DNA of 63,374 nucleotides, counting the filler, from Octopus bimaculoides (Eukaryota): the NCBI RefSeq assembly GCF_001194135.2. It is 3 parts of 2 records of this genome, joined end to end, with 100 filler letters (N's around TTAATTAATTAA, not from the genome) between each part and the next. Parts side by side here need not be neighbours in the genome. Positions count along the whole stretch, not along the records: positions 43,642 to 63,374 come from NC_068982.1; 2 more parts are not named here. One strand, 5' to 3'. Shown here piece after piece: positions 1 to 63,374 of the stretch. The translations under genes and the position numbers were made by a program. The notes under the pieces are model-generated. The model saw only the letters and a list, made by a program, of their open reading frames with translations, did no database searches and was not told the origin of the DNA. Each line of letters begins with the position of its first letter. Position 1 is the stretch's first letter.

Positions 1-424
1 TCTAGGTTGCCTCACATGAAATATCGCATTTAAAAATGGAAACATTAAAATTGATATTTAAGTTTTAGAATATATATTTAATCAAATTATTTATGACCTC
101 CATCCACGTTTCTCTAAGGCATATATTCCGACTTCAAAGAATTCGTCATCTTGCTTCAATTGTCTCTTCTTTATTTAAGAATGTTTTATTGTGTATAGGA
201 AGCTCGAAGTGTTTAAATATGCAGTAATCAGTAGGAGAGATATGAGGAGAATAAGGAGGATGTGCCAAAATTTCATAATTCAGGCTTTGCAACATGTGGA
301 CCATAGACTGAAGCAAATTTGAGCCATCTCTATTCACTCATCTGGGATACTTCCTTTATAATTTTTCATGTATGCAATCAATTTCCTGACAATAGGATGT
401 TGCTGTTACAGTTTTTCCCTGTTG
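1..424 (-). mobile_element. Decayed mariner transposase 3' half, probable terminal inverted repeat near 1-30
   Basis: Minus frames read QQGKTVTATSYCQEIDCIHEKL*RKYPR*VNRDG.. and EILAHPPYSPHISPTDYCIFKH. These match the mariner 'TIN...YC..L' and 'HPPYSPDLAPSDY' motifs; several stops are present. Confidence 0.8.
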
Positions 425-970
425 CGAAAAAGATGGTATAAACACACGCCAGAAAACGTCACAGAAAACGAGAAACCAAACATACTCTGGGATATGCCAA
501 TACACACAGATAGAGAAATTAAGGCAAATAGACAAGATATAGTTGTCAAAGATCATGAAGAAAAAAATGCTTTCTAATTGATGTATCAATACCAGCAGAT
601 GACAACGTTTCTCTAAAAGAAATGGAAAAACTTTCAAAATACAAAGACCTGGAAATAGAGGTAACTCGAATGTGGAATCTAAAAACAGAAACAATTCCTA
701 TCATAGTAGGTGCCTTATGTATAATAAAAAATATTCGGACAAATACATAACAAAAACACCAGGACTTAAAAATATATATAACATACAGAAAATTGCACTA
801 CTGGGCACTGCACACATCCTACGCAAAACACTTTCAATACAGAAACCATAAGAACATCACAGCAAACCACAGCACATACCCAAGGCACACAGAGCTGCGC
901 TCGGTAGTGAAGTGAAATCACGTTATAAAAATAAAACTACTGAACAATAATAATCATAATAATAATAATC
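425..970 (+). mobile_element. 3' fragment of a non-LTR retrotransposon with restriction-like endonuclease (R4/Dong/NeSL type), (AAT)n tail
   Basis: WYKHTPENV..ILWDMPIHTDREIKANRQDIVVKD, one frameshift, then CFLIDVSIPADDNVSLKEMEKLSKYKDLEIEV...IQKIALLGTAHILRKTL. This is the PD..D..K endonuclease pattern, followed by a short UTR and AAT repeats at 945-970. Confidence 0.8.
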
Positions 971-1244
971 TTAGGATGGAATTTATAAGAATCTCAGGAA
1001 TGCGGACTGTGGTCTTAAATATCATGTGATTAGTGAAAACGCGCGTACCAATGCATCAGATATTTATAAATTTTTATCCGAAGATTATTGTTATCGTGTA
1101 TATATATACTACAACATTTGTCTGTGTTCGGAATGTCTCTGCAGGGGTCCAACCGGATTCTCGCCTTCGCCGTGAACGATATTTAATCTCCTTTCGTTCC
1201 TTTGCGTCTTTTGTTCTTAACTCGCTACCGCTCTTCATCTGACA

Positions 1245-2150
1245 ACACCCCAAATAGTTTCCCATACACCTGGATACCACCTACCTCAGTACCCTCACCA
1301 AACACACACCACTATACAAACACCCATACACACCATCACACACACCCGCAAGCATCTTTCCACTCGACACACACTAGCACCTAACACTTCTCAGCACCCA
1401 CACCACACACCATTATCTACACATCCGCATACCATTATCTACACACCTACAAACACTCTTCAATAGCATCACCACATATACCACTCATCATGCACACTCC
1501 CACTCCCACTCCAACTCATGCACATAATGCCTGAACAGTTAATATACATACACACCCAGCACGCATTAACACAAGCAACACGCATGAACAGACGCAACAC
1601 GCGTAGACACAGATAACTTTGCCCACAAACATACACAATACACATGCACACTATATGTATACAGACACATATACATACACACACCACCTGAACAAGCACA
1701 CATCAACTGCTAAACACAAGTATTTGCACACACACGCTCGAACACACGTTAGCCTAACACCTATACACACGCCTATAATCATACTCACACATATACACAC
1801 ATCCATACGCGTGCACACACACACACACAAATACACAACACGCATATCACTCCACACAACACATATACTAGGTCACTTGTACACTTACACACACCTAAGC
1901 AATGCGTTTGTATACACACACGATAACCGGACACTTACACACATCCATACACTCAAACACATACATGCCAGCACAAGTAACGTATATCACTGCTCATAAT
2001 GTACGCACTGGGTCACTTACACACAGGTTTACATAAACACAGGTTCACATTTTTTAGCTTATCCACACATACACATTCACACACTACCCTCCATTCATAC
2101 ATACATACATACTCACACACACGATTCTTACAAACGACACAAGAGAGTAA
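1245..2150. repeat. Long degenerate (CA)/(ACAT)-rich low-complexity tract
   Basis: Strong C/A strand skew; produces spurious His/Thr-rich ORFs. Confidence 0.9.
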
Positions 2151-2395
2151 ATTCGTTCGACCGGGTCACCGGCATTATCTTCCTTTCATTCAGCTTCTTC
2201 TGGCTATTTCATCACGTTGCATTATCTGCACATTATTTTTCTCTCTTTGTTTTTTTTTATTACTATTATTCTCTCTGCTTTTCCCCCTCTTAATCATTTC
2301 TGCCGGAGAGCGTAGGTTCGAAACGTACAAGGCTTTCCCATTCTTCCTCAGTGAAATTTATATACTTGCTTATTGTTCCTACAACTGTCTAGTGT
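2150..2395 (+). mobile_element. Dispersed repeat, probable Penelope-like terminal sequence with a degenerate hammerhead-like motif
   Basis: ctgccggagagcgtaggttcgaaacgta at 2300-2327; related copies at 26040-26215 and 29040-29240. Confidence 0.45.
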
Positions 2396-5300
2396 GTGNN
2401 NNNNNNNNNNNNNNNNNNNNNNNNNNNNNNNNNNNNNNNNNNNNNNNNNNNNNNNNNNNNNNNNNNNNNNNNNNNNNNNNNNNNNNNNNNNNNNNNNNNN
2501 NNNNNNNNNNNNNNNNNNNNNNNNNNNNNNNNNNNNNNNNNNNNNNNNNNNNNNNNNNNNNNNNNNNNNNNNNNNNNNNNNNNNNNNNNNNNNNNNNNNN
2601 NNNNNNNNNNNNNNNNNNNNNNNNNNNNNNNNNNNNNNNNNNNNNNNNNNNNNNNNNNNNNNNNNNNNNNNNNNNNNNNNNNNNNNNNNNNNNNNNNNNN
2701 NNNNNNNNNNNNNNNNNNNNNNNNNNNNNNNNNNNNNNNNNNNNNNNNNNNNNNNNNNNNNNNNNNNNNNNNNNNNNNNNNNNNNNNNNNNNNNNNNNNN
2801 NNNNNNNNNNNNNNNNNNNNNNNNNNNNNNNNNNNNNNNNNNNNNNNNNNNNNNNNNNNNNNNNNNNNNNNNNNNNNNNNNNNNNNNNNNNNNNNNNNNN
2901 NNNNNNNNNNNNNNNNNNNNNNNNNNNNNNNNNNNNNNNNNNNNNNNNNNNNNNNNNNNNNNNNNNNNNNNNNNNNNNNNNNNNNNNNNNNNNNNNNNNN
3001 NNNNNNNNNNNNNNNNNNNNNNNNNNNNNNNNNNNNNNNNNNNNNNNNNNNNNNNNNNNNNNNNNNNNNNNNNNNNNNNNNNNNNNNNNNNNNNNNNNNN
3101 NNNNNNNNNNNNNNNNNNNNNNNNNNNNNNNNNNNNNNNNNNNNNNNNNNNNNNNNNNNNNNNNNNNNNNNNNNNNNNNNNNNNNNNNNNNNNNNNNNNN
3201 NNNNNNNNNNNNNNNNNNNNNNNNNNNNNNNNNNNNNNNNNNNNNNNNNNNNNNNNNNNNNNNNNNNNNNNNNNNNNNNNNNNNNNNNNNNNNNNNNNNN
3301 NNNNNNNNNNNNNNNNNNNNNNNNNNNNNNNNNNNNNNNNNNNNNNNNNNATATATATATATACATATATATATATGCGTGTGTGTGTGTATACTTTAAG
3401 TTACATGGAATTCTATATTCAAAAAGCGGGTGTTATCCAATGTCTTTAACATGGCATTTTTCTAGATTTATGAGCACATCTCTTACTCGTCACTGAAAAC
3501 AATGTAGTTTTTCTCTCTTTCTTTTAAAAACTCCAATACCAATAAAGATGTTCGTTTGTAGAGAAAGGGAAAAGCACTTATATTTAAACACCTTAACAAC
3601 AAAGAACCACTTTCCCAGAGTTTTCTAATAAAACCAACCACAGAAATCTCGACAGAATTTGAATTTCTTTGGAAACAAAAAATTATCCAAAACTTTGTAC
3701 ATAACACCTTGGTGCTTGTTGCCTAGTCATCCAGAACAGATCTTTTCCTTATCGTTATTAATCATATTAAAAATTTCTTATGAAATAATATTGGTTTTAA
3801 TATCTACTTTCGAAACTATATTGAAAGCACTCAATATCTTTGGAATGTGTTGAAAGTTCACGTCAGTTTCAAAAACCATATTTACTTAATATTTCAATGC
3901 TGTTGTAATCAAGAAAATTTAACTGTATTGTCACACGATGTTAAGATAACCATTACACGGCAACTTCGACATATGTCTTTAACTCTATCCTGGGTCAACC
4001 AACGCCTTATAAGTGAATTTGGTTGACGCACCCTCTTCAGAAATTACTTATATATCAGTGTGTGTGTGTGTGTGTGTGTGTGCGTGCGCGCGCGAGAGAG
4101 AGAGAGTGTTTGTGTGCGCATGAGTGTGTGTATTTGTGTGTGAGGGAATGTGTGTGTATGTGTGCGAGCCTATGTATGTGTATATGTGTGTGCGTGTATA
4201 TGTAAATGTGTGTGTGATAGTTTGTGAGTATGTGTATGTGATAGTTTGTGAGTATATGTGCGTGCGTGTGTGTGTGTGCGTGTGTGTGTGTGCGTGTGTG
4301 TGTGTGCNNNNNNNNNNATAGTTTGTGAGTATATGTGCGTGCGTGTGTGTGTGTGCGTGTGTGTGTGTGCGTGTGTGTGTGTGCGTGTGTGTGCGTTTGT
4401 CGTTTCCCGCTTCGCAACCGACTTTACTTTGTTTACATCTTATAACTTACGTGGTTCAGTGAAAAAGTGACCGTCAGGATAAATATTAGGACTCCAGTAT
4501 ACTGCAGATCAATTACTGAGACTTGTAAGATACAAATATCTTTTGTAAACTGTTGTCTCAAGCTACTGCTATCTAGCACCTTTGGATGATCTCTACTCAA
4601 ACGCTACTCGACTGCTACTCAACAACTACTCAACAGCCCTACCACGGCCAGACTACATCTATTTATATGTCTTGGGTGATCTTACTTCTTCGCTTGGGGA
4701 CGTCGACACAACATAAACATATATTGATAATTACTCTCCTCTTCAATAGAAAAAAGTTTTATTTTATTCCTGGAAATGTAATAATAGCCATTATCTGTCA
4801 GGACCTCATTTTCTTTTAAGCAACATTTTCCACACAACCTGACATCCATTAAATGTTCGTCTGGCCTGCTAACATTTATCAACGAAATATAGGTAGATTA
4901 ACAACCTAATATCTTAAAACTCCAAGAACTCGAAACATGATATAGTCCTAAATAGGTCTAAATGATGGGTTGGTCACTGCCGGAATAACTTTGATCATAG
5001 CACTGGTGGATCACAACTGGCCTGGGTTTAAACAGCAAATATTTCACTTCCTGGTCCCGTATTTTCAACTAAGACTTCAATATCAAGCTATACTTTCGCA
5101 AAGATATTTTTCATTCAGTGCTAATAACTTGGTGACATGATCAAGTTATCGATACATAGCTCGTTGCATACCTACCAATAAGATCAATTTCAATAATTAT
5201 TATTCACTTTCTTTGGAGCTGACAAACAAGATAAGAAGATTTGAAATTATTCATTTTTCACTAATATCTCACTCTATACAATAGTACGGTAAATCTTTTC

Positions 5301-5898
5301 TTAATCTGCCACACGGTCACTGCCATAGAAACAATATTTACAACTCTTCTTCTTTGACTTGTCCTAGATTATCTACAGATATTAAATGCAATTGCTTGAG
5401 CTTTCGTCGATCCTACGCAACCAGCTACATCGATAAGTCTGATAAATATGTCTTCGTGTTTCATCTGACAACAATTGTAACCTAAGTAAGCAGATACAGA
5501 AGGTAGAAAGAATTACTTTTCATATCTGTATTATTGCTATGATACACTTATAGTCAATATTCTCCTTTGTTCAGTTTCACTTTATTCATGAACTTTATAA
5601 TCAGATCAGTCATTTCATCTAGATCTGATTAAATGCTTCATTTTTGGAGACAGCAAACTATTGTTGCTTATTATCTTCTATCGCTACTAATAAGATAGAT
5701 GGAGAACAAAACTACCGAACAAAGTGACCAGATCCAAACGACGAATGGATAGAAAACAAAAACGAACCTATTGATAAGTTAATTATCATGCAATTTATCC
5801 TATAGAAATGAACTGAGATTTATTCCAAATTGACATTTGTGATGTGGTGCATAACTTTCTTTTCATCCGTGCTCTACATACATACATACATATATACA

Positions 5899-5930
<32 letters not shown>

Positions 5931-7329
5931 CATTAACACACACACATACACAAATATTGATTCCATCAAGTGAGGTTCATGGATTTTGCAGATGAGATTA
6001 AATAAGAGATAGTAGAAATGATGATGTTCCTGCATTTGAAAAAAACAGTTTTGATGTTATTAAAACAGATAGGATTCAGCCATTAAAGAAATTTATATAT
6101 CAGGTGCGGGATATCACTTGCACTTTGTTTTATGTTACCTTCATCGCTTATCTGAAACGAGTCAATTTCTGGCGTATGGATTTTGAATGTTAGAGGCTTT
6201 GGCAATCATGGATATGAATGATGTTGAACATAGCAAATAATAATTTTCTTGCTTTAAAAGTGTTAAACGTTATATCAATAAGGTCTAAAAGAGAAGTCAT
6301 CATAAATATTGATTAGTGACATTATAGCGAGGTTTTGAATATTTAAGCAGAAAGTATAATCGATCGCAACGAAACCAGCGCATGGTTAACGATTATTTTT
6401 ATTGGTCTGAAGTGATGAAAGATCTTAAATCTCTTTGAGATACCTATCTGATACGAAATGTTACAGTTAGTGCTGTTCAATGTTTATATATGCATATTAT
6501 AAATGTAAGACTCATCAATATTTTATATTCAACAATTTTTTTCATATTTCCTTATTCCTTATATGTTTGATTGTAAAAATAGCGTTACTAAAACCATTAG
6601 TTCATTGAAGTTTTACGACTTTCCGGCATCATCAAGATGAAGTGTTAGTAGTAATGATGCACATTTTGCTGCAGGTTACATGAATCTTGAGAATACAGCG
6701 ATTACGTCCTGGCAGATTTCATGAGTATTCCATACGTAAAGTAGCTGTGTGTTGATATTCCTTTGTAATTTACTATTATTGAAATTTCCATAATTATTCT
6801 TCTTATTTGTGTTTTTATGGAATTCTACGAGAAAGAGTTATACTTGTGTGACCAAAGAACATTTTAAGTTATGAAGGTTACAACATGCTATTTTGTTTGT
6901 CTGGAGTATATTCAGAGATGTGTTACCCTGAGGTTTCTTGTTGTGGAAATGTTCAATTCTGTTGCTTTATTTTTCTAAATTATTCCATAACTTTGAGGTA
7001 TTGTGTGATGATAGATGAATATTTATAATATAGTCAGCCATTTTGTAACTACTAGAGTGTATCTGCGTTTTGTAGAACAGGATATATGTAGTGCATGTTT
7101 TATATTTAGTGTGTAGCTATATTGGTCATATCAGTTTGGAAAGACTTGTTTTTGTATTGTTCTATGATCAGGTCTTCCAATTTATTAAGTTAGTCATTAA
7201 TAACTAGTCTTTGTTGGAAATATTACATAGCGGGGGCACTATACATGCATACGTAATCATAGTTTTGTGTTTTGTAAATACTGGTGCTGCACATGTATTA
7301 TTGTGAAGTAGCATGACCTAGCTGTTGGA

Positions 7330-7530
7330 GTGTGCGCTCATGGTGCAAGATTCTGCTTTCACTTCCTGAATCAGGTGATGCATTGTGAACTCGAGGAAAA
7401 CACTTAAATTTATGTTGCTCCAGTTCACTCATATGGTAAAAATGAGAAATCCAACGACGGAGTGGTGTCTCGTCCATGAAACATATAAGCCACAGAATCC
7501 GGGAGACTATGGCTCGGGAAGAACCTTTGA
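7330..7530 (+). mobile_element. Decayed tRNA-derived SINE (CORE-like middle plus tail type Z)
   Basis: aacacttaaatttatgttgctccagttcactca..ggtaaaaatgag is shared with 18670 and 30131. The 3' part (gacggagtggtgtctcgtcca..aacatataagccacagaatccggg) is shared with the 40563 element. Confidence 0.55.
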
Positions 7531-8239
7531 GCCTCTTGATACCTATTATTCCTTATTCCTACGTTTTTTTTCGGAAGATGAAATTGCATGTTGATCAGAA
7601 TATATTATGCTACAACTACAATGCACGGTAATTATAAGGATGGAATTATTTATCTTCGTCATCTGTTATGACTGATATTCCTAGCCACATTAAGTATACA
7701 TAAATGTACAATATACGTATATGACTGCCAGTATAAACCGACAAAATACTTAGAGAGTCACATCGATTCTGAGGATGGTGCCACCGTGATGGTCTTGGTA
7801 CGTTAATGGACTAATACATTTTAGTAGGCCTCTATTTCTACTTAAACATATAATTTTTAAAGAGAAGCTGCGCTTTCTGTGCTCATGCAAGCACACATGT
7901 ACGTAATATAATAAATGTGCATGTATGTATGCGTGTGTACGTGTATGAGTGCGTGTGCGTGCGTGTGTATGTTTGTGAGTATGGAGAGTGCTTATTTCAC
8001 AGAAATTGATCCGATCAAAGTTGAGTATTTCCGTACTCAAAACAAAATGCGAATGCAGTTTCCCATATTTTATTTAGTAGTTCACACTGCAACGCGCGCG
8101 CGCGCACACACGCACACACACACACACGCACACACACATTCACACATAAATCACACACACACACACGCATATCGCTTACACTCACAGAAAGTAATTTAAA
8201 TGTAAATGTAGTCAGCTTACAATTTGCAATTCTACCCTG

Positions 8240-9120
8240 TACGAAGTACCAGGCCGAGTCGTAAGTTTTTTCAAATTTACACTAATGATTTTTGGCAACT
8301 TTTATCTCCATGATATATCACTTATTTGATGCAACTTGCTGAATTATTTATTCTTATTTTCATATATAACTGATAAATACTAATTACTGATTCTTTATCT
8401 TGCTACTTTGATAATGAGTGGCGACTTTACGCTATCTGTGGGAAAAAGGAACTCAGTGCAAGGTCAGCGGCAAAAGCTGTTATTAAAGTGGGAAGCTGGT
8501 GAATTGTCGATGAACGTATGCACAAAACCGTTTCAGATGTTGCAAAGGTGACACCAGCCCCGAAGACAAATCAAGGTCAAGGAAACCTACTATTGTAGAA
8601 GATGAGGCCTTGCACAAGCACTCGTATGTTGTTGGCAGAAGTTAGCTCTTTATAAAGCAGCATCACTAGACGAATCTATAAGCTCAGACTTCTGAACAGA
8701 AGCTGTCCAGAAGTTCCTCATGAACTGACCAATGACTAAGCTCAACAACATGAGAACATTTGCAAACAACTGTTTGCAAATCCACGAGATAATTTCTTCG
8801 ATGTATTTTTGTAATCCAAATAAGAGAAGTCAGGGGCTTCTTTCCGGCCAAGCTACTGAACCTATTTATCTTTTCCGAGCCATCGCTCATTTCCTCCAAG
8901 GTCAGAGGTTCTACAATGTAGACGATGTTTCAAATGGGTGCAGAATAGTTTGGAGCACTAAACCAATCAAATGGTACAGGCATAGAATTAAGATTCTGAC
9001 AAGGATGGCAACAGACAGTAGAATGTGACTGGATATATTTTGATGAATAAACACTAGGACTATTATTTAAAACTCTAAATATGAGAAACTTTTGACGCAG
9101 TCATTTAAACAACTGTAAAT
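8240..9120 (+). mobile_element. Internally deleted, decayed mariner element
   Basis: Fragments RFRCCKGDTSPEDKSRSRKP, VPHELT (WVPHEL motif) and YLFRAIAHFLQGQRFYNVDDV..WQQTVECDWIYFDE*, a typical mariner C-terminus. Confidence 0.75.
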
Positions 9121-10781
9121 ACATCTTGCTATATTTTTTGCACATTGCTTTCTGCGGCAGAAACTTTATAAATTGTAAGCTATCTACATGAAATTCTCAT
9201 AGATTTTCGAACGCAAGCTATTTTTCCATTGCACCCCCCCACACACACACACACACATACACGCACTAATACACACACATACACTCATACACACACACAC
9301 CACACCACACCACACGTACACCGACACACCACACATACATGCGCACACACACACACAAATGCACACACGCACACATACAATAATGATACAAAATTGAGGA
9401 ATTTATTTACAAATCATATAGGTAACTTTGATATTTTTAATTACAATCTCTGCTCAAACATGGTAAATTCGAGCTCCTCCGGTACATGTAACAATATGGA
9501 TAGCAATACTTCTAAATGTTCATGCTCACTTTAGCACACCAAATTACCCGTTACCAATTTAATTGTAATGACTTCATTGACAATGATGGTGGATTTGGAC
9601 GGGGTAATAGTATGAGCAACATCTTCGGTACAATTAGTATTGCAATTTGTCATAGTGCAGGGGCTACTGCCTACAAATGTAATAACTTTTTTTTTCCTAA
9701 GCATAGCAATAGGGATTGTGAAAATAATCCTAGTTATGATAATGATATGATGAATGGCGGAACCAATAACCGCAGTACTAATTTAAATTTTAACATCCAG
9801 TCTTGGTGTACAGATATTATCACTAGCCTTTGGAACTATGCTTTTAGGAGGAACGCCAATATGTGTCACTGTACAAGGTCGGTTGAGTGGCTTCTGAAAA
9901 TATACGTTCAATAATATAGTTTACAATTGTTCGGTCTTAACATCCGGTAAAATATATGGTTACATCGGAACGTTTTCAAACACATTCAAGGTCAGATTAC
10001 GTGCTTATTCACATAATTTTAGAACAGAGTAAAGTTAAACTGATATGGAAACTTTAAAAAAAGACTTAGGAAACAAACGGTCACTTGGTCAATATTTAGA
10101 TGTGCCAGGCCACATATGGGAGGCAGTGCCTGTTGCACATTAATCTGAACTGAGGTGCTTGCTATAATGAACTGTAGGGGGATCTCTCACAGACATATTC
10201 GATGAGATTTGTTATGAGATGTCCGCATTTTATAAAGAGAACTTTTCTATATAATATCTATTAAATAACCCGATTACCAGTGTCACTGAAGAGCAGTTAT
10301 TACGGTTTTTCGCTTTAATCTTTTCCCTTAAACTTTCTTTCTTTAACTATTCTCCTCATTAACCAATGGATTAGCGAGTGGACAATAGGAACAGTTATAC
10401 ATCTTTTTCGGCACGCTGATCTATAGATATATGCTAGTTATGTATTTACTGTTTACCGCGAAACTAACATATGTCTTTGTACATAGGATTATATCTTTTA
10501 CTGTTGTACGTGAACTACTTTAATAATTTACAGTTTACCTATTACTCTTGTCATTACCTAATGTTAGTAATTACATTTTTTTTCTAATTTCATTTCCCTG
10601 ACATTATCTAATGCTTCTAATTGCATTTATGCAGATATAGTTATCGGTTTCACATTGTATCGTGTTTGTATATTGACATAGTATAGGACTTATTAGGCGT
10701 ACTTGTGTAAACGATAAATACACCATAATATTTGCAAATAAAAAAATTGAATTCGCTTAGGTAACTCTAAATGATATGTGT

Positions 10782-10822
<41 letters not shown>

Positions 10823-11168
10823 TTTTTATGCTTGTATGTAGAGGTGTTAGCTCTAATATTTTTCCTATATGCATGTATACATTTATACGTGTTTATACAT
10901 ATATANNNNNNNNNNNNNNNNNNNNNNNNNNNNNNNNNNNNNNNNNNNNNNNNNNNNNNNNNNNNNNNNNNNNNNNNNNNNNNNNNNNNNNNNNNNNNNN
11001 NNNNNNNNNNNNNNNNNNNNNNNNNNNNNNNNNNNNNNNNNNNNNNNNNNNNNNNNATATACGTGTATACACACACAAACATAATGTTAGTGCAGGTGTC
11101 TTTGTATTATTGCGGGTACATGCATGAGAGTACATATACTCTTAACATTTTTATGTATGCATATATAT

Positions 11169-11199
<31 letters not shown>

Positions 11200-11859
11200 C
11201 GGATGAATATGGTACTTAAGTTGAGACACTAGAATTTTGTACGGTATTATCCATATAATTTCAAAGTAAGGTGATAAAATCAAACTAGCAACAAGGATAT
11301 CCAGAGTTAATGCAGTACGATCGTTTCACGCAACTCCATTTAATTGAACAATGCAATCATTACATTAATTTAAAATGCAGAGCAAACCTCAGCTGCACAA
11401 AGACATACAATTTAATTAAATTAGAACAGCTGGACACATTAGTATAATTATACCTAAAATATCCAAGAAGTTAAGGAGATAGACAAAGAACATGCTGGCT
11501 TCACTCCAGCACAGAAGTTACTAAGTTATCAAGGATATGTACATTGTTACAGACTTTGCCTGTCACTGAGTTTTTGTTTTTGTGGGGTCAGTTTTAATTT
11601 ATAGATTAGTTTATCAAATCCTTGTATATCTAAGGCTGAGAGAACAAAGGCAATATCTGTTAGGGGTTGGGCTGAGGGAGCAGACAGAAATCATAGTTGG
11701 TATTGTCATAAAAATCAACATTTATTAGAAGCAATATCATGAGGTTTGGTAAAGGAAAACTTAAAACAAGATGTTAGCTGACAACCTTAATAATACTAAT
11801 ATTAATAATAATAATTCTCCTAGTTGCAATTGTAGAGTTAAATCCTGCTGTCCGTTATT

Positions 11860-13140
11860 ACCCGAATGTAGTAAATAAATGCACAATAATATCTACAACT
11901 AATAATTATATTTACTTCGGTTGTTCGATTAATTTGAAACAGCGTACATACAGTCACGTGTCGTACTTTAAACTTAAACATAAGGCGAATTGTGCGCCAT
12001 TATTCAGTAAGATTTGGGAATTGAAAGAAAGTGGAATTGCGTTTAACCTCAAATGGGAAATAATAAGAAAAGTTCAGCCTTATAAAAATAGCAGATATCG
12101 GTGTGAGCTTTGCTCTATGGAAACATATGAAATTGTTAAGCATAAAGATAATGGCAACCTGATTAATAATCGATAAGACCTTAGGGTATCATGTGTACAT
12201 AGTGCTACACGTACCTTGAAATATTTTAGAAAGTAGCACATTATTGATCTTGTGATTTAAAACCTATAATGTACTTCTTAGTTTAAAACCAGTGCATAGG
12301 TAGTATGCCTTACAGCATTAATTTTCCTTTAGTTAATTAATACATATTTTCTATAAATCTTCTGTATTGAAGTTACCAAGTTGTTTATATATTTCATCAT
12401 CATTTTAGTGATTAAGCTATTTTATATCCTTTTCTTTTTCTATGGTGTTTCTACCTTACCTGATCATTTTAATACTTTATAATTGAATTTAGGCAAACCT
12501 AAATTTTTTTACCCCTATAAATTCATACTTAGCTTATAAAAAATAATATGGATATCTTCACAACTAAACATTAAACTACTTAGACTATAATTTAACTAAT
12601 TTATAGTAAATTTGTTCTCTCACCTCAATGATAAATCTTCCTGATAACCCTAAATTTTAACTTTATACTATAATGACCTATTGTTTAAAATAGTTTTAGT
12701 AATTAAATCTTTTATCCCTTTCTTAAAGCGTTCCGTCCTCCTAATTTTGGTATTTATATTGGCTTTATACAAACAACCCTTCTAATTAAGTACCTCTCTG
12801 AAACTGTAATATCATTTATGGATTAACACAAGTAACTTTTAAAATCTATATTATACCTCTTAATATTAGTATATAATTAGCATGTCCTTTTTAACAACAA
12901 TTATTCTTTTAACCAGTACTGGGTTTCAGTCCTCATTCTAATAAGCTAAATAAGTTAATTAACAATTTTTAGCTCATAATACATTTTCTATAAATATTTG
13001 CTATTGAAGTTAATAAGGTATGGATATTCTATTATGGTTTTTATTTCATTCATAATAATCTTCTTGATTACCCTAAATTTCAACTGGGAAAGAACCGGTG
13101 ATCTGTATCCTAACTTCCAGACGGTAGGTATAATTTAAAG
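11860..13140 (+). mobile_element. Penelope-like element 3' end: GIY-YIG endonuclease remnant followed by AT-rich, partly duplicated terminal sequence
   Basis: NVVNKC..YIYFGCSINLKQRTYSH..LFSKIWELKE..LKWEII..Y....CELCSMETYEI matches the PLE GIY-YIG C-terminus. Repeated blocks at 12260-12660 and 12900-13110. Confidence 0.7.
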
Positions 13141-14167
13141 ATGAAAATAATTAATCGAAGCAGGGCAAGCTCGTCGGTTCATTTAAATTAGTTTAATGCT
13201 GAAGCGAAGTAAAATTAAAATAGTGTCTTACAGCTCTTTCTGTGATATGACAGATAATGGATCGATGTGTTGATCCACATTTCCACTGGGTATTGTGTCA
13301 TTGCAGTATACACATATATGCAAACACGAGTATGCATCTGTCTGTAGACGATAAATATATGTGCATATACATGTAAAAATGTTATATGTGTGCGTGTTTG
13401 TATGAAAACGTATATAAAGAGTGGGTGAGTGAGAGAGGTAGTGATAGTGAGAGGGATAATCAATGAGTGTTTGACTTATTTATAATTAATGTACAATGTG
13501 GTTTATTTTTATGTTTTGTTATTCTTATAATCGAGACTGGCCCACTCTGTGTTCGCTGATAATTGTTCAACATCGCCAAGCACGTCTTAGTAAGGATTAA
13601 AGTGTCACTGAGTGGAATATCTTTTGATTATAAGAACTGATTATAAGAAATTACAATACTTTGAATTTGATTAATTGACTTAAATCCTATCTCACATATA
13701 ATATGTTAGACGGTTTGTTGACCGAGGATTATACACACTTGATCTATTTGCATACGATTTCCACTCCCGTGAAGTGTGAAAAATTTATACTGCATCGCAA
13801 GTTTACTTCATAAGTTGATTGTGTTTCAAATCAGGATATGAGAGTGAGTGAATGGGCAGTAATGTTATTAACTATGTCGCATATATTGCCAATATTGCAT
13901 AACTTTGTGATACAGACTAAAAAAGTTTCATTTATGGAAACGATCGTAGCATCGATTTGACTTCTCTTTCCCATTATTAAATTAAGTATAATTCACTCTG
14001 TGGGGCTTATAACATGGTTAATCGAGCATGCCTTGGATTTGCGAAGTTCTCCTTTCTGTAAATAATTGAATCATGACTGTCCTTCCTTCCGTTATGGAAA
14101 TACTATACTAACCTAGTTTACACATGAAGTGCTGATGATTTGGTCGCCTGTATTAGTCTTGTCCCTT

Positions 14168-14220
<53 letters not shown>

Positions 14221-14300
14221 GGATAGATAGATAGATAGGTAGGCAGGCAGGCAAGCAGGCAGGCAGGCAGGCAGGAGGCAGGTAGGTAAGTAGGTAGGTC

Positions 14301-14357
<57 letters not shown>

Positions 14358-14358
14358 T
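14168..14358. repeat. Compound (GATA)n/(GGCA)n/(GGTA)n microsatellite
   Basis: Direct reading. Confidence 0.95.
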
Positions 14359-14789
14359 CAAACGAGGTGTCTGCTCCATGTTCGTTCTTTTAGTTGCAAT
14401 ACTGGTTGCATCTGTAGTGTAGTGTCATGTGTTGCCGAATATTGAAACGTATGTAACAACAGGAATAAGGGAGCACCAAATTATGCCCATGTTCATTACT
14501 TTTGTTATTATTGCAGTTCTCTTTTTATAACGTCACAGCCCACCATCGGATATGCATAACTGTAGTGTACAAGCAATGGTCGGAATTAAACATATGCAGT
14601 TTAATTGTCACGCGGCAAGCGCGTCTAATTGTAGGTATATAATGTGTGTGTGGACTTCTTGCATTTCTTTGACTGTTATGCTAAAATCTATGGCTTTAAG
14701 TCCAACATAAAATTTACGTCTAGTTTTTCAAAAACTAGGTTGAACTTTTGGACACAAAAGTCAAGTTTTCTGGAGGTAGAATAGCGACA

Positions 14790-15950
14790 GTGTTCTTTTG
14801 GAAGCCCATGTTATCCCGCATTTATCTCCACCGCTGCTCCGATCATCCACATCATATTATTCGATCAAATCCGAAATCCCAATTTTTGAGGATAAACTGG
14901 ATTTGTACTGACATAGGGGATTACCGGAAACATGCAAATGCTTTTTGTAAATCACGATTAAAGGAAATAGCAAATGAAATAGCTAAGATTAGTAAACTCA
15001 CTCAAACCTTCATGCATAATTTTAGCAAACAATACAATAGATGACAGAATTCCTTTAGTGATGAACTGGCACCGAAATTTCGCTGGCATTTCAAAAGTTT
15101 TGAGTGAAATATCCTCGTTCCAAACAGATATTTCTTCAGCTGCCTATTGTAGTCTTGAGACGGAATAAGAATATAACAGATTTATTGACCTCTATTTCTG
15201 ATTCCAAGAAAACGAACATAGGAGTATCTGCACGCTATACCTTAAAGAACAGCCGCAAGAGAAGTAAGCCCTGTTCATTGTGCAACAACATGAGTCAAGT
15301 GAATTCCATCAGAAATCATAACAGAAATGTTATGATTCATACAGAAGGTGCAACATGTGGTGTACGCTGCAGAATGCATGAAACACAAATTAATTTATGT
15401 TGGTTGTACAACAGAACAATTAAACAAAAGGCTTAATGGGCACAGATTTGACGTCAGACACAATAACATTAATCCGACAGAACTTGCCGAACATTTCGTT
15501 TCAAATGGCTACAATTTTGAAAAAGACTTGAAAGTGAATATTCTCAGAAAATATTCTGAATTTGCTTCACTTTCACTTTTCAGAATGCATGAGGAGAAAT
15601 ATATTTGCGGGTTATTAACATCACGCCCTGGAGGAATGAATAAAATGACAGGAGAATATCATCAAATTTACACAAAATTGTTTGATTAAATAATCTTCTT
15701 TTTCTCTTTTTTTCCTCTTTTTTGCTGTCTTCTTTTTTCTGTCTTTCTCTTTTCGCCCGTTATAAAATTGAAATTAAAAGACTGATGATGTTAGTCCATC
15801 AACGTATGGACGCTGGTTGCTCTCGTTCATGCTTTACATTTAGTTTCTATAATTTTGAATTTTTATCACGTCTTATTTTGAACTTGACAAAGAGAGACAT
15901 ACTGTTGAAATATCGTTCAACCAATAACATATCTATTACAATCGAACCGC
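14790..15950 (+). mobile_element. Penelope-like retroelement, 5'-truncated: RT thumb, linker, GIY-YIG endonuclease and 3' terminal sequence
   Basis: YLHRCSDHPHHIIRSNPKSQFLRI; PIVVLRRNKNITDLL..PCSLC; VVYAAEC..IYVGCTTEQLNKRLNGHR..ELAEHF..EEKYIC.L....PGGMN. Broken by frameshifts into three ORFs. Confidence 0.85.
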
Positions 15951-15964
15951 ACTCTTTCTCTTGA

Positions 15965-15965
15965 C

Positions 15966-16017
<52 letters not shown>

Positions 16018-16368
16018 ATTATTATTATTATTATTATTGAGTGAGAGAGTAGTGCATGCCATCAAAGTGACACTGGGGTAAAATATACGAAGCCCATTAT
16101 ATCCATCATGACTACCCGTCTAATAAGGGTACACTAGGCATATGCATTACAACCATATGTGCGCGACATGGTGATCTCATATAAACAGCGCATGACCTCG
16201 CAGGTGGGGCCCAGTTAGAATTTTCTTCAGGTCGAGTAGCCCATCCCGATTAAAAGATTCCTGAATAAGGGTTGTTTAAGGATGTTGAGCAAAACACCCA
16301 TGTTTCCAAAGGTGAATTATTCAAACCCCAAAGAATTCCTCTCAACACATGGCCATGATGCTCCCCCA
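15965..16368 (-). mobile_element. (AAT)n-tailed 3' end of a retroposon, cut by a gap
   Basis: About 75 bp of (ATT)n directly abuts a non-simple sequence, the arrangement expected for a minus-strand non-LTR 3' UTR. Family not determined. Confidence 0.5.
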
Positions 16369-16468
16369 NNNNNNNNNNNNNNNNNNNNNNNNNNNNNNNN
16401 NNNNNNNNNNNNTTAATTAATTAANNNNNNNNNNNNNNNNNNNNNNNNNNNNNNNNNNNNNNNNNNNN
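16369..16468. other. Synthetic scaffold join (44 N + TTAATTAATTAA + 44 N)
   Basis: Exactly 100 bp, with a 12-mer at 16413-16424 that gives stops in all six frames. Identical structure at 43542-43641. Confidence 0.9.
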
Positions 16469-16493
16469 ATATCTATATAAATATATTCATATA

Positions 16494-16559
<66 letters not shown>

Positions 16560-16925
16560 TAATATATAAATATATGCATATATCCATACATATATGTACA
16601 TGCCTACATCTATATGTATATATACATGCATATATGAGTACAGGACATCAAAAAAAAACGTTAAACAATGAGAAAGGAAAACATAAAAACGAAACCAGAA
16701 AACGAACTTTTTTCGAACAACGAAAAAAAAACAAAAAAAACAGAGAAACAAGACATGCATTCTTTTTTTCAGTTTCTTTCGGTCACATAACTTGACTTTC
16801 TAAATATGGAATCTAGTGTATTTATTTTATCGGCCTACCAATATATACAGTAAGTTTCTTTGCTTTAGGGAAGATACTCGGCAAGGAATGGAAGCAAAAC
16901 TGAAAGAATAATAATAACAATAAAA

Positions 16926-17520
16926 TCCTTTCATCTACAGGCACAAGGCCTGAAATTTTGGGAGATGGGGAAAGTTGATCACATCAAGACCAGTAATCGA
17001 CTGCTACTTAATTTATCGACCCCGAAGGGATAAAAGATATAGTCGACCTCGGGGGAATTTGAACTCAGAACATAACGACAGATGAAATACCAATAAGCAT
17101 TTCGCACGGCGCGCTAACGATTCTGCTAGCGCGCCGCCTGAATAATAATAATAGTAATAATAATATTAATAATAATAATAATAATGGGTCTGATATTTGG
17201 GGACAGATTCTAAGTCCAGTACATCGCCCTCAGTGCTTATTTTATCGACCTCGAAAGGATGAAAGGCAATGTCGGCCTCGGTGGAATTTGAACTTAGAAC
17301 GTGATGACGGACGAAATATTGCAAAGTTTTTTGCTCGGCGTGCTAATGACTCTGCCGTCTTAATACTGATTTCAAATTTTGGCACCAGGCCAGCAATTTT
17401 GGGGGAGTAGGTACCGGTGCTCAGCTGGTACTTATTTTATCGATCCCTTTCAAAATTTGGCACAAAGTCAACAGTTTTAAGGAGAATCGCTAAGTCGATT
17501 ACACTGACGCCATATGTGTA
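16926..17520 (-). mobile_element. Cluster of tRNA-derived SINE family A copies (two near-complete plus tail fragments)
   Basis: Reverse complement shows the ggcggcg.gct.gcagaa A-box, gagttcaaattcc B-box and the gcctttcatcctttcggggtcgataaa body. Confidence 0.85.
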
Positions 17521-18669
17521 CTTGTGTATCTGTTTGGGAGTCGGTGTATCATGTATTTACACATTCACATTCATAAACACACACACACATATACATACGC
17601 GCGCGCGCATGCACACACACATACAAACACGCACATACACACTCTCTTTTCCTCTTTTATTACCTTCAACCCAATGGCATTTATTGGTTTTAGCCCATTG
17701 GCTGGGGCACTAATATTACTATCGTTCCTTTTTCTAAAGCCTTCTTTCTGTGAATGACCTCCCTTAAGGGACTTTGATGCGGCTACCCACGTTTGCCTAT
17801 TTTTATTGGTTCAGATCTCAACCAATAGAATAACCAAGTGTTTCTTCAATACGAAATACATTTGCATTTACTCCACGCTGACATCTCCAGATTTTCAACA
17901 AAGTTTTGTCAAGTTGTGTGCCCTTGAAAACTAAACTTATACAATAACTGGTCCTATATATCGATGATCGGGACTGGACCTTTGACACTATGTAGTGTGG
18001 TCCAGCTTGATATTGCCATATCTCTCAATGCCAAAGATTGGTGATATTCCATCCCAGAATCTTCTACATCTTACCTATGAGCACTGTAGGTAGTAGATCA
18101 TACTTCTTTCATTCTCTTCCAATAGTGCTTTTGTTTCATTAAGATTAATCTTGGTGTATTGGGTTGCTTCGACTTCCATTGTTTGGTCAAAATTACGTGG
18201 CAATTATAGTTAACAGCAATAACCTAGACGTTTGTGAACAAATGCCTTCAATATGATCAACATGGTTTCTTGCTCTCGTTATATATAAAATACAACTGTG
18301 CGTGTATCTCAGTGCGTATGTCCATGTATGTGTGTGTGCGTGTGTGCATGTGTGTAACTCAATCCTGATTGACTTCACTTGAATCAGGTAATTTGCTGCT
18401 TACAAGGTGAGCATCATACAAACATAAGACTCTAAAAACAATCTTTATAAACCTTTCAAAGTAGCTGAATTTTCTTATGAATATTCAACGTTGGTTTATG
18501 AAAATTAAGTAATTTTGTTTCAATGTAAAGGTGTTTTATAGATCATTCTTTTGCCGGCGACATTTTCTATCAAGTGTGCAAACAACATTGACTTCCTTGT
18601 TGATATATTTTTATCAAGTGTTTCTATTGTAAACGAGCAAAGATTTTTCCAGCACTTGGCAGAAGCACT

Positions 18670-18957
18670 TGGCGTAGCTTATGAGTTATGATATTTGGTA
18701 CTCGATCGTAATGGTCATGAGATCGATTCCCGGCCGCGCGTTGTATCTTTGAGCAAAACGCTTTACTTCACGTTGCTCCAGTTCACACAGCTGGCAGAAA
18801 TGAGTGGAATCTGTATTTCAAAGAGCCAGTCTTGTCTCATTTTGAGTACACGTTAAGGGTACGCGTGTTTGTAGAGTTGCGCGTTAATATCGCGAGTAGG
18901 CTGTTCCGTTGATCGGATCAGCTGGAACACTCGTTGTCATAACCAATAGAGTGCCAG
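18670..18957 (+). mobile_element. tRNA-derived SINE (CORE-like middle plus tail type Y)
   Basis: gatcgattcccgg B-box; ttgtatctttgagcaaaacgc..cacgttgctccag; tail cgagtaggctgttccgttgatcggatcagctgga..gagtgcca. Confidence 0.75.
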
Positions 18958-19609
18958 TTCTTCTTCATGTCATATCAAGCTGATTGTTGTTAGTAACTAA
19001 TTCAATTAGTAACAAATGATAAGAGAAAAAAGAGATGTCATTGGTCAGAAAAGGTTGAGAAATAGTTTAGGGTGTGGAAATTTTGTAAAGAAATGTGTAG
19101 GGATGCCAGTAGAGACATCCAATATGCAAGATGGACAGCCGTTATATGGGTACTTTTAGTTCTTTATTTCTATGAAAGTATATCATTCCTTTCAGAAAAA
19201 AAATATGCAGTGCAATAAGATCTTTGTGTGTGGGGGGGGGGGGGGTGCGCATGCGTGTGTGTGTGTGAAAGAGCAAAAACAACAGATAAAAGGGAGGGAG
19301 ATTTGAAAGTTTTGCCACATTTGTTTAGACAAATAAATTACGCAACAAATCTGATACAAGAACGAAGTAGTATTTGCTGCAATGATGAGGTGGTAGACAG
19401 AATACAAGCAGAGGCCATAACAAGTCCTACGAAGTCATCAGAATACAAGATTTAAGTAAACAGCAACAGAATTGGTGTATAGTCTACCTCAGTCAGTGTT
19501 ATGAAGAATGATCGTGCAGGGAAACAGGTTGGACGGTGAAATTTAGAAAACATATCTTAGAGACAGAGAGTTGTGTTTTATTTACTGAAAACAACGTAAG
19601 TTATTATTT

Positions 19610-20055
19610 GGAGAACTGGCAGGATCATTGGCACGTCGAACAGAATGCTTTGCGGTATCTCTCTCGGATCTTTATATTCTGAGTTCAAATCAAGTTGGGG
19701 GTCAACTTTGCCTTTCGTCCCATCGGGTTCGATAAAATAAAGTACCGGTCAAGTGCTTGAGTCACTGTGTAATCGACTTCACCCACCCCTCAAAATTGTT
19801 GGCCTTGCGCCCAAACTAGAAAGTATCATTGTTATTGGTTTTTGAAATTTTGGGGCACAAGGCCAGTAATTGTTGGAGAGGGTGCAAGTCGATTACATCG
19901 ACCCCAGTGCCCAAATGGTACTTATTTTATCGACCTTGAAAGGATGAAGGGCAAAGTTGACCTCGGTGGCATTTGAATTCAGAACGTAAAGTTGAAAGAA
20001 ATACTGCTAAGGATTTTGTCCGGCGCAGTAATGATTCTGCCAGCTCATCGCCCTA
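19610..20055. mobile_element. Two SINE family A copies, tail to tail (19610-19830 plus; 19845-20055 minus)
   Basis: Both match the family A body and B-box. Confidence 0.8.
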
Positions 20056-20061
20056 AGAATT

Positions 20062-20271
20062 ATTATACGCTCAGGCTACGACATCTCAAGCGTTTCCTGG
20101 ACGGTGAACAGGTGTGGTCGCCTTTCATCAGACGCGATTTTCCGCAGCTCGTTTCTTTAACAGAGCTGCAATCCTGGATCAGACGTAGACCGAGAAAGGG
20201 CGCTTGGTACCTCGAGTGCCGCCAAGCTCTCACCGCCCTCAGTCAGGCGGGCAGTGCGATCGGTACTAGCT
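20062..20271 (+). mobile_element. GC-rich coding-like fragment, possibly L1/Tx1-type LINE ORF2, cut by a gap
   Basis: Open frame TLRLRHLKRFLDGEQVWSPFIRRDFPQLVSLTELQSWIRRRPRKGAWYLECRQAL. GC content is unlike the flanks. Family call is from recall only. Confidence 0.4.
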
Positions 20272-21228
20272 NNNNNNNNNNNNNNNNNNNNNNNNNNNNN
20301 NNNNNNNNNNNNNNNNNNNNNNNNNNNNNNNNNNNNNNNNNNNNNNNNNNNNNNNNNNNNNNNNNNNNNNNNNNNNNNNNNNNNNNNNNNNNNNNNNNNN
20401 NNNNNNNNNNNNNNNNNNNNNNNNNNNNNNNNNNNNNNNNNNNNNNNNNNNNNNNNNNNNNNNNNNNNNNNNNNNNNNNNNNNNNNNNNNNNNNNNNNNN
20501 NNNNNNNNNNNNNNNNNNNNNNNNNNNNNNNNNNNNNNNNNNNNNNNNNNNNNNNNNNNNNNNNNNNNNNNNNNNNNNNNNNNNNNNNNNNNNNNNNNNN
20601 NNNNNNNNNNNNNNNNNNNNNNNNNNNNNNNNNNNNNNNNNNNNNNNNNNNNNNNNNNNNNNNNNNNNNNNNNNNNNNNNNNNNNNNNNNNNNNNNNNNN
20701 NNNNNNNNNNNNNNNNNNNNNNNNNNNNNNNNNNNNNNNNNNNNNNNNNNNNNNNNNNNNNNNNNNNNNNNNNNNNNNNNNNNNNNNNNNNNNNNNNNNN
20801 NNNNNNNNNNNNNNNNNNNNNNNNNNNNNNNNNNNNNNNNNNNNNNNNNNNNNNNNNNNNNNNNNNNNNNNNNNNNNNNNNNNNNNNNNNNNNNNNNNNN
20901 NNNNNNNNNNNNNNNNNNNNNNNNNNNNNNNNNNNNNNNNNNNNNNNNNNNNNNNNNNNNNNNNNNNNNNNNNNNNNNNNNNNNNNNNNNNNNNNNNNNN
21001 NNNNNNNNNNNNNNNNNNNNNNNNNNNNNNNNNNNNNNNNNNNNNNNNNNNNNNNNNNNNNNNNNNNNNNNNNNNNNNNNNNNNNNNNNNNNNNNNNNNN
21101 NNNNNNNNNNNNNNNNNNNNNNNNNNNNNNNNNNNNNNNNNNNNNNNNNNNNNNNNNNNNNNNNNNNNNNNNNNNNNNNNNNNNNNNNNNNNNNNNNNNN
21201 NNNNNNNNNNNNNNNNNNNNNNNNNNNN

Positions 21229-21276
<48 letters not shown>

Positions 21277-21287
21277 CAGGGCGGCGA

Positions 21288-21490
21288 GCTGACAGAATCG
21301 TGAGTACGCTGGACAAAATGCTTAGCGGTATTTCGCCCATCGCTACGCTCTGAGTTCAAATTCCGCCGAGATCGGCTTTGCCTTTCATCCTTTCGGGGTC
21401 GATAAAATATGCACCACTTGAACACTGGCGTTGATGTCATCGACTCATCCTCACCTCCCCCAAGCTGCTCTTGTAGCAAAAATTTGAAAT
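21288..21490 (+). mobile_element. SINE family A copy after an (ATT)n tract
   Basis: ggcggcgagctgacagaatc..ctgagttcaaattccgccgag..cctttcatcctttcggggtcgataaa. Confidence 0.9.
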
Positions 21491-21494
21491 AATA

Positions 21495-22150
21495 ATAATT
21501 ATTATTGTTATTGTTATCATTATTATTATTATCATCATCATCATCATAATCATCATCATTATTTTATTGTCTTTGCACAGCTTCTAACGCTGGAGATGTA
21601 CTACGGTGTCAGCTGTTCACTACCAGTGAACTAAGGTAACACCCCCTTATTTTTCGAGCACCATCCGAAGTGTTCGAGCGGTTCCAAGCAGTGCTGTTTT
21701 CTGCAAGTGCTCCACCCTTATTGTAACCCCTATTTGTTCCATGTACTTCTCAAGATTTTTGCTCGCTGTACCCAGGAATCTGACAATTATTGGTAGTACT
21801 TGCACCTTTTTCAGCGACCACAACTGGTTAACCTCCTATTATATCTAACGACATATCTTTCTTCCTTATCGCATACCTTGTTGTCAGCTGGGCATGCAAT
21901 ATCTATAATCCAGCATCATTTGCTTTCTTTCTCAATTAACACTATGTCTGGTTTCCTATTCTCTATCTCATGGTCGCACTGAATCATAAAATCCCATAGG
22001 ATCTTTGCATTATCATTTTCGATGATGCGTTGTTCGTACCACTATTTTACTCTGTCAAGTCCATACATGTTGCAAAGTGTCCAATGGACAATCCTTACTA
22101 TATTGTCATGACGTCTCTTATATTCTTTCTGTGCTAGTGGCGTATATTAA
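21495..22150 (-). mobile_element. 3' fragment of an RLE-type (R4/Dong-like) non-LTR retrotransposon
   Basis: Minus translation LAQKEYKRRHDNIVRIVHWTLC..WYE..ENDNAKILWDFMIQCDHEIENRKPDIVLIEK..CWIIDIACPADNKV. Trinucleotide tail at 21495-21560. Confidence 0.8.
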
Positions 22151-22169
22151 CTGGTAATATGCCAAACGG

Positions 22170-22207
<38 letters not shown>

Positions 22208-22252
22208 ATTATTATTATTATTATTATTACTATTATTATTATTATTATTATT

Positions 22253-22615
22253 GCTTAGTGGCATTTCGTCTGTCTTTACGTTCTGAATTCTAATTCCGCT
22301 GAGGTCGACTCTGCCTTTCATCTTTTCGGGGTCGATACATTAAGTACCAGCTGAGTACTGGGGTCGATGTAATCGACTAGTCTCCTACCCCCAAATTTCA
22401 GGCCTCATGCCTTTAGTAGAAAGGATTATTATCATCATTGCTGAGCGGCATTTCGTCTACTGTTACGTTCTGAGTTCAAATTCCGCCGAGGTTGATGCTT
22501 TTCATCCTTTCGGGGTCGATAAATTAAGCACTAGCTGATTACTTGGATCAATGCAATCGACAAGACCCCCAGTCCGCCCACATTTCAGGCCTTGTGCCTG
22601 TAGTACAAAGGATTA
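22253..22615 (+). mobile_element. Two tandem 5'-truncated SINE family A copies
   Basis: Each starts at gcttag/ctgagcggcatttcgtc and ends gtagaaagg/gtacaaaggattat. Confidence 0.85.
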
Positions 22616-22619
22616 TCAT

Positions 22620-22636
22620 AATTATCAGCAGCAGCC

Positions 22637-22668
<32 letters not shown>

Positions 22669-22669
22669 G

Positions 22670-22716
<47 letters not shown>
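22620..22716. repeat. Compound (CAG)n-(TAG)n microsatellite
   Basis: Direct reading. Confidence 0.95.
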
Positions 22717-22717
<1 letters not shown>

Positions 22718-23844
22718 AACTAGATTTAATTAAATTGTAATGAATGAAAAGAGGAAAAATAATTTATTAAAGAAAAATTTTCCTGATAGAAACGCTGTAA
22801 GAATGTTACCGTCACGCACATATTGGAATCTTATTCTATTCAATAAAAATTCCATTGTGATAACATTAACTTCGACACACGCTCATGCTATCATGGAAAG
22901 ATACCAAAAACCATTTTCCAGGAATATATTGTTTCTCTTCTAGAAATCATTTTAACTCTATACAGCCACTATTTAGTTCAGATTTACAATACATTCACAA
23001 TAGCAATGTTGCCTCATCATTATATCAAACTTTCTTGGGTGTGATTAAACTGCATCTGGTAAGTAGGGCACTAGTTCGAGAGTTCCACTTCTATCCATTA
23101 TTGTTACCAGGTCTACTCTGCTCTGACCTGGAGTGATAGCAACTGTAAGGGTCCTATCCATGTTTTAGCATGTAAGGGCTTACTTACCTATGCATGTTCT
23201 AAAGACTGAATCCGGTGGACTCTGTAAAGGAAACCTTCATGGTTCAATGCAGAGGAAGGTGGTTGCGGCAACGCACTGTGCAGTGCAGGAAGCAAGATGA
23301 GGCAAGTAAGATATGCTGGTCATCAACTGTATCCGTCTCCATTCCCAGTTTTCTTGACCTGGTCTTGCCACTGGATTCGAGATGGTCACGGACGAGAGAG
23401 ATAGTGAGTTTGACGGTGCGCAACTCTTCACTTTGAACAGTCACTGCGCAAGTCGTCCGTCATCCTTAAGTATGACTAGATGGCCCTCATCGCTCCGACA
23501 GATGAACATGGACCAAATTAGACAAATATACAAGATCATGAAATTCAGATTTGTCTATGGCCTGAAATCTGTTGAAAATGTGTAAGCAAATAATTAAACC
23601 TGAATGTCAAATTCGAGAAAATTGTAAAGTTGCAAATTAAAAAGAATAATACAAATTAGAGCCCATCTTCAAAACAAAACAAAAGGCTTGTTGATAGTAT
23701 TAATTTAAAAATTCCAAAGATTGCATAAGCTTCTTGATAGTACGATTAAAACATTCGAAAGATTACATCATAATCAACCAAGAACCATTATCATTAAATT
23801 TTGGTTACCAATAAAAGAAAAATACTGCTTAAAAATATTCAATT

Positions 23845-24020
23845 GAAAGCGGCAATCTGCCAAAATCGTTAGCAGGCCGGACAAATGCTTCCCGGTATTT
23901 CTTCTGGCTTCAAATTCTTATTTCAAAGTCTTCTGAGGTTGATTTTGCCTTTCTATTCTTTCAGGGTCGATAAAATAAATGAGCACTGGAACTCATTTAA
24001 TCGTCTAGCCCTACCCCCAT
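23845..24020 (+). mobile_element. Decayed SINE family A copy
   Basis: gcggcaatctgccaaaatcgttagcaggccggacaaatgct..gattttgcctttctattctttcagggtcgataaaa. Confidence 0.7.
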
Positions 24021-24429
24021 AAGGAAATGTATTCTAAGCAATAAGACATTTAATTTTAACAAAAATATTGCCTTCTTTTTGACAAAGAAATAATCAAAAA
24101 CTTTTTATAAGAATTCAACTTATTTCGATTAGATGTGTATCTTTTTCCATACTGCAGATCAGGTTAAAATTTCAGATTTGAGTAATATCCTCAGTAATTA
24201 TTGTTTTTTGCTTTTCCCTCATAGATTTGGCAATCTTTCCGGTCACTCCAATCGTAAAGCCATCCATTCTCCATAACTATTTTCATAGTATGGACTTGAC
24301 ATTCCCTTCTATGGTGATATTTACCTTAAAATAAAAGCCAATAAGAGTCTCCGAGTACAAACGATTTAATTTGCGACTCATACAAACAAATTAGAATTCT
24401 AAACCTGTTCATCAAGATGATTCATTGTG

Positions 24430-24829
24430 AAAACACACTGACGCATTCGTACACTCTGATAACACGCATAGAGGGTCACGCATGTTCATACACACGCATA
24501 TACACATGCATACAAGTCCCAATCAAACATAAAACTATACACAAGGATAAGGCGTTCATATGCACATGCATAAGACATCATATGCACCTATACATATGCA
24601 TACACTTCACAACCAATTATGTATAAATACTCCTTACCCTCAGCTTCTTTTCTCTCTCATTTCTCTCCTTTTGTTTTTCTTCCTTCTCCCACTATCCCCC
24701 TTTCGTCTCCTCTGTCACTATCTCACTTCTTTCTCTACCTCTCTCACAAACACACATTCGCATATATTAGGGATACAAATTTTTCACTCTCTCCCTACCT
24801 CTCTTTCTTCTACTATTTCTTCTACTATT

Positions 24830-24883
<54 letters not shown>

Positions 24884-24966
24884 CTGCCGTTTCCTTTCCT
24901 CTCTCTCCTGCCTTCTCTTCCTCTCTCTCTCTTGCGNNNNNNNNNNNNNNNNNNNNNNNNNNNNNN

Positions 24967-25009
<43 letters not shown>

Positions 25010-25055
25010 CTCCTAAGTACATTTGCATACATGCAGATATACAAACATAAGGGCA

Positions 25056-25103
<48 letters not shown>

Positions 25104-25500
25104 TATACATACATTACAGACATACGCAGTCTTACGTGTCACATTACTCATCACAACTAACTTTACCAGACCTTTTAACCTTACACTACACTTTGACCTC
25201 ACAGACCCTTGTGGATATGCGCACACATTGAACTTACGTATAATACGTGCATGTGAATGCACACAATCACACACATATACATGAAAACACACATGCATAC
25301 ATGTGCTCATAGACGCATACATTTGCGTACTCACTTGCATTCACTAGAGTACATACACAAACACAACACATGCACAAATAAATATAAACATAGACCCATA
25401 TGCGCACACATGCAGATCAACTACACACACACACATACACACACACATACACACACACACACATACACACACGTACACACATATGCATATACATACACGC
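24430..25500. repeat. (CA)n/(CT)n microsatellite and low-complexity block
   Basis: Direct reading. Confidence 0.9.
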
Positions 25501-26039
25501 GTAGACACGGAGACACGCAACATCTAAAAATATTACTTGTCCAACGATTTAATTAGGTGCTTGGAGTAAAAAAAAAGAAAAGAAAAGAACAACAAAAAGC
25601 AAGACAAACACGCACAAAAAATACCCCAACAAAATACAACAAATTCGCACCACTGACTGCTAACGAACATCGAATATCAACACTAATTGATTTGACCTTA
25701 AAATGACCCAACCCGGGTACTGACCTCGTCCCTCAGGAGACCCTCAAAACTATAAATAAATAGAATCATAAAGAAAATTACCGGCGTAATTGTCTTATTG
25801 TTATTTTATTTTATTTTATTTTTGTCTTGTTCTCACTAGAGAGGGGAGGGAGGTTGTAGGGTGGTTTTCATGTTCAGCAAAATCAAGTAATTTGATGTTT
25901 CGTCTGATCTCGATTTAGATTGCTTAAGTTGTCTCAGGTGAACTTCACTACCTATGTGTATACACTGTATGCTCAGAACTAGACTAATATATACACGTGT
26001 GTGTGTGTGTGTGTGTTTTGAACTGTTATTCCCAGCACA

Positions 26040-26215
26040 TTATCTCTCTCTCTCCGTCTCGTTTCTTTCTCCTTTTTTTTTCTCTCAATCCTTTCTGTCG
26101 AAAGAGCGTAGACTTGAAACGTCAAAAACTTTTCCATTCTTCATGAGCGTCAAACTAATACATCTGCTGGTTGTTCCTTCACCTGTCTTTGTCCTTTGTT
26201 TTCTGTAAATTCGAA
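26040..26215 (+). mobile_element. Dispersed repeat, probable Penelope-like terminal sequence
   Basis: ctttctgtcgaaagagcgtagacttgaaacgtcaaaa..gagcgtcaaactaatacat; homologous to 2150 and 29040. Confidence 0.45.
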
Positions 26216-26217
26216 CT

Positions 26218-26286
26218 GTATGTGTGTGTGTGAGTGTGTGTGTGTGTGTGAGTGTGTGTGTGTGTATGTGCGTGCGTGTAGAGTGA

Positions 26287-26332
<46 letters not shown>

Positions 26333-26419
26333 AGGAGATAGATAGATAGATAGATAGATAGGTAGGTAGGTAGGTAGATAGATAGACAGATAGGTAGGTA
26401 GGTAGTTAGGTAGACAGAC

Positions 26420-26453
<34 letters not shown>

Positions 26454-26463
26454 GCAGACAGAC

Positions 26464-26498
<35 letters not shown>
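26218..26498. repeat. Compound (TG)-(GA)-(GATA)-(GGTA)-(GACA)-(GATA) microsatellite
   Basis: Direct reading. Confidence 0.95.
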
Positions 26499-26782
26499 AA
26501 CTTTACCTCTTGTTCAGCAAGGCTACCAATGGTTTTATATGAGGAATCTCTCAACGTTCCCTGCTACAGGGAATGTTGGTACTTCTATGAATTACTCACA
26601 CACGCTTACACGAACACAAGAAAGTATGTTGTTGACGTCAAAAGTTCGACAGAACGTGAAATAATTCTCTTCCTGTTTTTTTTGTTTTTTGGGGGGGAAT
26701 GTTGAATCTCAAAGTGAATAAAACTATAAATGATAGCGCGGAAATATTGGTTTTAAAACGTCTCGGATAAAAATAGTCGAAG

Positions 26783-26847
26783 GCTTCCCGTGGAACTCCA
26801 ACCCGACATTTGTAAACATGACAGGCATTCTACCATCGGACCAACGC
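26783..26847 (-). pseudogene. Degenerate tRNA-like remnant (5' half resembles tRNA-Gly)
   Basis: Reverse complement gcgttggtccgatggtagaatgcctgtc..tcgggttggagttccacggg. A-box-like and damaged B-box-like segments; no intact cloverleaf. Confidence 0.4.
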
Positions 26848-28106
26848 AATCTTTTGCACTTCTTTACCTTTTCTAGAAACAATTTTCTGAGTAGCAAGAA
26901 ATGTATATTGTTGACTTTGTAAGAAATTAAGCATTTCGATAGAACGTAAAATAATTCTTGTTTGGAATGATGGATTTCAAGGCAAATAAAGAGGTAAGTC
27001 CACGAACAGCCTTCGAATTGTTTTTTTTTTTTTTTTTACCCATTATTTGCACGCTATCATATATAGCTTTATTGGCTTCAAGATCTACCGTTCCAAACAA
27101 GAAGGTATGTTGTTTTTTAATGCTTGCTTGACTAACTTCATAAATTCATTAACCTTTAGTTAAAGAAAGATATATGCATTACGAAAACATGGATGAATCT
27201 ACTTCAATATATCATCTGTGAGTTTTAATTTGCTTTCATCGTGCTTGTTCTTAAGAATGGTTTGTATTAATCAAAACTTGTAACGGGGGTTAAACGTACA
27301 AAGTACACACCTGCGCACACGTGCGCACACACACATACGCACATATGCATGTTCACACACGGGCACACGCACACATAACACGCACGCTTGCACGTTTCGG
27401 TTTGGCTGAAATGAGAAGAAAAGTACACTCGAATGAAAAACACGGTAATACGATTTAATTTGGTTATATACTCACAGCTGTGTATATATTTGAATGTGGT
27501 TGTACGTACGCATGCATGCATGTATGTATGAATATGTGTATGGATATTATATGCGTGTGTATGTATGTGTGTGTGTCTGTGTGTGCATGTGCATGTGTGT
27601 GTGTGTGTGTGTATCCACTTATGTGTATGTATATAAATATTTAAATGTTTACTCAAATTTCCTACACCGTTCCGGACATCTGGAATCATATATTTGCCTT
27701 TGTGTGCGCGCGCGTGTGTGTTTCCGCGTGCGCAAGCAACCTTATCCGCGAGCACGTGAGTGTGTGTTTCTGTATGTAAATGCGTATTTCTATGTATATG
27801 CGTGTGAGATTCTGAATTTCAATATTGAAATGATCACCTGGGTTTCCTTTTAGCGCATACACAATTCCGAAGATTTCTGTGGGCACGTGTGTATTTGTGG
27901 GTCATCAAAGTAGATGTATTTTGCAGATCTATGTACCACTGTGTAGGTATACTCACCTGTAAAGGATCAATACAAAACCTGTTTCGCATACAAGTATAAA
28001 AATTATGCCAGTAGGTATATATATATGAATATATATAAACATTAAGATATATAATTTTTAAATTTCGTTTCTCCTTATAGAAATCGAAAAATAAAATAAA
28101 CATACT

Positions 28107-28320
28107 TTTCTACTCTAGGCACAAGACCCGAAATTTTTGGGAAGAGGGACAGTCGATTAGATCGACACCAGTATGCAACTGGTACTTAATTTATTGATCC
28201 CGAAGAGGATGAAAGGCAAAGTCAACCTCGGAGGAATTTGAACTCAGAACGAAAGACAGACGAAATACCGCTAAGCATTTTGCCCGGCGTGCTAACATTT
28301 CTGCCAGCCCGCCGCCTTAA
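28107..28320 (-). mobile_element. Near-complete SINE family A copy
   Basis: Reverse complement aggcggcgggctggcagaaatgttagcacgccgggc..ctgagttcaaattcc. Confidence 0.9.
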
Positions 28321-28720
28321 ATAAAATATATATAGGGCTGCAAATAGAAGTGCTCAAGTAAAAAACTGGGGCGAAAGACAAACTCAATGGTTAAAAAATA
28401 AACATCAGAATTGGGGAAACAACTTTATATCATCTCCATAGTGTTTAATTATCTTATATTTAATAGTTTAACTATCTTATTTTTTTTTTATTCTTAGTCT
28501 CCTTGCTATATATACATTCATATTTTCTTCATACGTTTTCATACGTATCGTTCTTTGCAGGTTTTTCACACGTTTTTATGTGTATAAATGTATATTCTTA
28601 TACCTTCAGGTTTTGTGTGCTGAACACCCTGGTATTTTAATATGCATTTATTTTTGTTCAACAGGGACGATATAAAGTTGTTTGCCCAATTCTGATGTTT
28701 ATTTTTTGACCACTGAGTTG

Positions 28721-28760
<40 letters not shown>

Positions 28761-29039
28761 NNNNNNNNNNNNNNNNNNNNNNNNNNNNNNNNNNNNNNNN
28801 NNNNNNNNNNNNNNNNNNNNNNNNNNNNNNNNNNNNNNNNNNNNNNNNNNNNNNNNNNNNNNNNNNNNNNNNNNNNNNNNNNNNNNNNNNNNNNNNNNNN
28901 NNNNNNNNNNNNNNNNNNNNNNNNNNNNNNNNNNNNNNNNNNNNNNNNNNNNNNNNNNNNNNNNNNNNNNNNNNNNNNNNNNNNNNNNNNNNNNNNNNNN
29001 NNNNNNNTGTATGTATGTATGTATGTATGTATGTATACA

Positions 29040-29240
29040 TAGTCAATTCAAATAAACAAACAATTGAACTTTAAAAAATAAAACATCGAACGTGAGGACG
29101 TGTACAAGAAATGTATTAGCTTGACGTTCGGCGAAGGGAGAGAGTTTGACGTTTCGAGCATAGCTTTTCATCGGAAAGCAGGAAAGAAAAAGTCCAAAGA
29201 TGGTGAAGAAATCGCCAACGGTACACGTGTAGTTACATTG
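29040..29240 (-). mobile_element. Dispersed repeat, probable Penelope-like terminal sequence with hammerhead-like motif
   Basis: Reverse complement ctttccgatgaaaagctatgctcgaaacgtcaaac at 29144-29178. Confidence 0.5.
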
Positions 29241-29543
29241 CATGGATGAAATGTTCGGGATGGAATCATGTAGTTCTACTGTCGATTCTACTGCAAGGTA
29301 TGTTTTGCTAGTTGTGCTTACCATACCATCGGTCTCGTCTTGGGAGTGAAATTTAATAGTTGGCAGATTCAAGATTAGAGGTTCGTTCAGATGTCTAGAA
29401 GAACTGTTTTCTGACTATGCATAATTATTTAATCACCCAGTTAATCGATTAATTGATGAAACAATTAATCCTCAACCATTCTCTTCTGACCCTGAATTTT
29501 CAATAATTAACTGGTTAATTCGTTGATTAATTATGTATAGAAA

Positions 29544-29926
29544 GTGGAGGCGCAATGGCCCAGTGGTTAGGGCAGCGGACTTGCGGTCGTAGGATCGCGG
29601 TTTCGATTCCCAGACCGGGCGTTCTGTGTTTATTGAGCGAAAACATCTAATTCTCCACGGGGCTCCGGCAGGGGGTGGTGGCGATCCCTGCTGTACTCTT
29701 CCACCACAACTTTCTCTCACTCTTACATCCTGGTTCTGTTGTACCTGTATTTCAAAGGGCTAGTCTTCTCACACTATGTGTCACGCTGAATCTCCCACGA
29801 GAACTACGTTAAGGGTACACGTGTCTGTGGAGTGCTCAGCCACTTGCACGTTAATTTCACGAGCAGGCTGTTCCGTTGATTGGATCAACTGGAACCCTCG
29901 TCGTCGTAACCGACGGAGTGCCAACA
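29544..29926 (+). mobile_element. Full-length tRNA-derived SINE family B (body X plus tail Y)
   Basis: Head ggcgcaatggcccagtggttagggcagcggact..ggtttcgattccc; ends cgtcgtaaccgacggagtgccaaca. Confidence 0.9.
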
Positions 29927-30130
29927 TGTATAGAAGGCATTTATTTTGTGTCAATCGAAACGTTCGTACCCTTATATAAATTTATATAAGAAACTCTTCG
30001 TTTTCATTTTTTTTTTTTGTAATTTGTCTGATTTGCTACCATTAACGCACCAAGAAATCGATTGCTGAATAACTATGGATTTAAAGTTTGTATGAATAGC
30101 CTGGAGGATTTAGCCGATAAACTTCTATTT

Positions 30131-30452
30131 CGGTTACGACGACGTGTGTTCCAGTTGATCCTATCAACGAAACAGCCTGCTCATGAAGTGAGCAGTGCTG
30201 TGGAGTACTAAGCTGGCTGAGTACTCCACAGACACGCGTACCTTTAACGTAGTTTTCAGGGTGATTCAGCGGGGCACAGAATGTGACAAGGTGGCCCTTT
30301 GAAATACAGGCACAGCTATTTATTTTACCAGCTGAGTGGACTGGAGCAACATGAAATAAAGTGTCTTGCTCAAAGACACAATGCGCCGCCAGGAATCGAG
30401 CTCACGACCTTACGATCGAGAGCTGAATACCCTAACCGCTAAGCCACTTGCC
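30131..30452 (-). mobile_element. tRNA-derived SINE (CORE-like middle plus tail Y)
   Basis: Reverse complement gtggcttagcggttagggtattc..gagctcgattcctgg..ttgtgtctttgagcaagacact..gttgctccagtccactcagctgg, then the same 3' half as 29544. Confidence 0.85.
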
Positions 30453-30827
30453 TATACAGATTCCTATTTTCCTCACTTGACATTCTGTTAGCCTGACTTT
30501 ATTGGCATGGAGCACTGACAGAGATATTCGCCTCGATTTCTTCAATTTTATGCGTGTGNNNNNNNNNNNNNNNNNNNNNNNNNNNNNNNNNNNNNNNNNN
30601 NNNNNNNNNNNNNNNNNNNNNNNNNNNNNNNNNNNNNNNNNNNNNNNNNNNNNNNNNNNNNNNNNNNNNNNNNNNNNNNNNNNNNNNNNNNNNNNNNNNN
30701 NNNNNNNNNNNNNNNNNNNNNNNNNNNNNNNNNACATTCATACACACATCTACACATACCTACATACGCATATATGGGTATTTATGTTTATAAAACGTTT
30801 ACAAACACACATACACGCATGTATGTG

Positions 30828-30881
<54 letters not shown>

Positions 30882-31377
30882 AACCTACATACATACTTTC
30901 TTAGATTTCACCCTTCAGTGCCACTTCCGTATTTCAACTACTTTTTTTTTTACTTCCTTTCAGTACACATGTTCAAATCTCCGTGCCAATCGCCCCTTGT
31001 GACCTTAAATATCCAACCAGAAGTCGTTTCGCAACACTGTCAACATATTCACATAATTTGATCGCGTGATCTGTTTACTTATTAATTTTCTGTATTATTT
31101 TTATTTTTGTTTTATTTAGGCATAATCAGACATCAAGAATTGACTTGAATTCTAGCGGTTGTTTTGTATTTTAACTCGATTTCTGCGATATGTTACGAAG
31201 AGTTTTAGTGGGTGGAACTCTTCATACGATATGATCTCTCTCCCCTCTCTCTCTCTCTCTCTCTGTATGTATGCATATATGTATATATGCATGTATGTAG
31301 CTTTAGTGATGCAAGCAGGAAAATTAAAGTCAAACATGAGAATAATGAGTATAAGTATATTTTTTACTAATATTTAG

Positions 31378-31770
31378 GAGAAACAAGACTGTGAGCTGGC
31401 AATATCATTAGCATGCCAAATAAAACGCGGCATCCCCCCCCCCATACACACACATCTTTACGTTCTGCGTTCAAATGTCGCCGAGGCCTACTTTTCGTTC
31501 CAGAGTCGATAAAATTAGTATCAGTTGAGGACTGGAGTCGATCTAATCGACTTATCACTTTCCCCGAATTTGCTGACCTTGTGACAAAATTTGAAACCAA
31601 TGGCAGGATTGTTAGCAGCCGGGTAAAATTCTTAGCGGCATTTCGCCCGTCGCCACGTTTTGAGTTCAAATTCCGCCGATATCGACTTTTCCTTTCATAC
31701 TTTCGGTGTCAATAAAATAAGTTCCTCTGGAATAGCTGGTTTTGCACCAACATTTGAAATCAATATTTAG
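31378..31770 (+). mobile_element. Two adjacent SINE family A copies
   Basis: B-box gcgttcaaatgtcg and gagttcaaattccg, with family A bodies. Confidence 0.8.
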
Positions 31771-32939
31771 TAGAGGTAGCAGAGTGCCTCAAATTCCGAG
31801 AGTTATTTGCGTTGGATGCTGGTCTATGAGAAAACCCAAACTGTATATTCTAGTCTGAAAAATTGCTTGAGAACACAAGGCTTACTATACAAGCCTGTCA
31901 TTTTATTGTGTTCACACATGAAGCTAATAGCAGCTCGAATTCAATACTGTCTATATTAAACGATGTTTATCTATCACGGGATGGAGTACCTTTTTCATTT
32001 ATTCCTCCAATACCGGAAGAGTCAATTACACACACACACACACACACACANNNNNNNNNNNNNNNNNNNNNNNNNNNNNNNNNNNNNNNNNNNNNNNNNN
32101 NNNNNNNNNNNNNNNNNNNNNNNNNNNNNNNNNNNNNNNNNNNNNNNNNNNNNNNNNNNNNNNNNNNNNNNNNNNNNNNNNNNNNNNNNNNNNNNNNNNN
32201 NNNNNNNNNNNNNNNNNNNNNNNNNNNNNNNNNNNNNNNNNNNNNNNNNNNNNNNNNNNNNNNNNNNNNNNNNNNNNNNNNNNNNNNNNNNNNNNNNNNN
32301 NNNNNNNNNNNNNNNNNNNNNNNNNNNNNNNNNNNNNNNNNNNNNNNNNNNNNNNNNNNNNNNNNNNNNNNNNNNNNNNNNNNNNNNNNNNNNNNNNNNN
32401 NNNNNNNNNNNNNNNNNNNNNNNNNNNNNNNNNNNNNNNNNNNNNNNNNNNNNNNNNNNNNNNNNNNNNNNNNNNNNNNNNNNNNNNNNNNNNNNNNNNN
32501 NNNNNNNNNNNNNNNNNNNNNNNNNNNNNNNNNNNNNNNNNNNNNNNNNNNNNNNNNNNNNNNNNNNNNNNNNNNNNNNNNNNNNNNNNNNNNNNNNNNN
32601 NNNNNNNNNNNNNNNNNNNNNNNNNNNNNNNNNNNNNNNNNNNNNNNNNNNNNNNNNNNNNNNNNNNNNNNNNNNNNNNNNNNNNNNNNNNNNNNNNNNN
32701 NNNNNNNNNNNNNNNNNNNNNNNNNNNNNNNNNNNNNNNNNNNNNNNNNNNNNNNNNNNNNNNNNNNNNNNNNNNNNNNNNNNNNNNNNNNNNNNNNNNN
32801 NNNNNNNNNNNNNNNNNNNNNNNNNNNNNNNNNNNNNNNNNNNNNNNNNNNNNNNNNNNNNNNNNNNNNNNNNNNNNNNNNNNNNNNNNNNNNNNNNNNN
32901 NNNNNNNNNNNNNNNNATATATATATATATATATATATA

Positions 32940-34650
32940 TACATGACGGGCTTCTTTCAGATTCCTTTTGCTAAGTCCAGTCACGGCTTTGCTTGACTCG
33001 AGGGTAATGTAGAAGACACCCAAGTTATCACGCACTGAGACTGAAACCGGCTGGGATGCAAACTTATCACCACACAGCCACGCCTACATATATATCATAG
33101 TTTCAATCACTGGACGCCGGCCATGCTGGGGCTCCACCTTCAGGAGTTAAGTTGAGCATACTGACCCGGGGAATATTTTTTTGAGCCTAGTACTTATTCT
33201 ATCGGTCCCTTCTACCTAACCGTTGAGTTACAGAGACGTAAATGAACCAACACCAGTTGTCAAGCAGTTGTGCCTGGGAGTTGGGGCAAACACGAACACG
33301 TATAGACACAACACACATAAACACACGTACGCACACATACTACGCATATTTATGTGTATGTATGTGTGTGTATATATATGTATATATATATATGTATATA
33401 TACGAATGCATACGTACTTAGGCTTTGTATATACATACATATATATATATATATATATATGTATATATNNNNNNNNNNNNNNNNNNNNNNNNNNNNNNNN
33501 NNNNNNNNNNNNNNNNNNNNNNNNNNNNNNNNNNNNNNNNNNNNNNNNNNNNNNNNNNNNNNNNNNNNNNNNNNNNNNNNNNNNNNNNNNNNNNNNNNNN
33601 NNNNNNNNNNNNNNNNNNNNNNNNNNNNNNNNNNNNNNNNNNNNNNNNNNNNNNNNNNNNNNNNNNNNNNNNNNNNNNNNNNNNNNNNNNNNNNNNNNNN
33701 NNNNNNNNNNNNNNNNNNNNNNNNNNNNNNNNNNNNNNNNNNNNNNNNNNNNNNNNNNNNNNNNNNNNNNNNNNNNNNNNNNNNNNNNNNNNNNNNNNNN
33801 NNNNNNNNNNNNNNNNNNNNNNNNNNNNNNNNNNNNNNNNNNNNNNNNNNNNNNNNNNNNNNNNNNNNNNNNNNNNNNNNNNNNNNNNNNNNNNNNNNNN
33901 NNNNNNNNNNNNNNNNNNNNNNNNNNNNNNNNNNNNNNNNNNNNNNNNNNNNNNNNNNNNNNNNNNNNNNNNNNNNNNNNNNNNNNNNNNNNNNNNNNNN
34001 NNNNNNNNNNNNNNNNNNNNNNNNNNNNNNNNNNNNNNNNNNNNNNNNNNNNNNNNNNNNNNNNNNNNNNNNNNNNNNNNNNNNNNNNNNNNNNNNNNNN
34101 NNNNNNNNNNNNNNNNNNNNNNNNNNNNNNNNNNNNNNNNNNNNNNNNNNNNNNNNNNNNNNNNNNNNNNNNNNNNNNNNNNNNNNNNNNNNNNNNNNNN
34201 NNNNNNNNNNNNNNNNNNNNNNNNNNNNNNNNNNNNNNNNNNNNNNNNNNNNNNNNNNNNNNNNNNNNNNNNNNNNNNNNNNNNNNNNNNNNNNNNNNNN
34301 NNNNNNNNNNNNNNNNNNNNNNNNNNNNNNNNNNNNNNNNNNNNNNNNNNNNNNNNNNNNNNNNNNNNNNNNNNNNNNNNNNNNNNNNNNNNNNNNNNNN
34401 NNNNNNNNNNNNNNNNNNNNNNNNNNNNNNNNNNNNNNNNNNNNNNNNNNNNNNTATATATATGTATATATACGAATGCATACGTACTTAGGCTTTGTAT
34501 ATACATACATATATATACATATATACGACGGGCTTCTTTCAGTTTCTGTCTACTAAATCCACTCACAAGGCTTCGGTCGGCCCGAGGCTATAGTAGAAGA
34601 CACTTGTCCAAGGTGCCACGTAATGGGACTGAACCCGGAACCATATGGTT
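32940..34650 (-). mobile_element. SINE family C segments: one head half (32940-33085) and one element (33110-34650) split by an internal microsatellite and a gap
   Basis: acgacgggcttctttcagtttctgtctactaaatccactcacaaggc..gtgccacg..gggactgaacccggaacc. The tail half is at 33110-33300. Confidence 0.85.
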
Positions 34651-35003
34651 TGCAAATATGTGTATGTGTGTGCGCACGTGTGTGTGTGTCTGTGTGTGTG
34701 TGTCTGTGAGTAGACATACATACGTACATATTTATTTACACACATATGCAAATAGTTCCTTATGTTATTAATGCTCATACACGTGAAAATGTGTCATTGT
34801 ATTTTGTTTGTTTTTATAAGACGCACTGCTTCCTTTATTGTTGTTTGGTTGTTAGAGAGGCTTTGCCATCTATGTGTTACCACCCACAGATACCCCATAC
34901 ACATTCGCTCAAACAGTTATATGTAAATATTGTATATCTCCCATGTTAATTTCATTCCTAACCCACTCTTACAGTGTTAGTAAAAAACATTGACGCACTC
35001 ACG

Positions 35004-35039
<36 letters not shown>

Positions 35040-35134
35040 TACACATGCAGTCGCATGATAAATATAACATACAAAATATATACGTTAGTATAAATGCAAG
35101 CACACACACATAGAAACATATATAATTCTTTATT

Positions 35135-35357
35135 GCCCACAAGGGGCTAAACATAGAAGAGACAAACAAGGACAGAAAAATGGACTAAGTCGATTACATC
35201 GACCCCAGTGCGTAACTGGTACTTATTTAATTGACCCCGAAAGGATGAAAGGCAAAGTCGACCTCGGCGGAATTTGAACTCAGAACGTAACGGCAGGCGA
35301 AATACCGTTAAGCATTTCGCCTGGCGTGCTAACGATTCTGCCAGCTCACCGCCTTAC
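35135..35357 (-). mobile_element. SINE family A copy with an alternative tail
   Basis: Head and body match 28107, but the tail is gcccacaaggggctaaacatagaagagacaaacaagg rather than ggcacaaggcc. Confidence 0.85.
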
Positions 35358-35647
35358 ATAGAAACATATATACACGCAACACGCGTTCATTTATTACGCA
35401 GACAACATGTACAAACACCAGACACGGAACGACATTTAAACTAGCGCGTGCATATAACACACGTGATAAAGAGGTCCTAAACTGAAAACAAAACTATTTC
35501 TTCTAATTTGGTCATTTTTGTGTAATTACAATACATAGTCAGGATGCTCAGTTCACAATTGCAAAATCATGGTTTCAATACCCATGCTACAGGGTGATGA
35601 AGCGTATTGTGACCAGTGGTGTATGACAACATCCAACAGTCTAGTCG

Positions 35648-35733
<86 letters not shown>

Positions 35734-36217
35734 ATAGACAGACAGATATTTTCATGAATCCATATACAATATATATAAATCAGCTCGAAATATGGAGGTG
35801 ATCGAAATGAATGCAAACGTTCCACTAATTCTTATTTTTCGTAACACTAGCTATTTACCCCCACGCAAGACGTTTAAACCCTCATAAAATGGTGGCTTAG
35901 ATGTAGTAAATTATGTGACGAAATTGAATGAGTAGATCTTTCCTCTATAGAAACCAATTTAATTCGTATCAAACCCTAAAACAAACAGCTTAAATACCAA
36001 AACATAAGGAAAATTCAATAATATATAGTATCGTTACCTGAACAACAAAAATGCACAACATACGATAAATATATTGTAAATTTCTTTTTGTGGTCTTATG
36101 TTGAAAATGTGACTTTTTAACTGAGTCTTGTTTTTTACAGTTAAAGTTTTGCTTAATTGTAGTAGAAACTGTATATGATGAAATATTTATCATAAGCGAG
36201 ATGTATATTTACTCCCT

Positions 36218-36805
36218 CTCTATACTTTAGAGTGGACAGGATGATTTGGTGTCGAAAATGACGCGCGTTTGTGGAACTGACAAGCCGCAAAGACAGCGAA
36301 ATGCGCATCTACTGCAATCACAGTAGCTTCCAAAGTGATTCCCTTTCGTCTAATTTTGACGTATATTGTATTTTTAACGCAATATGCCTTATATATAAAG
36401 GTATCTTTCCTCGGACGAAAATTGCAGCTACTGGCCTTTCTACGATATACATCCGTTAAGCATCACATATAGATATAGATTTTAATTTCGAGCTACTTCT
36501 AAGGCAAAATTTAGATTTTATTCAGCCTAGTGGCATCTCTGCAACTACAGTTAATTCTTTATTCACTGTTTCTATATACTTCAGATTGGCTAGGAAGGTT
36601 TCGTGTCTGACTAACAAGCTGCTACAAGGGTGAAATGTGCATGTGTCACTTTTGCGGTCAATTCCAGGTTGATTTCGTTTCGTCTAGTTCTGAAGTACAT
36701 TGCTTTTAACACAAAACGTCTATAAATGAATTTTATATCGGATGAATACTGCAGTAACTGGCTTTTGTACGATATACATATGCTACGTAATTCATATAAA
36801 GATAT
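36218..36805. repeat. Diverged local direct duplication (about 36218-36476 and 36572-36805)
   Basis: Collinear blocks, e.g. tcggacgaaaattgcagctactggcctttctacgatatacat vs tcggatgaatactgcagtaactggcttttgtacgatatacat. Confidence 0.8.
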
Positions 36806-36878
36806 TACTTACATGTTTAAAAATTCTTATTTGATGTCATGAGAATGTTTATTATAACACACCGTTCAATCGGATGTA

Positions 36879-37121
36879 TTTAACTCTTTTGATACCAACT
36901 CATATGCAACAGCTACTGTGTCTGCGATACAAACTTGCTATTCTAATGTGAATTAAATCTCCCATCAAAATTTCATGTTAATTTATTTAATCCAACCATA
37001 AAATTAACATGATGACGGTGCCCCAGCATGGGCTGAAGTGTATAAAAGGATAAAATAGTTTCAAAAGTAATTAAAACAAAGGCTATTTATTTCAACAGAA
37101 ATATAGTAACAAAAGAGTTAC
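36879..37121. mobile_element. MITE with 15-bp terminal inverted repeats (TTAA context at the left end, possibly piggyBac-like)
   Basis: taactcttttgatac (36881-36895) and gtaacaaaagagtta (37106-37120) are 14/15 complementary. Confidence 0.6.
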
Positions 37122-38277
37122 GAAAATAACTTTGTAATAGCCTAAATTATGTAGGACTCTAGCAAAATAATTGCTTATCAGAGCTAAAACCAGTACAAAC
37201 GCACGAACGATGTCATAACAGTGACAAACGAAATATACTCCACCGATAGTTGTTGTTGACAAACAGCAGTAATTTTATTCAGCTGAATACACGTCATTGA
37301 TTGATTGAAATTACCGAAATACGACAACTTTAACACGAAATTACTTTGAAAATATAAACTTTTCTCAACACCACTAAGAGTAAAAGATGTTTTATATGAC
37401 ACATTCTACCAGTGTCCGAAGTTTGAAAGTGTTTATTTACAAAAAATTAATTTCTCGATGTTTCCGTTCAAAGGGAAAAGATCCTAAAACCGTTGTTAAA
37501 GGCAGTATAGTATAACTTTAATAAAGCTTTTGATACGGGTCTCTGAAAATGCGAGTGTGTAAGTATAAGCTACTCTTGCTATTAAGTTAATCCAGCACTG
37601 ACTATGTACACTGAGTATATACATAAAATGTGCGTATCACATTCATATATACACCACATATTAGCATGTACTACATACAGATATACTGATATACAGATAC
37701 ATATCACATAAACCCGCGTCACACACACACACACAGATATACGCTACAGACTCATGGGCAACGACGTAGTGCCAAGAAATGCCGCACAAATGGTAGTAAC
37801 ATTAAAGGCATCAACTAAACTACAGGCCACCCACGAAGAAAATAATAAAACAACAATTACCGCAGCAACAGCAATAACAACAACAATTTAATCAGCCAAG
37901 AAGAAACCATTTATTTATTTACTCTATGTATTTATTTATCTATTTAATGTATTCACTGTAACAACTGTTACAACTACAATTTACTATTTATAGATTGTTT
38001 TAACCATATAATTAAATGGAGAAAAAGACATAAGACAACCTACATTAAAAAAAGTCGGAAAAGAAAATAATACAAAAATTAAAAAACAAACAAAAAGAAA
38101 GAAAATTACTCATGTTTCTCTTTTTTTTTTTATCCTTGAACAGCTTTATATAATTACAGCTTGCACTCCTATGCTTCATCGTAACGAGGAAAAAGTGGCT
38201 CTTAACACCCTAGTGTTATACTAAAATTTAGTAGTTGTTACTGCTTAGAAGTGTTGACCTCGATCATGCAGTCCTAT

Positions 38278-38575
38278 TTTGTTGTTGTTGTTGGCACTCC
38301 GTCGCTTACGACGTCGAGGGTTCCAGTTGATCCGATCAACGGAACAGCCTGCTCATGAAATTAACGTGCAAATGGCTGAGCACTCCACAGACACGTGTAC
38401 CCTTAACGTAGTTCTCGGGGATATTCAGCGTGACACAATGTGACAAGGCTGACCCTTTGAATTACAGGCACAACAGAAACAGGAAGTAAGAGTGAGAGAA
38501 AGTTGTGGTGAAAGAGTACAGCAGGGTTCACCACCATCCCCTACCAGAGCCTCGTGGAGCTTTAGGTGTTTTCGC
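38278..38575 (-). mobile_element. SINE family B copy, head lost in a gap, (AAC)n tail
   Basis: Highly similar to the reverse complement of 29640-29926. Confidence 0.9.
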
Positions 38576-39409
38576 NNNNNNNNNNNNNNNNNNNNNNNNN
38601 NNNNNNNNNNNNNNNNNNNNNNNNNNNNNNNNNNNNNNNNNNNNNNNNNNNNNNNNNNNNNNNNNNNNNNNNNNNNNNNNNNNNNNNNNNNNNNNNNNNN
38701 NNNNNNNNNNNNNNNNNNNNNNNNNNNNNNNNNNNNNNNNNNNNNNNNNNNNNNNNNNNNNNNNNNNNNNNNNNNNNNNNNNNNNNNNNNNNNNNNNNNN
38801 NNNNNNNNNNNNNNNNNNNNNNNNNNNNNNNNNNNNNNNNNNNNNNNNNNNNNNNNNNNNNNNNNNNNNNNNNNNNNNNNNNNNNNNNNNNNNNNNNNNN
38901 NNNNNNNNNNNNNNNNNNNNNNNNNNNNNNNNNNNNNNNNNNNNNNNNNNNNNNNNNNNNNNNNNNNNNNNNNNNNNNNNNNNNNNNNNNNNNNNNNNNN
39001 NNNNNNNNNNNNNNNNNNNNNNNNNNNNNNNNNNNNNNNNNNNNNNNNNNNNNNNNNNNNNNNNNNNNNNNNNNNNNNNNNNNNNNNNNNNNNNNNNNNN
39101 NNNNNNNNNNNNNNNNNNNNNNNNNNNNNNNNNNNNNNNNNNNNNNNNNNNNNNNNNNNNNNNNNNNNNNNNNNNNNNNNNNNNNNNNNNNNNNNNNNNN
39201 NNNNNNNNNNNNNNNNNNNNNNNNNNNNNNNNNNNNNNNNNNNNNNNNNNNNNNNNNNNNNNNNNNNNNNNNNNNNNNNNNNNNNNNNNNNNNNNNNNNN
39301 NNNNNNNNNNNNNNNNNNNNNNNNNNNNNNNNNNNNNNNNNNNNNNNNNNNNNNNNNNNNNNNNNNNNNNNNNNNNNNNNNNNNNNNNNNNNNNNNNNNN
39401 NNNNNNNAA

Positions 39410-39682
39410 CACAAGACGTTAACTTGGAAGAAATACCGCTATGCATTTTTCTTGGCGCAGAGACGACGCTGCTAGCTCGCCGCCTTAGAACCTAACTAAA
39501 TATCGGTTTCAAATTTTGGCACAAGGCAAGTAATTTCGAGGGAGGGTACTTATTTTATCGATCCCAAAAGAGATGAAAGGCAAAGTTGACCTCGGCGGAA
39601 TTTGAACTCAAAACGTAAAGACAGACGAAATACCAATAAGCAATTTGCGCGGCGTGCTAACGATTCTGCCAGCTCGACGTTT
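39410..39682 (-). mobile_element. SINE family A copies (one partial, one near-complete)
   Basis: gatgaaaggcaaagttgacctcggcggaatttgaactc. Confidence 0.8.
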
Positions 39683-40079
39683 TAACCTAACAAAATATTG
39701 CAATGCTTTTTTTTTTTTTTTGATACCTGACTAATTCTATCGAACAACCGTTCTTTATAATATAGGAATTTAGTTTTCTGACGCAGCCACAAAATCACTA
39801 GGGTACTGTAGTCTAGATCAAGGCAAGATGAAAGAAGTTGAGCTCGGAGATTGTGGTGTGTGAAGTGTGAAACTAAATAGCGCAGGGTATGCTGTTCGTT
39901 TCTCTACCGACTCTGATTATCCATACTCTTGATAAAATAATATATATATGATTTTTTTATATATAGGCGGAAGACTAGAAATTTGAGGGCAATGTAAGCA
40001 GTCGATTAAATCGATATCGGTACAAGTAAAACACCGAGTTTCCGGATAGTGATTACTCTGCACTAACTTACTAACAAAG

Positions 40080-40280
40080 AACTCCAAACTCCCGCGGCTG
40101 CCAGACTAGTCTACAGGTACTTTGCACAGTTTAGTACCGTCGACAGTACACTATTAACTTGCATGGGAAACCCGGGCCGATTGATTGGCCCAAGTGATAC
40201 AAGCGGAAAAGACTTCGGGGCCGATCCATTGACCTTATGAAACAACTGTTTTGAAGTGGAATAACCAATCAGAGATTGTC
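40080..40280. promoter_or_regulatory. CpG-rich non-repeat patch with two CCAAT boxes (candidate promoter)
   Basis: gattgattggccc (ATTGG 40184-40188) and aaccaatcag (CCAAT 40265-40269), with dense CpG. Motif-only evidence. Confidence 0.3.
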
Positions 40281-40562
40281 TTTCAGTAGATATAAAACTA
40301 TATAATATCTATAGTTTTAAATACTAATAAAATAGTTTTAGGTACTTTATCCTTTGTTTTCTACATGCACCCAACATTTTCAATCTCAACAGAAAAAACG
40401 TTTCGGTGTTTTTGGTTACACATACCAAAGCACCGTGTCTCGAAAAGGTTAATACACTCGTAGCATTTATACCAATGTACAAGTATCTATATTTCATTCG
40501 ATTATTAAAGTAAAATTAATATTTGTTTAAGTTAGATCAATGGTTTTCAGCTGGGTTCTGCA

Positions 40563-40850
40563 TGTTATTGTTCTTTGTTCCTTTTCGAGCCATGCCTGGA
40601 TCATAAGGGCCGTTTTCCCGGTTTCATTAGCATATATGTTCCCCACCTGGACGTGACGCCGTCCGTCACAGGTGAGCTACTAGATGCGGAAAGAAAGAGA
40701 GAAAGTCGGGGCAAAAGAGTCAGCAGAAGTTCGCCATTACCTTCTGCAGGAGCCTAGGTGTTTCGCTCATAAACACATACCTCGGCCGGTCTAGATTCAA
40801 ACCCGCGACAGCGACTCCTCTGCTCTAACCACTAGACCATGTGCCTCCAC
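40563..40850 (-). mobile_element. tRNA-derived SINE (family B head and body X plus tail Z)
   Basis: Reverse complement gtggaggcacatggtctagtggttagagc.., body like 29544, then gtgacggacggcgtcacgtccaggtggggaacatatatgctaatgaaaccggg. Confidence 0.8.
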
Positions 40851-41334
40851 CAGGGTTCCGTATGGAATACTTAATTATACCACTGATTTAGAGTTTGTTG
40901 ACAAAGATGACAACGCTTGGTACGGAAAAATCAGTAAACCTGAAAGGCTTTGGAACCAAGTTTGTGGAAAATCGATGTTGTACCCGTACTTGAATGGTAT
41001 TATATTTTACGATGTTGCACCCGTACTTGAATGGTATTATATTATATTTATTGATTATGAAAAGCAAAGTTGACAGCGGTCAGATTTCAACTCAAAATGT
41101 ATAGAGCCCGAACAAATATAGGTAAGACATTTTATCCGATACTCTAACAATTCTGTCAATTCACTTTCCAATGATGATAATTTCTAGCACAAGCAGAAGA
41201 CAAGAGATTTGGCAAGAGAAGCAACTATTTGATTAAGTCGTACTTGATAGAGAACGTAGAATGACCGCAAGCCAATTTGTCCGACGCTCTTAAATTTTTT
41301 CTAGTTCACCGCTTTATATCTTTTATCTTGTGCT

Positions 41335-41543
41335 TATTTATCATTAGAATGTGGTCATGCTGGAGCACCGCCTTGTAGCGCTTAGTCGAACAAATCGGCA
41401 CCAGTACTCTTTTTAAAGTCTAACACTTATTCTATTGCTCTCTTTTGCCGAACCTCTAAGTTACGGAGTGCAAACAAACCAGCATCGGTTGCCAATAATC
41501 GTGACACACAAACACCCACACCCACACACACACACACACACAC

Positions 41544-41576
<33 letters not shown>

Positions 41577-41581
41577 CATAC

Positions 41582-41613
<32 letters not shown>

Positions 41614-41780
41614 TCGTACATACGAGGGACTTCCGCTCAGTTTACCTCTACCAAAGCCATTAACAAGGCTTTGATCTGCTTGGGACTGTACTCAGAAGAA
41701 ATTTCCCCATGATGCTGCGCACTGTGACTGAACCCGAAATCATATGGTTGCAAAGCGAGATATTTTAATCACACACCATG
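41335..41780 (-). mobile_element. Complete decayed SINE family C with an internal (TA/TACA/CA)n tract
   Basis: Homologous end to end with 53808-54255. Confidence 0.8.
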
Positions 41781-43187
41781 AAATAAAAAAAAGTGATTAT
41801 TAACGACTAATCAATTTTTAGAAATAGTATTTTCGTATTTCTCACACGTCAAAGTGGATATTGTCATTAATGCAAAATAATGTTTTCTCACAGACATAAG
41901 GCCGCATAATTTTATTTTTATTTATTTTTTTTCTTTGGATTATGTTAAAAAAGTCTATCCAGGCAGCGCAAGATATTTTTCCTTCGCTCTACAAATTCTA
42001 TTTATCCATAGTCTTTAAGATACAATAATTGTTTCAAAAATTCCATCGACTAAAATATTATCGCGGATAGCGGTTAATATACTCGTTATCCTTTATACAT
42101 CTCATTAAGATAATTAAGCTGTTTTAATGCAGAAAAAAATATTATTAAATAGGTTGTGACGTTTCTTAAGAATAAAACAGACATTCAAGTCAAGTCTGTA
42201 AATGTTTTAATTTGTAACAGGAGAATTAAAAAGACAGATGGGATTTTGAAATAGGATCATCCTGTTCTATTTATGAGAATACAATATACAAACATGAAAG
42301 TAAATCAGAATCAAAGACTGTAATTACTGAACGTGATTTAAAATGCAATTGATTTAAAAGGCATATGTTGCCAATCATTTATTTAATTTGCATTAAATAA
42401 ATCTCTAACTTAACTATACTTTAAGTTTTTTTTTCCATGCGTATATCATATGTGAATATTCCCACTTACCCCATCACCAAGTGATTGTTTTTTAATGCTA
42501 ATTTTTCAAGCTTGTTCATTCACGTTATTGGACATATAATCAATCATTTCCTCTTGCCTACTTCGAAAAGAAGAGGTTTCATAAGAAGGAAATATACACA
42601 AAATTGTCTCGTGCACTTGCCTAAATTATTATAATATTATCAATCATTGAACTAATATCTCCTTATTTTTCTTTCTCACTGCTTCATTATTTTCAATTAA
42701 AGTTTGGTTGCTCATTGTATTAATGATATCAAAAGAACTTAGCTATACTTCCAATTCTGCAAACCATGTTTTATTTATTTATTATCATTTTTGAATTAGC
42801 TAGAATGCTGCTATAAATGTTGGTGACAGCTGACAGAATAATTTCTGGTAGTCTTACGATTAAGTTATTTTAAAATGAAAATATAAACTTCTTGCTGAAA
42901 CGTAGTTGCTTAACACAAGACAAACCAACAAAAGTTGAATGTAATGCATTTTATGTAAATTCAATGAGTTTTGTGTTACTATTATAAAACTCTTTATACT
43001 TATTTACATAAGTATAAAGCGTGGTCCATTTTCGTGTGTGACTTTTATGTAAGTTATGTGAAACAACAAAAAAAACATCTTAAAACTGCAGCTCCGATTT
43101 TCACTGAAGTCTACTACACAGTAAACAGAAAGATTACTAGAAGTTTTTTTTTTTTTCCAACGCAATTTCTTAAAAGAAGAGATATAG

Positions 43188-43452
43188 GTGAAGACATGAC
43201 TATGTGGTTAAGAAGCCTACCTTATGACCACGTTAGTTCGGGTTCATCCCACTGCGCGGCACCTTAGGTATCTTCTAACATAGCTCTCCGTCGACCAATG
43301 TATTATGAACGTGATAGACGAAAGCTGTGTGGAAGTTCTGTGGAAGCTATGTTTTTTCCTGCTGCTCCCACCATTTGTCAACTAGTGTTGACATGTTTAC
43401 TTTCGCGTAACTTAGCGCTTCAGCAAAAGTGTCCAATAGGATAAGTACCAGA
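43188..43452 (+). mobile_element. Decayed SINE family C copy
   Basis: tgtggttaagaagc..gttcgggttcatcccactgcgcggcacctt..cgtaacttagcgcttcagcaaaa..gataagtacca. Confidence 0.7.
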
Positions 43453-43541
43453 TTGTTTTAATTTTACTGCCTTTCTCATCCCTAACTACATTTACAGTTT
43501 AGCGGGGGAAACCTATACATATATATATATATATATATATA

Positions 43542-43641
43542 NNNNNNNNNNNNNNNNNNNNNNNNNNNNNNNNNNNNNNNNNNNNTTAATTAATTAANNN
43601 NNNNNNNNNNNNNNNNNNNNNNNNNNNNNNNNNNNNNNNNN
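43542..43641. other. Synthetic scaffold join (44 N + TTAATTAATTAA + 44 N)
   Basis: 12-mer at 43586-43597; identical to 16369-16468. Confidence 0.9.
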
Positions 43642-43677
<36 letters not shown>

Positions 43678-43758
43678 GTGTGTGTGTGTGTGTATAATTG
43701 TGTATATATATATCTTAGTATCTCAATCTCTTTATTTTCAGTAAAGGAAAGCAACACA

Positions 43759-44508
43759 ATGCCTAAACTTCTACCTTTGAAGCAGTCTGTTAGTGACCGT
43801 GTTGTTAGCCGCTTCCCAGTGAAACTTTGGCGGATCACTAATCATTGCCAGACTGGTGCTATTTCATGGGGAGCTGATGGCTGTTCTATTCGCATCAACA
43901 AGACTGATTTTGAAAGTCAGTATTTGGCTACATCTTTAAAACCATCATCACAGGGCTCAACAGCAGTTTCAACAGAGAACATACCCCAGAAATCACCATT
44001 TCTTTTGGTGCCAATGGCCTCTAATGAATCAGTATATTTCTGGTCTTTTAAAACCAAAAACTTTAGAAGCTTTATTCGTCAACTGAATATGTATGGTTTC
44101 CGCAAAATGTCACGGATATTAGCCAGTCGGAAAACAGAAAATAAAAAAGCTATATACCGAGGTGGTTATGATTCAGCAGTTGAACCTTGCAAATATACAC
44201 CAGAGAAGGTAAATTCCCAAGGACAAGATAGCAATGTCTCATCTAATCTTGTCAGCTATGATAAGATGGACTATTATGATCATGTACTGAACTCTGGTCA
44301 AGAGGAAGCTACTGACAAAAGACATTTGACTTATGAGTATTACCATCCTTTATTTCAAAGAGATCACCCAGAACTTCTTTACCAAATCCAAAGACCCAGG
44401 ACTAAGAAATCAAAAAATGATACTAGTGGACGTTTGGACACTGAAAACTTATGTGCTTTAGCTAAATGTGTTATTGAGGACAGCTTACTTTCAGGTCATC
44501 CATGGGAG
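43759..44508 (+). CDS. HSF-family transcription factor (HSF5/HSFY/HSFX-like), coding exon 1 with the whole DNA-binding domain
   Basis: RFPVKLW..ISWGADGCSIRINKTDFE..FKTKNFRSFIRQLNMYGFRKM..YEYYHPLFQRDHPELLYQIQR. Acceptor ctctttattttcag ends at 43741, ATG at 43759, donor GAG|gtaagg after 44508 (phase 0). Confidence 0.93.
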
Positions 44509-44984
44509 GTAAGGAATTCTCTCATTTTTACTCGTATTTTTTAAAAATAGTTATGAATTACAATATTTAGAAATGCACTTAGTTTAAGTTATTGGACTAA
44601 AATCCTTAATTCCGCACTTACTATGGTCATCATTAGCAATCCACCTTGTCCTCCTTACACCAGCCTATCTAACATGTTTGAATGGTTAGTGGTTGGAATT
44701 TTCATTCCAACAATTTGCAAAAAAAAAAAAAAAATGAAAAATAATACCTTCTTAGTTTGGTAAAATAGAAAATGAATTAAAACAAAGAAAACGGAAAGAA
44801 ATTTATATGATTATAAATTAATCCCTTTATTTTGTTTTGACTGATTAAAAAACACTATCTTTTGCATTACTGAAGAAAGAAAATAACATATAGGACAATA
44901 TTTTAATTGACTTATACAATTAGGTTAATTGATCTTTGTTTTTGCATAAAAAAATAATAAAAACATTTTTTTTACTTGATATAG

Positions 44985-45200
44985 TTTAGGGCAGAAGATT
45001 GGTAGAGTCATTAGAGAGTTGCACAAAATGTCTTGCAAGATTTCTTCTGGCTTGTTACATTCTGAGATCAAATCTTGCTGAGATCAACTTTGCTTTTCAT
45101 CCCTTGGGATTTGATAAAATAATAAATCAGTTAAGTTCTGGCATTGATTTTACTAATTCCATCCCTCCAAAATTGCTGGCCTTGTGCCTATATTCGTCAT
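44985..45200 (+). mobile_element. CpG-decayed SINE family A copy in intron 1
   Basis: ctgagatcaaatcttgctgagatcaactttgcttttcatcccttgggatttgataaaa is the family A body with its CpGs lost. Confidence 0.75.
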
Positions 45201-48200
45201 CATTTCATCATTGGTTTAATGTCCACTATTTCATGCTTGCATGGTCCAGACAGAGTTTATTGAGGCAGATTTTCTGAGGTTAGGTGCCCTTTCTGTTGCC
45301 AACCCTTACCTATTTCCAAGTAGGGTAGTGTCTCCTTATAGCCAGTCATATTCTTGTAGAATATTGGAAATGAATGACACTGCTTGTATGACAGTAACAC
45401 ACATTTTCTTCTTTCTTTTGAACAGTTGTTTTTTACACTTGCTCTCTACATGGTCTGTCTTGAAAACAGAAGCACACACTAGACAATTTTAATCTTACAT
45501 ATACACAACAGTAGATGAAATGCTGGCCTAGAAGTAAACATCAATAATGACAAACTAATTCAGTCAAAATCAAGTGCTTTGCTAGAAGTAGAGCACAACA
45601 ATAAAAATGAGTTGAACACATGATTATTTTGAGCAGAATATCCAGCACTCTGATGTACTGGCTACTACATTGCTGACATATAGGAATATTTATAAATTAA
45701 AGTTAGTGGATAAAATACAGTTTTGATTATAGCTATATGTAAGAACAGAAGTTAATAAAACATCATATGGATGATGATCTGGCCTGAAAATTAATGCTGC
45801 TAGAAATTAATACCCTAAAATGTCTACTAGTTATGTTGCTTCATTACTGATTTTGAGCTACTGAAGGTATTGTTTCCAAGCAATGTTGAAAATAGATACT
45901 GTCCACATTCAAAAAGATAAAGTAAACAGTAGAATTTGAGGAACCCACTGTTGGTCTCTGTTGCTGAATAATGAATATAAAAAGTGGAAAGTTAGACTTT
46001 CTCTTTTCCTCATAGCAAACCAATTTATTCCACTTTTGAACTATTTGTAGAAACTATAGTTTCACTGCAAATTACATGTCTCAGACATACAAAGCATTCA
46101 GAATTTGTATGAGACCATACAACTTGTTAGTATAGAAAGTTTAGTGCAAGCTATAAAAAGAACAGCATATTGTAGCTGTTCACTGATATTCTATAAAATT
46201 TGAGTTAAAGTGAGGTTATAAACCTATTTTCTATAGAATAATTTTTTTTTGATATGCTCTGTTTACTATCATAAAATTTGTTCTAAATGACGTTATTCAG
46301 CAGTTTTAGTTTTATTTCATCATTATGATTGTACAATGTATTAGAGATATTGTCTCTTTATATAATTAATTAAACTTAATTTTATTTATCTAAAATAATC
46401 AACAAAGGCTAAGATGATCTCAACAGATTTTGAATTCAGAACCTTGGGACCATAAAGAAGGACATTTCAAACTATCCAGTTCAATGCTCTTACCCCTGCA
46501 ACAAATTATAATTGATTTTAGATAAACATTTTATTAGAACTGTTTATATACATGATGTTAATATACAAAATAAGTGGCTTTATCTTGTGTTTCCACACGT
46601 TTTACAATTTATTCATTACTTAACACAATTACATTACAAAATTGCTTGCTACATATTTTAAATGACAATAACACAATTTATTTAACTAAAATGGCTGGAT
46701 AATGTTAACCTATTCTTGAATTATGGGCATATTATGTAATTAATTAATGAAAATTCATGAGCAAACCTAAACTTGATTGTTTTGCAGAACAATAGTAAAA
46801 TGGGGAGCAGGTTCAGCATAGCAAAGTCTATATAATTCTACATGATATTTGCCTTTACCTTGTTTTACCTTTCTATGTTGTTGTTTAGTCTCAGGTCATC
46901 CCTGGTCGAGCAGATCTATAATTAAATTGTTTCAGCTGTGGCAGCCTTATCTTTTATTTAGACAAAGTATATTTTAGTTTACTTTAGCTAATATATCTTT
47001 AATTCTTTTAGACAGTGGTTTGAGATTTGAGGGTGCCATGGCATCTATTTCTCATGAATTGTGTAACTGCGTTTAGGTTTTGCTCCACTTTCTCATGTTT
47101 GGGTAGGTGTGTGAAAGTCATGACAAGATTTTGAGAATTTCTGCTTTACAGTTATGTTTATAGTTAAATTTTCTCTCTATATTAATTTTGGTATTTAATA
47201 TCCTGATTTGTTAATGAAAATGTTTTGCTTTCCTTTTCAAATTATTAGGTGACATGTAAAATTTCACAGATTCTTCTTGTGTTCACCAGTTGATTATGTT
47301 ATTCACACAGTCAGAGACCTATATTCTGAAAGTTATTTCACATTATGATAATAGCTCCTTATTCAGAAGAAGACTCAGTGTTAGAAATAAAGATGTTAAA
47401 TTAACCTTAAAATGGCATTGATAGGCTAAAGATAAATATAATAATCTATCTACTACACACACTTTAAATCATAGCAGTTTACAGGTGTTGTTGTTACTAA
47501 TACTTATATAGGTTTTGTTAAGAAAATATATATTGAAAGAAACCTGTTTATATACTGCTGTATTGAATGTTCAATATTCTATACTGCAAGTTGTATAGTG
47601 ATGCAGATTCTAAATATTTGAATAAATACCAGAAGTAAGTATTTGTGATCAACATATAATGTATTGCATGAATGAAACAAAATATTTAGATACTAATAAA
47701 AGTTTGAACTTCAACATCAGACCTTGGATTCTGGATTGCCTATAACCGTAACCCAATTTTGAAGTGTGCTGTCTGATACACTCCACACATTTTATTTGTA
47801 ATTGTTGAATAATATCAAGAAATTTGTTAAAATATAAAACTCAACTTTGTTTTTATAGTTTATCGTCTATGACATATTTAATTCGTAGTTGAGGTTGTAT
47901 CTTTCATTTGTTATCACTGAGTGTTAATCTGAACCTGAAAACATGATATAACATGTTCTTACATTTTACAGTATTATGAACACTGTGATAGTGTGACACC
48001 ATTTCTAAATTGGAAAAAGTGAACAAAAGCTGTGCATTATACATGTGTTGTTATGAGCATCACCATAGTCATTATCATTGTTGTCATCACTACTGCCACC
48101 ACCACCTCCATGTACAGCTAATATAATGACCAGTGGGAACCAACAGATCTGTCTAATTGATGCAACCATGGAAACCCTCTTTACATAAAATGGCTATGAT

Positions 48201-49076
48201 GTATCAAGGTGTCATACATAGATTTCATTTTTCATTTTTTTCCCTTAGTTAACAGTTAATTAGGGAGGAGGGATAGTATCCATGACTTTCGCAGGTCCTC
48301 CAAGATTGATGAAATCAATGCAGCTAATGTTGTCTAGACTGGACATTTGTAAGTCAATGAGATCAATGCAGCTAATATAATCTAGCTTAGATTTCTGTAT
48401 GTTAGTGTCTGCACAGCAATTTGGTGGAATTGTAGGGGATTGCAGTTCTGAGAAGAAGAGATGAAGCAAAGTGTAGGGTCAGGGAAGTGAGTCAGAGTAA
48501 GAATGATGAGAGGGAGAGAGAGAGAGATGGGTGGATCAGGTGGACCTGGTTTGAGGACATATGCAGCTTGATAGTTAAGAGGATCAGACAAAACATTGCG
48601 GTAATGACAGAAATAGCAGAGATAGGAAACTGTGCATCATAAGCCACAATGTTTGTAGTATGTTGGTGAGTAAACCATTGCCAATCAGTGGAATGGCTTT
48701 TATTTAGATGTGATCAATGATGTTAGTGTGGAGCAGCAGCAATGTTCATTTCATAGTCGTAAGCAGGTTGATTTTATCTCAGGAATACCATAATCACCAT
48801 AATTTGATATTTACTGTAACTTTAAAATATGTTTTTGCTTACAACCTTTTATTGTCATCGTTTTTCTATTTACCTAATTTACAACCAATTTTTCATGCTA
48901 TCATTATTATTTACTTGAACTGAAGTTTTTTCCAGCAGGGTTCTTTCCTGATTCCTAACCACTTATCTATGAAGGAAGAGTGAAACCAAATGGTATATAT
49001 TAGAAATTGTAAATTTAGTGCTTTTAACTGGCCAGTGCAGCAAAATTCAATTGCTTTGATTTCTTCTCATTTACAG

Positions 49077-49281
49077 ATACCAAGCCGGAAGCCTTTGTGG
49101 CTAGAAAACAACTATAAACAGTCAAAAAACAATGAATCTGTAAATCAACAGCTGCAGAGTAAGATTAATTTACCAAAAGGTTCTCCATTTAACTACTTGA
49201 TCAATCAGAATTTACCTAAATTGACATGTGATGGGCTAAGACAGAATTCTGCAAATCAGTCATTATCCTCAAATAACACGG
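49077..49281 (+). CDS. HSF-like gene, coding exon 2
   Basis: ttcttctcatttacag|ATA CCA.. reads IPSRKPLWLENNYKQ..SLSSNNT G|gtaaat. Phase 0 in, phase 1 out, no stops. Confidence 0.75.
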
Positions 49282-49529
49282 GTAAATTAATTGTCCTTCT
49301 ATTATTATCATTACTGTTATCATTATCAGCAATGGTAGCAGTATTATCCATATTCTCATCATCATTTTTTTGTAATTTATACAGCCCAAAATAACCTGTT
49401 TCTGACTGTTCATATGTTTTATCATTTCCTCAACAGAGCTTATTTTTTCTTTGATTGTGTTAACTTATCCTGAATTTTCCTTAACAACAGTGTTGATTAC
49501 TTCCTCCTCACTTATGGCACAGTTTCAAA

Positions 49530-49795
49530 TATAGAGATAACAAACTGAATAGAATACAGTTCTATATTTAAGAGATGAGGAATTATGTACATTATTTACA
49601 TTATTTACATTTGATGGATATTTGTCCTCATCTTGTCTGTTGTTAACACAAAGTTTTGGCTGATATACTTTCCAGCCTTCATCGGGTGTCTTGGGGAAAT
49701 TTCGAACCCGAGTTCTCATTCCTAAGGTATTTTTCAATCTTATTATTATTATTATTATTATTATTATCATTATTATTATCATTATTATTATTCAG
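49530..49795 (-). mobile_element. (AAT)n-associated retroposon terminal fragment with a degenerate hammerhead-like motif
   Basis: Reverse complement gacacccgatgaaggctggaaagtatatcagccaaaactttgtgt. Confidence 0.5.
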
Positions 49796-49830
49796 GTCAC
49801 TGCTTGGAATCAAACTCGGANNNNNNNNNN

Positions 49831-49865
<35 letters not shown>

Positions 49866-49869
<4 letters not shown>

Positions 49870-52030
49870 CCTCGAGGACTATGATGAATAAAGAGTGGGG
49901 TTGGGTGAGGGCTGAGGACTGATCCTTGGCGAACCCCTACCCCTACCTGGAATTCTTCACTGTACTTATTGCCAACCATCACCTTACTGACAGTATCCCT
50001 GTACATGGCTTGCACAGCTCTCACTAACCATTCATCTATCCTTAGTTTCCTCATTGACCACCAGATAAGGATTGGGGGACCCTGTCAAAGGCTTTCTCCA
50101 TGTCAACAAAAGCCAGGTATGGAGGTTTATCTTTGGTTAGGCATTTCTCCTGCAGCTGTCTTACCAGAAATATAGCATCAGTGGTGCTTTTCCCTGGCAC
50201 GAACCCAAACTGCATCTCATCTAGACTGACTCTTTCCCTAATTAGTTGGGCTATGACCCTCTCCATGACCTTCATTACATGATCCAACAACTTATTACCT
50301 CTGTAATTATTTGTATCTAAAGCATCACCTTTACTTTTGTAGCAGTTGACTATGGTGCTGCTATACCAGTCATTGGCTATGACTCCTTCATGTATCATCT
50401 GGTTAACTATATGGGTGACTAGGCTATAGCCAACACTGCCAGATATTTTGAGCATATCTGCGGTGATTCCTGATGGGCCGGGGGCTTTCCCTGTCTTCAT
50501 ACTCTTAATTGCTTTATCTACCAAAGTACTGTCAATTCGGATAGCTGGTCCCTCTGTTGGGTCGGCATTTGACAGACTCTTTTTCTCCCATTCATTCTCT
50601 TTATTTAGCTACTTTTCATAGTGGCGTCTCCAAACCTCTCTCTTTGCAGCCTCGTTTAATGCAAGTGAACCATTATCCATGTGGACACATTTCTCTCCTA
50701 CGACATCATGATTCTCTCTCACACATTGTCTTGCAACACGAAATACCTTGTCTTTGGTCCTCACGGTGCAGAACATTGGCAAATTTTTTCTTATCTGCTT
50801 CCCCTCTGGCTAAATAAACCTGCCTCCTAGCTTCCCTTCTGGCAGTCTGATACAATTCCCTGCTACCACCGTTTTTCCAGTCCTTACAAGCCTGTTTCTT
50901 TTCCCTTATGGCCCTGTCAACAACATTGTTCCACCACCACATTACCTTGGGTCGAGAGGAGACTTTGCCCCATCCACAAATCTGGTCAGTGGCCCTCAGC
51001 AGGTTGTCCCATAGAAACCTCTAGTTGTCTTCCACATCATGTGATGCTATATCCCCCTTTATTTCATCAAAAGCTTTGAGTAATACGTTTCTAAATTTCT
51101 GTCCATTTGCAGGATCTTTTAGCTTCCAGACCCGTCTCCTCCATGCTGGTCGTCTTCTGGGCATCGATTTAGCCCTGATCCTGAAGTCACTAACTACTAG
51201 TCTATGTTGTAGGTACATTCTTCACCTGGGAAGGTTTTGGCATTTATAAGCAGCCATCTTTCCCTTTTCCTAGCAAGGATGTAGTTAATTTGGCTAGTGT
51301 GTCTACCAGATTAGTAGGTGACTAGGTGACTGGCAGGTTTCCTGAAATTAGTATTGCAAACCATGAGATCATTTGCATCACAGAACTCCAGCAACCTGGT
51401 TCCCTCCTCATTGCAGGAACCAAAACCATGGCCTCCATGTATGCCATAGAAGGCCCCTCCATGTTGTCCAACATGTCCATTGAAGTCACCAGCCACAAAG
51501 ATAAGGTCTCTGTTATTCTTCAATGAGGTAGTCAGCAAGAGGGTGTCATAAAATCGGTCTTTCTGTCCATCAGGTAGTCCCGGTTGAGGGGCATAGGCCG
51601 AGATAATGGTTGCTAACCCATGATGTAGCACTAATCTAATCTTAAGTATTCTATCGCAGACTCTGACTACCTCAATTACCTTATCAACCCATTTCTCCAC
51701 AAGAAGTATACCCATACCCCTGACCCCTTCAGTGTTCCCTGTCCAGAAAATCTTGTACTTATGCTCCTTGCTTTTGAGGAACCTAGCGGAACCTCCTCTC
51801 CATCTTACTTCTTGGATGCAGCACAAATCTACATGTTTCCATTCAAGTGTCTCAACAATCTCACCAGACCTATCTTTCAGTGTGCCCACATTGAGTGTGT
51901 CAACCCTGAGGCTGTCGGAGGTGTGGGCCTGTGAGACCCTGGGATGAGGGATAGCAGCGTCATACACCTGAAAAGAAAGCTTGCATTTGGCAGAATTCAT
52001 AAACAAACAATAGCCTTCAACCTGCATACA
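49866..52030 (-). mobile_element. RTE-clade LINE: APE endonuclease plus N-terminal RT, 3' part missing, inactivated
   Basis: TLNVGTL..IQEVRWRG..IISAYAPQ..GDFNGHVG..GTRLLEFC; KAPGPSGI..NYRG.KLL..QFGFVPGKSTTDAIF..FVDMEKAFDRVP..GVRQGSVLSP..LFIIVLEA. Stops and frameshifts between ORFs. Confidence 0.93.
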
Positions 52031-52199
52031 CTATACCATCATTTTTATGCGCTACATGATCACTACCTTACATAGGAGATAAACCCTAAGTAGGGGTGGG
52101 GATGGCGTTAAGTCTTTAGAAGTGTTCATAGGAGACAACAAAAAGATGTCAGAGGATAGGGACTTCCAGTACAGGTGGTGGGGGCGGGTGTACTGTGAA

Positions 52200-53068
52200 T
52201 GAAAAATCTTAGAATTTTTGGTCAGTCAATCTGTGACAAAATTAGAGAAATAAGTGACGATGTGACAAAATTGAATAAAATGAATAAGTGACAATAGCAA
52301 ATGCCATTGAAAGGAACTTAAGATTGTTTTTAAAACATAACAGCATGAAAGATGAAACTATGTTTAAACTATGTTTACATAGGTAATGAAATAGAATAAT
52401 GAAAAGAACTAATAAGGGGATTATGATCTGCACAGAAAGAGAGGTGTTAGATGTATGAAGTTGAAAAAAAAACAAGATTTCTTATCTGAACATCTTCTGG
52501 ATTTGTATTCTTTTGGCGGAGTTATTAAAATGAAGTAGCGGAATCCGAATGAGCTAGTTTATATAGTGTGGAGTGGTGGAGGAGGGGGATGTGTTGGAGA
52601 AGCAAGTGGTTATCGAAACAGAGAGAGAGAGAGAAAGAGAGAGGGGGAGGGACCAGGGTTAGGCTGGTCAAGGATAGAACACGAGGGAGAAAAATATTTT
52701 TTGGGGATTTTGAGTAACAATTTAATGAAACAGCAAATGCTGATAACAGTGAAATAGAATTGAAAAATCTTAGAATTTTCGGTCAGCCAATCTGTGACAA
52801 AATTAGAGAAATAAGTGACGATGTGACAAAATTGAATAAAATGAATAAGTGATGATAGTAAATGTGTGTGAAAGGAACTTAGGTTTGTTTTAAAACATTA
52901 CAGTGTGGAAGATAAAACTATGTTTACATAAGTAATGAAATAGATAGAATAATGAAAAGAACTAATAAAGGAATTATGATCTGCACAGAAAGAGAGGTGC
53001 TAGATGTATGAAGTTGAAAAAAAAAAAACAAGATTTCTTATCTGAACATCTTCTGGATTTGTATTCTT
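52200..53068. repeat. Direct duplication of about 310 bp (52200-52512 and 52761-53068) around a purine-rich spacer
   Basis: Both copies run from gaaaaatcttagaatttt..ggtcag to catcttctggatttgtattctt, with scattered substitutions and indels. Confidence 0.9.
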
Positions 53069-53087
53069 ATTCCTCTTATACATACAT

Positions 53088-53141
<54 letters not shown>

Positions 53142-53445
53142 ATATGTAAATGATATTGGTTGTTTTGAGAATAGGTTTATATCTAAAACAACATTTTATA
53201 GATTTCTTGAATAAAATTTCAAACTCTGGATGAACTTCATATATTTAAGTTCTAACAGGAACAATTTTAAACTTTATGATAAAAAGTTGGTTATTTTATG
53301 AAATTATCTCAGAAAATAATTACTGATAATTGAAACACATAGGTGGTATATTTCATTAAAAATGTCACAACAAATTTTCAACCTCCTAAGAAATTAATTT
53401 AATTGATAGTTATTTTGTATAATCCATATAAAACTGTTTACGCAG

Positions 53446-53587
53446 GTTATTTTCCCAGTGAAGCTGAACCAGGAATGGAGCTTTCTCTGAAGATCCCGAG
53501 GTTTAGTGAACCTGGTATTCAAACTCATCCTGATTATAGTAACTGCATTCAGTTTTGTATGTCACAGGCAGACAGTAAGAAATGCAG
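53446..53587 (+). CDS. HSF-like gene, coding exon 3
   Basis: ctgtttacgcag|GT TAT.. reads (G)YFPSEAEPGMELSLKIPRF..QADSKKC AG|gtaatt. Phase 1 in, phase 2 out. Confidence 0.75.
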
Positions 53588-53807
53588 GTAATTATAATTC
53601 AGTTATATTTGATTACAAATAAAAATTGTAAATGTTACAGTTTTTCTGTATACAAGTTGTAAATTGCAATCAATATTCCAGTAATTGTTTATTGAAGATA
53701 ACAGTTGAAGTATTTAAAATTAAATGTAAATGTACTGTATAGAATAGTTGATAAATATTTGTTTTAAAATATTGATAATTAGTCAATTTGAAAATGAAAT
53801 ATCTTTA

Positions 53808-53972
53808 GGCGTAGGAGTGGCTGTGTGGTAAGTAGCTTGCTTACCAACCACATGGTTCCAGGTTCAGTCCCACTGCGTGGCATCTTGGGCAAGTGTCTTC
53901 TACTATAGCCCTGGGCCGACCAAAGCCTTGTGAATGGATTTGGTAGACAGAAACTGAAAGAAGCCTGTCTTA

Positions 53973-54037
<65 letters not shown>

Positions 54038-54255
54038 ATGTGTTTGTGTGTCTGTGTTTGTCCCCCAAACATCGCTTGACAACTGATGCTGGTGTGTTTA
54101 CGTCCCCGTAACTTAGCGGTTCGGCAAAATAGACCAATAGAATAAGTACTAGGCTTCCAAAGAATAAGTCCTGGGGTCGATTTGCTCAACTAAAGGTAGT
54201 GCTCCAGCATGGCCACAGTCAAAAGACTGAAACAAGTAAAAGAGTAAAAGAGAGT
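53808..54255 (+). mobile_element. Full-length SINE family C with an internal (TA)n(TG)n tract
   Basis: ggcgtaggagtggctgtgtggtaag..ggttcagtccc..ggatttggtagacagaaactgaaagaagcc..gctccagcatggcc..gtaaaagagtaaaagag. The central domain resembles the Nin/Deu SINE domain (from recall). Confidence 0.9.
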
Positions 54256-54429
54256 GTATTGCTGTGGGTACTGGAACCTGATTGTAGAGAGTTTACAAGG
54301 AGAAAGGTTTAGTCAAGAATAATTTAAAATGTTGATACAGTTGTTGTTTTGCTTCAGGCCAAACATATGACATGTAGTTGACTGGCTGAACAACAAGGCC
54401 TGACTCACAAATCCTTCTTTCTAGTTATT

Positions 54430-56950
54430 CCATATTTCCATCTGTCTGAGGATTACACTGGACACTTTGAGCTGTATCCCTTAATTGTATGGGGTTCAGT
54501 GTCATAGTCTGCACACATTGCTCTCTTCCCCCTCCTCAACCTATTCCCGTATATCTGCAAATGCTGTTGGTAGCTATAGCAGGTGGCAAGTGGGTAAGGT
54601 GGACAGTCAGAGTAGGACAGTTGCTACTCCTCTGCATCTATTAGGGGGCTGGTATGTGACTCAGAAATAATTTAGAACAATTGATATTCCAGCTGAGTGA
54701 GGGTGTTGATGTTGCTGCCATTTCTGTGTATGTGTCCTTTATGTGTATGAATCCTTAGGCTGAAGGAGAGGGACAGTGACTTGGGATGTTGTTATAGTCA
54801 TGATTGAAGGTTCTGATACATGTCCGGGTGTTTGGAAGTGATTTTCATGTAGTGTCAGTGACCGAAGTGAGAAGTTTTCTCCAAAGAAAAACTCAAGCAG
54901 GTAGTTATTGATATTTTATTCTGTTGGCAAAAAGTTGTGTCTCTGGTTGCTCTGAGTATGTTTGCACATTGTTTTTCTTTCTTCACTTCATCTTCTCTAT
55001 TTGTTGGGAATCTTGTGGAGGAGGTGTATGTAACTCACAATATTTTTGTCTCTTGTGTGTATTGTATGTTTATGTTGTTGAGTTGAGTGTAATGGTTGGT
55101 TGTATTTGTTGTTCTCTGGTGTTGCTGGCAAGAAGCCTGACTGGATTTGATTGATGCTACTTTAAGTCTGTGAAGTCAAAGTTCTAAATGACTGAAATAG
55201 AGTTAGAGTTCTGCATTAGTGTTTGCAGATTGGTGGGAGGGTATAATGTTATCTGCCTAAGAGGCTGGTATTATGTTTGAAAAATTACAGATTCTGGAAG
55301 AAGACCAGTCCTACACAGCAGAAGTGTTAGGACTGCATCCCTTGGTGAAGAGGAGTGGTCTGCAAGAGTCCTGTGCCAGTGCCATGTAAAAAGCACTCAT
55401 GCCAGTACCATGTAAAAGCGCTCATGCTGGTGGCATGTTAAAAGTACCCAGCACACTCTGTAAAGTGTTTGGTGTTAGAAAGGGCATCCAGCCATAGAAA
55501 CCAGGCCAAATCAAACTGGAGCCTGGGGTAGCTCTCTGGCTTGTCAGCTCCAGCTAAACCATCCAACCCATGCAAGCATGAAAAATTGATATTAAAGGAG
55601 GATGATGATGATGATAATGATGATTGATCTTGTACACTATATAGGCTTAATGACTTGGCACATAGTTTGCTAGCAGTGTTTTGTGTTTTTTCTTATGGCA
55701 AGAAATTTTTGTGTATGTAAATAGTAGAGAATAGATTCATATTAATGTTGATGGCATTTACAATGGTATTTGTTGAGGCTTTTGTTGTTGAAGTCATCAT
55801 ATATTCTTTTTTGGTTTGTGATTAGTGTGATGATTTGAATCTATGTTTTGAGAGAGGATGGTGTATGGGTTTGTGAGGTCAAAGATTAGCCTTTCTAGAA
55901 TTTTTGAGGGTGTCCTAAGGAGTGTGAAGGGTCTGTATGATATTGCTTCATTGGGGTTTTTGACAAGATTTAGAATTGTTATAATTTTCCCAGATTCTAG
56001 GAATTTAGCAGTGTTTGTGAGAGTATTTGTGGATGCCAGTGAGTGCTGTGATTCCTTCATGCCTAGGTATTTTAGGTGTATATTTGTGATTTTGTCTGGC
56101 CCTGAGGCTTCTGAGTTTTTAAATTTCTTCATTGCTTTTTGGGTGCCTGTTAGAAACAGGCGTAGGGATAAAAGCATGGTGTAGGTGGAAGGTACACATT
56201 TTCTTTATTGTTATGTTCTTTATGTGGTTTACAAGGGTCATGTTTTGAAAAATGTCCAATTAGCTTTGTATTGCAGTGAGGATATTTTATTTGAGGGTGT
56301 TACATTGATATTGTGTAATATGATCAATGTTCTTTTACTGTTAGTTCTGTGTGTGATTTATATTGGATACAAATACTTGCTACTTTTTTCCTGTGGTTTA
56401 TTATTTCCTAATTTAATTGTCTAATGCAGGGTTTTGGTTGTATGTGGTTTTAACATATTTTCTTTTGAAGTTGTCTTTAGTTTTTATGAGGTTTTCAATT
56501 TCTGATGCATAAATGTGGTTGTATTCTTTTTCATCGATTGTGGGATTTAATTTTTTAAATGTGTCTATAATTATTTCGTTGAATGTATGTCTTTCAGTGT
56601 GTATGTGGGGATATGATGTTATTGAATTTTGATAAAATTTGATCCTGTTTTTTTTTTTTTTGTAGAATTCGTTCCATTTTGCTTTTTTGAAATTTATGAA
56701 AGTGTATCGTGGTGATAATAAGCAGATTGTCTTTGGAAAGTTGGAGAGTCATTTGCCTAGTGGTTATGGTAACTAGGAGTTTGTGTGTGGAACAGAAAGT
56801 AATCTGGGAAAGAGTTGGTCTAGTTGACTTTGTGCGGTATGTGTGGGTCATTTAGCATATAAAGGCTGTTCAGATACCCTCTTATTTTCTGTACCATTTA
56901 AAAACTAGGAGGTACTGAGGGTATTTCAATCTCCCTCAATGATGATGTTT
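54430..56950 (-). mobile_element. Heavily decayed I/Jockey-like LINE ORF2, interrupted by a SINE at about 55300-55625
   Basis: AMKKFKNSEASGPDKITNIHLKYL..SYRPFTLLRTPSKILERL (RT N-terminus), an endonuclease-end remnant near 56600-56850, and C-terminal CADYDTEPHTIK..CP near 54450-54520. Confidence 0.65.
55300..55625 (+). mobile_element. SINE family D with an internal ~27-bp tandem repeat and (GAT)n tail
   Basis: Three gccagtgccatgtaaaaagcactcat-like units; ggtgttagaaagggcatccagcc..aacccatgcaagcatg..gatgatgatgat. Confidence 0.75.
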
Positions 56951-57620
56951 AACACTGAGGTCTGTATGTTGTTGGTTTTTATTTCAGGCTAGCATTTCTA
57001 GGGCAATATCATATTGTTAGTTTGTGATATCTGTAAATTAAATACAAAATCTTATGTAAGTTATATCACAATCAACTCTGTCAGAAAAGGTTCTCTCTAG
57101 TTTAATCAGCGTACAGTTTGTAATGGAAAGTGCTTTACTATTAGTTTCAAGAATGTTTTTTTAATTATTGCTATATATGTAGGAGAGTATTGTAGTTCGT
57201 TAGAAGCATTGTGTATTGTTTGTAAAGAATAAAAAGTTTTGAATGTTTATATAGTGAGTGATAGAAGTGAAAAGGATAGTTTAAAATATTTATATAATGT
57301 ACCAATGGGGTGAAAAGGTATGTTTGTGATATGTTTACAGTTATTGTATAGCCCCATGTCAGTTCTGGTTGATCAGACTTAGTATCAGAGGTATTCCAAC
57401 CATGAAAATTCCATCTTTTCCTAATGTGCTGGGAATCGAGATTTACATTATCTAATGTGTCTCTTTTTAAGATGGAAGGTGTGATTTAATGGAAGGGAGT
57501 TGGGTGTTATTTCTAGCAGGTTGAGAGATCATGTAGAGGTTCCCTTGTTGGCTTGTTTACACAGTGTGTGGTAGTGGTGAAGAAAAGGACTGGTTAAACT
57601 ATTTATGAAATGTGTGGTAG

Positions 57621-57652
<32 letters not shown>

Positions 57653-57838
57653 NNNNNNNNNNNNNNNNNNNNNNNNNNNNNNNNNNNNNNNNNNNNNNNN
57701 NNNNNNNNNNNNNNNNNNNNNNNNNNNNNNNNNNNNNNNNNNNNNNNNNNNNNNNNNNNNNNNNNNNNNNNNNNNNNNNNNNNNNNNNNNNNNNNNNNNN
57801 NNNNNNNNNNNNNNNNNNNNNNNNNNNNNNNNNNNNNN

Positions 57839-57871
<33 letters not shown>

Positions 57872-58749
57872 GTACACACATGCACGCATGCATACACACA
57901 CACACACACACAAGACAATCATTTTTACACGTGAATGCTTTTGTATAAATTACTACATCATGAAGTAAGAATGACATTTAGTTTCAATGTAGATAGACTA
58001 ACATAATTGGAATGTCTAAAAACACAATATAATGCATGCAATAGAGTTTAAATATGTTATCCATGGGATAGGTGTCCAGCACATTAACTAGTCAACCATG
58101 GTTTCTTTCTTTTATTTACTAAGCTCACAAAACTTTCAAACCACTGGAGATACAAGGTTAACCAGATTTGAATTTGATGTGTTACAATAACACAAAAGGC
58201 ATAAAGAAATTTTGTTTATTACAACATGAATATTTGAAACACAAGTTTATTTTTGGATGCTCTGCATAGTGGAATGGAATTAATTGCCTGCATATGAATA
58301 ATACACGACATATTCCCACATCCAATATATGATTAAGATTTAATTGCAATACGTTGTAGAAACTCAGTATGTTATAGAAAGAAAGCGATATTTATGCAGA
58401 TCAAAAATTGAATATAAAAAAATAACAATAATAAAGATATTGAAATATTACCTGAGAAATATTAAATTAGTTCTGATATTTTGGGCAAAATACCTCTTTC
58501 CAAAGGTGCTAAAAGAAACAGAGAAAGATAGGAAAATAGATAGTTAAATGGAGAGTGAGAGAGATTGATTATGTGTCTGTTCAGTTGTTATACTGTCTTT
58601 TGTGTGGTATATTGAAGGACTACTTGCATGGTGGTGTGGATTGTGTTCCATAGACTATCAGTAATGTGATGCATGAGGAGTGACTATTTATAATATCAGT
58701 TGACATCATTTTATTCTCACTGCTTGTTAATGTTAAGCTTTTTCTGTTT

Positions 58750-59760
58750 TTAGAAGAGCTCCTATTATCTGTACATTATGATATTATAGTCGGTGGCTTT
58801 TATGCTGACTGTAATGTCCTTGTTCTTGTTTGTGCATTTTCCAAGATGTTTTGCAAGATGATGCACGTATGTGCAGGTGTTCTTTGTTTTGGTTGTGTAA
58901 TGTCTGAATCATGCTGTCAAGTGTATTTGGTATGTGTACGCTTGATTTAATATGACATAAGCACATGTCTATGTTGCTATAGGTGCAGTTGGCCAGTATG
59001 CACAATAGGTTTCTGACTTTGAGAAGCTGTTTTCCTTGAGAGGCATTTCTGTAGAGAATCAGCTGTATACCTAACTCTTCCCTATGGATGATCTTGTCAA
59101 TAGCAGTGGTATTGTTATTGAAGTATGGTAACTTCAGGAAAAGGAGACAGGTATTGGGAGAATTTTGTTTCTTAGGCTTGGAATCCTGAAGACAACCAAA
59201 AGATGTTCGGTATTTATTGACTTCTAGCACCTTTTGGAACCATGTGGTGCGGATAGCTCGATCTTCTGCCACACTGCATCTGCATTGGATATAATTGAGT
59301 TCATTTCATATGTATCTCATCTTAGCATTGATAGGGAAGCTTGTCTGTGGTGGATGAATAGATTTCTGCCAGTGGTTTCTTGTAGAAGTTGGTGTTAATA
59401 TCACCTTTCTCTTGAAAGTCAACTAACAGGAAAAAAACCAGTGTTATTGTAGTGTTCAATACTGAATCCTATGTGGTCATTCATACTCACAAATGTTTCA
59501 GATATTGTGTTAGCTTCAGGAAGACGTGAGAGTGAATATGTCATCTATATATCTAGTGAGGAATGTACGGGTGAGACAGATGTTAAGTGCTTGGCAAATG
59601 TTGTTATTGATATTTATATTTGATCTACATTATTCAAAAACACACTGGTTTTCTACATATTCTTCAATATTTCAAGCAAGCTTTAACACTCTTCTGACAA
59701 TACTATATATCATATTGATTAAACTGTTTTGGGAATGTATGGTTATTTCAAATGTAATTA
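58750..59760 (-). mobile_element. Decayed Penelope-like element (RT C-terminal half to the start of the endonuclease)
   Basis: Minus strand RYIDDIFTL near 59535-59560, NDHIGFSIE, FYKKP, FLKLPYF..DKII. Confidence 0.7.
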
Positions 59761-60481
59761 CTTAAAATACTATGAAAATTTAGTAGTACAGAAAATGTTC
59801 AGACAGACTTTAATTAGTCAGATATATTATTGGTATTGTTGATGTTTCAGAGTAGCCTTCATTGAGCAAATCTATGATTGAAGTTGATCCAGCTGCATTC
59901 ATCCCACTACTTTGTATATCAAGGAGTATATTGTCCAATGTAGCTGCTTTTTTTTTTTTTACATGGTAGGGATTAATTTTAAAGAAACTTGACTGCCATT
60001 TCCATTAATGGACATATAGAGATTCCATCATTTGCTATATATTATAACATGCTGAAAAATTATTGGTCCCACTGGTGAAAAGTACATATTGGTTATTACA
60101 ATTCATATATAGGACAGAACAAATACTCAATGGTGATAATTTATCTTTGTATTATTGAAAAGTAAATATAAAACTGCCCTGTGCATTTCCTGAATGCAAA
60201 CTTGCACTGAAGAAACATTGAATTTTGTCTTAAAACTTCTTAACAAAAATATGAATTTTATATTATTAATGCATAGTTGAAATACATGCAAATATTTTTA
60301 ACACTTCTAAACAAAAACTGTATGTATGTAATAACAACTTCAAATATCTACCTGCAAAAACAAAGAACTAAAGCAAGATAAAACAAAACAAAAATACAAA
60401 CTTTCTTTTGAATTGAATTGTTTTACATGGAAATAGTTCATTAAATTAATACAGATTTCCACTGATTTTGACCTTTTCCAG

Positions 60482-60551
60482 ATCTGATAAAGAACCAGTG
60501 TTTGAAAATACTTTGAACAATAATGACTCTGGAACTGGATTTAACAAAGAA
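60482..60551 (+). CDS. HSF-like gene, coding exon 4
   Basis: ttttgaccttttccag|A TCT.. reads (R)SDKEPVFENTLNNNDSGTGFNKE|gtaaga. Phase 2 in, phase 0 out. Confidence 0.7.
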
Positions 60552-61720
60552 GTAAGATTCTATCTACTGAGAATCCTTTAAGAATAGTTGAGAGTAGTAT
60601 TTTCTGTGAAAGTATTCGAATATTAAATGATGTTGGAAAGTATTAGAGCAGACATTGTCGGTGCTGATGCCACTATCCCCACCACCAAAATTATGTTTGT
60701 TTTTCCAGGTTAACATGGGTTGGGTGGGATTTTTGGTGCAGTGTTTTATGGCAGGATACTCTTCTTGATGCCAGTCTTTTAGTTGCCTCTTATGACATGT
60801 GAGAATACTGTATACCTAATCTAAAAACCAAGGTATGCACATTAAAATGACTATTTCAGAATGGTCGTTTTAAAGAAAAATATAAGGAGACTTTGGGTAG
60901 AAAAACGGCACCGTATTAATAGAGTTGGTTTCAAGTACCTATTTTGGGACATTAGGAAATAAAAGTCAAAATTACCTTGGTTGAATTTAATGCAATAAAT
61001 GTGAGTACCAATTAGTTTGAGATGTCTTGGAGGAATGAATGCAGTGGTTGAGGTATTTCATGAAGAGAATGATGCTTAGTGTTGATAGTGAGCAATATCT
61101 TTTGGTATAGCTTCAAGACAGCCTCTCATGTGATGGTGCTATGATAAAATGTACCTAATATCCTCATTAAAGTGGTTGGCAATAGGAAAGTCATCCAGCT
61201 GTAGAAACCATGCCAAACAAATAGCACACAAGGGAAATGTGATCCCCAACTAGCCTAGTGGGGCAGTAATTTCTAGTATTTGACTTAGACTGTAATGGAA
61301 AGTCTACACCAAATGATAAAGATAATGATGATGATATATGTACACACATAATTTAAGTATATATACATGATAATATACATCCTGTACATTCACAAAATTT
61401 GTTGGCAAAGGAAGTGTATCCAGCTATAGAAAACATGGCAAAAGATGAACCATGCAACTGAGATGTGAATTTTACAAATTGCATCATAGGGTATTCATCT
61501 AGGAAAGGAGAATTTTGGAATGAGAACTTATACTAGAAAACTTACACTAGAAAACTCTTTAGTCCTTTTACATGAGAAAATCTTTTGCGCTTGTGTTCTG
61601 AACATATACGTCCCTTTAGTATGTGTGTGTGATTACTCTATATGTGTATGTAATCTATATCTACATATATAGTTGTGTATATATATATATATATATATAT
61701 GTAGATATAGATTACATACA

Positions 61721-62103
61721 CATAGGTGGTATCAAAAAGTTCCTGGACTAGTTCTGTCACATGCCAACAGATGGCAGCATATGGTTGCATGTGCATTGAG
61801 AGCTAGCAGTGACTTTCATGAAGCAGTATCTAAGTAACATTGCAGTGTTTACATCACAAATTGTGAAATATGTGGTTTTTTGATCACATGTATGCTGTAA
61901 TCTGCAATTTTGTCATGGACAGGAAGTTGGAATAAAGATCCACTGTGAAATTTTGTGTTAAACTTGGTAAGTCTGTTACAGAGACATTGAGCATGCTTTG
62001 GCATGCTTATGGCGATGAGGCAATGGGTCATATGCAATGTTTCAAGTGGCATGGGTGCTTCAAAAGTAGAAGAACATCCCTGGAAGATGATGAGCGATCT
62101 GGA
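61721..62103 (+). mobile_element. Mariner 5' end (TIR plus N-terminal HTH), cut by (TA)n and a gap
   Basis: ggtggtatcaaaaagttcctggact terminus; MDRKLE*RSTVKFCVKLGKSVTETLSML..AYGDEAM..CFKWH..FKSRRTSLEDDERSG. Confidence 0.85.
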
Positions 62104-62510
62104 AATATATATATATATATATATATATATANNNNNNNNNNNNNNNNNNNNNNNNNNNNNNNNNNNNNNNNNNNNNNNNNNNNNNNNNNNNNNNNNNNNN
62201 NNNNNNNNNNNNNNNNNNNNNNNNNNNNNNNNNNNNNNNNNNNNNNNNNNNNNNNNNNNNNNNNNNNNNNNNNNNNNNNNNNNNNNNNNNNNNNNNNNNN
62301 NNNNNNNNNNNNNNNNNNNNNNNNNNNNNNNNNNNNNNNNNNNNNNNNNNNNNNNNNNNNNNNNNNNNNNNNNNNNNNNNNNNNNNNNNNNNNNNNNNNN
62401 NNNNNNNNNNNNNNNNNNNNNNNNNNNNNNNNNNNNNNNNNNNNNNNNNNNNNNNNNNNNNNNNNNNNNNNNNNNNNNNNNNNNNNNNNNNNNNNNNNNN
62501 NNNNNNNNAG

Positions 62511-62582
62511 CTGTTTGAAGATTTCATCAGCCCCCTGTCAGAAAATGGCTTCAGGAGTTGTGAAGAAAGAATTTGTATGTAG
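62511..62582 (+). CDS. HSF-like gene, probable terminal coding exon 5
   Basis: AG at 62509-62510 directly after a gap, so the polypyrimidine tract is unseen. Phase-0 frame LFEDFISPLSENGFRSCEERICM*. An internal donor (ATTT|gtatgt) is an alternative. Confidence 0.5.
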   Translation: MFEDFISPLSENGFRSCEERICM

Positions 62583-62653
62583 TCTGTTTCTGAAAGCTAT
62601 TCTATTGGACGTCTGTATAATCATTAAAACATTTATCTAATTATGAACATAGA

Positions 62654-62659
62654 AATAAA
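62654..62659 (+). terminator. Candidate polyadenylation signal AATAAA
   Basis: 72 bp after the proposed stop; CpG depletion ends about here. Confidence 0.35.
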
Positions 62660-62869
62660 TTATACATTAATCCCAATTTTTGTAAGCAGTTGTATCCGTA
62701 AAAAGATATATGAAATGGACGTGCGTGTGTGTGTGTATGTGAGAGAGAAAGAGAGTGAGAAAGAGAGATAGAGTGAATGAGTGAAGTTGTGTATCATTGA
62801 ATTACGTTGGCTGGTGCGGCAAGTACGAAGATTTTATGGCGGCAGATGACTGGGGTGATTTGCAAGATG

Positions 62870-63226
62870 TGAAAAAATGCCGTCTTTTCAGTGGAGCGCT
62901 TCTTTGTAGGCAATGTTTCTCATTTTCCCTTCTGATGCACAAATGTATAGACTTTGTGGCCTGCCAACACGGGAGCATCCAACGTAATGTTGACTGTGGG
63001 AGAACACTTGCTCTGTGAGATTTAAACAAACCATTTGCAAAGATTGACCCTGTGCCTTATTTATTGCCATTGCAAAGGAGAGTTTGATAGGAAATTGAAG
63101 CCGCTTAAACTTGTAGATCGTATTGGAGGGGGAGGGACATTGGAGTTATAAGAACATCTTGAACTGCAGCCAGTCCATTCAAGATGGTTGCCTGTAGAAC
63201 ACGAGTATAAATTTTGATTATCATGC
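62870..63226 (-). mobile_element. Helitron RepHel (Pif1 helicase) C-terminal remnant
   Basis: RMIIK..LQATIL.G...DVLI, then FKRLQFPIKLSFAMAINKAQGQSL..VFSHSQHYVGCSRVG..GKMRNIAYKEAL. Confidence 0.85.
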
Positions 63227-63374
63227 GGAACTTTCCAGGAAGTACCACTCGGAATTTTCCTGGAAGTAGTTCATCATCGGAACTTTCCAGGAAGTAACAC
63301 CCTCGGAACTTTCCAGGAAGTTGCCCATCCTCGGAACTTTCAACTAAATTCAATCCTCCGAACTTTCCAGGAAG
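63226..63374. repeat. Array of 18-bp repeats (CGGAACTTTCCAGGAAGT) with 6-10 bp variable spacers, running off the window end
   Basis: Units start at 63226, 63250, 63278, 63304, 63332 (partial) and 63358. Confidence 0.95.

What the first reader, a model, noticed from the sequence alone, without database searches (positions are those of the whole stretch)
43813..44394. HSF DNA-binding domain stretched by two giant insertions
Seen: every HSF core element is intact and in frame: FPVKLW, ISW..G..I.IN...FE, FKTKNFRSFIRQLNMYGFRK and EYYHP.F.R....L..I.R. About 40 residues separate L56 from F97 (43924-44047) and about 74 residues follow GFRKM (44110-44331). Established: canonical HSF1 has only a few residues at the first site and roughly 20 in the wing loop. 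The FPxKLW and FKT signature is that of the HSF5/HSFY/HSFX branch, known in vertebrates as germ-line regulators. Inference: this is a divergent invertebrate member whose expanded turn and wing could alter DNA specificity or partner binding.
Basis: partly seen in the sequence, partly recalled or inferred. Interest (0 to 1): 0.7.

Follow-up and report, generated by a model that had tools for sequence, protein, structure and literature searches.

The report
Octopus HSF5-like factor with expanded loops
This is the first coding exon of an annotated but unstudied Octopus bimaculoides gene for an HSF5-like transcription factor. Its DNA-binding domain carries two long loops that are translated, probably disordered and specific to cephalopods, an extreme form of a feature already described for vertebrate HSF5.

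Summary
Window 43759-44508 (+) is one open 250-codon exon. It encodes an HSF-type DNA-binding domain (Pfam PF00447, E=3.5e-19) with every core block intact. 40 residues (43927-44046) sit between L56 and F97, and 74 residues (44110-44331) sit between GFRKM and YEYYHP.

The exon product is identical to residues 1-250 of Octopus bimaculoides LOC106867489 (XP_014767860.1, 575 aa, "uncharacterized").

Both inserts look translated:
- They are open and in frame in O. sinensis, O. vulgaris, a further Octopus sp., Argonauta hians and a distant unidentified lineage, most likely cephalopod (clade X).
- Within-clade dN/dS is 0.15-0.27, against 0-0.02 for the core.
- They show no indels where the adjacent intron has 15.
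- No convincing internal splice sites exist, and no gene model splices them out.

AlphaFold2 gives pLDDT above 90 for the core and below 50 for both inserts. The best sequence and fold match is the human HSF5 domain (8ZYS). In a neighbour-joining tree the protein groups with vertebrate HSF5 (98% bootstrap), apart from HSF1 and HSF2.

Among 145 nearest relatives the two loops have median lengths of 6 and 24 residues; here they are 40 and 82. Others reach 49 and 84, so this is extreme but not unique. Loop function is untested. Verdict: a new member of a known kind, of modest interest.

The parts
43742..44508 (+). First coding exon of Octopus bimaculoides LOC106867489. The acceptor is ttttcag|t at 43741/43742, the ATG is at 43759 and the donor is GAG|gtaagg at 44508/44509. 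It encodes aa 1-250.
   Evidence: The product is identical to XP_014767860.1 residues 1-250. O. sinensis isoform X1 reads into the same acceptor from an upstream exon. The donor is shared with the orthologous loci L001, L004 and L005.
43807..43926 (+). DNA-binding domain core block 1 (aa 17-56): SRFPVKLW helix 1, the two ISW/SIRIN strands and the start of helix 2 (DFESQYL).
   Evidence: Pfam. Aligns to HSF5 8ZYS residues 9-60. pLDDT 91-93. dN = 0 within Octopus.
43927..44046 (+). Insert 1 (aa 57-96, 40 residues), placed between helix 2 and the recognition helix. It is S/T/P-rich, with a hydrophobic end (SPFLLVPMASNESVYFWS).
   Evidence: It is 85% identical in Argonauta, 19 aa long in clade X, and the family median is 6. 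dN/dS is 0.15 (Octopus pair). pLDDT is below 50 for most of it, except 91-96.
44047..44109 (+). Core block 2 (aa 97-117): FKTKNFRSFIRQLNMYGFRKM, the recognition helix, including the conserved Arg107.
   Evidence: S104, R107, Y112 and G113 are invariant across 150 relatives. pLDDT 94.
44110..44331 (+). Insert 2 (aa 118-191, 74 residues) at the wing position. The first third is basic (+4) and the last third is acidic (-3).
   Evidence: It is 64% identical in Argonauta (80 aa there) and 75-76 aa but unalignable in clade X. dN/dS is 0.35 (Octopus pair) and 0.13 (clade X pair). pLDDT is about 45-48.
44332..44400 (+). Core block 3 (aa 192-214): YEYYHPLFQRDHPELLYQIQRPR, the last strands and the end of the domain.
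   Evidence: pLDDT 91-94.
44434..44508 (+). Conserved motif after the domain, LDTENLCALAKCVIEDSLLSGHPWE (aa 226-250), predicted as a helix over 228-245.
   Evidence: 25/25 identical in Argonauta. 20/25 identical in clade X, and dN = 0 within both clades. Helix in the AF2 model, pLDDT about 65. No matching sequence seen after the domain in the bivalve, gastropod or vertebrate relatives inspected.
49077..49281 (+). Coding exon 2 (aa 251-319, IPSRKPLWLENNYK...SSNNTG).
   Evidence: tblastn of XP_014767860.1 against the piece. AG|/|GT boundaries read.
53446..53587 (+). Coding exon 3 (aa about 319-366, YFPSEAEPG...SKKC).
60482..60551 (+). Coding exon 4 (aa about 366-390, RSDKEPVFENTL...FNKE). The remaining roughly 185 residues were not found in the piece. 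They may lie beyond 63374 or in the N-run near 62.1-62.5 kb.

Best explanation
The region is the first coding exon of Octopus bimaculoides LOC106867489. This gene encodes a 575-residue transcription factor whose only recognisable domain is an HSF-type winged helix-turn-helix DNA-binding domain of the HSF5-like class.

Shown here:
- The core of the domain is intact and under very strong purifying selection. This covers helix 1, the strands, the recognition helix SFIRQLNMYGFRK with its conserved Arg, and the closing YEYYHPLFQRDHPELL block.
- Both long segments are translated parts of the protein. They are weakly to moderately constrained and are predicted to be disordered surface loops.
- The protein has no HR-A/B-type heptad region.
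- It groups with vertebrate HSF5, apart from HSF1 and HSF2.

Inferred:
- Like mammalian HSF5, the protein most likely binds short GAA-containing elements through the unchanged recognition helix, without obligate trimerisation.
- The two loops probably do not read bases. More likely they act as flexible regulatory or docking segments. Candidates are phosphorylation-prone S/T-rich stretches, a basic arm next to GFRK that could touch the DNA backbone, and an acidic Tyr-rich tail. Such segments would tune affinity, spacing between neighbouring bound domains, or partner recruitment.
- By analogy with HSF5 and HSFY, a germ-line role is possible. Nothing here tests it.
For: Identity: the exon product equals XP_014767860.1 residues 1-250, and downstream exons 2-4 of that model map in the piece with GT-AG borders.

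Domain: PF00447 at E=3.5e-19. The best solved-structure sequence match is human HSF5 8ZYS (E=3.5e-10, against 7e-8 for Drosophila HSF and 1e-5 for HSF1). The AF2 core has pLDDT above 90. The Foldseek top hits are 8ZYS chains, with TM 0.84-0.88 normalised to the target.

Inserts translated and constrained:
- The frame is open in O. sinensis, O. vulgaris, Octopus sp. L005, Argonauta hians (insert 1 85% identical, insert 2 64% identical) and three clade X sequences.
- Nei-Gojobori dN/dS for the inserts is 0.27 (O. bimaculoides vs L005; Fisher p=0.005) and 0.15 (X1 vs X4; p=6e-8). The core gives 0 and 0.02.
- Insert DNA is 94.4% identical with no indels. The adjacent intron is 87.3% identical with 15 indel runs in 880 nt.
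- The only indel within a clade is a single codon.
- No internal GT..AG pair has both a good donor and a pyrimidine-rich acceptor.

Class:
- In the NJ tree, cephalopods form a clade (98%) inside a protostome clade that holds proteins named HSF5-like or HSFY-like (86%). That clade joins vertebrate HSF5 (98%) to the exclusion of HSF1 and HSF2.
- There is no PF06546 hit.
- The best 42-residue heptad score is 0.57, against 1.0-1.2 for the HSF1 and HSF2 controls.

Precedent: mouse HSF5 has a disordered insertion between helix 2 and the recognition helix, a wing replaced by a predicted disordered region, no HR-A/B, and a motif with a single GAA triplet (PMC11059408; PMC11417359).

Polarity: the basic-then-acidic charge pattern of the wing insert is kept in Octopus (+4/-1/-3), Argonauta (+3/-1/-4) and clade X (+4/-2/-3), although the sequences cannot be aligned.
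Against: - No transcript, protein or DNA-binding data were available. Translation of the inserts is inferred from evolution and from gene models whose evidence I could not inspect.
- The disorder call rests on an alignment in which only four sequences cover the inserts, so low pLDDT may partly reflect shallow depth.
- Between the two deep lineages the inserts are unalignable (dN about 1.2), so any function is not tied to a conserved sequence.
- Clade X has SFVRQ, not the HSF5-type SFIRQ.
- The tree is neighbour-joining on 102 columns. It lacks HSFY, HSFX, HSF3, HSF4 and a canonical molluscan HSF1.
- The species behind clade X could not be identified.
Confidence: 0.8

Rival explanations
1. The loops are tolerated expansions with no function of their own. 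They would be passive disordered spacers that drifted longer in cephalopods because these two sites of the HSF fold accept any length.
For: Both sites vary across the family. Among 145 relatives the lengths range from about 3 to 49 and from 13 to 84. The inserts are unalignable between octopods and clade X. pLDDT is below 50. Their dN/dS is an order of magnitude above the core. Long wings arose separately in Gordionus (75) and in a fish HSF5-like protein (64).
Against: dN/dS is significantly below 1 in two independent clades. Insert 1 is 85% identical between Octopus and Argonauta, above exons 3-4 and the C-terminal rest of the protein (65-75%). There are no indels, whereas the intron has many. 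Wing length (74-80 aa) and charge polarity are kept across the deep split.
Confidence: 0.25
2. The expanded turn and wing directly change which DNA sequence is read, giving a new base specificity.
For: Insert 1 lies immediately before the recognition helix. The first third of the wing insert is basic (+4) and adjoins GFRK. Mouse HSF5, which has a smaller insertion at the same place, prefers a single GAA unit rather than the trimeric heat shock element (PMC11059408).
Against: The recognition helix and its conserved Arg are unchanged. From established knowledge of HSF-DNA co-crystal structures (Littlefield and Nelson 1999), the wing does not contact DNA (not tested here). The loops are predicted disordered and diverge fast, which fits poorly with base-specific readout.
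Confidence: 0.12
3. One or both inserts are introns inside the exon and are spliced out of the mature mRNA. The real protein would then have near-canonical loops.
For: A fair donor-like site, AAG|GTAAAT, lies at 44209. In-frame, stop-free AG partners exist, for example at 44337 (129 nt). No transcript data could be examined here.
Against: The candidate acceptors have weak pyrimidine tracts, and no pair spans a whole insert cleanly. The frame is open in every orthologue, dN/dS is below 1 and there are no indels. RefSeq models for O. bimaculoides and O. sinensis (including its two listed isoforms), and the O. vulgaris and Argonauta models, all keep the exon whole.
Confidence: 0.05
4. The gene is a decaying duplicate whose DNA-binding domain no longer works.
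For: The domain is interrupted by 114 extra residues. Pfam matches it only as two stretches.
Against: Core dN/dS is 0-0.02. All family-invariant residues are present. The 575-aa frame is kept from Octopus to Argonauta.
Confidence: 0.02

Closest known systems
Vertebrate HSF5 (human DNA-binding domain structure 8ZYS; mouse studies PMC11059408 and PMC11417359)
   Same: - It is the best sequence and fold match and the sister group in the tree.
- It shares the FPxKLW start and the SFIRQ recognition-helix variant.
- It has an extra segment between helix 2 and the recognition helix, and a degenerate wing.
- It lacks HR-A/B.
- The rest of the protein is long and low in complexity.
   Different: - The octopus loops are about 19 and about 58 residues longer than in human HSF5.
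- The conserved vertebrate post-domain motif (LTSANKAKLAAGLEV) is replaced by a cephalopod-specific helix, LDTENLCALAKCVIEDSLLSG.
- Expression and function in octopus are unknown.
Protostome proteins named HSF5-like or HSFY-like (scorpion XP, mite, ant and wasp, bivalve Sinanodonta KAL3858923.1, gastropod Gigantopelta)
   Same: They fall in the same clade (86% bootstrap). They share FPxKLW, GAISW and FKT..SFIRQLN.YGFRK, and they have no Vert_HS_TF domain.
   Different: Most have consensus-length loops, about 6 and about 24 residues. The long loops are therefore a cephalopod-lineage gain, not a molluscan trait.
Gordionus sp. XP_065315137.1 and unnamed relatives P0071, P0120 and P0032
   Same: These are independent cases of the same two sites being expanded. 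Gordionus has 23 and 75 residues, P0071 has 49 and 42, and P0120 has 42 and 34.
   Different: Their insert sequences are unrelated and their lineages are different or unknown. Among the 145, only the cephalopod sequences (40/82 in Octopus, 19/84 in clade X) and Gordionus (23/75) combine a wing gap above 70 with an enlarged first loop.
Canonical HSF1 and HSF2
   Same: They share the fold and the recognition-helix chemistry.
   Different: HSF1 and HSF2 have short loops and an HR-A/B trimerisation region directly after the domain (heptad score 1.0-1.2 against 0.57). They form a separate clade.

Membership tests
HSF-type DNA-binding domain family (Pfam PF00447) | Profile match above the curated gathering score | tested here: met
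   69.6 bits against a cut-off of 22, E=3.5e-19, in two stretches split by the inserts.
HSF-type DNA-binding domain family (Pfam PF00447) | Winged helix-turn-helix fold of the HSF type | tested here: met
   The AF2 core has pLDDT above 90. All 50 listed Foldseek hits are HSF or Skn7 DNA-binding domains, and the top target-normalised TM is 0.84-0.88.
HSF-type DNA-binding domain family (Pfam PF00447) | Recognition helix SF[VI]RQLN.YGF.K with the DNA-contacting Arg | tested here: met
   SFIRQLNMYGFRK lies at aa 104-116. S104, R107, Y112 and G113 are invariant in 150 relatives.
HSF-type DNA-binding domain family (Pfam PF00447) | Binds nGAAn-type elements | not testable with these tools
   This needs EMSA, SELEX or CUT&Tag.
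HSF5-like (non-canonical) subfamily | Groups with vertebrate HSF5 rather than with HSF1, HSF2 or HSF4 | tested here: met
   NJ tree on 102 core columns: the combined clade with vertebrate HSF5 has 98% bootstrap and excludes vertebrate HSF2, nematode HSF1 and human HSF1. HSFY, HSFX, HSF3, HSF4 and a canonical molluscan HSF were not sampled.
HSF5-like (non-canonical) subfamily | No HR-A/B or HR-C heptad repeats | tested here: met
   There is no PF06546 or other Pfam hit in the full 575 aa. A crude 42-residue heptad scan scores 0.57, against 1.02-1.20 for the HSF1 and HSF2 positive controls. The only helix after the domain is 18 residues long. No dedicated coiled-coil predictor was available.
HSF5-like (non-canonical) subfamily | Extra segment between helix 2 and the recognition helix, and a poorly conserved or disordered wing | tested here: met
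   The segments are 40 and 74 residues, with pLDDT below 50. The feature is described for mouse HSF5 in PMC11059408.
HSF5-like (non-canonical) subfamily | Ile in SFIRQ instead of Val | tested here: inconclusive
   It is present in the four octopod species (Octopus and Argonauta) but is SFVRQ in clade X. Within cephalopods it is therefore not diagnostic.
HSF5-like (non-canonical) subfamily | Germ-line (male meiotic) expression and function | not testable with these tools
   No expression data could be reached. This needs tissue RNA-seq or in situ hybridisation.
One-to-one orthologue of vertebrate HSF5 (as opposed to HSFY or HSFX) | Resolved position relative to HSFY and HSFX | not tested
   No tool-derived vertebrate HSFY or HSFX sequence was in the tree. 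Database names among the neighbours are mixed (HSF5-like, HSFY-like, HSF2-like, SFL1-like).

The most novel reading that the evidence does not exclude
The long wing would be an ancient functional module maintained across cephalopods. It is about 75-80 residues long, its basic-to-acidic polarity is kept although the sequence is unalignable, and it is under purifying selection in two deep lineages. Together with the cephalopod-specific post-domain helix, it might take the place of the missing HR-A/B region in controlling self-association or partner docking. More broadly, the HSF5 lineage would date back to the bilaterian ancestor instead of being the vertebrate innovation that reviews describe, so that 'invertebrates have a single HSF' does not hold for molluscs, arachnids, Hymenoptera and nematomorphs.
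Probability: 0.2. Interest if true: 0.55.

Novelty: new member of a known kind. Interest (0 to 1): 0.3.

Why it matters
HSF5 has only recently been shown to be an atypical regulator of male meiosis that does not respond to heat shock. Reviews treat it as a vertebrate factor and describe most invertebrates as having one HSF (PMC12366260).

This locus shows a clear HSF5-like paralogue in cephalopods and in other protostomes. It also shows how far the two variable sites of the HSF fold can stretch while the core stays under near-absolute constraint.

That gives a natural series of loop lengths for testing what the HSF5 insertion and degenerate wing do. It also gives a candidate germ-line regulator to look at in octopus. 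It does not reveal a new kind of domain or mechanism.

Tried and rejected
- The single-sequence word-indexed search found only one close relative. The exhaustive representative search was needed to find the annotated Octopus protein.
- Look-up of the O. sinensis protein's DNA failed because it is not on record. dN/dS within Octopus therefore used the Logan contig L005.
- I tried to identify the species behind clade X by searching papers for the run accessions (no paper) and by searching with P0162 (no named relative). L004 has no other usable ORF. Clade X remains unidentified.
- The first bootstrap script timed out. It was redone with 65 taxa and numpy distances.
- Internal splicing: all 306 in-frame, stop-free GT..AG pairs inside the exon were ranked. 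None combines a good donor with a pyrimidine-rich acceptor or spans a whole insert cleanly.
- Transposon or repeat origin of the inserts: there are no tandem repeats in the exon and no significant blastn or tblastn match elsewhere in the piece. This origin was rejected as far as 19 kb of sequence allows.
- Shared post-domain motif with vertebrate HSF5 or with other molluscs: not seen.
- Literature on HSF5 in molluscs: only two incidental mentions.

Full report
**What is in the sequence**

Window 43759-44508 on the + strand is a single open stretch of 250 codons. It starts 17 nt after a splice-acceptor-like ttttcag| at 43741 and ends at a GAG|gtaagg donor at 44508/44509.
- FPVKLW at 43813-43830;
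- L56 at 43924-43926;
- FKTKNFRSFIRQLNMYGFRKM at 44047-44109;
- YEYYHPLFQRDHPELLYQIQRPR at 44332-44400.

Exactly 40 residues (43927-44046) separate L56 from F97. Exactly 74 residues (44110-44331) separate GFRKM from YEYYHP.

This is not a chance frame. None of 20,000 random 750-nt windows of the adjacent intron was stop-free. Pfam PF00447 (HSF_DNA-bind) matches at 69.6 bits against a cut-off of 22 (E=3.5e-19), split into two stretches by the inserts.

**Which gene it is**

An exhaustive phmmer search of 1.84 billion representatives found a 575-residue protein that is 99% identical over residues 1-250. Its cluster holds:
- XP_014767860.1, "uncharacterized protein LOC106867489 [Octopus bimaculoides]" (UniProt A0A0L8I0E5, "HSF-type DNA-binding domain-containing protein");
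- the O. sinensis LOC118762159 isoforms;
- an O. vulgaris model.

The window's product is identical to the O. bimaculoides protein over residues 1-250, so the piece is O. bimaculoides.

Exons 2, 3 and 4 of that model map at 49077-49281, 53446-53587 and 60482-60551 with GT-AG borders. The last 185 or so residues were not found in the piece. O. sinensis isoform X1 enters the same acceptor at 43742 from an upstream exon that is not in the piece.

The full-length protein has no other Pfam domain.

**Are the inserts really protein?**

This was the main way the finding could fail. No transcript data could be reached, so the test is evolutionary.

(a) Every related sequence keeps both segments open and in frame. 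These are O. sinensis, O. vulgaris, an Octopus sp. from Logan contigs (L005), Argonauta hians (P0181, 83% identical overall) and three sequences of a much more distant lineage, which I call clade X. Clade X comprises P0001/L001, P0160/L007 and P0162/L004, 45-53% identical to the window. The Logan and ENA contigs read through the same GTAAG donor, so they are genomic DNA.

(b) Between Octopus and Argonauta, insert 1 is 85% identical and insert 2 is 64% identical with a six-residue length difference. Exons 3-4 and the C-terminal rest of the protein are 65-75% identical, and exon 2 is 80%.

(c) Nei-Gojobori estimates within clades are as follows.

| Pair | Inserts dN/dS | Fisher p | Core dN/dS |
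|---|---|---|---|
| O. bimaculoides vs L005 | 0.27 (9.5 nonsynonymous, 9.5 synonymous changes) | 0.005 | 0 |
| Clade X, X1 vs X4 | 0.15 | 6e-8 | 0.02 |

(d) Insert DNA is 94.4% identical between the two Octopus species with no indel. The first 880 nt of the adjacent intron are 87.3% identical with 15 indel runs. The only indel inside an insert within a clade is one whole codon.

(e) I ranked all 306 in-frame, stop-free GT..AG pairs inside the exon. The best donor is AAG|GTAAAT at 44209. Its possible acceptors have poor pyrimidine tracts, and no pair spans a whole insert cleanly.

(f) None of the gene models I could see for four species splices the inserts out.

(g) The inserts are not tandem repeats and have no copy elsewhere in the piece.

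I conclude that both inserts are translated and under purifying selection. That selection is weaker than on the core.

**How unusual are the lengths?**

I measured the same two intervals in 145 of the 150 nearest representatives that carry all four anchor residues.

| Interval | Median | 95th percentile | Octopus | Largest others |
|---|---|---|---|---|
| L56 to F97 | 6 | 19 | 40 | 49, 42, 37 |
| K116 to F199 | 24 | 59 | 82 | clade X 84; Gordionus 75; a fish HSF5-like 64 |

The octopus protein is therefore at the top of both distributions. Only it, clade X (19/84) and Gordionus (23/75) combine a wing gap above 70 with an enlarged first loop. Neither expansion is without precedent.

Other molluscs have loops of about consensus length (a bivalve and several gastropods). 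The expansions are therefore a cephalopod-lineage gain. Clade X has the long wing (75-76 residues) but only 19 residues at the first site. Octopus and Argonauta share the 39-40 residue version, which suggests the wing expansion is older than the full first-site expansion.

Relative to solved structures, the octopus protein has about 36 and 59 residues more than human HSF1. It has about 19 and 58 more than human HSF5.

**Structure**

AlphaFold2 was run with a 35-sequence alignment. It gives pLDDT 91-94 for the three core blocks and 43-50 for both inserts. Helix 2 is split around insert 1 (helices 48-60 and 91-94). An additional helix lies at 228-245, after the domain.

Foldseek against the PDB returns only HSF and Skn7 DNA-binding domains. 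The six chains of 8ZYS (human HSF5 domain on DNA) are all among the top 14 hits, with target-normalised TM of 0.84-0.88.

The 8ZYS construct has 129 residues, of which 90-95 are modelled. This would fit its own loops being disordered in the crystal, but I did not check which residues are missing.

The disorder call for the octopus inserts is weak, because only four sequences in the alignment cover them.

**Which branch of the family?**

- The best solved-structure sequence match is HSF5.
- A profile search returned vertebrate "heat shock factor protein 5", arthropod "HSF5-like" and "HSFY-like", and a gastropod "HSFY-like" as the best named relatives. HSF2 followed about 20 bits lower.
- I built a neighbour-joining tree on 102 core columns with 200 bootstraps.
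  - The cephalopods form one clade (98%).
  - That clade sits inside a protostome clade (86%).
  - The protostome clade joins vertebrate HSF5 (98%) to the exclusion of vertebrate HSF2, nematode HSF1 and human HSF1.
- The protein has no Vert_HS_TF domain.
- A crude heptad scan scores 0.57, against 1.02-1.20 at the HR-A/B of the positive controls.

I could not separate HSF5 from HSFY and HSFX, because no tool-derived HSFY or HSFX sequence was available.

**What is already known**

Mouse HSF5 is described as having an insertion between helix 2 and the recognition helix that corresponds to a predicted disordered region. Its wing is poorly conserved and replaced by disorder. It carries SFIRQ instead of SFVRQ, has no HR-A/B, and prefers a motif with a single GAA triplet. 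It is essential for male meiotic prophase (PMC11059408; PMC11417359; review PMC12366260).

The octopus protein is thus an exaggerated version of a described architecture, not a new one.

The literature I could search treats HSF5 as a vertebrate factor and says most invertebrates have a single HSF. I found essentially nothing on HSF5 in molluscs. The protostome clade seen here is visible in database names but appears undiscussed.

**How it most likely works**

Shown: the recognition helix is intact and strongly constrained, the fold is that of HSF, there is no trimerisation region, and the loops are translated and constrained.

Inferred: the protein binds GAA-type elements through the unchanged recognition helix, as HSF5 does. 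The loops are flexible surface segments that modulate rather than read.

Points that fit a modulatory role:
- The wing insert keeps a basic first third (+4, +3, +4) and an acidic last third (-3, -4, -3) in Octopus, Argonauta and clade X, although the sequences are unalignable.
- Insert 1 is rich in Ser, Thr and Pro.
- The hydrophobic end of insert 1 (SPFLLVPM.SNESVYFWS) is nearly invariant between Octopus and Argonauta.

A purely passive-spacer reading remains a serious rival (I give it 0.25). A direct change of base specificity is less likely (0.12). Splicing-out (0.05) and pseudogene decay (0.02) are unlikely.

**Verdict**

The object is a new, uncharacterised member of a known kind, with loop lengths at the extreme of the family's range. 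Interest is modest (0.3). It would rise if the wing proved to be a functional module, or if the deep origin of the HSF5 lineage were established with full paralogue sampling.

Noticed in passing
window 44434-44508 (aa 226-250): A motif after the domain, LDTENLCALAKCVIEDSLLSGHPWE, is 25/25 identical between Octopus and Argonauta and 20/25 identical in clade X, with dN=0 within both clades. It is predicted as an 18-residue helix. No matching sequence was seen after the domain in the bivalve, gastropod or vertebrate HSF5-like proteins inspected. It sits where canonical HSFs begin HR-A.
   Followed up: partly
window 49797-52027, minus strand (intron 2 of the gene): A degraded non-LTR retrotransposon. 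One ORF has endonuclease/exonuclease/phosphatase similarity (51311-52027; E=3.5e-5, 24.1 bits, just under the 24.5 cut-off). Another matches reverse transcriptase RVT_1 (50051-50524, E=2.4e-10). They are broken into several frames and interrupted by a short N run near 49.83 kb.
   Followed up: partly
window 61945-62130, plus strand: An ORF fragment matches the HTH_48 domain of Mos1-type mariner transposases (E=7e-7). It is cut off by a long run of N (about 62.13-62.5 kb).
   Followed up: partly
window 43642-43693; also about 57.68-57.9 kb and 62.1-62.5 kb: (AT)16 and (TG)8 microsatellites lie directly upstream of the exon. Several N runs (assembly gaps) are flanked by (TA)n.
   Followed up: no
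window about 49161-49281 (3' part of exon 2): The O. vulgaris gene model (CAI9717048.1, 534 aa) lacks the 41 residues KINLPKG...SSNNTG that the O. bimaculoides, O. sinensis and Argonauta models keep. This is either an alternative donor inside exon 2 or an annotation difference.
   Followed up: no
related proteins: HSF5-like proteins (FPxKLW, no heptad region) occur in bivalves, gastropods, arachnids, Hymenoptera and a nematomorph, under inconsistent database names (HSF5-like, HSFY-like, HSF2-like, SFL1-like). Reviews describe most invertebrates as having a single HSF.
   Followed up: partly
window 54642-57641: GC skew is strongly positive (0.27-0.44) with negative AT skew over about 3 kb of intron 3. 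The cause was not examined.
   Followed up: no
P0009 (Ara ararauna KAM9023155.1) and P0010; P0008 (Thraustotheca clavata): Some hits carry two or more HSF-type domains in one predicted protein. The macaw model is flagged low quality and repeats its HSF5 domain. The oomycete protein has multiple tandem HSF domains (11 matched stretches).
   Followed up: no
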